A DNA stretch of 64,000 nucleotides, taken from assembly GCA_951406725.2 (NCBI GenBank), contig OX597818.1, positions 18,290,001 to 18,354,000 on the forward strand. The letters are read 5' to 3'. Below, piece after piece: positions 1 to 64,000 of the stretch. How positions within the stretch are numbered: the first letter of the stretch is position 1; each line of letters opens with the position of its first letter. This DNA comes from Octopus vulgaris (taxonomy: Eukaryota). Under the pieces are notes generated by a model, which saw nothing but the letters and a program-made list of their open reading frames with translations, did not search any database and was not told the DNA's origin. Position numbers and translations under genes: made by a program.

Positions 1-72
1 AGTACGCACTAAGGATATTGACCTTTAAATTTTGGGGGAAAAAATGCGGATTATACTCGAGAATTTACGGTA
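1..72. mobile_element. Right end of pogo/Tigger-like DNA transposon or MITE
   Basis: Ends TTATACTCGAGAATTTACGGTA, the same terminal repeat as the MITE ending at 34224, followed by TA. Confidence 0.55.
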
Positions 73-539
73 TATATAAGTATATTCTGCTCGAGATTTC
101 ATCTTCCATGTCTCGGTACATATTCTCTGTGTCCCAAGTAAACGTAATCCTCGATTTTCTCACTTCCAATCTCTATTCAGCCTCATGTTGTTTTCGAGCT
201 GCATGTATTTTACTTCCAAGCATTCATTTTCAAGCTACTCATGAACTATGAGTGTCCAGCTCTGTCTGCGCGACCTGCAGCTGATTTGTAGTGTTCGGCG
301 AATTTTACAATATTATTTGCGAATCGGAGTTGTGTTAGTCACCCGCCGTTGTTGTTCACGCACCTGTCTGGTCGAGTGTTTTTAAAGACCATTTTCTAGA
401 CATGCAACGAAGAGCTTTGAAGAGATGGTGCCTTCCTACTTGGAACTTTTACTGGTGGCGAAAGCAGAGTTGCATGTGTGCGTATATATATAAGTTAAAT
501 ATAACTCTTTATCACAGTTCCGTTTTTACATTACTGATA

Positions 540-830
540 TGTTATATCCTTAAGCCTCCAGTATCGTTGTACAGTTGATGTTGTTGACGATAGATAAAGA
601 ATACACTGTAACAGTGTTATAACAATACAAAATAGAAACAGCGGCAGTAACAAACAATCTTTTACAAAACAAAAATTAATATTTCTAACACACTAACTCG
701 AACTGTAAACTGTACCTGGACTTCGAAGACCAAACTACGAACTGCTCTGCTGATTACGTCAGACCACTACTATTAATATGTAGTGGTCCCGTCTATTCTC
801 GTCAGGGAGTGTCGTACTCTCGCCACAATA
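540..830 (-). repeat. 3' LTR of the Gypsy element
   Basis: Aligns with 4446-4643 plus 5655-5740; adjacent to the polypurine tract. Confidence 0.9.
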
Positions 831-872
831 TCTCCCCTTTTGAGATTTCGATTTCCAAAGGAACAAAGAAAT

Positions 873-876
<4 letters not shown>

Positions 877-929
<53 letters not shown>
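877..929. repeat. (TTA)n microsatellite
   Basis: Directly visible; produces spurious poly-Y and poly-L ORFs. Confidence 0.95.
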
Positions 930-930
<1 letters not shown>

Positions 931-1399
931 TAGTATTTTTTCGCTTGGGCCTTATCGCAAGGTGTTCTGTCTGCTTCTGTTTTCTCATGCTGGTTCTACG
1001 AGACTCCATTACTTCAATGCTGGGACATCAAATACATCAAAAATTACTTCCATAGGAATTTCTCTCCCTTCTTCTGTATGTCTCTTATTTAGCTGTTTTA
1101 TGTGTCTCCTACGTTCCCAGCGTGGTCCTTTAATATGATACATCATACTTCCTTATTTTTTGGTTACAAGGCCATTCTCTCAGCCTTTTTTTAAAATCAT
1201 TTCTGTAGGTTTTAAAATGCTCTTTATCTCCGTTGCATCTTTCGTACATCCTTTACATCTTTTTTTCCTCTGACAATAACTTATCTAAAATCGATTCTAT
1301 TCTTCTCACGAACATCAACACTGCAGGTGACTTACCTGAATATTTACTTGGATTGGGGGCTACTCTATATACCCTTAAGAAATTTGTTAGTGTTTTGTC

Positions 1400-3700
1400 G
1401 TTACTTAATTCGTTCTTAGCTTTTCTTAACGCTCTTTTGAATGTTCACGAATCTTTCTATCTGCGCATTTAACCTCGGGTGGTAGGGTGGAGTGAAAATA
1501 TGCTTTATCGCATGCATTTTACAGAAGTTCTTGAATTTATACCTCGAGAATTGCATTCCATTATCAGAAACTAACGTATCTGGAATACCGTATCACGTAA
1601 TCAATTCATATAGGAACTTCATAGTCTTAGTGATTCGTTTATTGCACCTGCATACCTCTGACCACTTTGTACAGCTGTCTATCACGATTAGATTGTAAGC
1701 CCCGTTTACCGGTCCGGCCTAATCGATATGTAACCTAGACTATGGGTTCTCAGTCTCCGGCCACGATTGATGTTTTACCGGCGAGGCTTTGGTCGCGAGC
1801 GCGCAATCTCGACAAGTTCTCACTGAATTTTCGACATCCCGGTCCATAGTCGGCCAACAGACGTAGCTCCTTATCAGAGCTTTCATCCTCGACATTCCCG
1901 GGTGTCAGCTGTGTAATTGCTGCAATACACGTTTTGTAGTCAGTACATCAGAATATCGTCGCATATTGAGAAACTACTCCAATTTGTATTTTTATTCTAC
2001 TTTTTAAAGCTTCTTTCATTTTTGTAATATACTCATCGCTTACAGTTTTCACTCTTATATCTTGTGCAGTCACTGGCAGTTCTTGGATAACATTAGTCAT
2101 AATACTTTTTATTTCATTTTCTGCCAGCAGTGTGGCTATCACGGTATCTTCTAGTGGTTCCGTATTTTTGGGAATTAGACTCGACAAACAGTTCTCATGA
2201 CCAATTTTTTTCTATGGAATATACTGCATTTTGAAGTTGTAATTTAGTAATATTATACCCCAACGTTGTAGTCGGTTCGCTGTATAGGTAGGTAAACTTT
2301 TCTTTGACCCATAAATTGATAGCAATGTTCGATGATCTGTTTGTAACAGAAAACTTCTTCCATGTAGAAACCTGTGAACATTTTTCACACCAAGGATAAT
2401 CGATAGGACTTCTTTTTCTATCTGTATTTTTTTCTCTTTCGCTATTAGCAAGCGCAAAACACGAATCACTGGTTTCGTACTTCCATCCTTATACTTGTGT
2501 AGCAAAACTGCTCATATTCTGTACTTCGAAGCATCAGACGCTATAACAATATCCATTTCAGGATCGAAATGCGCTAGAGACAAATTTGCTATTAGAATGT
2601 TTTTATTTCTTCAAACCTGTTTTGGTGTTTAACCGACTAATTCCACTTTACTTCCTTTTTTAATAAGTCATTCAATGGAGCTCTTAATTTGTACATGCTA
2701 GGTATGTAGATTTGGTAGTAATTTGCCAGCCCAAGAAATGCTTGTAATGTCGGTATATTTGTCGGAGCAGGCATACTCTTTATTGCGTCTGCCTTTGACG
2801 GGTCACACCGTCTACCATTTTTATGAGTTATTTGCCCCAAGTACTTAATTTGAGGCAAAACGAATTCGTATTTTTCATCACTCAAAGTGAATCCGTACTC
2901 TTCAATTTTCTTGAACACAGCTTTTATATGCTCCACATGCTGTTCACACGTATTACTGTTAATCAATATATCGTCCAAATAAAGGATTGCAGATTCGCAA
3001 TAAGATAACATAGCGCCCATGATATGCTGAAATATTGCCGGTGCAACATTTAATCCAAAAGGTAACCGGATGTATCTATTCACTCCTCAATGTGTATTTA
3101 TTGTCAGGTACTTTGAGCATTTGTCATTTACCTTAATTTGTAAATAAGCATCAGACAGATCCAATTTGGAGAAAAATTTTCCACCATTTAATTTTGCGAA
3201 AATGTCTTGTAGAAAAATCGGCACACAGCCTTATCTTTTTCCTTTTTTAATGCACACCATGGGTGCCGCCCACTTAGAGTAATCCACCGTTACCTTTTTT
3301 GATGATCCCACACTTTTCCAGCCTGTCCAATTCTTCATTTGTCATTTCAATTGCCGCGAACTGTACTTTTCTGTTACATTTAAATACAGGCATAACGTTT
3401 TCACTCACTTGAAAGCAGGCTTCAGTCTTTTTACATAGACCTAAGTTCTCCGATAGAACTTGAAACATCTTTTAAAATTTTTCTTTCAATTCCTCAGACG
3501 ATTTATTTTTAACGGGACAACCATTTTGCTGTAGATACTTATGGAGAGGTGCCATAATTCAAATAACTCCAACCAATCTGTACCAAACAGATTGATTGTA
3601 TTCTCCACAATGAATATTTTTGCTTCGCGTGTTTCTTCTCGAAATGTGACGTCTGTACACACTTCGTCCATGAAATGTAATTTATCGTCTGTCACGCCAC
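1400..3700 (-). pseudogene. Gypsy pol pseudogene (partial protease, RT, RNase H, integrase)
   Basis: RT motifs RLPFGLNVAPAIFQ, YLDD, YLG, FLGLANYY (2637-3083). RNase H EKE...GRSFLLQTDHR...RLQRW (2212-2505). Integrase zinc-binding region (HPG..RMKALIRSYV) near 1800-1930. Multiple stops and frameshifts. Confidence 0.9.
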
Positions 3701-4395
3701 GCGCAATTTTCGCTGTTTTACGCAGGTTTACCATTGTTTGACATTCTTCTGCAGTGGTCTGCAGGGTTAAGTTTTGGTTCGCTTGCTCCATTTTTGAGAG
3801 TATCCTTGCCCGAATTTCTCTATCTTCGGTTGCCAAAAGGCCTTGTACGAAGATAAAGGATTTAAACATATCATGAATGAGCTCCTGAAGTTTAAAGTTT
3901 TCACACATGCGGTTAACTTATCCGGTGTGTATAATAAAGTCATCATTGTTTTTTTTTTTTTGTTAAGTTCCAATACTCCATTCGAGTGTTAAATAATGAA
4001 ATTTTGTCACAAAAGATCTTTGATAGTAATTCAATAGTTTCTTGGAAACATATCTCACTTGACTTTTTCGGCAGCGTTCATGCTCGGTTGGACCTAACTT
4101 GCGTAGTAATAGCCTCACTTTCTCCTCATCCAACAATGACTTGCAATCTTTGTTAAAAATTTCCTTCCTACCTTCTATGGTACACTGGAAACGTAATGCC
4201 TTCCGCCAGATTGTTAGTGAATTCAGAAATTGAGTCGCCACTCCGCCTGGCGTAAACGAACTTACCGAATTTTTGGACTTCCTTGACTGTAACTCAGTTA
4301 ACTGTTGTTGTTGTAATATTTACTTCTGCTACTCCTTTAGTTGTTCCTGTTGCTTCTCTTGAATCTATATTGCTGCAGATAATTGGTTCTCCATA
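3700..4395 (-). pseudogene. Gypsy gag remnant
   Basis: Fragments EEKVRLLLRKLGPTEHER and FVQGL...DREIRARILSKME resemble invertebrate Gypsy gag; frameshifted. Confidence 0.7.
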
Positions 4396-4643
4396 ACTTA
4401 ATACTGTGCATGACGCACAAACTGTCAAATACGCTCGTTGCTAGATGTTATATCTTTAAGCCTCCAATATCGTAGTACGGTTGATATTGTCGATGATAGA
4501 TAAAGAAATACACTGTAACAGTGTTATAACAATGCAAAATAGAAACAGCGGCAGTAACAAACACGTAACGAACCAACAATCAATGCTTCCAACACACTAA
4601 CTCGGACTGTAAACTGTACCTAGACTTCAAAGACCAAATTCGA

Positions 4644-5654
4644 TGATTTTTTTTCAAACCACAAGGGCTAAACAAAGAGGCGACAATTCACGGGACAAAT
4701 GGCGTCGGGGACTTCTCGAATATTACATATATGAATAAATACATTATAGCTTCTGATGAAAATGAAAAGAAAATGAATGGACGCGGAATGGGTTGACCCC
4801 ACCAACCACATTCCTGCGTCGAAACGTTTACTTCGTCCTTTATTTTTTTTTACTCTGCTTCATTAGGCACTTACATAGCCAATATTCGAGCTACTTTCTC
4901 CCATCTTTTTTTCATACTTTTTTGACGTCAGGGATTTCTTCTCCAGACCTGCTTTCCCCATTAGGTGATATAAAAAGAGGTTAACCAAAACATGCCTGGA
5001 GACGAAAGTGCCTCATGCGACACCTCTTCCACGAGTCTTCCCTATCATCTCTTTCGCTATATTTATTTCGACTAGAAAGCAGAATTTCTTTTCTCCTTTT
5101 AGAGGAGACGGCGGAACAATCTTGATAATCGATTCGGCTGACATCTGTACTCTCCCCACTTGTGACAGTACACGTTCGGTAGAAACCCACATGTCCGAGA
5201 GACTTGGAAACTGTACGATTGCATGCAGAACAATTTCGTTGCTCTGCCCGCAACGTGAACACGTAGGCGAAGCCGTGATGCCGTGCCTCGTGAGTTTATC
5301 CCAAACTGGCAAAGCACTTCGGAAGCACAGCCAAGCCAGGGACCTCTGGAAGTTGTCCATAGGTCCCGGGCAGAAAGTCCTTCGATGCAGGTTGGCAAGA
5401 TGACTTTCATAGAAACCCAGAGTCTCCCCTAGGCCGTCATCACACTTACCCTCTACCAGCCCTCTATAGTACGCCGAGGTGGTATCCCCTCCGCCGGCAT
5501 TGCTCGTTCGGGAGAGAAGCACGAATGCCTATCGATACTCTGCTTGCTAAGCTCCTAGCCTTCGTCTACGCCTGATCCGGCATTCCAGTTCACCAAAAGA
5601 GGTGAACCTGGGAAATATCTCATCAACGAACGGAGACCACACCCGCTCACCGTC
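4644..5654 (-). mobile_element. 5'-truncated L1/Tx1-type LINE 3' end inserted in the Gypsy 5' LTR
   Basis: ORF 5013-5522 has a zf-RVT-like motif (W...RSALPV.DKL.RHG...PTCSRCGQSNEIVLHAIV). Poly-T at about 4647-4654 is the A-tail. The LTR sequence resumes after 5654. Confidence 0.8.
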
Positions 5655-5968
5655 CACTGCCGATTACGTCAGACTGTTACAATTTATATGTAGTGGTCCT
5701 GTCTATTCTCGTCAGGGAGTGTCGTGCTCTTGCCACAACAGGATATAAGCTGATGGCTGTGCGTGCTTGTGTCTAGGTTGTCTCCGGTCGTCATATGTGT
5801 GTACATGCATCTTTCGTCTGCGTGAATATAGGTATGTGAGTGTGTGTGTGTGTGTGTGTGTATGTGTGTGTGAGTGTGTGTGTGTGTGTTTGTGCGTGCG
5901 TGCATGACAACTTTAATCCATGCCAGAAAGTATCGTGAATGAGTATCTCAGCATACATATGAATATAT

Positions 5969-6140
5969 AGGCGCAGGAGTGGCTGTGTGGTAAGTAGCTT
6001 GTTTACCAACCACATCGTTCCGGGTTCAGTCGCACTGCGTGGCACCTTGGGCAAGTGTCTTCTACTACAGCGTCGGGCCGACCAAAGCCTTGTGAGTGGA
6101 TTTGGTAGACGGAAACTGAAAGAAGCTCGTTGTATATATG

Positions 6141-6186
<46 letters not shown>

Positions 6187-6406
6187 AGTGTGTGTTTTTG
6201 TGTCTGTGTTTGTCCCCCTAGCATTGCTTGACAACCGATGCTGGTGTTTTTATGTCCCCGTTACTTAGCGGGTCGGCAAAAGAGACCGATAGAATAAGTA
6301 CTGGACTTACAAAAGAATAAGTCCCGGGGTCGAGTTGCTCGATTAAAGGCGGTGCTCCAGCATGGCCGCAGTCAAATGACTGAAGCAAGTAAAAGAGAGT
6401 AAAGAG
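5969..6406 (+). mobile_element. tRNA-derived CORE-type SINE (Octopus OR/OK-like), full length with internal (TA)n
   Basis: A/B-box-like head GGCGCAGGAGTGGCTGTGTGG...GGTTCAGTC, core ACCTTGGGCAAGTG, tail AAGTAAAAGAG; near-identical copy at 62249-62650. Confidence 0.85.
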
Positions 6407-6529
6407 TTCATAGTGTTGAAGTTGATGTCAAAGAGTAGGGAAGGATGCACTATAGATATCATTGTTTTGACGCTCCCTATGTAGGCACAAACATAATTCT
6501 TTCCCATATTAAATGCACTTCATATTTGA

Positions 6530-6610
6530 GGCTCCGACGACGATATAAGGCGTTATTCGGGCACTCATCTATGAATCCACTACATCTTATAGCAGAAACA
6601 GCCGTAAGCT
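6530..6610 (+). ncRNA. Degenerate minimal type-I hammerhead ribozyme motif
   Basis: GGCT-CCGACGA-[TATAAG...CTTATA]-GAAA-CAGCCG-TA-AGCT. Confidence 0.55.
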
Positions 6611-6709
6611 AATGAAGTTCTTAAGATAATCATTAATCCATCTTTCTTATTTCCACTCTATTCTCAGCTAACACTTCCTACTGAAATAGTCTCGCAATAC
6701 CTAAGCGAA

Positions 6710-6826
<117 letters not shown>

Positions 6827-7244
6827 CACACACAAATACATACACGTACACATACATTCACACACATAGAGTCATACATACATACACGCGCGCGCACGCA
6901 CATATATAGTTACCTCTGTAGTCTGAAGAGATGATTAATAGACCAGTCATCTAGTATGTGATAACATAATTCTTATATGTATAACTCATCATATTGATTG
7001 ATAAAAAAATTCTACTGATCAAAGAATATAATATTGTCATTTAGATTCCTTTGTATCTTTACTTTTATACACTGCAATAAATGTACAAACCACATAATCG
7101 GTACATTTCCCCGGAGTTACAGTTTATACGAAACGTTATTTGGATTAAGTGAACACTTTCTTCTGTTTTTATTCCCTATGCAATATCTTAGCCAATGTTT
7201 CATGTGGAGTGATGACAAGTCTAAATTCCTAAATCTCTCTTGTC

Positions 7245-7290
<46 letters not shown>

Positions 7291-7358
7291 ACCTCGTGTG
7301 TACCGTTGGAGATTTTTTTCCCTCTGTCTTCCCTTCTCTGGATCTTTTCTTCTCCTAT

Positions 7359-7393
7359 GTTTCCGACGAAGAGCTCCGCTCGAAACGTTAAAC
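7359..7393 (+). ncRNA. Minimal hammerhead ribozyme (U4C variant) in a short unit flanked by (TA)n
   Basis: GTTT-CCGACGA-A-GAGC(TCC)GCTC-GAAA-CG-TT-AAAC; unit spans about 7290-7483 and is related to 60420-60560 and 63535-63690. Confidence 0.65.
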
Positions 7394-7479
7394 CCTTCTT
7401 CTTTCCTGAGCGTCCAATAATACTATAACTGTTCCACGTCCTCGCGTTGTTGTGTTTTTTTGTGCTTTCTTGTTTGGAT

Positions 7480-7553
<74 letters not shown>

Positions 7554-8198
7554 ACAGGAATTTGATTGGATTTACTGGATTTCAACTGCATATCAGACTC
7601 TGCATTACACTCCTATGTATTGGTTTACTTTGTGGCATGTAACCGGGTCCATTAAGGACCTTTTTTGTGATTACTGCTGGATTATATGGATCTATATATT
7701 GTGCTTTATATGTATATATATGTATGTGTGTGTATGTGTGTGTGTCTCTCTCTCCATATATATTTATAAAATCTAATAAGGGTAGAAATTGATATTAATA
7801 AATTAAAACCAGTGGCCCAGCATATTAAAAAAATCCGAAGATTAAAATATTTTTACATACAAAATTTAAAGGACTGACCACTAAAAGTGGACGGTCAACA
7901 TGCTAGATATAGACGTCAAATATTTTGGACTAATGGGTATATGTTGGTTAATGTGTTGAAGTGTTGAGTAGAGCACTGGCACAGTTTGGGCTGCCTGATG
8001 TCATCTCCAGTCGGTGTATATTTCCGTTGGATCTACTTCAGGAACTCCGCAGTGTTATATGAGACCTAGACTGCAAAATGGTTGCAACACAGCATATTGA
8101 ACGGAGTCCCACCGATAAGGGACAGTAGCAGGATGGGTAGAAATGACCATTGTCCAAAATAAAGATTAATATCTAATCCATTTTCTGGTTACTTAAGA

Positions 8199-8335
<137 letters not shown>

Positions 8336-8545
8336 TCGCTTTATCACAGGTTTTGTTGGAGCTCTTGGAGACTTGTATACGTAGCAGGCTTACTACATGC
8401 AGCCTACGGTACCATGCTATTCGTTCTTTTCAGCTATCTGATAGTTTCCTGATTATTCTGGTCGTGCCAAGGAGGAAAATCTTTTGTAACAATTCTACTG
8501 GGCATGTATTACAATTTCCTTTATATTCCTCTTGATGTTCCCAAG
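8336..8545 (-). mobile_element. Dong/R4-clade retrotransposon 3' end
   Basis: C-terminal LLQKIFLLGTTRIIRK plus 3' UTR abutting (TAA)n; same subfamily as 58318-58612. Confidence 0.75.
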
Positions 8546-8568
8546 GATCAACTATAAATTTATATAAA

Positions 8569-9000
8569 TATATAGGATCAACTATAAATTTTAAACAACG
8601 ATGTGCTGCGCATCTCAATTCTTTCAGATATGAGAAACACAGTAAATGCACAACACTCGCCAGTCACGCACATCATCTCAACAATAGAAATATTCCCTAT
8701 ATCTTGTCATGGTCCATAATAGATTCAGGGCTTCCAAACCAAGGTCAACTCTCAGCCTGTAAGTTGTGCCTAAAAGAGGGATTCCACATATTAAAACACA
8801 ACTATTTCAATACTATTAAATAAATACAACGAGGCCCAACGTGCATGCAACCAGCGTTTTTTCCATACCTTCAAATTTTACCATATATCTAAATGCAACC
8901 TAAATAATCACACAGTACATATCCCGAACACCACTTAGCTAATCCCCAACAACCTTATTTGACTTTCCATTAAATTTTTAATTCTCCAATCTTATTTTAA
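8569..9000 (+). mobile_element. Penelope-like element 3' part (GIY-YIG endonuclease)
   Basis: Frame starting at 8569, absent from the ORF track, reads YIGSTINFKQRCAAHLNSFRYEKHSKCTTLASHAHHL...WSII...CKLCLKEGFHIL. Confidence 0.8.
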
Positions 9001-9155
9001 TTGTTTAACACTACACATATGGGCATACATACGCGTGCGTATGCGGATGTATATGCGTATGTATATGTATATGTGTGTGTGTGTGTGCGCGTGTATGTGT
9101 GTGTATGTGTGCATATATGCATGTATATGTGCGCACGTGTATGCGTATATGCATG

Positions 9156-9196
<41 letters not shown>

Positions 9197-10354
9197 GTGT
9201 GTGTGATTGTGTATAGAAGAATATATTAATAAAAGGAATTCCAACCTTGTCTGATTTTACGTTTTATTTACAATCTTATAATGATATATTATAAGATAAT
9301 ATATTATAATTGAATAAAATAAAATGAAATAGTAGAATGTTAAATGTTCATTCTGATTGAACTAGTACTTTCATGCATTGAATTCTTCAATCTTCGGGTT
9401 CATGTAGTAGTGGTGACAGTCATGCTTCACAATTTTTGACTGTAGCAAGATGATTGATTCTGTGCTATAAATACAGCTGGGTAGGCTCCAGAATGCTAGG
9501 TTTTGCAAAGTGTATTCTGACCAATTAGTGTGTAGTATCACTCAATTACTTAAGCTGATTGGTTGGTTGAGCTGATTGGTTTAGGCATCACGCTTTGTTT
9601 GACATGTCAAGAGTCCTGTATCTTGACCCTGGCCGAAGTAGCAATTGTTGGGTTATTTTTAGAAATGTTGTAAATATCCTTTGTCAGAGATTTTTATATT
9701 TTTATATTTCAATTGTCATCATCATCATTGTCAGCACCTTAATTATTGTTGCTAGTGGTGATGGTGGTGGCAATAAAACTTTTAACCCTAAATAAGATAA
9801 TTTTCCTGCTATCTTCATCTTGATCACCTTTAGTATTGTTGTTGTTGTTAGTGGTCATGGTCGTAGCAGTGGAAGTAGTACCTCTAAGTATTATTATTAT
9901 TGCTTATTCAGCTTGGGTTCGAATTTATCAATAAAATTCTTTTCTCTGATTCTCCTCTCGATTTCACTTGGGCTGTGTAATTTGTATGTATGATTGTGTG
10001 TGCATCTGTGTGCATGAATGCGTATGTGTGTATATATATATGTGCGTGTATATGTATGTGTGTGTATGTGTCTATATATATGCATGCCTGCGTACGGGTT
10101 TAAATACACAAGTACTCAGGCCTATATAATAATACATACACACACGTATATGTACATGTGTGCGTGAGTATATCGATATACACTTCTTTCTTTCTGGTCC
10201 CTCTACCCTTACTATCGCATTATTTATAAGTCTATTTATAGAGACTTGACCATTCTTGGTACCCTTCCCTTCCGTTTTGTAGTTTACTACTCACTTTAGA
10301 ACACACCACCTCCTATAGCTTTATTTAAGGTTAGGGTTAGGGTTAAGGTGTTGA

Positions 10355-10560
10355 GTGGCAGAATCTTTAGCACGGTGGACAAAATGCTCAACAGCATTTC
10401 TTTCGGCTCTTTATCTTTTGGCTTCAAATTCTGCCGAGCTTAACTTTGCTTTTTGTCCTTTCGGAGTCGATAAAATAAGTACCAGTTGAACACTGGTGGC
10501 AGATGTAATCGATTTATTTCACTCTTAATTTATTGATCTTGAGCCAAAGTTTGAAGCCAT
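10355..10560 (+). mobile_element. Degenerate Meta-domain SINE
   Basis: Contains ACTTTGCTTTTTGTCCTTTCGGAGTCGATAAAATAAGTACCAG. Confidence 0.7.
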
Positions 10561-11130
10561 TTCTTACAGTGTTTTGCTCATTTAGAAGGGGGGAATGTGT
10601 TTGAAAAGTGGATGCATTACTTGAAATTGCAACACTGATGCAATGCGACTGGCTATTATTTTAAATCCCTGATGCAACCAATTTGTTACTTGCTAGAGTT
10701 ATTTTGCACCATTTTTGATGGTTTACGTTAAATGCAAATTTTTGTATAAGTATTTGTTTCCTGTTGCTTTTCTATTTTTTGGTTTATTATCTTATTCTTG
10801 TAGCTGAATTATACTTCAATTGTGTATAACGTTGGTGATTCGTGTTATCTTTAATTTTGGTTATCAGCATGGCTATTTTAGTAGTTTATTTGGAGGAGTT
10901 GTATGTTTTTATGTTGCCTTATCAGATTTGTTTGAAAACGTCCAAAATGATTTGCTTGAATGTATGTAATGCCGTATCTATATTGGTAAATATCGTGGTT
11001 TGGAATTCTGTGAAATATAATTATTGTTTTTCAGAATCCATTTCACTGGAATTTTACGGAGAATTTGTGAAATTTCTTCGTGCTGTGTTTCGTGGGATGG
11101 GGTACGTTTGTATCAATTGAGGCCATCGTT
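10560..11130 (-). mobile_element. Highly decayed Penelope-like RT thumb/linker fragment
   Basis: IPRNTARR resembles the PLE thumb motif IP..LARRICTI; many stops. Confidence 0.35.
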
Positions 11131-12039
11131 GTCGATGTTATTGCTTTTACTTTTGTCGTTGTTGTTGTTTCGCCTCATGTAGGCCCTAATCCAGAAAATA
11201 TATGATCAAAGAGTTTTAAGTCGTGATTATCCCATCTCTTTTATTTCAGACATTGGGATCATGTTATTTAATGTAAGCTTTCTTCTTTAAAATAGTTGGG
11301 TGTTATTTGAGAGACATTTGGCTGCTATTTCTAAAATATCAGCCGATCGCATAGGGACTCTGTCGTTGTTTATTTGTGAGTGTCAGCTTCATTCTAGAGG
11401 TACACATACATTATAAACGTTCTTTTTGTTGTCTAATTTTAAGCAGAGTCATCACCTTTGAACTTTTCTCAGTTTTGATCTGTTTCTTAATCTCAGAATT
11501 GACCTGCTTCTTCATATCTTCGTTCTTCAGGGTCGATATATCATTGTTTGACCTGTGTTACATGATTATCCCGTCGTTGGTTTTGGCATTTTGTAACTAG
11601 GACTTCTTGCAACTACCTAAAGCCTGTCTATAATTGTGACACACATAGCTATACACAAACCTCAGTTGTTAATGTTGTTCGGACCCGGGTCAGCCTTGAT
11701 CGAGCAGGCATATAATGGAGACATAGTACCACATTGCTATCCAACCTGTTCTTTTCTAAGACGGTCAAATTTGCAGGAGAATTGACTGCTATTTCTTGCA
11801 AGTTGAGTTGTCAAGTACAGACTCGAGAAGTTTCATATGTATTCGTACTATGAGTCATTGGCTTCCACTCTAGATTATTACTAGTACAACGTTTGATGTT
11901 TTCAATGGCTGAATTTTATGGTTCAGAGGAATAAATGATGATTAACACTTTATCGCTTTAAATATTGCCTCATACACCGACATATATATATTACTATTAA
12001 TGGTATAGTTGTTTTTCTTATTTCGATTTTGTACTTTAA

Positions 12040-13700
12040 TTTCCTCTAATAATAATATATATAAATATATACATACCATAGCAATCTGGAGTTGAGTAAG
12101 TGAGAAAAAACATAACAAAGTCGAACATAATGAGACCGGTGGATCGTAAGATAGTGGTGAAAGATATAAATAAAAATAGCAAGCAAACGAAAACACAGTC
12201 AACCCAATATTGTTGTTTGGGACCGCAAAATATAAACATTTTCTGTTTCAGAAGTCAGTGACCATTTGATCAAAGAAATACCATGGAAAAAAGACACCTA
12301 TGGAGTAGTGGTAAAGTGTATTCAAATCCAATACCCAAATATACTTTCGGTTTTATACGATTTACATTCGTTGCGGATCCTCTATTGAAGAAGTTTTTGA
12401 GTGGCGCTTTATTTACTATTCTCAAAGAAACCCTTGAAATATTTTGCTTAGAAGAATATTTGTTTAGATCAATGTTACACGATCTAACTCGTGAATGAAA
12501 AATTTCATTCAGATTTTTCCTGTTATCTGTCGTATCTTTAATACTTGGGCGCACTTTCAAGTTAACACGACAGACCTCGTGAAAACATATAAAATATATA
12601 CATTAATTGTCATATAGGTGCCCAGACAAGTTGTGGACATATTGGATCTGCTCTGCTTATCCAAGTGGATTACATTATTAAACCAAAAAATCATTGAATA
12701 CTTTCTGTCATAGCCATGATATGGAGAGGATAAAGAGATCATCATACTGACAGCTATTTTTCTAATGTGTGATCACAAAGAATGAATATAAGATTGTTGT
12801 CTATCCAAGTGACTATTCACAATGCAGACTATTGATGAACCTACGGCTAATCGGCTCTTTTTTTCACCTAATAGTGGACGAAAATCCATAGATAGTGATT
12901 TATACAGCGATGGAAATGAACGATGTAATGGTACCGGACAGTATTGAAATCCTGAATACCTGCCTGAATAAAATCTGCAGCCAATTTTATTCACTCAAGA
13001 GTATTTCAATGATCTTGGTAGAGACTCCTTCCTGTCTAAAGAGGAGGCCGAGCTTATCACCTCACAATTCAAAGAAGGCAATTTACTTGGCTAAAATGCT
13101 TGAATGAAGCGCTGTTGAAAACGATATTTTAATTTGACAACGAGCTTTGTAGTAGATGGTCCACTTTGCTGTTGCAATGATTTCAGAATTGTCGTTGACT
13201 CATGTAATATATGAATGACGCATCATCATTGATTATTACGATGCAGCTTCAAAGTAGTTCAAAGCAGCATAATGGAAATATAGAACCATGCATCAAGTAC
13301 CCAGTCATTCCTCCTAAATGAAATGTATAATAACATAGATATATTACTTGATATCATTCAATACTGTGTTCATTAATGGTTATCTGTGGAAATGCCAAAG
13401 CTATTGGAATTTTAATGGATATGCACGCAGGATTTATAAAGTATCATCTTTTTTTCTGCGTATCGCGCAGTCGTGCTATTATGGACTACTTCAATAAACG
13501 TGACTGGCCAATAAGGTCAACGTATTCTAAGGTCAACGTATCCTAAGATCCATGTACCTTAAGTTCAACGTGTCTTCCAGGAATTAGAAAAGTCCAAGCT
13601 ATCTCTTTAAGGAATACCAAGAAAATATTTCTACCACCTCTCCTTACTAAATTTGAACCTAAATTTGGATTAAAGAAAATCGTTGTTAAAAAGAATAAGT
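12040..13700 (-). mobile_element. Decayed Penelope-like element (RT-thumb-GIY-YIG)
   Basis: TIYYKA (DIYYKP-like) near 13150 and NNVIHL (GIY-YIG start) near 12680; heavily frameshifted. Confidence 0.5.
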
Positions 13701-14149
13701 AAGGGTAATTAAAGAGAATTTCAGTACCTTTCCAGAAAATGTCTAAATGTGAATGTAATAAAGTTAAAGAAAGGAACTTTTCTTAAGAAATAAATAAGGA
13801 AGGTTTAAAAGATAATGAAGTTGAAAACTCACCTCGATCCTCTAAAATTAAAAGCATGGCAAACATTTGAATAGTAATGTGAAAACTTCCAGGGTGGGGG
13901 GAATTAGTATTCTGCATAGTGAGGTTGAATTGAGGCCTCCTTGGTGCAGCCATTAAGCTTTCCACCCTCCCCTCCCCCCTATACAGGCTTATATAACAGA
14001 ACCAAAATATGCTGTACCCATCTGGGGCCTATTGCCTCCCCACCTCCTCCAAACTATGTCTGCATAGGCCTTTATGCCCGTAACATAATGTTCTGTCGAA
14101 TGTCGTTAAAAATACATTTCCAATATTTTTGTCTAAATACTTCTTTACC

Positions 14150-14475
14150 AAAATTGGTAGATGGAAACTGAAAGAAGCCCTTCGTATACGCGTGTGCACA
14201 CAGATATAAATAGATATGCCTTTATGTATGTATGCATATATGTATGTATCATTGTGTGCGTGTATTTTTGTCTGTGTTTGTTTCCCTCCACCGCCTGATA
14301 ATCTGTGTTGGAGTGTTTACGTTCCCGTGACTTAGAGGTTTGACCAAAAGAGACCGATAGAATAAGTACCAGACTTTAAAAAATGGTGAATACCAGAGTC
14401 GATTTGTTTGACTAAAATTCTTCGAGGTGTTGCCCCAACATAGACTCAGCCTAATGGCGGAAACAAGTAAGAGAA
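14150..14475 (+). mobile_element. 5'-truncated CORE-type SINE
   Basis: TTGGTAGATGGAAACTGAAAGAAGCCC...AAAAGAGACCGATAGAATAAGTACC...AAACAAGTAAGAG matches 5969-6406. Confidence 0.75.
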
Positions 14476-14477
14476 AT

Positions 14478-15063
14478 TCTTTTCTACTCTAAGCAGAAGG
14501 CCCGAAATTTTTCGAGAGAGCGCCAGTCGATTAGATAGAAATCAGTACGCAACTGGTACTTAATTTATCGACTCTTAAAGGTAAAGTCGACCTCGGCGGA
14601 ATTTGAACTCAGAACGTAAAGACAGACGAAATACCTATTTCTTTACTACCCACAAGGGGCTAAACACAGAGGGGATAAACAAGGATAAACAAACGGATTA
14701 AGTCGATTATATCGACCCCAGTGCGTAACTGGTACTTATCTAATCGACCCCGAAAGGATGAAAGGCAAAGTCGACCTCGGCGGAATTTGAACTCAGAACG
14801 TAGCGGCAGACGAAATACCTATTTCTATTTCTTTACTATTTTACTACCCACAAGGGGTTAAACACAGAGGGACAAACAAGGACAGACAAACGGATTAAGT
14901 CGATTACATCGACCCCAGTGCATAACTGGTACTGAATTTATTGACCCCGAAAGGTTGAAAGGCAAAGTCGACCTCGGCGGAATTTGAACTCAGAACGTAA
15001 CGGCAGACGAAACACGGCTACACATTTCGCTCGGCGTGCTAACGTTTCTGCCAGCTCCAGCCT
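14478..15063 (-). mobile_element. Trimeric (nested) Meta-domain SINE
   Basis: Three copies of AAAGTCGACCTCGGCGGAATTTGAACTCAGAACGTA spaced about 185-200 bp apart, with only one head, at about 15063. Confidence 0.85.
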
Positions 15064-15389
15064 ACGTTATATTAAATACGAAATTAACAGTTTTGGGGCA
15101 AGTATTTGGGAAAGCATGGACGTTATCCAATTGTATTACTCCCAAATATTCTGCAATAAGTGTTGGGTAAGGGGCACCATTCAACCAAAATAGTAATGCA
15201 ATGTAAACGCAATAATTGCGAGTTCGATTTGAAGGTATGATGGCCGACTATTCGTTGGATGCTATGTCGTGACGACCCTGACCAAGTTTATATAAGAAAG
15301 TCATTTTCACAGCTCTTAGATATTTAAAGTTAGTTGTCTATGCATTAATTAAATGAATGCTATGTGTTTCTGTTCAAACAGTAAACTAA

Positions 15390-15407
15390 TCTATTATATA
15401 AAATCCG

Positions 15408-15474
<67 letters not shown>

Positions 15475-16298
15475 CTAGGATCTCGGGCCTCCTCCATCCG
15501 ATTGCGCTCAAATTTGATATGTAGATACCGACGGTATCAGGGCAAGTATAAGTCTTGAAAAAAATTACAAAAATCGATTCCAGGTGAGAATGCGATCGAT
15601 AAAGCCGTGGGAACGTGCATTTGTACGCGCAAGTACATCAGCTGTTGCGATCGATACTATGCGTACGCGATGGAAAATGTACGTGCAGTTTACGCAAAAA
15701 AGCCGGCTGGCTTGAAATAATGCCACGATATGGGACGATCGGACAAGTTGTTTTGAGAAAATTTGGTTTAAATGTTTGACAACTCAGCACCGTCCATTGG
15801 ACGGGGAGGGGGCGTTTTGCTCGTCTTAATATACAAAAGAAAATGTATGTATATTCCGAATCGTAGGCCAAAGTGCTGTTTCAAGTCGCTAAAATTTTGC
15901 GTAGTGGCGCATCTATTCAGAAAGGCCATATACTATGTCTTTTCTGAAGTTCGTTCATTTTAACACCAGGCAAGAAAAACAAAAACAAAAACCAAAAGAA
16001 TGAAAAAAATAAGCAAAAGGAAAGTTGTATATCAACAAGCACTGCAAAAGAAAGTTGTAAAAATTTACTGATCCTAAAATTAATTTATTTAAAGTGATTA
16101 TGTTGATTAATACTATGTGTTGAAAAAAGAGCTTTCTGAGGAAAAATAAATAAAATAAAGAAACTTTAATTTTATTTCGGATTCTATATTAGTTTATTTA
16201 TTTTTGAGCACTTTTATAAAGCAGAAGCTCAATAATTTGAGTAGCTTGGGTACCACTTTGAGTGAATCAACATTCATGGATTGAAGGTTGTCAGCTAG
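15390..16298 (+). mobile_element. Non-autonomous Helitron/HINE-like element (3' boundary uncertain)
   Basis: A|TCTATTATATAAAA start, then (TG)n and CCGATTGCGCTCAAATTTG; a CTAG at 16295-16298 but no clear terminal hairpin. Confidence 0.45.
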
Positions 16299-16354
16299 CT
16301 TTGGAGTAATTTATCTAAAAGCTGTGAATATGCTTATATTAAATACGATTATGT

Positions 16355-16510
16355 GGAGGCGCGTGGCTTAGTGGTTAGGGTGTCAGCATCATGATTGTAA
16401 GATTGTGGTTTCGATTCCTGGACCTGGCGACGCGTTGTGGTCTTGAGCAAAACACTTCATTTCACGTTGCTCCAGTTCACTCAGCTGGCAAAACGAGTAA
16501 CACTGCGATA
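16355..16510 (+). mobile_element. tRNA-head/CORE SINE 5' part
   Basis: GGAGGCGCGTGGCTTAGTGGTTAGGG...TTCGATTCC...CTTGAGCAAAACACTTCATTTCACG. Confidence 0.75.
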
Positions 16511-16524
16511 GATTGGTGTCCCGT

Positions 16525-16650
16525 CGTTGATCACGAAAGGATGAACGGCAAAGTCGATCTCGACGGAATTTGAACTGAGAACGTAAGGACGGACGAAATG
16601 CTGAGCATTTTGCCCGGTGTGTTAACGATTCTGCCAGCTCCACACCCTAA
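16525..16650 (-). mobile_element. Meta-domain SINE 5' part
   Basis: GAAAGGATGAACGGCAAAGTCGATCTCGACGGAATTTGAAC...TTCTGCCAGCTC. Confidence 0.7.
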
Positions 16651-16673
16651 ATCTGAATAAAAAATAAAATAAA

Positions 16674-16910
16674 CGCGCCCTTTGAAAGCCTACCCAGGCT
16701 CATGGGCCCTGTTTCCAGGTTTCCATGGCGGATGTGTTCCCCAGCTGGACGGGACGCCCGTCTATCGCAGCTTTACTAATTTTTGCCAACCGAGTGGACT
16801 GGAGCAACGTGAAATGAAGTGCTTTGCTCAAGAACACAACACATTGCCCGGTCCAGGAATCGAAACCACAACCTTTCGATCACCCTATCCACTAAGCCAC
16901 ACGCCTCCAC
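16674..16910 (-). mobile_element. tRNA-head/CORE SINE
   Basis: Reverse complement of the head at 16355, with its own 3' tail. Confidence 0.75.
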
Positions 16911-17039
16911 CCCAAACCTGAATATTTATAGTAATACCAGTTATTGACTAATATTGTTTTTCTTTACATCATAATTATTTTTAGTTAGCTTTATAATGTT
17001 CACTGCATTCAAATATACAAATATGAACTACGGATATGC

Positions 17040-17390
17040 TCGAACATCGCCTGGAAGGGTCTTAGTCGAACGAATAGACTCCAGTACATATTTTTTATCT
17101 GAAGTCTTGTACTTATTCTATCGTTTTCTTATGGGAAGCCGCTAATATACGGGAACGTAAAGACACCATCACCGGTTATGAAGCGGTAAGAGGAGGTAAA
17201 CACAGAGACAAAGACACTCATACGCATGTAGGACGGGTTTCCACACAGTGTTTCGTCTGCCAAATTTACTCGCAATGCATTGGTCGGTCCGGAGCTACAG
17301 TAGAAGATACTTACCCAAGGTGCCACGCGGTGGTTCTGAACCCGAAACCAGACGGTTGCAAAGCGAGCTTCTTAACCACGCCCGCACCTA
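17040..17390 (-). mobile_element. Diverged CORE-type SINE
   Basis: Reverse-complement similarity to 5969-6406 along its length. Confidence 0.75.
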
Positions 17391-17783
17391 TATTCCAAAA
17401 TAACTTATCTATTATATCTCTATCTATATCGAGTCAACTGTTTATTTCAATTCATCGAGCTTTCAACAATGGCTGTATTTGTCTGTCTCGATGAATCGAT
17501 CCGAGTTCACCCTGACACAAATAGCATTTCTTTTAGTTAATTGTTTCCTATCACTAATATGTCTCTGCAGTAAGTTTTATTATTGATTGCTATTGACAAC
17601 AAAACTGACATATAAAGCTATTCTTCTGTAGAAGTACAAGGATTCATAAAACCGGTTGTTATCTTTGGTTAAATGTAAATATGAGTTGACAAGAAATATG
17701 CTTTCTCCGTGTGTAAGATGCTGGTCGTTTTCGCGGATAACTTTGACCGCGTGAAATACTGAACTCGGTACTTGAAACCAACG

Positions 17784-18009
17784 GCGAGATGGCAGAAACG
17801 CTAGCACGCCGGGCGAAATGCTTAGCCGTATTTCGTCTGCGTTACGTTGTGAGTTCAAATTCCGCCGAGGTCGATTTTGCCTTTCATCCTTTCAGGGTAG
17901 ATATATTAAGTACCAGTTACGCACTGGGGTCGATGTAATCGACTTAATACCTATGTCTGTCCTTGTTTGTCCCCTCTGTGTTTAGCCCCTTGTGGGTAAT
18001 AAAGAAATA
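17784..18009 (+). mobile_element. Meta-domain SINE with 17-bp TSD
   Basis: GGTACTTGAAACCAACG is duplicated at 17767-17783 and 18010-18026. Confidence 0.9.
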
Positions 18010-18154
18010 GGTACTTGAAACCAACGAAATTTTACAGCGATGAAATATACATTAGTCTGGTTGAGACGTCCGTTCAGGACAAATTATGTTCACGGATGTG
18101 TGTTTGGTGGGGGTGATTACCTGGGAGATAATATCTGCAAGAAACATAATGATT

Positions 18155-18373
18155 TCAGATTTTGGCACAAGGCAAGCAATTTCGGGAGAGCGGGTAAGTC
18201 AATTACGTCGATACGAAGAACTCAATTGGTACTTATTTTATCGGATTCGGAGGGATGAAAGGCAAAGTCGACCTTGGAGGAATTTGAACATTTGAACTTA
18301 GAACGTAAAGACGGACGAAATGCAGCTAAGCATCTAGCCTGTCGAGCTAACGATTCTGCCAGCTCGTCTCCTT
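18155..18373 (-). mobile_element. Meta-domain SINE
   Basis: GATGAAAGGCAAAGTCGACC...GATTCTGCCAGCTCG. Confidence 0.75.
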
Positions 18374-18564
18374 ATGTACATGAAGCATAATAGATGAGAG
18401 AATGTTAACAAATTTCAATCAGGTAAAATTATCTTCGCAATGAGGAGACGGAAACATCAGCTCAATGACTGACGTTTATCAAATCTAGTCAAAGCAAAAG
18501 GGTGACAACTCGGGAATGTTAATTAAATTTTGAATTATTAATGCAGCGAGGTGAAAGACAACAT

Positions 18565-18860
18565 TAACTCTTGGTAACCCTTCGTGTTCGACAAAAACGA
18601 TTCTGCCATTTCTAGCTGAACGCTATTGCTGAATAACCTGCACAGATAAATTGTTTATAGTGATGAAATATTTGTGTTGTACATTAGTGTATTCCCTTCC
18701 TCAAATCGTTATTGCCTGTACAGGCGCACGGTGTGCTCCATGTCCAGTATAAAAGTGATCATAAAGCGACGTGAAGTGAAGTGTTTTGCTCAAGAGCGCA
18801 ACGCACCGACTAGTCTTGGAATCGAACCTATGAGGCGACACACCCTCACAACTTGAGGAC
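18565..18860 (-). mobile_element. Ceph-domain-like SINE
   Basis: ACCTGCACAGATAAATTGTTTATAGTGAT plus CORE-like head; related to 55645-55815. Confidence 0.6.
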
Positions 18861-19219
18861 TTGCATGTACTTTATATCTGGCGGTTCTCTTAACTGGTAT
18901 CTATCTAATCTGTCTCGAGTCATCTATTTTACTGTTTCATATATGTCTCAAAATGCACTTTCCTGCGTGGAGAGCCTAATTATTCAATTTTTTGTATGTT
19001 ATAGAGATAAATCCTGATTGCCAGGATTATTTCTGCTTTACTTTTCAAATCTTTACACTTGGATAGATTCACCATTTCTTTTAGAGAATCATTATTCTCT
19101 ATTGAGAGGGACAAGTGATCATGAGATATTACCCTTACTGTTCATTCGTAACATGAATGTCCAGATTTGAACTTAATCTCACCGTTTGGTGGGATCCGGA
19201 AAAGTTTTTATAATTCTTT

Positions 19220-19575
19220 TATTATTTTGCTGCTATGCTAGAGAATCTCTTTGAAGAATTTAATTCTTTAGATCGATCCTAGTATTTATTGCATGTCTGG
19301 TATGTAGACTATTGGTCTCTATTGGCTGGACTGTTGAACCGCTGAAAGAAACCAATAAACACAAACAAACCAACACTGGTTGTGAGAGAGACAAAGAAAA
19401 ACTCGCGCACTCATATACGACAGGCATTCTAACAGAATCTGTCTATCAAATTAAGTCACAAAGCATTGGTCGACGCGGGGCTATATTAGAAGACACTTGC
19501 CCAAGGTAGCATAGAGTGGGACTGAACCTTGTAACACGTGGTGCGAAGAAAGCTTTTTAACCACCCAGGTATGCA
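19220..19575 (-). mobile_element. Old CORE-type SINE
   Basis: GAAGACACTTGCCCAAGG...GGGACTGAAC. Confidence 0.65.
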
Positions 19576-19982
19576 CATTCACTTTTTAATTCCCAAACGC
19601 TTTTGCATATTTATACCAGTTAATTTCAATCGGTATTTCATAATAGTGGTTTAATCTTCGCTGTTTAGAAAGTTCTAATGCTATCACGTCTGTTGGTACA
19701 GTCATATGGTTTACAGCAAAAACCCAAGCATAATGTTACAACTTTTTCCTGTATTCTTCTGTATTAGACACCAATGTGATTTCTCGGTTTCGGATCGCTG
19801 ATATGTGTCATCTTAGTTACTGAGTTTAAACCTTCTAATTTTTACTATTAAGATTTTGATGTCCCTATTGTGTATTGATTAGCTTCAGCTTCATGGTTCA
19901 CAATGGACGCGGCATTCGAATTCCGCAGGCTATGTTAAAACTTTTTGGCGTCTTAATTTATGAGATGTATATTATATTATGT

Positions 19983-20270
19983 GGAGGCGCAATGGCCCAG
20001 TGGTTAGGGCAGCGGACTCGCGGTTTCGATTCCCAGACCAGGCGTAGTGAGTGTTTATTGAGCGAAAACACCTAAAGCTCCACGAGGCTCCGGCAGGGGA
20101 TAGTGGCGATCTCTGCTGTACTCTTTCGCTACAACTTTCTCTCACTCTTTCTTCTGTTGGCCTGCTCGCTTAGCCAGCGGGGTGGCGTCATTTGAAGGCT
20201 AAAACAATGCGAAGCACATTGTGACCAGCGATGTGTAGCAACATCTGATAGCCTGGTCGATCACAGTGAT
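19983..20270 (+). mobile_element. tRNA-derived SINE
   Basis: Head GGAGGCGCAATGGCCCAGTGGTTAGGGC; 3' part matches 56050-56165 (minus). Confidence 0.75.
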
Positions 20271-20540
20271 ATTATATTATACTTCATTTGAGAATAAGTA
20301 GCTACAGCCAATGTGGTTAATTGTTTCTTGCCAGTCTCTAAATATTCTGTTGTTACATTCAGTATTCTGCTTCACTTGCTGGTGCGCAATATGGTCCCAA
20401 CTATGAGCCCAGCGCTCGCTCGTAGATGCTGACGTTTTTCTATTTTGTTTCCCCCTGTGTACAGTCTTTCGAGCTATTAACCAAGTAGATTTCTTTGCCA
20501 CTGTCTTAACAGGGTATATCGTTAATATTAAGATTATCAT

Positions 20541-20920
20541 AAGGCGGCGAGATGGCAAAAACGTTAGCTTAGCGGTATTTCGAAAGTGCTTAGCGGTATT
20601 TCGTCTGCCGCTTCGTTCTGAGTTCAAATTCCGTCGAGGTCGACTTTACCTTTCATCCTTTCGGGGTCGATTAAATAAGTACCAGTTACGCACTTCGGGT
20701 CGATGTAATCGACTTAATCCGTTTGTCTGTCCTTGTTTGTCCTCTCTGTGTTTAGCCCCTTGTGGGTAGTAAAGAAATAGGTATTTCGTCTGTCTTTATG
20801 TTCTGAGTTCAAATTCCACGGCGATCGACCATGACTTATATCCTTTTGGAATCGATAAGTTTAGTACCAGTGGAGTACTGGGGTCCATCTAATCAGCTTA
20901 TTACTGATGCCTCCCTTTCT
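20541..20920 (+). mobile_element. Meta-domain SINE with a second copy nested in its head
   Basis: GGTATTTCG duplicated at 20574-20582 and 20780-20788 around the inner copy. Confidence 0.8.
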
Positions 20921-22117
20921 CCAGCCAGTTGTTACATCCTCGGTGTTCTGCTGAATGAAGAGGTGGAAAGACCGAAAGGATATCTTTGCTTTCGATTGCA
21001 GACGAACCTCAAACAGTTAATAAGAGCCGGGTAAAAGCTACTGGGTCACACTAGCTTGTGAATGACGGCTATGAGGTTGATGAAACAAATATCAACCAAA
21101 TAAATAGTAATGTCATCGATTATAACCTTTCTGGAAATGTGTCGGCTTTTGTCTATATGTTAGGAATCATTATTATATCTTATTTCTATTCATTATTGCT
21201 TAGAAAGTAAAGATAAAATTGGTTTGTATACAAAATACTGCCTGGTCATTGAGTGTAATAGCGTGGAGCTTAAAAATAGCCCTCGAGACAAAACAACAGC
21301 AACAACAACAACAACAACAACAACAACGGCAACAACAATATCAACTACAATTATTACTAATATCAGAGAAAAAACAAATAAACAATAATATAGTGAAATT
21401 TAAATCACAAAACGAAACAAGACCAACAACAACAATAACATCAACACTATAGCACATATTACAGCAAAAACAAAGTAGCAACGTGATCAGTTGCAGAATG
21501 CTCAATTAGAGGAGAAATAAATGAGAAAAAGAAAAGAAAGCAGAACATGAAATTTTATTAATACATTTCAATATAAATTTTATCATGTAAACAAATAGCA
21601 CCTAATTAAAGAAAGTGAATAAGTGAATCACATACATACATACATGCATACATACATACATACATACATACATACATACATACATACATGTGTATTTGTA
21701 TGTGTGTATGTATCTGTATATATATTTGTATGTATACATAAGTAATTATAGTAGATACACTCGTACTTGTATATGCTTATGCGCACACATACACGTACAA
21801 GTATAGTGTGTATATAATTATTTAGCACGCCAGTGAAGTATGGTATCTATCTATCAATTAATCTGTCTATTTGTCTACATATGTATTTATCGACCTATCT
21901 ATCTATGTACACACACCTATATGTGTATATGTATGTATGAGTGCGTAAGTGCCACGTGCGTGCGTGCAATGAAGCACAAGTTATGAGCATGCGCTTGGGG
22001 AACATACTGCGACATTATAATTTTAAGTCTAAACTCTCTCTTGGTGAAGAAGTCAGTTGCCATATATATATATGTGTGGCCACTGATAATGGATATTTTG
22101 CTATCTGACTTGGTATC

Positions 22118-22259
22118 GACGGGCATGGTTGTGCGGTAAGAAGATTGCTTCTCAACCATACAGTTCTGAGTTCAGTCAGGGCAAGTGTCTTTCAATATAG
22201 ACGCGGGCCGAACAAAGCCTTGTGAGTGAATTTGGTAAACGGAAATTGAGAGAAGCCCG

Positions 22260-22304
<45 letters not shown>

Positions 22305-22466
22305 CGCAAGAGTGGCTGTGTGGTAAGTAGCTTGTTTACCAACCACATGGTTCCGCGTTCAGTCCCACTGCGTGGCACCTTGGGTAAGTGTCTTCTACAA
22401 TAGCCTCGGGCCGACCAAAGCCTTGTGAGTGGATTTGGTAGACGGAAACTGAAAGAAGCCCGTCGT
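22118..22466 (+). mobile_element. Two tandem CORE-SINE 5' halves separated by (TA)n
   Basis: Heads at about 22118-22262 and 22302-22466, each ending AGAAGCCCGTC before (TA)n. Confidence 0.75.
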
Positions 22467-22467
22467 A

Positions 22468-22528
<61 letters not shown>

Positions 22529-22564
22529 TAGCTGAAGGTGACCCGCTCTACGCGCGGGTAAGAG

Positions 22565-22893
22565 TGTGGTTGTTACTTTCTGTTGCTTCCTTTCAGCACC
22601 ATCCGAACGTGGCCGATTGCAGCGACGCCTTGACTGGCTTCTGTGCCGGTGGCACGTAAAAAGCACCAACCGATCGTTGCCGCTGCGAGCCCCCCTGGCA
22701 CCTGTGCCGGCGGCACGAAAAAAGCACCCACTACACTCACAGAGTGGTTGGCGTTAGGAAGGGCATCCACCTGTAGAAACACTGCCAGATCAGACTGGAG
22801 CCCTGTGCCGCCTCCTGGCTTCCTAGACCCCGGTCAAACTGTCCAACCCGTGCTAGCACGGAAAACGGACGTTAAACGATGATGATGATGATG
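22565..22893 (+). mobile_element. SINE 3' half with RTE-like (GAT)n tail
   Basis: GTGGTTGGCGTTAGGAAGGGCATCC...GGACGTTAAACGATGATGATG. Confidence 0.65.
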
Positions 22894-23637
22894 ATTCTCC
22901 CTCTTTGTTTCTCTCTCTTTTCTCTCTCACTTTCCCACTCTCTTACTTTTCTTTTCTCTCGGACTCTCTATCTTTATCTATCTCTCTGCCATTTATAAAC
23001 AACAAAAGATCTTGAGTAAGTTGAGAAATAAAATATTTAGAAAGATCAATCATAAATATCAGGCAGTGGCAACGGAAAGGTCTGCTTCAAGGCAGACAGC
23101 AAAACGCTAACATTTAAAAGGGACAGACGAACTTGCGAGCTGAATAAAAATAATAAAATATTGGAAACCAAATTTTGAAGGGATAGAATTTGAGGATAGT
23201 AGAGTCACCATGGCTGGCATTTCTTAACGATGGACAGCAACGTATTGACAGTTTAACGGCTGGCGTAAAATTTTGAACTTGATGTAAAAGAAAAATCGTA
23301 AACACCAAGTTTTGAAGTGATTCTTTCTCACGACAGTAGACTCACCATGGCAAGCATTCAAAACTTCTTCATCATGGACGGCAACACATTGACGATTAAA
23401 AGGCTGGCGCAAATTTTTTAGCTTGATGTAACAGAGAATTCCTAAACACTCGCTCCTTTAAATTTTAATCCCCTTCCAGACCCATTTATACCCCTTTTCA
23501 CCTTTTGGTGAATATAACCCGATTTCATTCGGGTCTACTGGGGCCACATTTTATAAGATGAGGAATTTTGTCCTAGAGGTCACGCCTTTCATTTGAGGAA
23601 AAAAATAGTTGTCATGCAATCTTGCCAGCACTTTTAA

Positions 23638-24713
23638 CCCTTTCGTTACCAAACCGCCCAAAGCCGCCCGAAAAAGATTTTGGTTAATGTGACCAAACCG
23701 CATAAGCCCGCCCGTATTTACCTATTCATACGTATTTAAATGAGAATATCAGAGCAAATCTCTTTATTACACTCGTGAAAACACGTGATTATACTCCGTA
23801 AACAGTTCATCTACAGTTTTGTACAACAATCGAAGTGTAATTTTAATTCCGTGAATTTTGGGAGATTTTTTTCCGAAATTTGTTCCTATTGTGTTTTCAA
23901 ACTTTGTAATTCTGACAAAAGATGGATACGAATTTCATCATATCAAGCAGCGAGTCAGAATTTGAAGGATTTTCTACTGAAGACCTTGATAAATCTAACT
24001 CTACGACTGAAAAAAAAAAGTACGTGGTATTTGATAATGAATCTGATGTTTCATTTTCCGAAAGTGAAAACGGTGAATCCGAGAGCTCCGACAGCGATAA
24101 AGAAAATGAATTGGCACCTGAATGGAGTGAAAATTGAAAAACTGTTTCTTTCGGTGATTTTTCTGAAGAAACTTGACCAAGCCACAGACTTTCCCAGGAG
24201 AGTAAAGCCTTAGACTATTTCTTTTTACTTTTTCGAATGAGCCTATTTGAAATCATTACGGCGGAAACGAACCGTTACGCTAAATGTAAACAAAGCGAAA
24301 GAAAGGATAGTTAGTGGTTTCCCACAACCTTAAATGAAATTAAGACTATTTTGCCATAAATATTATTATGGGTATCAGATAGTTACCCAGAATAACAAAT
24401 TCTATCGTAAAATTTTGTTTTATACCCAATTGAATATCAGCTAATAACCCATTTTCAACAAAATTTTAATAATTTTATATTTTGTTGAATTTACCTGTAT
24501 CTACCTGCAATTAGAGTCACTTTGTGACAAAAATTATAGTATAGAATTGGTTGAGAACATTTCATTCAATTATCTTCCAACAATCAGATTAATATATTGC
24601 TAAATAAAAAGTTATAGTTGTTTAATGAAACCAGACTAACCTTATGATTATGTTAGAAATTAATTGAAACACATAAGGGGTGTATTTTGGTCAGAAATAT
24701 AGTAACGAAAGGG
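23638..24713 (+). mobile_element. piggyBac internal-deletion derivative
   Basis: TTAA|CCCTTTCGTTAC...GTAACGAAAGGG|TTCA TIRs. Acidic N-terminus (23922-24137) followed by LDYFFLLF..LFEIITAETNRYA and W.PTT..EI transposase remnants. Confidence 0.88.
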
Positions 24714-24764
24714 TTCATAGGTGTGCATATTTTCAGCTGAACCGACCGACCACATAATGCACAC

Positions 24765-24822
<58 letters not shown>

Positions 24823-25114
24823 CGCATTATATATACAAATTATATATATATATGTATAAATTAGATTAGAGATAAAACCACTATTAGGCAAAAAAAACCC
24901 AAAAACAAAAACATAAAAATAAAAATATAATATAGAAAATATATAAAATTGAAAAATTTAAATTATTTAAATTTAAAATAAAAATTATTAAATTATATTT
25001 ATAATTTGTTTAAAAATATATATAACTATCAAAAAGTATTAAAAAGTTTAATATACATAAATACAGATATATACACTTTGTGTATATACATTATATATAC
25101 ATATTTATATATCG

Positions 25115-25170
<56 letters not shown>

Positions 25171-25693
25171 AATGAACGCAAGGAATATCTGATTCATAAT
25201 ATTTGTTCTCATGATTGTGTGTTGTTGGTAGCGATGATAATTCTCCCTATGAATGCAGACAGATACATCAAAGAAAGCCGTCTGACGAACTTATAAAGGG
25301 AAAGTGAAAGGGAGTTGAGGGGAATACATTAAATAACGGTAGTGGAATTCTCAAAGTTATAAATGAAGGGGAGTAAGAGAGGGAAAGGAGGAAATAGCGT
25401 GAGTGAGGAAGATGGCCCCTAGCAACCACACCTTTCAAGAGGGGGATTTCTAAGGTAGCCCACGTGCATCGTCACCTCATTCTACATGTCCCTGTAAATT
25501 TTGGAGCGAATCGGACGGGATGTAGTGGCATTGAAAGCGATCCAAGCGGTAAAAACGCATTTCAGTTATATATATATATATATATATAATTAATCAATAT
25601 AGGGTGGCAAAAAAAAATTTTGTAGAATTCTTTTGCCACCAGCGGCCTAGTGGGAAAAAATTAAATAGTCATAGACCATTTTTAAGTTCAACA

Positions 25694-25900
25694 TCAACAA
25701 TCAAGGAACGGCCATAATAGGCCATTCACCCACTAGAAATAACAGTTCAACGCAAATAAATTACGTAAACCAGGAGAAAATTTAAAAATTACAGGGTAAA
25801 TGTTTTTAAAATTTTCTCCTGGTTTACGGAATTAATTTTATTTGCGGTTGAAGCTTGGCTGTTATTTCTAGTGGTGAATGTATTATGGCCGTTCCGATTG

Positions 25901-25904
<4 letters not shown>
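25694..25904. repeat. Long imperfect inverted repeat (arms about 95 bp)
   Basis: GGAACGGCCATAATA...CGTAAACCAGGAGAAAATTT pairs with AAATTTTCTCCTGGTTTACG...TATTATGGCCGTTCC. Confidence 0.9.
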
Positions 25905-25940
<36 letters not shown>

Positions 25941-25943
<3 letters not shown>

Positions 25944-26150
25944 TGTGTGTGGTTGTGTGTCTGTGTTTGTCCTTGACAACCGATGCTGGTGTGTTTATAT
26001 CCCTGTTACTTAGCGGTTCGGCAAAAGAGACCGATAGAATAACTACTGGGCTTACAAAAGAATAAGTCCCGGGGTCGAGTTGCTCGATTAAAGGCGGTGT
26101 TCCAGCATGGCCGCAGTTAAATGACTGAAACAAGTAAAAGAGTAAAGAGT
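25941..26150 (+). mobile_element. CORE-type SINE 3' half
   Basis: Near-identical to the 3' half of the SINE at 5969-6406. Confidence 0.85.
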
Positions 26151-26512
26151 ATAATTGATATAAACAGCAGTTTGCAATGTTTCAAAAAGGAGAATTATAA
26201 TTATCACTAAATGTGACAAGGGTGTTAGGAAACACCTACATTACTAGAAATAAGAGCTAAATCACTCTAATGCTGTAGTTAACGCGCATGAATTTAAACG
26301 TAAACACTAACAGGGACCATTATCGTCCAAAATGGAGGCAAGCATCATTCCTCCATGTGATCGACTTGAAAAATTGTTAAGATACTATATTTTTCTTAAT
26401 ATGAAACCAATGATATTCTTAATTCACAAATAAAGAAATTCTACCCATCAATGCGTATTTGAGCACTCATTTTCATCGTTCGACATTTACGTATATATAC
26501 ATAGATATATAA

Positions 26513-26700
26513 TCCTTTCTACTAAATGCACAAGGCTTGAAATTTTGGGGGAAGAGGACTAATGTATTACATCGATCTCAGTCTTTTAGTGATACTTGCT
26601 TCATCAACAATAGGATGACGGAAAGTCGATCTCGGCGGAATTTGAACTCAGAACGTCAAGACGGATGGAATGACGTGAAGCATTTTTCCCAGCGTGCATA
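26513..26700 (-). mobile_element. Old Meta-domain SINE
   Basis: AAAGTCGATCTCGGCGGAATTTGAACTCAGAACG. Confidence 0.65.
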
Positions 26701-26999
26701 TACAATAATTATAATAACAAACTATTAAATGCATACACAGGAGTATATACTAATATGCAATGTTAGTTCTTAAGATTAATGATGCTAAAGTGTATGTGAG
26801 GGTTGTAACGGCGTGAAGTTTTAGAAAGCGAATGATTAATGGGTAATTAAATGAAGTAGTAAAATATATGCAGATGCAACGGTGATATCAGTGTGATAAA
26901 TGAGGCAAGTAGTTTTAATTTAGTATAGTCTGGATTTGTTGTGCGTGGAGGGGAGTTAAATAAAAACTGATTTTATTAATTTGCTTGTATGGAAACACC

Positions 27000-28080
27000 A
27001 CTTCCTCGTTTCCGTTTTTCAATTTCATTTGTATTTCAGGCGTAATTGTGAACTGCTGCATATTTGCTATTACAAAAATGAACTTTATTAATTGTTCGTT
27101 TCCACATCACCTGGAATTTCCTGTTGTGTGTTAATCGTCTAAGGAGGTATTACATCACAGAATTACATGAGTGACCACCAAAATTCGAGAAAAGATAAAT
27201 AAGTAAATGAGTGGAAACTTCACCGGTGTGTGTGTTAAATAATAAGGCGTTAAAAGAGAATAACTCTCCCCAGACACAAAATATGCTTCAACACATGAAC
27301 TCACATAAAGAATCTTGCAAACCAAATTCAAAGACAAAATAAAATAAGCTTTGGCCAAGCTAGCAAAACACTAAGAAACACTGTTCTGTTGTCTAAAATC
27401 AAAATAGCTACCCGGCAACTCCACTTCATTAAAACATACATTTCCTCCAAGCTTTACACGAAATCTGTCAATTCGGCTGGGACTCACAGAACATCAAGGA
27501 AGAAAACTAAAACACACGATGTTGCAAAAAAAAAAAAAAAGAAATAAGAAAATATACACAAAAATCAACCAGTACCAGAAATGAAAGAGTCCTGCTGCAT
27601 GAACTAAAAAAAAAACACCACTACACCACACGAAAGAGACAGATTCATGACAAACATCCAACAAGAATACCGCCGAGTAAACCATGACTGTAGCAAACAC
27701 TTCAACAATAAACTCAAGTGGATGAAACAGCAACAACAATCCCAGCAAGGTAAGAATCAATACAAACACCAAACAATATCGACGGAATTGTCATGTCGAA
27801 ATGTAAACTACCAGAAGACTTCGGCACCAGGACACCAACAAACAATACCTCCACCGCCACCAACAACAAAAATTACACCTCTGGAATATACGGTACAACT
27901 AGAGAAAGATGAAATGCATGCTTTAGAGTTACCACCAAAATTCGAGAAATGATAAATAAATAAATGAGTGTTAAATAATAAGGCACTAAAAGAGAATGAC
28001 TCTCCCCATACACAACAAAATATACTTCAACACACGAACTCACATAAAGAATCTTGCAAACCAAATCCCAAAACGAAATT
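27000..28080 (+). mobile_element. Penelope-like unit: direct terminal repeats around a decayed 5' ORF
   Basis: Direct repeat 27175-27340 / 27930-28075 around A/C-rich ORF-like sequence. Confidence 0.5.
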
Positions 28081-28551
28081 TTGAAACAAGTAATCTATTT
28101 ATATACATTGAGAATAAAGAGGGCAAATAGCTTTAAAATCCCATTTTTTCCCTTTCTGCTCCAATTTGTTTTCAGAGTTTAAAGTCATAATTTTCGCAAC
28201 AAACCATTTTGAAACATAAAATATTTTGTAATTGTTATGGATAATAGAACCAAATGAACATTCTATATTGCGTCGGTTGTCAGAAAAATATATACGGGCA
28301 TTTAAAAAATTTTCCTTTGAAATGAAGCCTATTTTGTTTTTCACATTGATTACCATATTTTCTGACTACAAGTCGACGTAGTGTATTGTGTAAACATTCC
28401 AACGTTGTGACGGTCTTTCCAAATTCTGCTGCATTATACATGGAATTTTTGCTCGGCCAAAGTCGTCTTAATGTATAAGTCGACCTATCTTTATTTTTGA
28501 TTGAAAATATTGGTCCGAAAACTTCGACTTGTATGCCGGAAAATACGGTAG
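28080..28551. mobile_element. pogo/Tigger-like MITE end
   Basis: Ends TCGACTTGTATGCCGGAAAATACGGTA (TACCGTA-type TIR). Confidence 0.5.
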
Positions 28552-28784
28552 CCGCTCCTAAATTTGATTTCATTTAACAGTTGTAATACGGATATTGTTT
28601 ATATGTTGAAAAGGATATTGTTATATATTCATTCTTCAGATTTATTATTGTTATATTTTATTATATTTATTATTCTTATATTTTGTCGTTTGTCTGGAAA
28701 TGTTGACCTCTTCAGCGACTCTCCATTCCACGTATCTCCGTCTGTTCTGTTTGGCCCATTCTCTATAGATGTAATATTTTGTTT

Positions 28785-28995
28785 CCAATTTAGGCACACG
28801 TTAAAGAAATCCGGGGTGAAAAAATTCAGCAATACCATCGACTTATGTGCTTAAATGATACTTTATTTTAAGGACTTCATATGAAAGCCAAAGTTAACTT
28901 CAGTGGGATTTGAACTCGGAATGTAAAGAGCCGGAAGAAATGCCTTGAAGCATTTCTTACGTCCTCGTTAACGCTTCTGCCAGATCATCACCTTG
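28785..28995 (-). mobile_element. Old Meta-domain SINE
   Basis: TGAAAGCCAAAGTTAAC...GGATTTGAACTC...TTCTGCCAG. Confidence 0.6.
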
Positions 28996-29639
28996 ATCAG
29001 TTATATTATTAATATAATATCTTTAACATAAGGAATCCGTTACGTTAAGGAAAGTAATTAAGAATAAGAAGGTTCTTGTAGTCATGGTAGTGGTGTTGGC
29101 TGCAGTAACATTTATAATGATTATACTGAACGGAGAGAGAGAGGGAGGGAGAGAGACATGGTAACGGTTGATTGTTGTTATAGTGGTTGTTTTGGTTACT
29201 GGTGGTGGTGGTGGCGGCATCACTTTCCTCACCACAATCCTTACTGCCATTATTATAATATTTGAATATTTTGTTCGTCATTTGCAAATATATGTCATTT
29301 CTGCTGAATAAAATGTGAAATAAATTATATATGTGTGCGTTGCACATCTGCATATCAGTAATTTGAAGCTTAAGTATTAGAACTTAATTTTTTTTAAACA
29401 TAACGTTTTAACATAAAATTAAATCTGAGAGCGTTGTTAAGCTATAAAAGTTCATGTAAACGAATTCCTATTGATATTAATTTCATTGTATATTGTCAAA
29501 TGTCTTGGAAAATTTGCTTACATTCGAATTAAAACATGTGAATTGTAATTGTAATTCATCCAGGTCTTCATGGACTGGTTGTACTTTTGGTAGCAATAAA
29601 GAGACAGCAGTGGATATATATTTTCTGTTGGACTAATAT

Positions 29640-30040
29640 CATTTATCTTTTACTTGCTTTCGTCTTTAGATTACGCGGCCAAGCTAGGACAATGTCTTGA
29701 AGGGTTTATTCGAACAAATCGATCTCGGTACCTATTTTCTTAAAGCCTGATAGTTATTCTGTTTCTGTCTGTCTCTTGTTGCCAAATGACTAAATTATAA
29801 GGACATAAACAAACCAATACCGGTTGTCATGCGTTGAGGGCCTAACTCAAACACAAAAATGCGAACACATAGGTATACGTACACACTCTCCCACACATAC
29901 ACACACACACATTCATATGCACGACAGGTTTCTTTTAGTTTCCGTTTGCAAAGATCTACTCAAAAGGCTTTGGTTGACTTTGCGGCCATAGTACAAGTCA
30001 CGCTTGCCCCAGGTGCGAAAGTGTGCGACTGAACCCAGAA
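29640..30040 (-). mobile_element. Old CORE-type SINE
   Basis: TTTTACTTGCTTTCGTC tail through CTTGCCCCAGGTGC...GACTGAACCC head. Confidence 0.6.
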
Positions 30041-30551
30041 TCTCAATGAAGAAGCACAACGTCTCTTCAAATACTGTCATTTAAGTTTCATTTTGGTTCG
30101 TAAAGTTTTCGCAACGTTCTCTTTTGAGACCCCGTTAATTCTTTCGTAGTTATTAGAGCTGTCCACCATCGAATTTCAACAAATGTAGAAAATGCCCTCT
30201 TATGAAATTGAAGCAGTTCAAAGTTGCCGATTTGATGCTGCCTATCGTATGAATAAATTTCTATATGCCTAATTTGCTTCTTATGTTCGCACGAGAGTCA
30301 TGTCGTAACCTTTAGTGTGTTTTGGAAGTAAGCGAACTATTTGCAGTAGGTAATAATCCTGATTCACTTGGGCAATTCGCTTAAAACCACAATCATATTT
30401 ACGTAAGTAAGTGTAATCATATTCATTATTATGTCTTCTTGTCCTAGATACGTAGAGACGCTGCTATTTCATAGGCTGTAGGGGACCCATAATTCCCTGT
30501 GGAGCATAGTAGAATAAGAAAAATTGAAATACTGGGTCACAGATGTGTGTG

Positions 30552-30777
30552 TACACATAGGAGGGGATGCTGAAAAATCTTGGCTAAAAGGATATCGTGT
30601 AGGGCCTGGTTCGAGGTCTAAATTTCCGAGTTTTTTTTTTACAAGGCTTAGAGAAACTGAAGGACCGCTGCTGTAAGTGTGTAAATTCGAGAAGGAAATA
30701 TGTTGAATCAAATCATAATTAATTATTCTATCTGAGGTTTTTTTTACCCTAAGCCAGGTACTTTTCAGCACCCGGTC

Positions 30778-30782
<5 letters not shown>
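30552..30782. mobile_element. Short mariner-type MITE
   Basis: Imperfect TIRs GGGGATGCTGAAAAATCTTGGCT / AGCCAGGTACTTTTCAGCACCC, TA-flanked. Confidence 0.7.
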
Positions 30783-30816
<34 letters not shown>

Positions 30817-31360
30817 TACAGGAGGGAACCGAGCTAAGCGTAGAAGCCGCAGACGCGAACCGGGATGAAGCCGACTGTTGGCGCAATAACCTCATGCATG
30901 GGCAATGGTCAACGGGCTTCCTTGGTCGCACGAATGGACAGTCATCATCATATATCTGCACACACACACACATTGTTGTCATCATAAGAGTATTTAAATT
31001 TTCGAGAGAACGTGAGATAATTCTCTTTCGTAACATTGGATCTCGAAGCACATGAATTTGTAATAACATAAATATTGGCTTGAAAAACCCTTTGGGATTC
31101 CAACCCGATATCTACATGTTACCATTTAAGCCTTGTATGCTCCGAGATCCACTATTCCAAAAGAGAACATATACATATGTGTGTGTGTAAGTGTGTGTGT
31201 ATTTGTGTGTGTGTGTGTGTTTGTATGTGTGCGTGTGTGCGTATGTGTTGAATGTAGGTGAATAGAAATACGTGCATTGATATCTATGTATATCTGAATG
31301 ACGAATGTGTGTATCAATGCGCATACATGTACGTTATTTGTGTGTGTATGCATTTGCCTT

Positions 31361-31422
<62 letters not shown>

Positions 31423-31680
31423 CCCGTGTGCGTGCGTGAATGCATCAAAAGGCAATTCAATGCTTGAAGTCTAGTCTAGTAAATAAAGAGGAAGATGAAA
31501 GACATTGGCGGAAAATAATTCCAGACGAACATAATCTGACAAATCTTACCAACGGCGCGACTGCGTCATCTTTTCTTTCTTTCCTTTTTTTCGTTATTGT
31601 CATCTTTACTGATCATGTTTCTTTTCTTCTTGCTTTTTTTTTCTGCTCTTCCTTTCTATTTAAGTTTACAATTTCCTTCT

Positions 31681-31830
31681 GTCTGTCTCTCTGTCTCTCT
31701 GTCTGTCTCTCTGTCTCTCTGTCTGTCTCTCTGTCTCTCTGTCCGTCTCTCTGTCTCTCTGTCTGTCTCTCTGTCTCTCTGTTTGTCTCTCTGTCTCTCT
31801 GTCTGTCTCTCTGTCTCTCTGTCTGTCTCT
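31681..31830. repeat. 20-bp minisatellite (GTCTGTCTCTCTGTCTCTCT), about 7.5 copies
   Basis: 20-bp periodicity directly visible. Confidence 0.9.
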
Positions 31831-32152
31831 CTTTTTCTTTCTCCTTTGTTGTTTTGCTTTACTACTTTATACATACATACATACATTCATATATGCACAC
31901 ATGCATACAAACATACATATATAGAAACATATATGTATGTATAAATAAAATATAATCATATATATACATACATTAATATGTTCATATAAATACTCACACA
32001 CGCATATATATGGCATATACATATATAAATATATACAGTTATATGCACATATATATATACATATATAAATATATGTATATATGCTTATATATATGTATTT
32101 ATACATATATGTATGCATATGTATTTGTGTGTGTGTGTGAGTGTGTGTGTGT

Positions 32153-32198
<46 letters not shown>

Positions 32199-33746
32199 CT
32201 ATGAACTTTTGGTCGGACAATGTTGCTTACAAAGAAATTTATAAATTACTTAAACCTATTCCCGAAACAAAACTGAATGATGAGAAAATGTCATCGAGAG
32301 AGAAAGCAATGACAAAAAAATTAAACAAAAAACTCCGAAAAACAACAATCAAAACACCACCCACGTACGCAAGAGCAAAATAACGATAATCGTGTAATAA
32401 CAAAAACATATTTAACCCTTTCTATATAAGGCCTTGTTTTCCCTAATATTTTCAGCCTGCTGCTCCCTTGGGGCCCAGGTCATATTCCTAGTGCTCCCTC
32501 CCCATTTGCTACCAGATATATAGATCGCCTCTCTGTAGTAAATTCAAACAACTATTTCACAAATAAAACCTAATTAAGCCATTATTTTTTTTTTTAAACC
32601 ACCATACTCTTTTAGTCACCGCATTGTCATCCCATTTTTTTGTAAATTCCTCCCCTCGATCTTTCCACCTCCTTCCCCACTCTAAGTGGGAAATGTTTCC
32701 CACTTTAGGAACGATTGGTGTTAGGTATTGTTTAGAATGTCCGGTAATTATGAGTAACAACACGTTGATGACGAAGGAGGGAAAGGAGATCCAAAGCGCA
32801 AGACCGGAAATTTTGAAGGAGGTGGTTGTAGTGATGGTGGGGTAAGCCGAAACTATCGACCTTAGTACTTGACTGGTACTTTCTTTTATTGACCCCCTTT
32901 TAAGTTAAAAGGCAAAATTTAGTCAACTATTCTGCTAATTCTAGTGGCGGTGGTGGTAGTGGTGGTGGTGGGTGGTGGTGGTGGCAGTTGTAGTAGCAGT
33001 AATAGTGAATGTGGAGGGGGGGAAGAATAATAAGGAGGAGAAGGTTGAGGAGGTGGAGAAGAAGAACAAAAAGGAGAAGGAGGAAAAGGAGAAGAAGAAG
33101 AAAAAGAAGGAGGTGGAGGAGGAGGAGGAGGAATCGTAGAAAGGGGAATGGAAGAAGATAACGTGTTTGCAGGACTAAAATGTATATGAGTAAGCTTAAA
33201 CTAAGTGATCTGGCAGCCCTTCTATTGTTGCTTTTAGAATGCCTGTGCGGATAGCAGCGTTATCCCATATGTGAGGGTCTGGGTTGAGCTTTATATTGTT
33301 AAAACCAGAAATACATTTCTCCTAAAACATCAATCGCTACAATCAGGTAAAAGTTTATGGTGAATAATAGAGAAGCATCGTTAAAATATGATCTCTCTCC
33401 GCCGTGTCTGTGTTTGTTGTGTCCTTGCATGCATATATATATATATATATATATGAATTAAATTAGAGATAAAACCACTATTAGGCAAATCAAACAGTGA
33501 AAAACATAAACCAAAACATAAAAATAAAAATAATTAATATAATTTACAAAATATATAAAATATAAAATTTAAAATTTAAAATTTTAATTTTTTAATTTTT
33601 TAATTAATTTATTTATTTTATTTATTATTATTATTATTTTTTAAATTATTATTATATATAACTATCCAAAAGTATTAATAAGTTTAATAAAAGATAAGTA
33701 AACCACTACGTACGTTTCATAACCTAATTCGAATTACAATAATATA

Positions 33747-34224
33747 TACCTCGAGTATAATCCCTAGTGCGCTCTATATACAAGGATAAAAAATATTTTC
33801 TAAGCAATGTCCGTGTCTCTATTTGCTGTCCGGCAATATTTATTCAGACGCATTTTGTGATGTCGGGCGCGAAAATACCTTAAGCCAAGCCTGAAAGCAA
33901 TGAAGTCATAAAAGAATCATCCATAACTTGCAGTTAGCAACATTTATTAAAATAAAAGTATTCAGAACACAGAATAACATATAACAAAAATAATTTGCAA
34001 ACATATTTACATTCCCATATAACAGTTAAGAACATCACCATTATTGTATTACGCGCGTACAGAAGTGTTTGTTCGACTAGGTACTTCTGGCTTAAATACG
34101 CACGACTCAAGTTAGAGAAGGAGTGCGTTTTATACACAACGTTTAGGTTTTTCAGAGGTACAGCCCCCTAAAAATCCCCTGCGTATTATACTCAAGAGCG
34201 GACTGTACTCGAGGATTTACGGTA
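33747..34224. mobile_element. pogo/Tigger-like MITE
   Basis: Left TACC-TCGAGTATAA (partly deleted TIR); right TACTCGAGGATTTACGGTA. Confidence 0.7.
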
Positions 34225-34293
34225 TTTTACGATATATATATATATGCATATCGGGCAATCGAAAAAATGCTATAGCATTTTTTTCGATGGCCC

Positions 34294-34354
34294 GAAAACT
34301 GAAGGGATGGAGGCGTGGGTTTCTGCCTCGACATCTGAGACTCGGCGTTTTATC
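34294..34354 (+). ncRNA. Decayed hammerhead motif (inverted partner of 35167-35226)
   Basis: GAAAA-CTGAAGG-GATG...CATC-TGAGA-CTCGGCG-TT-TTATC. Confidence 0.4.
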
Positions 34355-34454
34355 ATGGCTACCGAATAATTGTCACGTTATATTTACAGATAAATTCCTC
34401 TATTTACATAATATCGAGGTCTCTTTCATTATTTTGTCATCTTACCATTTATAT

Positions 34455-34485
<31 letters not shown>

Positions 34486-35166
34486 CTCACACATGATATA
34501 CTTACATACATAATTAAAAGTTGCTATTTCGAACGAGATACCATGATAGTTAAACTTACAACCATATATAAATCCATGTATGATCAACTTCAAAAGAGGT
34601 ATTAAAATAAATCTGTCAGATTGTCGTTTGGCATTATATTCATTTGAATAGATTACAGAGAGTATATCCATGAGTAGATTTGATTAGGAAAATTAATTAT
34701 TATAACATCACAAATTACATAGCTATCGCACGTGTTTCTCTAGCTTTTACTTGTATGTTATGCAGTAATCGTTTCATAGACACTTGCGTAATCAACTTAT
34801 ACCACTAGTTCTCAGCTTGGATCTCCGCACGCTAGGAAACAACAATGAATTAAATTAATCTTTTTTTCTGATGATTTGGCATTATAAAGTGATTATGCAA
34901 CTATCTATGCAACGATTACAGACTTGTATACATGTATATGCTTGTGAAACATGTAAATATTATGCGATCCATGATATGATGAAAAAAATTATAAGAGAAT
35001 CTCCAGTTTTATTCTACTTTTATGTATACATACATACATACATACATACATATATGTATATTGATAAAAAATGGTAAGACAACAAAAGAATAAGAGAGAC
35101 CTCGATATTATGTAAATACAGGAATTTATCTGCAAATCTAATATGTGACAATTATTTGGTAGCCAT

Positions 35167-35226
35167 GATAAAACTCCGAGTTTGGATGCCGAGGTGGAAA
35201 TCCACGCCGCTATCTCTTCAGTTATC
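35167..35226 (-). ncRNA. Type-I hammerhead motif with one core mutation
   Basis: GATAA-CTGAAGA-GAT..GTGGA(TT)TCCAC..ATC-CAAA-CTC(G)GAG-TT-TTATC. Confidence 0.55.
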
Positions 35227-35258
35227 CGGGCATCGGAAAAATATTATGAAAAATCTTA

Positions 35259-35323
<65 letters not shown>

Positions 35324-35371
35324 AAATAAGTCAAAATAGAAAATGCTAAAATAATTTTATAAAGAACATTT

Positions 35372-35409
35372 CAGTACCGGTTTCAGTCATTTTGAGACCT
35401 TTTCAACTG
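35372..35409 (-). ncRNA. Degenerate minimal hammerhead motif
   Basis: CAG-TTGAAAA-GGTC...GACT-GAAA-CCGG-TA-CTG. Confidence 0.45.
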
Positions 35410-35499
35410 TAACGATTAAATAATTAAACTTAGAAAAACTAAAAGAAATGTTTTTTTAAAGGAATATTTGTATAGTGTTCAAATATAAGTGGCCTTCAA

Positions 35500-36652
35500 T
35501 TTCTACAATGCTCTTGTAAGAGCCCTCTTCCAAAACTCACTTATCTGTGACGAAAAATACTCCTCCAGTACAGTTCTGACTTCATCTACAGAATTCATAT
35601 TTTTTCCGTCCAAATGATTTTTAAGACTACGGAATAAATAATAATCAGATGGAGCAAAGTCCAGCGAATATGGTGGGTGGGGCATCGATACCCATTCAAA
35701 CTGGTCCACCGTTTGGAATATCATTCTCACTGTATGTGGTCAAGCATAATCCGAACATTGAAAGCAAATACGGTCGTTTTTCTACTGGCGCTGACTTAAG
35801 CCGCTCAAGTTGCTCATAGTAGATCTCATTTATTATCGTTTTTGTTTGCGTTTAAAAGTTCAAAGTGGAATTTTTCATATCCCACTAAACTTTTCATATC
35901 TCACTAAACTGATAACAACACCTTACGTGGGTGAAGACCTTCTTTAGTCTGGGTTGCGGTTGTTTCTCCTTTTCCTATCCGCTGTCTTCGGCGCTTGACA
36001 TTTTTATAGAGAACCTATTTCTCGTCACCAGTCACTATTCGGTCTAAAAAAGGTTCACTCATGAGACGTGACAACAAAGAAGAGCACACATTCACTCTCT
36101 GTGCATGATTAGACTCGGAAAGTTAGTGACGAACCAATTGACCCAATTTGCTGAATTCCGATGGCAGGCAGGTGTTGATGAATGGTTGAATGACCAAATC
36201 CAAGCTTCCCTGCTAGTTTCTCAACGGTTACAATGGGATTTTGTTCCACCAGGGTTTGCAGGACGTCCTCGTCAAGCTCTACCGATCTTCCAAAATGAGG
36301 CTCATCTTCTAGGCTGTAGTTTCCGGCTCGGAATTTCTGGAACCACTGTTGACACTGGCTTACGCTTATTGTCCGATCCCCATATACTGCATTATTATTC
36401 CTCGTATTTTCCGTTGCGTTGTTACCTTTATTGAAATCATAAAACAAAATATGCCGAATATGATCTTTTGTCACTTCCATTGTAGCTTTGAAAAGATAAT
36501 TATTAAAATCGAACTACACTCTTCAAAACTTGCTCTAAGAATAAGTACAAGGTAAAATTATTATCTGCTTTTATAACAAGTTGATGCAAGTAGTTTATCA
36601 CGACTTTTAGTTCATACAACTGAAAAAAACGCATTATTTATGGTAGGATCCA
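35500..36652 (-). mobile_element. Mariner transposon with pseudogenised DD34D transposase
   Basis: MEVTKDHIRHILFYDF...WFQKFRAG.YSLEDEPH.GR, RIVTGDEK, HPPYSLDFAPSDYYLFRSL; 5' TIR-like sequence near 36625-36652. Confidence 0.9.
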
Positions 36653-36659
36653 TAAATTA

Positions 36660-37642
36660 TCCACACTTTAGCCATCTTTATTTTTGCCACACTGCCTTCT
36701 GAGCATGCGTGCTTATAGTTGGTACCGTTGCGGCCACGTGATCGTAGTTTCTGGTTTTACGGTGTAAGTATGGCCGCTCCACTAGCAATGTGCACTAAAG
36801 AAGAGCAAAGAGCAGTAATCCAATTTCTCTGGTCGGAAGCTGTGTCAAGTGCAGAAATTCGTCGGAGGCTTTTAGCGAATTGTTGGCTTCATTTCGTTGG
36901 CCAGCAAATCACTGTATCTTGAACTGTTGATCGTACACCCCTTTTCCAGGTAGTCTTCCACTATAGGCCCTTTTGAGTCCTTAAAATGGGAAGACTGAGT
37001 CTTGAATTTCTTCGTCGCTGGCGAACCAGGATGTATCCATTCCATTATCTTTTGGATTCTGCCTCATTATGATGGACCAACGTTTCATCTGTAACTACTC
37101 TGCTCAAAAATTCTTCGCCCTTATAGTTGTAGCGATCGAGTAAACGTTGACAGGCCTCAAGACGCTTGCGCTTGTGCTCTGCGGTAAACTCTCTTGGCAC
37201 CCGTCTTGCATAGACTTCATGGAAGCCGAACTCATTGTGGATGATTTGATAGGCAGAACCATGACTAATCTGCAGAGAACGACCTACGTCACTCATGGTA
37301 ACTCCCCGGTTCTCCATCACCATCTCTCGAAATATCTGAATCTTCTCGTCAGTGGTGAAGGTTGATGGGCGCCCAGCTCCCTCTTCGTGCGTCACGCTTG
37401 TCCTGTCAACTTTAATCTTCTCCATCCATTCATACTCACTTCTACATAGTAGTGCACTGTCCCCCTATTGCATTAAAAGCCTCTGATGAATTTCAGTACC
37501 TGACGCACCTTCCGACCAGATAAATCGGATCATTGCTCTTTATTTTTCTTTGGTGCACATTGCTAGTGGAGCGGCCAAGCTTACCCTTTGAAGCCAGAAA
37601 AAATGGCGCAATCAGGCTCAAACTTCGATCATGTGACCACAG
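36660..37642 (-). mobile_element. Second mariner family: minus-strand 5' portion plus an inverted 5' fragment
   Basis: ORF 37045-37425 (GRPST, ARRVPREFT, RVVTDETLVHH); 36728-36875 (+) is the reverse complement of about 37472-37640. Confidence 0.85.
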
Positions 37643-38367
37643 TTGTTTATAAATTTAACCTTTAGAGGTATTTTTGAATATGCTGGCCATTGATAAAAAG
37701 TTTTTCGAAAATTTTATCCTATATTACATGTAAATTCAATACTATTCACTTCCAGACTCTCTCACTCTATGAGGATTTTCAGTCCGATCACACGTGTCTC
37801 GAGGTATGCTGTAGAATTTCTATTTAGGATATATTTGGGGTACTTAAGTGTGCTCATGACTTAGTGTTTACTTCTTCCATGGGTACAAGTAAGTATCTCA
37901 TTTATTTTCTTATCGTATTTATCGCTGATGACGAGAAAATTCTAAATGAATTAACTTAGAAAGCGTGGCCGATTCGATAATAACGAAAGTTTTTAGAAAT
38001 TTTTGTCGGCTTGCTTTCGAGACGCGTGCATATAGCGATAAATTATATGGTTATTGACGATTATGTCTATTTTCGGCATATTTGGCATTGGATTTTTTTC
38101 TTTTGCCCTTGTTTATAAATTTAACCTTTAAAAGTATTTTTTAATATGCTGGCCATTGATAAATTTTTTTCGAAAATTTTATCCTATATTACATGTAAAT
38201 TTAATACTATTCACTTCCGGACTCTCTCACTCTATGACAATTTTCAGTCCGATCACACGTTACTCGAGGTATGCTGTAGAATTTCTATTTTAGATATATT
38301 TGGGGTACTTAAGTGTGCTCATGACTTAGTGTTTACTTCTTCCATGGGTACAAGTAGGTATCTCTTG
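37643..38367 (+). mobile_element. Tandem direct repeat (about 255 bp x2) resembling a Penelope pLTR
   Basis: 37643-37898 matches 38109-38365; the spacer holds a CTGATGA...GAAA hammerhead-like motif at 37921-37978. Confidence 0.6.
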
Positions 38368-38399
38368 CAATAATTATAATGACAGAGAATATGGAGACT

Positions 38400-39390
38400 G
38401 GTACCTCATCAAAATTTATTTCCTTTTATTTTACGGTGTGTCATCCAGCATGTTTTTATGGCTACAAGAACCTACACGTGTTTCTGTATGAGTATGAGTA
38501 GTTGCATATGCAACCGGGTATAATTTTTCTGTGCAGCTTCGTTTAGGGTCTTCCAACCAGCTTGGCTCGAAGCGAACTTATTTCAATTTCTTGTTTATTG
38601 GTTAGGCTTCAGGAGAAAGCGTGGTATGGTTAGTTTGGATTTGAAATCCGATCTGCCTGTGAAATTCTATGGCTGACGTCGGTTTTACATCAGTTGCTGG
38701 CCGAAGTCGGGACTCTATCTAGTTAGGTCGAAATTTATTTTAGTATACTGGCAGGTTTATTTCATTGGTTCCTAATTTGATGGGTTCTTAATAAGCTTAA
38801 TTTCATGTATAGTTCTTGTAATGTATTTTTTTAAGGTGGTTCAGTTCTATGTTAAGTTCTTAGTTATTCAGAATTTTTCGTAGCTGTGTTAGGGAAAGTA
38901 AAGAAAAGGGAATATAAAATATTAGTTAAGGATAAAGGTATGCAGTTGGAGAGTTCTGGACATAGGATTCTATCTTTCATTCCCTCCCATCTATGGTTAA
39001 GATATTGAGTTACCTAGTAAGTGTGTTAAATTCCTTAAGGTCTGTTTTGTCCACTAATTAATTTGTGTCCCGATGTAAAGATTTAGTACATTTATTCTAT
39101 ACAAAACCCACATCTATTTCTCCCGGTTCTATACGGTTTAACCGTACTAGTTATCCCCCAGTCTGTGATAAAGCTATGGTTTCTATCTCTAAGTGACCAG
39201 GCTAGACTGATTAAGTTCGTTTTCTTCATTTTATTTCTATCCACAAATTAATTTAAATGTTACAGTAGGTACTTCGTCAAGCATCTAGAGTTTAAGGGGC
39301 ATACTTTATCTTTAGCACAATTACAGAGGCCTAATTCCCTGTCCCTATTATTTATGGTGTGGTAGTTCCTACCATATTTCTCGGCTGCCT
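38400..39390 (-). mobile_element. Penelope-like element 3' part
   Basis: Cys linker CNCAKDKVCPLNSRCL, then KPYRTGRNRCGFCIE (GIY-YIG C-terminus). Confidence 0.7.
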
Positions 39391-39870
39391 CATTCTTATT
39401 GATCTTATTTATTGCTGCTATGATGTTTGAAGCAGTGAAAGTTATGTTGGAGTTAATATGTTGTTCATTCATATACCTTGTGTCAATATCAGTGGGATCA
39501 CTAAAAATAGAGCGGTATTGTTTCTGCAGTGCTTCTGACATTTCTTTAGCGTAATGTTGGAGAATGCTGTCCTAAGCATTTTGGCATACGAATAGAACAC
39601 TTTCGGGTTCTGTTTGACTTTTTTGATTAACCGCTTTTCCTCTGCAGCTCTTTCATTGTCAACGTAGGATTTCATGCTGATCTGCAGATGATGTTTTTCT
39701 AACCCAAGGCCTCTTATTGTTGTTGAATGCGGATGGTGTTGGTGGTAGTATTATAATTGGTTGATTTTTTTAATTAAGTCTTTTGATTCCCCTGATGAAT
39801 CTTTTCTTGAGAGGCTTTGTTGTTCGTACATTTGGGTTTCGCACCAGCGTGCTTTGAGCATGTCTATGTC
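39390..39870 (-). mobile_element. CR1/Jockey-like LINE ORF2 linker fragment
   Basis: IKKVKQNPKVFYSYAK...LQKQYRSIFS...ITFT...IIAAINKI. Confidence 0.6.
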
Positions 39871-39921
39871 CCAATGTTCTGAAAGCGCAGACCTTTATAT
39901 ACTATATAGATATGTGCATGA

Positions 39922-39971
<50 letters not shown>

Positions 39972-40039
39972 CATGTGTAATGTGTATATATATATATATA
40001 TATACATACATACATACATATATAATATAGACATATATA

Positions 40040-40088
<49 letters not shown>

Positions 40089-40639
40089 CATAAATATATA
40101 ATATAGACATAGATAATGTATATATATATACATATATAATGTATATATATAATATATACATATATAATATATATACATATATATATATATATATATTACT
40201 AAATAGATATGTGTGTGTGTATATAAATACACACACACATATGTAACATATATATTTATGCATATCCTTATTTATAAACCAGTTTGCACAAACATTCGCA
40301 TAGACCCGCCTCTCTCTCTCTTTCTCATACACATACACAACTTCAAATGTATTCAATCAATGAATACATTTGAGTTAAGAGACCGACACATGTGTAAGTT
40401 TGTAGACGCAAGGTTGGGCGGATATGTAGGGCGTGGTAAAACCTCCAGTGAGCACCCAGTAACATCTGCCACGTGTATAAACAAGTGTGTAACCTGGTTA
40501 TATAGCGCTCGATCTCGCAAGAAACAACGGCCTTACAATCCCACCAAATCGGGTGAAGTCCTGCTTTGGAGGAGGTTGTTTGTGGCGGTTCGCCGCGCTT
40601 TCCCCATGATCATTTTCGCTTCTCATTGTTATAATAGAT

Positions 40640-41170
40640 AATTTTTTCGTACTCTCTCAATTACCATTCACTTTAAAAAAGGATGATTTTTTCATCTTTC
40701 TGCATGAAATTGCAGATGGAAATCCTTTGGACGAGTTTAGCCTTATTCAATTGATGTGGGACCCATACATCGGGCCTACTGACGTAACTAAGATGATGCA
40801 TACAGATTGCTTTCATCAGTCGATGTAGATATTTTGGGAAGTATACGCAATCATCTACCTCGTATAACTCGTATAGCTTTATTTTGTTGCTGTTAATCTC
40901 AATTGATCGACCAGAGCGAAAACCGAAAAATTTCTTGATCAAAATCTTGAAAAACCACTTCTGGTACACGCATTCCATAACAAAATACTCTCTGTACACA
41001 GTGCATATCTTCCTGCAAGTCTCTGTCGCTTTTTTGCCTTTTTGTTTTTGAATAAAAAAAGCATGATGGGTCGATAACGTTTGTTTTGGTTCTCCATTTT
41101 CAGGTTTATCACAATTACACAAAATACAATTTATCGCGCTAAAAGTTCGTGTCATACAGTGGTGTGAAGT
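40640..41170 (-). mobile_element. Mariner transposase N-terminal fragment
   Basis: GKKATETCRKICTVY...QKWF...RSGR...DVWVPHQL...RISIC. Confidence 0.8.
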
Positions 41171-41295
41171 ATCTTATGAGTACGCATGTGCAAGTGACAG
41201 TCTAAAGCTAGCTACGTGTTAGAGTGCTTGAAGTTTAGAGTCGATCAAAAGCCGATCAGACACCCAATACGTGTTCGCCTGTGTGTATATGTTTA

Positions 41296-41650
<355 letters not shown>

Positions 41651-41942
41651 TGTGTCTATGTGTGTATGCGTTTGTGTAACCCTCAGATGTGTTCTGTACA
41701 TTGTCTACTTTAATATAATCATACCTTCATATTCCTACATTAAAAGCAACATAAAAATCAAAAGCAAAACAAAAAACAAAACAAACAAAAGACCGAAAAG
41801 ACAAAACAATATACAAACAATGAATCGGAAAAAATATAAAACTAGAGACTTCAGAATATGTATTTTTATTAGATTAAATTTAAATTCTGATTCTTCTGAT
41901 CTATATAATCTTATCTATACTGACATAGATATACGCACATTT

Positions 41943-42810
41943 ATAGAGGGTGCGGTGAATAAACTATCGTCTAAATTACGCAAAAATGAAAATAATATTG
42001 ACATCTCATGTTAACAGATATATTTACCAAAATTACATAAAAATATCTTGAAATACTAAAGAATACATTTATTCAATAAAATCAACATTGGCTTCAACCG
42101 TGGCTTCCAGACGACTTCAGAATCTCCTGCAACTCTTCTGGAAGGTGAATGCTGCCACAATCCTTGCCTTCAGTTCATCTTTATTGTTACAAGGAGTTTT
42201 GTTGGTCTCTCGCTCAACTGCACCCCACACATAATAATCAAGGGGGTTGCTGTTTAGAGAGGTAGGTGGCGAGATGTTAGTGGTTATGTGGTCACAGAAA
42301 CTGTCTGACAGCCATGACTAGGTACTTCTGTTTGCGTGGTATGGTGAAGAGTCCTGTTGCCAAATATAGGGTCTTCCAGCAGCCACACTCTTGATCCAGG
42401 GCAACAATAACTCCTCAAGGTACTTGATGTAGGCCTCTGTGTTGAGTGTGAGGTCATGTGGGAAGACGAACGGAGGCATAATATCGTTATCACTAGTGAT
42501 CACTGCAAACACCATTATGCTGACTGGATGTTTGATTTTTTATCACTCTCGGTACATGCACTGTCCTCAGATTAACAACTAAACACTCTGAAACGTTCCT
42601 ATTGGAGCTTCCGGCACGAATGCCAAGCAGTAGAGCATGTTTCCAAATTTCTGGCAGAGTGAATTGCATCATGGTGCTTTTTTCTCACAGATGGTGCCCA
42701 GCTGACCTTATTATACTGTGTAGTAGACAAAATTTAAAAAAAAGAAATAATACGCATGCGCGAAATAAAAAATATAAAATGGAGGCAATTTATCCATTGC
42801 ACAGTTTATA
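41943..42810 (-). mobile_element. Tc1/mariner-superfamily element (maT/DD37D-like), internally deleted
   Basis: MVFAVITSD..IMPPFVF...YIKYLEELLLPWI...YIWQQDSSPYH and PLDYYVWG; TA-flanked imperfect TIRs. Confidence 0.75.
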
Positions 42811-42973
42811 TATATTTAAAATTATCTATCTAACTCTCTCCTCTCTCTCTCTCTCTCTTCCAGCCCCCCTCTCTCTGTATATATCTATCTATCTATCTAT
42901 ATATGTGTAATATATATGAACACATACATACATGTAAGGATGTATGCATTACATATATGTATATATGCATACA

Positions 42974-43009
<36 letters not shown>

Positions 43010-43026
43010 TATATATAAATATATAT

Positions 43027-43137
<111 letters not shown>

Positions 43138-43281
43138 TACATGCACAGCCTCTTGATATGTATTATGTATAGATGTATATATATATCTGTATCTCTGAAT
43201 CTATTTACCTAAACACACACAGAGACACGCATATACATAAATACATACATTCATACATTCATACATACATACATACATACA

Positions 43282-43375
<94 letters not shown>

Positions 43376-44249
43376 CATACATACATATACACATATTTAC
43401 ATATATATATATATAGATACATATACATATGCATATGCATGGTGCGTTTACGTAAGGCATGTATGGATTATTTTTGCAAAAATACCTCTAATACCTCTTG
43501 AAACATATGACATCGACACTGAAGTGTTACACAACTATAAAATACACAATCTGGGAGAGGCTTCGTTTCATTTATAAGAATCTCACATTATACCAGAAAC
43601 AGCCCGGAGGAAGTTCTCGTTGATCTGCTAAAAAATAATGGCAAAAATCAGAGTTAGCTCGATCAGATTGGCCGGTAGGTTGTACAGAACGCACTCGTAC
43701 TTACGAATCAGGAGACAAATGCGGAAAATTAGCTACAATCCCATTGCATGCTTAATAAGTGTTATATATAAACTGTAAAGTGTTCATAGGTTGTTTTAAT
43801 GTCTCTGCAAGATTTTTTGGAGAAAAGACGAAGGTTTGTTGCTGTGCAAAATAGCTGTTCATCAACAATGCTGTTTTTACAAAGAAGCAATGCAGCATCA
43901 CCGAAGTCTGCCGACATTATGGCTGGGGTGTATGGCTAGACTAGGTGTTTGACTCTCACTCATGAATACAAGTGTCGAAGCGCCTTACTATCAATTTTCC
44001 ATCCCCAATAATCGGTGCCCTAAAGTGAATGACTATAACACGAAGCACACAACTATTACTAAGAACTAAATCAACTGCTATAGAATTGGGTTAACGGCGG
44101 AAATATTCTAGAATCACAGCTTGTGTGTGATGCTGTTGTCCTGGCTGCAAATCTCGTCAGCCCTATTGAGGAAATGCAGTGTCTACATGTTAGTGTCTGC
44201 AGAAACAAAGAGAAATGCCACTCACGTACCTTTGTTTCAAACATGAAAC

Positions 44250-44780
44250 CGTATACAAGTAATATTTATGACACTAAGAGATAGAGTTGGTTCGACCCAC
44301 TCATGGGAAATAAGAATGAAGTTTGATCTGGGTAAACGTTCATATTTTGTAGTTAACTGATAGAAGATTATTGACTAGATTAGGAACATAGCCATGAATG
44401 ATCTGTTCACGTCAGCTATCTCCAATGAAAAGTGCTACTAGTATCTCGGAATTGATGTAAATATTGCATGCGTTGGTACTATGAAGAAAGTTATGAAAGA
44501 ACAATACTTCAGCAGACTTCAGAAGTTACAATATATACTTTACTTGAAGAGTTCCGCAACATAAACTTCAAGATTAGATTAAGAAGATATTGACTATTAC
44601 TGGTAAATTCTTTTCAAAAAGAAATCTGTGTTAGACGGAGAAACGTTAGCAGAGGCATAAGATCTATCCAAACAGTCACTGAGTACCTCATAGAATCATT
44701 CATACACCATCATATGAACAAATAATGCTCATGTCATTTACGTACTCAACAGTGAAAACAATTACATCATGAGAATAAAA
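44250..44780 (+). mobile_element. Very decayed R4/Dong-like RT-thumb fragment
   Basis: MKFDLGK and YLGI-like motifs paralleling 54413-54620. Confidence 0.4.
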
Positions 44781-45104
44781 GAACCACTGAATAAATACTC
44801 TAAGTAGTCAGCTGTTCCGTGTGACTCCTGATAAACCGGCACTAATCATATTAGCAGAAAGTTATACAGCCCTACACATCCTGTAACTAAATGTTCAGTA
44901 ACAACATTGATGGGAAGTATAGCGTTTTCGGGAATTTGATACATGTAGCACGTCCCACGTAGGAGGATATGTTTTCAGCTACGATCTAATTGGTAAAAAG
45001 GGATAAGGGTATTAGTACCATAACAGTTGAGAAGATATCACATCCATCAATAACAAAGGTCCAAAATAAATCTGCAAAGTACCACCTTATTCTGAGAGAT
45101 GACA

Positions 45105-45760
45105 TATATATATATAAAACTCAACTTGTGTGTCTGTGTGTGTATCTGTGTGTGTGTCTGTGTGTTTAACTTCCCGGCACATCTAGTCAACAAAGCGCAG
45201 AACCACCAAAACTGGGTCACTTAAGGTTTAGGCAAATGAAAATTGAACTGCGCTATTTCTGTTCCGAAATTCATCTCGCAAGAGCAAAAATCGATAATGT
45301 GTTTGTTTAGGCCTTATCCCATGCATTGAATAGTGAACTTTACTCAGTCAGCTGTTTGACGTGAACTGTGTTCACCATGCGTGCAAGCATGCGTAAATTG
45401 TATGAAAAAAAAAAGAATCAAGATATAAAAACGAATCGCCGTAAACATTGTAGAAATTCGGCAAAGAAAATGAATTTTCGGGATGTAGCCTGGAGGGTTT
45501 TTTCGTATTAATCGTTTGGACTTTGTGAACACATACCAATTGTTTTCATAACATTTTTGACGCTTTGAATTAAATGTGACCATTTTGCGTTGAGTCTGCA
45601 GTTTGAATCACTTTAACCAAATTGTAGCAGGCCGGATTTTTGATCATCACGATACATCGCCAACGACTCCCTGAAATCCCCGTTGAGAAACCTATATATA
45701 TAAAACTCAACTTGTGTGTCTGTGTGTGTATCTGTGTGTGTGTGTATGTGTGTTTAACTT
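45105..45760 (+). mobile_element. Head-to-tail Helitron/HINE-like unit (about 587 bp plus the start of a second copy)
   Basis: TATATAAAACTCAACTTGTGTGTCTG...TTTAACTT repeated at about 45110 and 45696. Confidence 0.55.
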
Positions 45761-45810
45761 TTGGATCTACCAAGTTTCATTATTAAGGATGGAAAGTAGT
45801 GTATGGCAAA

Positions 45811-46199
45811 TCTATATATATAAAGCTGAAGTTGTCTGTGTGTGGCAGGTTTGGTAGCCTTCAACTAACACTATCTCCTTCGAGACCCTGCAGCGCAAGT
45901 TGACCAAAATTGAGAGTATGATAGAAGAAGGCTTGCTCTTTATTCTGTAGCAGATAAAATTCAAATCGAACCATGTTAACACCAAAAATTATTTACATCA
46001 AAAAGGTGCTTTTTTTCTATGAAAATCCCTATTTTTTACGATTTTTGACTGCTGTGTCACCATTTTTCAGTGTATTTCAACTGGAAAAATGTTCACTTGA
46101 AGAGAATAACAAGTTGCATAATGCAAAATTTTTACTTTTCAAAAATTCCAATTCTAAAGGGTCGAAACAAACCCAAGCAACACCGGGTGATACTGCTAG
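45811..46199 (+). mobile_element. Non-autonomous Helitron
   Basis: A|TCTATATATATAAAG start; 3' hairpin ACCC...GGGT then CTAG|T; no TSD. Confidence 0.85.
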
Positions 46200-46912
46200 T
46201 AATTGATAAAAAAATTCAATGGTATACTAGAATCAGAATATATCCACTCCTTTAAAAATAATATTACTATGAAGCATTTCTACAAAAACAGTAATACGGT
46301 GCAAGCATAACAGACGTAATATTATTCTGTGGGTCTCGGAACAAATATGCATTTTTGTAGAGAGCAGCTGCCCAGCAGATATGAGTATTTTGTCTAACTT
46401 TGTGAGAAAATATAACATTTGTGCCGAACAAATGCCGAAATTACATCTGCTGTATTCTGGCTGTAGATTCTCATTAGTACAATAATGGTAGGTGTACTAG
46501 ACTATGTTACAACAGATTTACATAAAAGCCTGCAAATGCACTGTGGTTTTTCCAAGGAAGAACAACGAAATTGACTCGTATCCAAAGATACTCCATTTGA
46601 GATTCCTGGAATGAATACTATACACGCAAATACACAAATGTTAGTCACATACATTCGTCTACTAAACAAACATGAGTGCAAAGCCTCCACATATATATGC
46701 ACATATTGATGCTCATATATACCTCATAACCACTGAAACTGTTTTCTCTCAAACGAAGAAACGTCGCCACTTTACTTGTTTTCAATGAAGAAATTAAATC
46801 TCAAAAGAAAAAAAAATTCATAAACGCATTCACACGTACTTGCATATTTTTGCATACAAACACAAATACACAGTTACATATATAAACACAAATATATATA
46901 AGTGCATGTGCG

Positions 46913-46951
<39 letters not shown>

Positions 46952-48017
46952 TAGAATTAAATATCTCTTCAGTAAACCGTTATGATACAAGATGGTGGAC
47001 ATTTTCGACACCATATTTGATTGAAATATAATGTCTATTACTTTACTCTACGTTAATATAATTCTTTAATGTATGACTTACTTGCTGTAATCGGTAGCGA
47101 GATCGCCCAGCAATTATTGAATGCAAGAAATCAATATAATTACTTCACCGTTTTGGACTTTTTGTTACTTATAAGCTATAAAGGTTAAATTTAGTTTCTA
47201 TTTATGAAATATCCTGTGTTATAACATTACTGTAAGTGGTCAATAAAACGTCCGTTCTCTATATATCACATATTATATACGACTGTCTAAATAATTTGTC
47301 GGAAGCTTACGAGATTCGCTTTGCAATTATAGCAAGCTGGTTCAATCCCACTGCTCGACATCTTGGGGAAAGTGTCTTCTACGAAGTCTCTTATAGTTGA
47401 CATTAAGGAGACAATAACTGCCAGAAGTTTTGTTTCGAAATTATGACTAACCGTTTCAATCACACTGGTTGATACCTTACGCAAGTCGTGACGTTGGATG
47501 GACGGAAATAACGGGAAGTTTATCGGATGGACTGTAGTTGTAATTAATAGTTATATAAACACAGATCGAGTATTTCGTTGTATTCGTCGCCGTCTTCGTC
47601 CCCGCCGCTGATGTTGAGGCCACTACCGTTGATGGCGCTGTTACCGTTGCAGTCTTCGTCCTTGTGGAACGTCAGGGCAGCTTTAATCGGAAAGGCCTAT
47701 GGTTTACCAGTTATCCGATTGTGCCAATGAATGAACGAGACCACCGGATGTGTTAATCCGGAGATATTCTGTTTCTACTTAACAGAGTCCCAAACTGCCC
47801 GCTCCCAAAATTCAACGATGAGCAGTCCGGAGTGTGATATATGATAGTCAGGGCAATTGCCAAATATAATATTAAGCGCAAAAATGAGCACGTTGGTCCG
47901 TTGTAGTAATTGTCATCGTTGAAACCGACATGAGATGAATTTAGTTTCTCAAATATAAACGGCGTTGTAGAGGTTTAGTGGTGCCTCTTTAGACCATTTT
48001 TATTTTAGCGTGCAGTC

Positions 48018-48366
48018 TAACCATAACCTTATACCTAGCCCTAACCCTAATCCTGCCTCTAAATCCTAAATTTAAAACCCTGATCTTGACGTTAAGGCTT
48101 ATTCCTAACCATAACCCTAACCGTAAAGCCTAAACTAACCCTAAATCCTACCTCTAAACCCTAACCTATCCTTAAATGCTAACTTAACCCTAAACCTAAA
48201 ACCTAATCCTAAAGCCGAACCCTAATCCTAAATTTAATTCTTATCCTAACTCCCAAATCCTAATCCTTAATCCTTAACCCTAACCTTAAATCATAACCGA
48301 AATCTGATCCTAGACCTAAGCCTAAATTCTAACTTAACCCTAACATGAAACACTGATCTTACCCTA
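48018..48366. repeat. Degenerate (CCCTAA)n telomere-like tract
   Basis: Repeated CCCTAA, CCTAAA, CCTAAT and TTAACC hexamers. Confidence 0.8.
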
Positions 48367-48439
48367 ATTCAGATCAGGTCATTTCACGCCAAAGAAGCAT
48401 CGATTCAGCTTCAGATAATTAAACTCTTTCGTCACTTAC

Positions 48440-48505
48440 GTTGTTCATACGTTCTCTGGTTTCCCTCGCAATTTGCAAAAGTCTTCTAGCAGTCCGTTGT
48501 AGATT
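48440..48505 (-). CDS. Candidate 66-nt internal coding exon of an unidentified host gene
   Basis: TAACAG acceptor, GTAAGT donor, upstream CTAAC branch-like motif. Only phase 0 is open: NLQRTARRLLQIARETRERMNN. Non-repetitive context. Confidence 0.4.
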
Positions 48506-48964
48506 CTGTTATATTAAGCGATATTGATGAGAAAGTTAAATGTTAGGTATATAAAACTGCATTTACATCTTCTTTCTACTGAATATTTGACACCAAGCGC
48601 TCTATCATATTCAATTGAAGACCATCTAGCGGGAATAGATATTACGAAAAACGCGTTTTGATGCTCAAACTGAAAGGATTGCTATGAACGTGGTTCTTGT
48701 TTTTTGTAAGCAGGCAGCAAAAGTAGTGCATTGTCTCTATTAGCGATAATACAATTAGGCAATATCTCAGCTAAGCAGCAGTAGCAACGGCAGCATCACC
48801 AACATCATCAGCAGCATTGGCATCAGCAGCATCAGCTACAAAACGACAACAAGGCCTGAGAATCGAGGGTAGGAGTTTTAATACCGTTAATCCTAGTACG
48901 TGACTGGTACCTTGTTTTATCAACCGTGAAGAAATGAAAAGCAAGGCTGAGTTGGCAAGATAAA

Positions 48965-49044
<80 letters not shown>

Positions 49045-49190
49045 AACAACAACAACAACAACAAAAACATACACACATCTGAGCACAGAGACATAAACTC
49101 ACATACACGCATACATATACATGTACGTGTGGGGGTACAAATCAAACAGTCAATTAGACTGAGATACTGACAGACATATGGGAAACTAAG

Positions 49191-49230
<40 letters not shown>

Positions 49231-49537
49231 CATACAAATAGGTAAATACAAAAATAAATTTAGCGATAGGTAGAAAGATAGTTAAGTTGATAAAGAGGTA
49301 GAGCACTACATAAATATGTCGGTAGATAAGTATGTAAACGAGCAGATAGAGACAGAAACACAAAGAATCACAAAAAATATATACACACACATACGCAAAC
49401 ACATATATACAAACAAACACACACACAGCCACACTAATGTAGATGTAAATTTGGAAAACTTTCATTTGTCAGTTATTTTATATACATGCATATATACATA
49501 AATACATACATACATATATACATACATAAATACATAC

Positions 49538-49578
<41 letters not shown>

Positions 49579-49816
49579 GTTATGTCTTGGCTCAATTTTC
49601 TTTGAAAACTTCTAACTCAAGTATTTATTTGATAAATTCTTAATAATTCCACCATCTTTTCTTCACGATATTATCTAGGAAAAATAATGGGAGAAATAAA
49701 CACATAAGGAGATAGAACAGAAAGATTAAAAACAATGGTGCTAAAACTGAGAGAAGTAGTAAAAAACGGACATATATACTCACCAATAAAATGTAGACAG
49801 ATTAACCGATATCTAC

Positions 49817-49876
<60 letters not shown>

Positions 49877-50904
49877 GTACACACACTCGTATATACACAC
49901 ATATCATACTTAACACAGACTGCTAATTTGAACTAATACTGCTTCTGTCGAACACATACACACATGTACACACATGCACACACACGCGCATATATATATA
50001 TAAATGATAGGTAAGAATATTTTAAACAGAGACGTATTGTAGATTCAGACAATGAGTGCATTAATCTAATATCACAGATAAATAGAAGGAGAATCCGATT
50101 AGTCTTTCGTATTAGTTTATCCTGGATAGATAGATAAAAGTCCGTGGATGTCATACATGAAGCTCACAAAGAAGAGAATGCAGAACGCGGAAAATCTTTT
50201 ACGGTTATTTCTAGGATATGGTGTCCAATGAGTACAGTAATGTGCATTGTGTTGTATATATACATGAAATAAATTGGTATTGGCGAATGAAAAATTCCAA
50301 TTTCCCACCTGAACATAAATATCACTCGATATATAATTCTACTATAAAACTATCCTATTCTACTACACTTACCATAGAATCTATTATACGACATGACCGC
50401 ATTCAAAAGATGTAAACTCAGCTTACATAATGTTAACTGTAACAGGGTAATAGAGTTGCTTTTCTGTTAGACTTAACCGTAACAGGGTAGTAGAATTACT
50501 ATTCGGTAGGGCTTTACCAGCCATACTGACAGACATATGAATGCGTTAAACAGAGGCGTATTGGAGATTCACACAATGAGTACATTAATCCAATATCACA
50601 GACGAATAGAAGGAGGATCCGATTAGTCTTTCGTCTTAGTTTATCCTGGATAGATAGATAATAGTCCGTGGATGTCATACATGAAGCTCACAAAGAAGAG
50701 AATGCAGAATGCAGAAAATGTTTTACGGTTGTTTCTAGGGTATAATAGATCCTATAGTGGGTGTAGTAGAATAGGAGAGTTTTATAGTAGAATTATATAT
50801 CGAGTGATATTTATGTTCATGTGGGAAGTTGGAATTTTTCATTCGCCAATACCAATTTATTTCATTTATATTTACAACACAATGCACATTATTGTACTCA
50901 TATG

Positions 50905-51297
50905 GTAGTAGAATTACTATTCTGTGGGGCTTTACCAGCCATACTGATAGACATATGAATACCAGTAGACCTGATATAATTATCAAAAATATCGACAAAA
51001 TGTCTGCTGTGTGATAGATATGACAATATCAGCTGATCAAAATATGTGAGTCAAATAAGTAAAAACCAAAGACCTAGAGAGGAATGGATAGAATGTGGAA
51101 ACTGAAAACAGTTAATCTAGTGGTAGTAGCAGTAGGAGCATTAGGCATAGATAAAAAAATGGCCCTCAATCTTAATTGATAAAATACCTGTAAATTCAAA
51201 TATGCCGAAATAATTGCACTAACCTCACCAACCCATTTATTTCTTGAGAAAATTCCTATTGCAGCGAAACTGCCTCGAAATGAAGCTCAAATATAAA
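50905..51297 (+). mobile_element. Old Dong/R4 3' fragment
   Basis: ITILW...HTDRHMNTSRPDIII and MWKLKTV..VVVAVGALG, ending at (TAA)n. Confidence 0.65.
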
Positions 51298-51299
51298 GC

Positions 51300-51357
<58 letters not shown>

Positions 51358-51359
<2 letters not shown>

Positions 51360-52063
51360 TTACCAAAAACATGTAATGAAAAGAAATATTACAAGTAACT
51401 GCAGAATATGTGGAGATGGACAAGAAACAATAAATCATATTATCTCTAGCTGCCCAGTCCTGGCTAAGAAGGAATATATTCACAGACATGACAGAGTTGG
51501 AACCTACATACATTGGAAGCTATGCCAACATTATGGAATAACAACAGAAAAAAGATGGTATAGGCACACACCAGAAAAGGTCACAGAAAACGAGAAAGCA
51601 ACCATACTCTGGGATATGCCGATACACACAGATAGAGAAATTAAGGCCAACAGACCAGATATAGTTGTCAGAGATCATGAAGAAAAAAATGCTTTCTAAT
51701 TGATGTATCAATACCGGCAGATGACAACGTGTCTCTAAAAGAAATGGAGAAACTCTCAAAATACAAAGACCTGGAAATAGAGGTAACTAGAATGTGGAAC
51801 CTGAAAACAGAAACAATTCCTATCATAGTAGGTGCATTAGGCATGATAAAAAAATATTCAGACAAATACTTAACAAAAACACCAGGACTTACAAACACAT
51901 ATAACATACAGAAAATTGCACTACTAGGCACTGCACACATCCTACGCAGAACACTTTCCATACAATAACCATCAGAGCATCACAACAAATCACAGCACAT
52001 ACCCAAGGCACAGAGCTGCGCTCGGTAGTGAAGTGAAAGCACGCTATAAAAATAAAACTACTG
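51358..52063 (+). mobile_element. Young 5'-truncated Dong/R4-clade RLE retrotransposon in (TAA)n
   Basis: CCHC CRICGDGQETINHIISSC; RHD; RLE motif RPDIVV...IDVSIP...EKLSKYKDL; one frameshift in an A-run; (TAA)n on both sides. Confidence 0.92.
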
Positions 52064-52087
52064 AATAATAATAATAATAATAATAAC

Positions 52088-52128
<41 letters not shown>

Positions 52129-52129
52129 G

Positions 52130-53172
52130 AAGAAGAAGCAACAAAAGTTGTAAAACAACTCAAATCTAAATTAAACGGGAACGACAACGGATCATGATAA
52201 ATCGGTGTCAAGAAAAGCCCCTTCATGGCAAATTCTGAACTAAACTAAACAAAACAGACATAGACAAAGCAAAATTTCAACAATGGCTGAGAAGCTCAGG
52301 ACTTAAAGTGGAGATTGAACGATTTTTTAATTGCAAACAAGATCAAAGCCTCCCTACCAGAAATTACTAAAAGCATGTAATGAAAAGAAACATGACAAGT
52401 AACTGCAGAATATGTGGAGATGAACAAGAAACAATAAATCATATTGTCTCTGGCTTCCAGGTCCTGGCTAAGAAGGAATATATTCATGGACACGACAGAG
52501 TTGGGATCTATATACACTGGAATCTATGCCAACACTATCATCATCATCATTGTTCGACCGTGGTCGAGACAATGGAATTTACCATGCTACACCAGACTTC
52601 ACGGTCCATCATGGCGTTACGGAGGTCCTGTTGCTGGATGCCCGTATCCCTGGAACAGCAGAAAAAGATGGCTTACTCACACGCCAGAAAGGTCACAGAA
52701 AATGAAAAAGAAACCATATTCTGGCATATGCCAATACACATAGATAGAGAAATTAAGGCCAATAGGATGGATATAGTTGTCAGAGATCATCAAGGAAAAA
52801 ACGTTTTCTAATCGATGTATCAATACCAACAGATGACAAGAAACTTTCAAAATACAAAGATTTGGAAACAGGTAACTTGAATGTGGAATCTAAAAACAGA
52901 ATCAATTCCTATCATAGTGGGCGCATTAGGTATGATAAAAAAATATTCAGACAAATACATAACAAAAAAATATTCAGACAAATACATAACAAAAACACCA
53001 GGACTAGCAAATATATATAACAGGCAAAAAAATATAGCACTATTTAGCATCACACACATCCTACGTTAAACACTTTCAATACAGTAAAGAATGAGAGCAT
53101 CACAACAAACCACAGCATACAGAACTCCGCTCGGTAAAGCAGTGAAAGCACATGATAAAATAAAACTACTGA
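52130..53172 (+). mobile_element. Second, older Dong/R4 copy with an RTE insertion
   Basis: Same CCHC/RLE motifs and 3' UTR (AATAAAACTACTG then TAA repeats). Confidence 0.88.
52538..52652 (-). mobile_element. RTE-clade LINE 3' end
   Basis: RDTGIQQQDLRNAMMDREVW C-terminus with a (TGA)n tail. Confidence 0.6.
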
Positions 53173-53264
53173 ATAATAATAATAATGATAATGATGATGA
53201 TGATGATAATAGCAATAATAATAATAATATTAATAATTTTTTTTTCATTTTTTTTCGTTTTTTT

Positions 53265-53417
53265 TTCGGACATTCACTAGTACAACACCAAAAAAACCCC
53301 CAAATATATGGCACACTAGGCATAATAACAACATGAACTTCCAACCTGTTGTCTCTTGAGGTCTCTGGGTGAGACTTGGAGCCAACTTGTACAAATATAA
53401 AGCAAAAGTCAAACATA

Positions 53418-53418
<1 letters not shown>
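53265..53418 (+). mobile_element. Short Dong/R4 3' end of another subfamily
   Basis: TTGAGGTCTCTGGGTGAGACTTGG 3' UTR running into (TAA)n at 53419-53479. Confidence 0.5.
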
Positions 53419-53481
<63 letters not shown>

Positions 53482-53624
53482 GGTTGCGATCAATGAAGAA
53501 AGTAAATATGATACTAATAGTAAGTATCAGCACTCAACTACCAACATAGCTATAAATGATTGGTGCAAGTGTAAAGGTAGAGCTTCTATAAAAATCATAA
53601 TTGTTTGGAACTGCAGACACTGCA

Positions 53625-55644
53625 AAGACTAAGCAGCCGGAAGGCACCTAGGTACGACAAGATCCCCAACTTCTGATTAAAATATCTGACAGGAACACAC
53701 AAAAAGCTGGCTGAAAACTTGTAACATTATATTAGCAGATCCAGAGACAATACCTAAATGACTCACGAAAGGGAAAACTATCCTAATTCTCAAATCCACT
53801 GAAACGGCAAACCACAAAACTATCTCCCTACAATTTACAAAGCCTTTACTGCAATGATATCGCAGAGATTGAGGAACCATCTGGAAGAAAACAACCTGTT
53901 TCCAGAAAAGCAGAAGGGATGCTGGAAGGGCTCACACGGCTGTAAAGATCAGCTAATGATCAGTAAAGCCATAACTGAAGACAGCCGCAGAATGAAGAAA
54001 GGCCTAAGTATGGCCTGGATCGACTACCGAAAGGCTTTTGATTGCATCCCCCACACATGGATCCTAGAAACACTAGCCATAAACAAGTTAGCACCCATAA
54101 TCATAAAATACATAAGACACTCTATGAAAAAATGGCAGACAGTGCCACATCTCCAAACAAAAGAAAACCAAATCCATCCCCATTAGAAGAGGAATATTCC
54201 ACGAAGACACACTCTATCCACTCCTTTTCTGCTTGGCACTGTCACCTTTATCTGACATGCTAAACAAAACTGGATGCGGATACAAATGTTACGGCAAAAC
54301 AAACAGTCACCTCTTATATATGGATGACATAAAATTATACGCTACAAATGATAAACAGCTGGAAACACTACCACAGAAACTACATGGATTTATCAAAGAA
54401 ATAAATATGAAATGAAATTTGGCTTAGAAATATGTGCCAAAGCAACCTTGAAAAGAGGAAAACTAGTTAAGAGTAGCAACATTACACTAGACAAAGCCAA
54501 TGAAATAAGAGAATTAGACCAAAGTCAGACATAATAAATATTTAGGAATCAATGCAATAGATACGATACAACACACACAAATGAAAGATAAAATAAAGAA
54601 CGAATATTATAGATCAATACTGAAAACAGCGCTCAATGCTAAAAACAAGATAATAGGTATCAACACTTTAGCCGTCCCAGTTATAAGCTACAGCTACAAT
54701 ATCCTTAACTGGACACTAAATGAACTAACCAAAATAGACAGGGAAACAAGAAAAGTAATGATAGGATCTTGGATGCACCACCCCAAATCTGACATAGAAA
54801 GGCTATATATACACAACGTATAAAAGGTTACCACATGGAAAACTATTATAAAATAACCACCATAGGACTGCAAAAATACCTACTTCAGAAGCAAGGAAAA
54901 CTAATACAAATAGCCACAAAACATGAGCAAAACAAAAAAACTGTTCTCAGTATTTAAGGGAGCTGACAAATACAAACAAAAAGTCATATTACTTAACAAA
55001 TATGAAGAAACAGAAACAACAAAAGCTATAAAAGAAATGAAATCCAAACTAGGACTAGAACAGCAACAGACCTTGATAAAACGATGACAAGAAAAGCCCC
55101 TTCATGGCAAATACTGGGCTAAACTAAACGCAAAAGAAATAGACAAAGAAAAATCCCAGCAATGGTTGAGAAGCTCAGGACTCAAAGCAGAAACAGAGGG
55201 ATTTTTAATTGCAGCACAAGACCAAAGCCTCCCCACCAGAAATTACCAAAAACATGTAATGAAAAGAAATATTACAAGTAACTGCAGAATATGTGGAGAT
55301 GGACAAGAAACAATAAATCATATTATCTCTGGCTGCCCAGCAGTCCTGGCTAAGAAGGAATATATTCACAGACACGACAGAGTTGGGACTTACATACACT
55401 GGAAGCTACGCGAACACTATGGAATAACAACAGAAAAAAGATGGTATAAGCACACGCCAGAAAAGGTCACAGAAAACGAGAAAGCAACCATACTATGGGA
55501 TATGATCTAACAATTTCTCGCAGATAGAGAAATTAAGGCCAATAGGCCAGATATAGTTTTCAGAGATCATGAAGAAAAAAATGCTTTCAAATTGATGTAT
55601 CACTACCAACAGATGGCAACGTTTCTCTAAAGGAAATGGAGAAA
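53625..55644 (+). pseudogene. Dong/R4 ORF pseudogene (RT-thumb-CCHC-RLE)
   Basis: QKGC..GS.GCKDQL, AWIDYRKAFD.IPH.WI, HLLYMDDIKLY, LKAETEGFLIAAQDQSL, CRICG; 3' end replaced by a SINE. Confidence 0.9.
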
Positions 55645-55815
55645 CATCTGGCATGTGGCACATGGTGCACCTGTACAGGTAATGTCAATTTGATGGAGGG
55701 AATGAGCTTATGTGTACGCAAACATTTGATAACTATAAACAAATTATATGTGCCGTTGTTCAGCAAGAAATTGCCGAACCCTCATACGTCGTCTAAGGGT
55801 GGGAGAGTCCATCAT
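55645..55815 (+). mobile_element. Ceph-domain-like SINE 3' half
   Basis: GTGCACCTGTACAGG...ATTTGATAACTATAAACAA. Confidence 0.6.
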
Positions 55816-55982
55816 ATACATATATATATATGGGAAAGTTAGAAAAATCAACGAAAATGCACATTGTAAATAAAAAAGTGAAGGCTTTTAATGAAAGGTA
55901 ACGACAGATATATACAATTAGATGAACTGAGGTAGGAATAAAAGTAATAAATGTCATTATTGTGAGATTATTAAAGAGATTC

Positions 55983-56020
55983 AAGCATACCGTAGTTTCG
56001 TAAGTTACTATTCATTGCTT
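55983..56020 (-). ncRNA. Degenerate minimal hammerhead motif
   Basis: AAGCA-ATGAATA-GTA(ACT)TAC-GAAA-CTACGG-TA-TGCTT. Confidence 0.45.
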
Positions 56021-56023
56021 TGA

Positions 56024-56055
<32 letters not shown>

Positions 56056-56162
56056 ATCACGTGACCGACCAGTCCATCAGATGTAGTTACACATCGCTGG
56101 TCACAATGCGTTCGCATTGTTTTAGCCTTCGAATGACGCCACCCCGCTGGCAAAGCGAGCAG

Positions 56163-56209
<47 letters not shown>

Positions 56210-56212
<3 letters not shown>

Positions 56213-57830
56213 AGCAAATACCCTAAATGCGTAGGTGTACTTTAAGATAGATAGCGTAATATACTAAATAATAGTTAGAGAGCTTAGAGGAAAATTGTAA
56301 GTTTAAGATAGTGTTAGAAGTGAAAAGGGTGAAAAAGTTAAATGAAGGACACGTAGACGAAAAAATGGACATGAAAAAAGATGAAAGGTGTTTAGTTGAA
56401 GGATACAGGGGCGTGGTTCGAATGGCAGCATAACTGTCAATCTTTTAAAAGGGGTGAGCCCTAGGTGTGAAGCTAAGTGTAGAGACAGTGAAGTTAAATA
56501 GCAAAGGAGTGTAAAGTTGATAAAGAGGAAGATATGAATTAATTGGAAGACCTGATCAATTTTATGCTGGAAATCAGTTTGCCTTGATTGTTAACTGTCA
56601 GTATGTTGCAAGTCATTGGAGTGTGCTAACGCATGACGACGTCAGTAGGACTTGAAAAGAAGGTTATAAATACAGATGAGAGCTGAAATCGATCTTGTTT
56701 GGAGTGAAAAATGGTGACAGGAGGAGTGATTATATAACTAATTAACAAACATACAATCACTTAGATAAATATTAGAATATTAGTAAATAAGGGCTAAAGG
56801 ATATAAACTTATATATTTTTGACAACAGAAAGTATAAAGGGCAAAGTTGTGACTAACAATGAAGTAGAATACACAGATATATATCACAGGGTGAATATAT
56901 CCGTTTATGGTAGAAAAATACGATTTAAAGACGCTGTCTGCAAAAGGGTGATAGTCACCTTAAAATCTGAATTCCCCCTTAAAATCATTGCCAGAGAGAT
57001 CGCATTGATCTCAACCACCTTGGTACAGCCTTTCCGTATTAATAATGGTTCAGGTAATATTATAAGGGATGGATATTATTCGAAAGATGGTGTATAGAAT
57101 TAGTTAATGAGGTGGAAGTTTGATGCTTTGCAGAAGCAAAGCAAGTAAGATGGGACAAAAATCTTCTCTTAAAGTCTCTAAATTTTAGAGCAGTTCTGAT
57201 ATTTGTTATGTACAGTGCATTTCTCAAGAATAACCATTCAAGGGGTATTTTTATCTTGTATTAATCAGCAATTATTGTTAATCCCATTATTGCTTTAATA
57301 CGTTTCGTTAGTTAAACTAGTATTTATATTGCGCTAACAAAATTTAGCATCCCATATAATGAAACTATCCCGTTTATTAGCGTGAATCAGAGTCTAGATG
57401 AATAGGTGCAACGATATACCTCTTTTGACTACTATGATTAATATAGCTAATAGACTTGCTACCTCTATTATTATCTCCAGCAGTAATTTCGCAAATACGT
57501 TCCCCATTAATTTCAGTAATAGCATTAAAAACATTAGCAGGATAAGTGAATCAATATTATGGAGAGCATAGGAGTAGCAGTGGCAATTTGAAAGCGGGAT
57601 GGATTCCTACTTACATACTTATTACCATGATTTCTACCTTTAAAGTTGATACCCGATTTAATATTGTAATTTGGTGAGAGAATTTTGTTGCCAGTGGTGT
57701 ACATGCTATTCCAGACTCTGTTCAAACATGGTCGTTTCTTGTCTCGCGTGTCTGGTTATATATACTTTCCAAACCTGAGACATTATTATAGATATTATTA
57801 ATGACTATGCTAATCCTGTTATCGCTTTTA
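56210..57830 (-). mobile_element. Decayed Penelope-like element 3' part
   Basis: DFKRRFLSHLTCFASAKHQTSTSLTNSIHHL (about 57090-57180) parallels the GIY-YIG at 8569; pyrimidine-rich 3' UTR. Confidence 0.65.
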
Positions 57831-57854
57831 GCGTGTAGTTATTGTTATTATTAA

Positions 57855-57947
<93 letters not shown>

Positions 57948-57957
57948 CATCATCATT

Positions 57958-58256
57958 TACTTTTAATCTGCATTGTTGATGCAATCACTTGCCGGGGCAC
58001 ACCCAGCGCCCTAGGGCAAGTGAAGGTTAAGAGTTGTTGAAATATAGCTGAAAGCTTGGGGAGGGGAAGTAGAGAAATATCTCCATGTAATACAAACACA
58101 AACATTTACATTGATAGGGTTTTTCTAAGGATGTGGGCAGTACTTGTTAGCACAATCTTTTGAATTTCCTTGAGACATGGTTCTCCAGGGATATTGTCTA
58201 GGTGTTTCTGACATCCCTTTTTTATCATACCTAGGGCACCTACAATAACAGGAACA

Positions 58257-58316
<60 letters not shown>

Positions 58317-58612
58317 TTCTCTTTATCACAAGTTTTGTTGGAGCTCTTGGAATCTTGCATGCGTAGCGGGCTTACTACCTACAGCCTACGGTACCGTGCT
58401 ATTCATTCTTTTCAGCTATCTAGTACGTTCCAGATTATTCTAGCCGTGCCAAGGAGGCGAACTTTTTGTAACAGTTCTACTGGGAACTCTTTCCCAATTT
58501 CCTTTATAGTCCTCGTGATGCTTTCTGATACAGTTCCCAAGGACCCAACAATAATTGGTACTATCTTCACCTTCTTCATTTTCCATAGCTGGGCTATTTC
58601 ATGCATAAGAGG
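57958..58612 (-). mobile_element. Two tandem Dong/R4 3' fragments separated by (TAA)n
   Basis: VPVIVGALGMI...QKIVLTSTAHILRK (58106-58258) and VPIIVGSLGTV...LQKVRLLGTARII (58412-58606), each ending in (TAA)n. Confidence 0.85.
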
Positions 58613-58613
58613 G

Positions 58614-58689
<76 letters not shown>

Positions 58690-58692
<3 letters not shown>

Positions 58693-58908
58693 GTTTTGCT
58701 TTCCTTCTTGTCTGTTCGTGGGCCAAAGGGGCTAGCAACGTCAAGTATATAGCATGCAGGTGCACTATGTGCCACATGCCAGATGACGAAACGATCGCAG
58801 TGCAATGTGAAATGAAGTGCTTTGCTCAAGAGCACAACGCAACGCCCGGTCTGGGAATCGAACCCACGATCTTGCAACCGTGAGTGCAACACCCTAACTG
58901 CTAAACCA
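58690..58908 (-). mobile_element. tRNA-head/CORE SINE fragment
   Basis: GTGAAATGAAGTGCTTTGCTCAAGAGCACAACGC...GGAATCGAACCC. Confidence 0.7.
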
Positions 58909-58922
58909 TACACACACACACA

Positions 58923-58990
<68 letters not shown>

Positions 58991-59992
58991 CACGTACTCA
59001 TGCGTACGTGTATATGTACGAATGAGGGTAAGCGTGTATACATGTATGTGGGTATATGTAAATATACGTACACATGCAAGGTATATATACCTGCATATGC
59101 AGGGGCGATGATACATACAGATGAACGTATAAGTGAGCGTGTATGAGTGTATATACATGCGAGTAAGGATTGTATATGTAACTTATCTAATATATACATG
59201 TATATACATCTTCACATATTTTCTCATATTACTAAGCACTGAACTGCTAAGCATATAAATTCCTTAATTCTTAATATCTCTGCCCCCTCAATTAGACTCT
59301 ACTACTACACATTTGTCATTCCTTTACCTCTTAACTCCCACCCCATTTCTCTATCTTTTACACTATAATACCTTTCTCTCTCTTTCACCCTTCATCTCCC
59401 CCACTCCTACTTTCAAATTATCTCCACTGACCACTGACTCATCTATATCTCCATTTTTCTTTTTGTTTTTTCTTTATTCGATTTGTCCCTCTCTTCAGGG
59501 TTTTTATTTTTTATTATTTTGTTATTTTTATTAATCTCCTCTCTCCTTTCTCTTTCATTTTTCTTTCTCTTCTCTTTTTTACTCTTCCTTTTTTTCTCTT
59601 TCTTTCATTCCTCTCTTCCTGTTTTCAATTTGACCTTACTAATACACTCCCTATTTTTAGGTCACTTTAAATACAAACCTTTGACTCTGCAACACTATGT
59701 ATAAATTCTCTACTTGGAATGACCAAGTTTAAAAATATGCTGGATCTCACACATAAGGGAATCTTACATTGCTTATAAACTTTATATTTGGAAAGACTCA
59801 TTTTAAACTTTGTTGGACTTTTGGACTTTACTCACAGGATATTGGAATATTGCATACATACCATTATACCTACAAAATGGATTTACAACTTCAATACCCA
59901 CACATATCTTCCATCTATTTTCTTTCTTCCACCTCACTCTCTATTTTGTATCACATCTAAACTGATTATGACTTAACTTTCCTCTCACATCG

Positions 59993-60044
59993 TGTCCGAT
60001 GAAGGGATATTATTAATAAATATCTTAGAAACAGCTGTAAGACA
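59993..60044 (+). ncRNA. Hammerhead motif (degenerate 5' core)
   Basis: TGTC-CGATGA-A-GGGATATT...AATATCTT-A-GAAA-CAGCTG-TA-AGACA, at the end of a CT-rich Penelope-type 3' UTR. Confidence 0.6.
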
Positions 60045-60101
60045 TTCTATCTATAAATGCTCTAATATCTATACAACCTTGGTTTTTTTTATCTTATTAC
60101 G

Positions 60102-60152
<51 letters not shown>

Positions 60153-60245
60153 TGTTGCCGCATTACGTCGTACGCGAATGAGAGGATTTGCATCCCCAAC
60201 CAAGAATTTTTGATGTAATACATGTCCTTGAAGAAGTAGTTGTGC

Positions 60246-60323
60246 GCGGCTGAAGAAGGCCACAGACGCACATTATGCATTGTTATAAATCCGTCTAATA
60301 AAGGCCCGAAACATATGTACCGC
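60246..60323 (+). ncRNA. Type-I hammerhead ribozyme, canonical core
   Basis: GCGG-CTGAAGA-AGGCC...GGCCC-GAAA-CATATG-TA-CCGC; predicted GUA cleavage after 60319. Confidence 0.8.
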
Positions 60324-60512
60324 TGAATCCTTGGCATCATGTTTTTATTTTGATTAATTTATATATATATATTAATATATATATATATATATATATAGAT
60401 ATAGATAGATAGATAGATAGGGAGAATTCACAAAAAAACCAACAAAGGACGAAGACAGGTGGTGTAGACAACAAATAGATGTATTAGTATAACGCTCGGA
60501 AAGCGAAAAGGT

Positions 60513-60548
60513 CTTTAAGGTTTCATGCCTATGCTCTTCCACAGAAAG
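60513..60548 (-). ncRNA. Decayed minimal hammerhead motif
   Basis: CTTT-CTGTGGA-A-GAGC(ATAG)GCAT-GAAA-CC-TT-AAAG; same family as 63619-63654. Confidence 0.4.
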
Positions 60549-60560
60549 AAACACACACAA

Positions 60561-60655
<95 letters not shown>

Positions 60656-60748
60656 ATTTATTATCTAAATCTGATTTTTATAGAACTATCCCGAATGTTT
60701 CATGAGTGTAGCCTCACCCCCTTAGATGTTTTGAGAACTCAGATGTTT

Positions 60749-60837
60749 TTTCGGCTGAAGAGTACGGGCCACGTGTATTTGCTGCAATATTTGCAGCCTT
60801 AATAAAGGTGTATTCGTACGAAACAATTGTACCGAAA
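60749..60837 (+). ncRNA. Type-I hammerhead ribozyme, canonical core, branched stem II
   Basis: TTTCGG-CTGAAGA-GTACG...CGTAC-GAAA-CAATTG-TA-CCGAAA; predicted GUA cleavage after 60831. Confidence 0.87.
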
Positions 60838-61483
60838 TATTGATCCATTTTTGTTGCTTTTTTCTTGCTTATAATCACCCCGCATTATCTTATGGTTAAT
60901 ACCATATAGATTTCTGGTGCATCTAAGTTAAGTACCTCATTCATGTCAATTCAACAGAACTCACTTGAATCTTAATTACTTTTACTGTATATATATATAT
61001 ATATACATATATACACACACACATAAATAATCAGAAAATGGAAGAAAACTAAAAACCGTTGGACTTAGACTTGCCTCATTGTGAACCACAGGTGTGATTC
61101 TCGGTAATAATTTCTGTGAATCAGTTTTCTTAAGCACCCTACGGTAATTGTTTATATTGAGTTTGCTTCGCTAGCATTGGTACCGCCCTTTAATAATCAT
61201 GCTAAAATTTTCCTTGTATACACTTTCTTGATAACTTCTTTTTTTAAACATCCTGCCCTCCCCTTTAAATTGCATCCACCCATTAATAGTAGTAGTATTC
61301 TCTAGACCACTCCTAGCTCACTCTTTTACATACGGACCTCGTAACCCCTAGATGGTAAATTATATGCTTTTAACATATTGGTCTTCTAAACTTTTTGTCT
61401 AGGCCATGTTTTCTTTCCTTTTTCTTCTTCCCTTTGTTTATATTGTTTGCTCTTGGTTTTTACTCCGTGCTTTAATTCGAATG

Positions 61484-61563
61484 CCCTATGAAGATGGAGA
61501 ACTTTATTCTCGCATTTATTTATAGACAGCATTTTGGCAACTGATCGGAAACGGCCGTAAGAT
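61484..61563 (+). ncRNA. Degenerate hammerhead motif
   Basis: ATGAAGA...GAAA-CGGCCG-TA, following a CT-rich 3' UTR-like tract. Confidence 0.45.
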
Positions 61564-61911
61564 ATGTTACGTCACATGTTTGTTATGTCATGCTTTGCAT
61601 TAATAAATAAGCTATAAATGTGGTCCAATCGATGTGTTTGTTAATCAGTGGTTTTCTCCATTTTCTAATTATTTGCATTGGTTCCTGATAAAGTCTTGTT
61701 TATCCTGTTGTTACCTGCATTCGACGTGTATGGTGTGCCTGCACACCATTGCCCGGGGATAATACAGGTAACGGTTACCGATAGTATATACAGATATTTT
61801 ATTACTTACTCAGTTACTATAACCGATAACTCTTTGCGCCTCCACTAGATATGTATATATGTATATATATATATACGCATACGTAAATACATGCATTCAT
61901 ACATATATGGA

Positions 61912-62227
61912 GGAGACCTTCTTCGGTCATGAATGACCATGGGATTGCACCTAGAAAGTTATCCTCCGAGGCACAAGTCCGGGCAAGGTTGTTTATGGAG
62001 GACCAGCCTCTCCTCTCCATACCATTGATGTTATCCAAGGGAAAGGCAGAGGCCGATACAGCTTGGAACTAGTAACGTCGCAATTCATTTCTACTGCTGA
62101 GTTAACTGGAGCAGCGTGAAATAAAGTGTCTCGCTCAAGAACACAACACGCAGCCCGGTCCGGGAATCGAACTCACAACCTCATGACCGTAAGCTCGACG
62201 CTGTAACCACTGAGCCATGCGCCTTCA
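61912..62227 (-). mobile_element. tRNA-head/CORE SINE, full length
   Basis: Head GAAGGCGCATGGCTCAGTGGTTA...GTTCGATTCCCG, core CTTGAGCGAGACACTTTATTTCAC. Confidence 0.8.
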
Positions 62228-62248
62228 CCATATATATATATATATATA

Positions 62249-62647
62249 TAGGCGTAGGAGTGGCTGTGTGGTAAGTAGCTTGTTTACTAACCACATGATT
62301 CCGGGTTCAGTCCCACTGCGTGACACCTTGGGCAAGTGTCTTCTACTATAGCCTCGGGCCGACCAAAGCCTTGTGAGTGGATTTGGTATACTGAAACTGA
62401 AAAGAAGCCCGTCGTATATATGTATATATATATATATGCGTGTGTGTGTTTGTGTGTCTGTGTTTGTCCTCCTAGCATTGCTTGACAACCGATGCTGGTG
62501 TGTTTATGTCCCCGTTACTTAGCGGTTCGGCAAAAGAGACCGATAGAATAAGTACTGGGCTTACAAAAGAATAAGTCCCGGGGTCGAATTGCTCGATTAA
62601 AGGCGGTGCTCTAGCATGGCTGCAGTCAAATGACTGAAACAAGTAAA

Positions 62648-62650
<3 letters not shown>
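62249..62650 (+). mobile_element. CORE-type SINE, full length
   Basis: Near-identical to 5969-6406; inserted in (TA)n. Confidence 0.88.
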
Positions 62651-62721
<71 letters not shown>

Positions 62722-62723
<2 letters not shown>

Positions 62724-62878
62724 TACGAAATTCCTTCAGTTTCCGTCTCCACTCACAATGTTTTGGTCGAACTGAAGCTATAGTAGAAGACACGTGCCCA
62801 AAGTGCCATGCAGTGCGTTTGATCCCGGAACCATATGTTTGGAGAGCAAGTGTCTTATCACACAGTCGCACGTGGCAC
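62722..62878 (-). mobile_element. CORE-type SINE 5' half
   Basis: TTCAGTTTCCGTCT...GAAGACACGTGCCCAAAGTGCC. Confidence 0.65.
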
Positions 62879-63461
62879 ATCATTATATCTTGTTCAACTC
62901 ATCTCTACTGGAACCACAAATATGACGCATAGATCTCATGAGTAGAATAAAGTCTTGTTAGTTTGGCTTGTCGCTATGATTTTGTTTTAACGGCTCTAAT
63001 TCAGCGAATGGGAGTGTAGCACCAATATCCGGTTCAGATAAGAAGAAGACTTTCATCAAATGAAATATCATCATCACACTTGGACAATAACACTCACAGG
63101 CAAACACACATACATGTAACTGTGTGGTAGTAAGCAAGGTTAATTCTTCGTTGCTGAAGGATTGGTAGGTGAAAAGAAACATTCTCATTAACACAAAGTT
63201 ATAAGAGACGCTGCGAACTTTAGAATAAACATGTATCTAGTCTTTATCTACACAGAATCACAATCACATAATGATTTATATGTATACATACGCGCACACA
63301 TACGACACACAAACACACACACAGACACGCACACACAGACGTACACACACAAACACACACATGCACACACACACATACATTTATATACATACATAGATAC
63401 ACACATACATAAATGTATATATGTGTGTATATATATATATACGTATATGTATACTTAGATG

Positions 63462-63536
<75 letters not shown>

Positions 63537-63618
63537 GAAATTTACAGAAAGACAAAAAGTCGAAGAAGGTGTATAAACAACAAGCGGGTGTATTAGTTTG
63601 ACGCCCCAGAATGTGAAT

Positions 63619-63654
63619 CTTTTATGTTTCGAGCCTACGCTCTTCAACAGAAAG
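63619..63654 (-). ncRNA. Minimal hammerhead variant
   Basis: CTTT-CTGTTGA-A-GAGC(GTAG)GCTC-GAAA-CA-TA-AAAG. Confidence 0.55.
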
Positions 63655-63786
63655 GAACACAGAGAAATAAAAACAGAGAGAGAAGGGGACAGAATAAAAT
63701 AATTTTTGGAGTTAAGGAAAAATTTGTAGGTGTAGACGATTTTTAATTCATAAATTCATAATCCAGTTTGGTACAGATCCAATATA

Positions 63787-63878
63787 AATTCTACAAATTG
63801 TTTCGGAGTCTACTTAATTCCAAAGACATAAACGAAAAACTCTTCTTGAAATAAAAATGAGATTCTTCGTCAGGAATT
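63787..63878 (-). ncRNA. Type-I hammerhead ribozyme, canonical core
   Basis: AATTC-CTGACGA-AGAATCT...AGACTCC-GAAA-CAATTTG-TA-GAATT. Confidence 0.7.
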
Positions 63879-64000
63879 ACATACTGGTATGAATAATTAC
63901 GACCGACAAAAATATACAAAAACCTTTCATAGCTCAGACGGGAACGAGCAAATATTATTTGTTCGTTCCCGTTCGTTCCCGTCTGGGCAATGTTTTTCTA

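Follow-up and report, generated by a model that had tools for sequence, protein, structure and literature searches.

A probable stack of five truncated, hammerhead-derived Penelope-like element ends between TA tracts in Octopus vulgaris

Within 1.6 kb of Octopus vulgaris DNA, five sequences resembling hammerhead ribozymes lie between (TA)n tracts. How did they come to be so close together, and is there anything special about the place? The original prediction saw here a hotspot where non-autonomous, ribozyme-bearing retroelements from several families had repeatedly inserted into TA microsatellites. We studied the 64,000-nt stretch that contains the cluster (the window, G000:C5:18290001-18354000), and searched the genome, 2.8 Gb in 227 contigs, for related sequences. 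We hold with high confidence that five protein-coding families of Penelope-like elements (PLEs) have each left a 5'-truncated 3' end in the stretch at 58.9-61.9 kb, and that these ends were likely stacked there by successive insertions into (TA)n.

In a listing of the window's repeats, five hammerhead-derived units are found at about the places where the motifs had been called, each with (TA)n-rich tracts as borders (Table 1). The window as a whole is rich in microsatellites, and ARAGORN finds no tRNA in it. At the nucleotide level the five units share no similarity (0 blastn hits at E<=0.01). As protein, however, four of the five families are related: those of H1, H2, H4 and H5 share 34-49% identity among themselves and have no blastp match to H3. 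The description of the units as mutually unrelated and bounded by (TA)n is therefore right for the borders and for the DNA, but not for the encoded proteins.

Table 1. Units, tracts and ribozyme motifs of the cluster, in window positions; PLE types are assigned by sequence motifs.
Feature	Position	Strand	Description
Unit 1	58973..60105	+	5'-truncated 3' end (3' UTR and pseudo-LTR) of Hydra-type PLE family H1
Hammerhead H1	59992..60043	+	CCGAUGA core (U4C, family-wide), palindromic helix III, stem I broken
Spacer, units 1/2	60105..60150	.	(AT)23 tract
Unit 2	60151..60361	+	210-bp 3' end of young Hydra-type PLE family H2, tail-less form
Hammerhead H2	60246..60323	+	Intact CUGAAGA/GAAA/GUA core, 4-bp stem I, long loop II, palindromic helix III; predicted cut site 60319/60320
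Tract, units 2/3	60353..60419	.	(TA)n/(GATA)n, common to the 3' ends of units 2 and 3
Unit 3	60420..60555	-	136-bp 3' end of very abundant PLE family H3, Neptune/Nematis-type Cys linker
Hammerhead H3	60513..60548	-	Minimal; family core CUGU-N-GA (A6U), window copy CUGUGGA
Spacer, units 3/4	60561..60651	.	(AT)46 tract
Unit 4	60652..60990	+	339-bp 3' end of Hydra-type PLE family H4
Hammerhead H4	60749..60837	+	Intact CUGAAGA/GAAA/GUA core, 6-bp stem I, 7-bp stem II base, long loop II, palindromic helix III; predicted cut site 60831/60832
Unit 5	61050..61835	+	Old 3' end of Hydra-type PLE family H5
Hammerhead H5 remnant	61455..61561	+	Core deleted; GAAA and palindromic helix III remain

The state of each window copy was judged from an alignment of 30 copies per family, that is the window copy and the 29 best others. 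A canonical type I core together with stems I-III is present in H2 and H4 only; the window copies of H1, H3 and H5 lack it. The five motifs thus correspond to five real units, but only those at 60246 and 60749 are intact; both have the CUGAAGA/GAAA/GUA core with stems I and II, although in H2 the basal pair of stem II is an A-C mismatch. In H1 a G-G mismatch within the 4-bp stem I results from a change that is present in 2 of the 30 copies, while the C at core position 4 is found in 29 of them. Substitutions in the window copy of H3 break both stem II and helix III. The window copy of H5 has lost its CUGAUGA core, exact in 15 of 30 family members, to an 11-nt deletion near 61461 that is unique among the 30 copies. 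The word at 61485 that had been taken for this core (motif placed at 61484) is part of an inner hairpin in loop II. A subgroup of H5 (L095, L097, L098 and L100) has a different helix II and GUAA in place of the GAAA core strand.

Folding recovers the hammerhead stems of H2 and H4, and places the dimer 10-12 kcal/mol below two monomers. Each family has a different perfect palindrome in helix III, and in heterodimers of neighbouring ribozymes 5-7 of the 8 palindrome positions pair, with the mismatches in the centre. The stems differ among the five families yet still pair; within families there is little or no covariation (two-sided changes in 0 of 28 pairs among nine H5 copies). In loop II of H2 and H4 an AAUAAA word (60297-60302 and 60801-60806) is located just 5' of the 3' strand of helix II; it is missing from the long loops II of two other families.

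All five units belong to dispersed families. Genome-wide, a 16-mer of H1 has 5,989 exact matches (5 in the reversed control), a 21-mer of H2 1,818, a family 22-mer of H3 17,870 and a 23-mer of H4 247, the last three with none in the reversed control; H3 must have at least 17,870 copies. For H5 we count 985 candidate copies. Unit 1 is 80-87% identical to longer copies over ~1.1 kb, its best other copy reaching 93%. Identity is 97-100% over 40 scored copies of unit 2, 88-93% for other copies of unit 3, 92-98% for those of unit 4 and 77-86% for the best other copies of unit 5. The copies of a family have a common 3' end, and their length on the 5' side varies continuously.

In all five families the longer copies carry reverse transcriptase (RT) and GIY-YIG endonuclease coding sequence upstream, although most copies that we read are broken. 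A GIY-YIG domain is colinear with H1 in 6 of 29 other loci, with RT remains in L152. For H2, both enzymes are present in all five long copies fetched (L217-L221, chosen from inverted pairs), and L217 has the order pLTR-ORF-pLTR with an inverted 5' arm and ~4.7 kb from pLTR to pLTR. Colinear thumb or GIY-YIG sequence precedes H3 in 4 of 29 other loci, with an RT core in L235. The endonuclease is upstream of H4 in L223, L224 and L225 and inverted in L226, and RT is found in L223 and L224. For H5, L227 has remains of RT and endonuclease upstream, and in 7 of 20 loci unit-5 sequence comes after endonuclease DNA in the same orientation. Further, the structures by which PLEs are recognized, i.e. pseudo-LTRs, partial tandems and an inverted 5'-truncated arm, are seen in L217, L152 and the inverted pairs. 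Copy families and coding parents together agree with the original prediction that these are Penelope-type hammerheads from several families.

It should be noted that the enzymes are called from motifs, mutual similarity and homolog annotation. Pfam gives a single sub-threshold GIY-YIG match among the five family ORF fragments scanned, and no RT match in them. The H2 protein has 632 homologs, many with PF26215 and one named GIY-YIG endonuclease. A PLE ORF near the H2 copy L153 was considered as H2's own and dropped: it is of another type and lies beyond other inserted sequence, and the ORF of H2 is the one seen in L217-L221. Asparagine-rich low-complexity stretches occur in ORF linkers of H4 (L224:4493-6580) and H1 (L152:3497-4198); such stretches are reported for rotifer Penelope ORFs (PMC3846280). 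L151 (G000:C5:101219000-101228900) contains a direct duplication of 5.6 kb in which one H1 end and two H3 ends recur, with no ORF between.

By their diagnostic motifs, H1, H2, H4 and H5 probably belong to the Hydra clade of PLEs. The likeness to that clade, as described by Craig et al. (2021, PMC8557442), comprises RT followed by GIY-YIG, DKT, a CxCX5C linker and CxxC with CxH, as well as (TA)n insertion and, close to the 3' end, a type I hammerhead whose helix II is frequently mismatched at its base. In the tables of the same paper, 26 of 27 Hydra families have a (TA)n preference; hammerheads are listed as well, octopus Hydra-1_Obim being among the families. In our families the CxCX5C linker is complete in H1, H2 and H4, while in the one H5 copy read its third position is a stop. 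DKT replaces DKG in H2 (L217, L220). No CCHH motif is found, and CxxC and CxH can be seen by eye around the end of the endonuclease in H1, H2 and H5; in H4 the CxxC is present and the frame stops before CxH. H2 departs from the clade in two respects: it reads RWA where the Hydra motif is RWK, and its repeat unit of ~4.7 kb exceeds the <3 kb that is given as a general tendency (PMC8557442). The hammerheads of H1, H2, H4 and H5 differ in sequence from all Hydra rows in File S2 of that paper; compared with these rows, all four have perfect 8-nt palindromes, H2, H4 and H5 have long structured loops II, and H1 has U4C.

H3 has a CX2-5CxxC linker ahead of its GIY-YIG domain (translation of L131/L235), a form given for Neptune and Nematis (PMC8557442), and by this linker the family is probably of Neptune/Nematis type. 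Its ribozyme fits the minimal hammerhead of PLE pseudo-LTRs (Cervera and de la Pena 2014, PMC4209133), with an extra nucleotide before helix II and a G10.1-C11.1 pair. The two also share the CG palindrome, the short helix I and the occurrence mostly as single dispersed motifs from truncated PLEs, and pairs on opposite strands are a further likeness. However, H3 has a family-wide U at core position 6, whereas the variant described there is U3-A8.

Could the units instead be non-autonomous ribozyme retroelements, either retrozymes or SINE-like cassettes, that are carried by PLE enzymes? Most copies are indeed short and without coding sequence: the top 30 H2 copies are all <=923 bp and H3 copies are mostly 130-260 bp. 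In addition, animal retrozymes have been proposed to stem from PLE pseudo-LTRs (bioRxiv 10.64898/2026.07.22.740005), and metazoan non-LTR retrozymes (Cervera and de la Pena 2020, PMC7229834) have type I hammerheads with a short palindromic helix III as well. But retrozymes are 150-450-bp head-to-tail tandems without coding sequence, whereas the five units are single truncated ends of coding elements. No such tandem exists at the locus, and a second hammerhead on the same strand within 150-1200 nt is found in only 2 of 150 loci. The copies lack a fixed 5' end, and every family continues into RT and endonuclease sequence in its longer copies. Because tandems are rare and the parents are coding, the units fall outside the retrozyme definition (PMC7229834; bioRxiv 10.64898/2026.07.22.740005), and this part of the original prediction is largely refuted. 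We consider a non-autonomous origin improbable for the set; for H3 a truncated subfamily master may exist. The five units are better described as fragments of protein-coding PLEs.

The preference for TA is evident far beyond the locus. Among copies that reach the 3' end, a TA run is found within 25 nt of it in 26/28 (H1), 16/29 (H2), 20/29 (H3), 29/29 (H4) and 19/25 (H5), compared with 9% of random segments in the background, which supports the original prediction of repeated insertion into TA microsatellites. In the remaining 13 H2 copies a 70-nt tail precedes the TA run, and a tail-like extension is visible in H1 junctions also. Inverted head-to-head pairs occur in 27 of 150 loci, with none among the 30 H3 loci. 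In the two-armed H2 loci exactly one arm is tailed in 12 of 12 listed (11 insertions); the listing was made by pattern and misses arms of diverged subfamilies. A tail on one arm is described for PLEs (PMC3846280; PMC11167929).

A likely course of events can be drawn from published PLE work, above all from Poseidon PAc of the green anole (Frangieh et al. 2024, PMC11167929). The endonuclease would nick AT-rich DNA at the target, and reverse transcription would start inside the RNA, about 40 to 270 nt downstream of the hammerhead; two start sites would then yield 3' ends with and without the 70-nt tail. Since the start sites would lie just behind the hammerhead, even short truncated copies keep it and look like a "cassette". 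For PAc, reverse transcription begins at two internal sites downstream of the hammerhead, and the ribozyme required protein for cutting and was dispensable for insertion in vitro (PMC11167929). PAc resembles our elements in its AT-rich targets and in having two alternative 3' ends, which differ by a tail located beyond the hammerhead. It is, however, of another clade, its tail is 30-40 nt against about 70 nt in H2, and its hammerhead overlaps the ORF start, whereas that of H2 ends ~150 nt upstream of the first ATG. The tail on exactly one arm in the Hydra-type family H2 matches the in vitro two-start-site result for a Poseidon element. The hammerheads themselves most likely act in the RNA of the parent element, where they would be active either as dimers of one family, paired through the helix III palindrome, or with the aid of the element's own protein; those at this locus would be passengers. 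The helix III palindrome and the dimer folding of H2 and H4 fit the dimer model of PMC4209133.

The stack itself can tentatively be read in time. Identity to the nearest copy is 83% for unit 5, 93% for units 1 and 3, 98% for unit 4 and 100% for unit 2, and by this measure the likely order of insertion is unit 5, then 1 and 3, then 4, and then 2. Each later insertion likely used a TA run beside an earlier unit, so that the units would be nested. The intact ribozymes, H2 and H4, belong to the youngest units, and three of the five ribozymes are damaged. Contigs from four sequencing runs cover the family sequences, with no piece spanning the stretch or bridging its TA tracts, and no allele with an empty site was observed. 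The cluster is ordinary retroelement debris, mostly decayed, explained by known PLE biology and derived from new families of known clades. In itself it has little weight, as a compact record of successive PLE insertions.

Still, five insertions in 1.6 kb are many. To compare, we used a background of 60 evenly spread 10-kb stretches (600 kb) and a library of eleven hammerhead profiles, which is incomplete and in part seeded from that background. Profile hits number 7 in the 64-kb window, of which five fall within the cluster, and 48 in the background (reversed control 0); the ~10-kb stretches on either side of the cluster have 0 and 1. With inverted pairs collapsed there are 41 background insertions, which together with the incomplete library are the basis for an extrapolation to about 190,000 genome-wide. 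Placed uniformly, these would form about 1,000 groups of three within 1.6 kb, 38 of four and 1 of five. As a single such cluster is expected under uniform placement, the explanation needs the local enrichment that we measured: at 142 loci (150 family copies less 5 from the window and 3 duplicate arms), 18 hammerheads of other families lie within 600 nt behind a 3' end, while 5.8 are expected (Poisson P=4e-5). Three other-family neighbours within 1.5 kb are found at 1 of the 142. This estimate is conservative, because some profiles were seeded from the background. Insertions are thus measurably enriched behind earlier PLE ends, about threefold and in general, and to call the locus a hotspot is an overstatement. 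With such an enrichment tens of similar clusters are plausible in the genome; this one would be an extreme outcome of a process that acts generally, of the sort that a scan of the genome is bound to single out.

A stronger claim would be that insertion is specially favoured at this locus, or that the locus has been co-opted, read-through RNA being cut at H2 and H4 to give a 512-nt chimeric fragment that could circularise. The two intact hammerheads do lie on the same strand 512 nt apart, the density in the cluster is rare if placement is uniform, and each monomer can form a 2-bp helix III closed by a tetraloop, as in axolotl, where such monomers are weakly active (PMC7229834). However, the other three ribozymes have decayed and the intact two are simply the youngest, the palindromes of H2 and H4 pair at only 6 of 8 positions, and density is ordinary across the window and low in the stretches next to the cluster. 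Taken together this makes a special role very improbable.

That the motifs are mere chance matches in AT-rich DNA can for practical purposes be set aside, even though some detection results would by themselves allow it. The strict descriptor, the first one used, missed four of the five motifs, and its one match in the window (H4) is not significant against a mean of 0.33 per shuffled window. The Rfam models detect none of the motifs: no hammerhead is among the 150 matches listed for the window, a list filled by microsatellite-driven miRNA matches, and none is found in unit 2 at E<=10. The fifth core word as first called was, as seen above, indeed not a core. Against this, a relaxed descriptor, which requires a palindromic helix III and was written after the motifs had been seen, gives 2 matches in 59901-61700 (H2 and H4) and 0 in all 300 shuffles of that region, and 19 in the 600-kb background with 0 in all five shuffles of it. 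A motif density above that of shuffled sequence is therefore obtained with the relaxed descriptor but not with the strict one. The diverging yet pairing stems, with a perfect palindrome proper to each family, also speak against chance, as does the position of the motif, which is that of published PLE hammerheads. For H1-H4 the genome-wide exact-word counts and the shuffle tests refute chance.

The most notable side result is the fixed A6U core with a free position 7 in H3, given the size of this family. The unbiased background has 18 H3-type hits; of their 17 readable cores, 16 have U at position 6, and in otherwise perfect cores position 7 is C in 4, A in 4, U in 3 and G in 2. A fixed U6 next to a free position suggests selection in the parent lineages. 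Tentatively, and with less than even confidence, we propose that the natural cores of H3 (A6U) and H1 (U4C) are both functional: they would belong to ribozymes under selection, slow or assisted by protein, which would have spread to tens of thousands of copies and would escape standard CUGANGA searches. Published cases are U4C in a viroid and A6C in a phage, and the activity of both is low (PMC3088659). We found no A6U hammerhead in the literature searched; Lunse et al., on PLE hammerhead variants, may already describe A6U or U4C. If both cores cleave, the hammerhead core has a wider natural tolerance than known. More generally, the genome would contain ~200,000 hammerhead-bearing PLE ends by our extrapolation, many of which, with long loops II or altered cores, are missed by Rfam.

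Further hammerheads were observed outside the cluster. A minimal one of a sixth family, with a CCGACGA (U4C) core and intact stems, is located at 7338-7424 (+) of the window and also occurs in the background (L167). Another H3-type end, with core CUGUUGA and a decayed helix III, adjoins (CA)n(TA)n at 63587-63670 (-). Three more families with canonical cores, two with long loops II and often in inverted pairs, were seen at L158:27-157, L179:201-300 and L198:5729-5866.

Other repeats of the window include remains of a Hydra-type endonuclease at 8572-8929 (+), an inverted pair of RT-thumb fragments at 50278-50851 (both strands), and a degenerate CCTAAC/TAACCC-like hexamer array at 48104-48298 that resembles an interstitial telomeric-type repeat. 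At 62250-62650 there is a very high-copy SINE-like repeat with TA tracts on its flanks and about 50-80 hits in the 600-kb background; this repeat near 62400 we take to be octopus-type.
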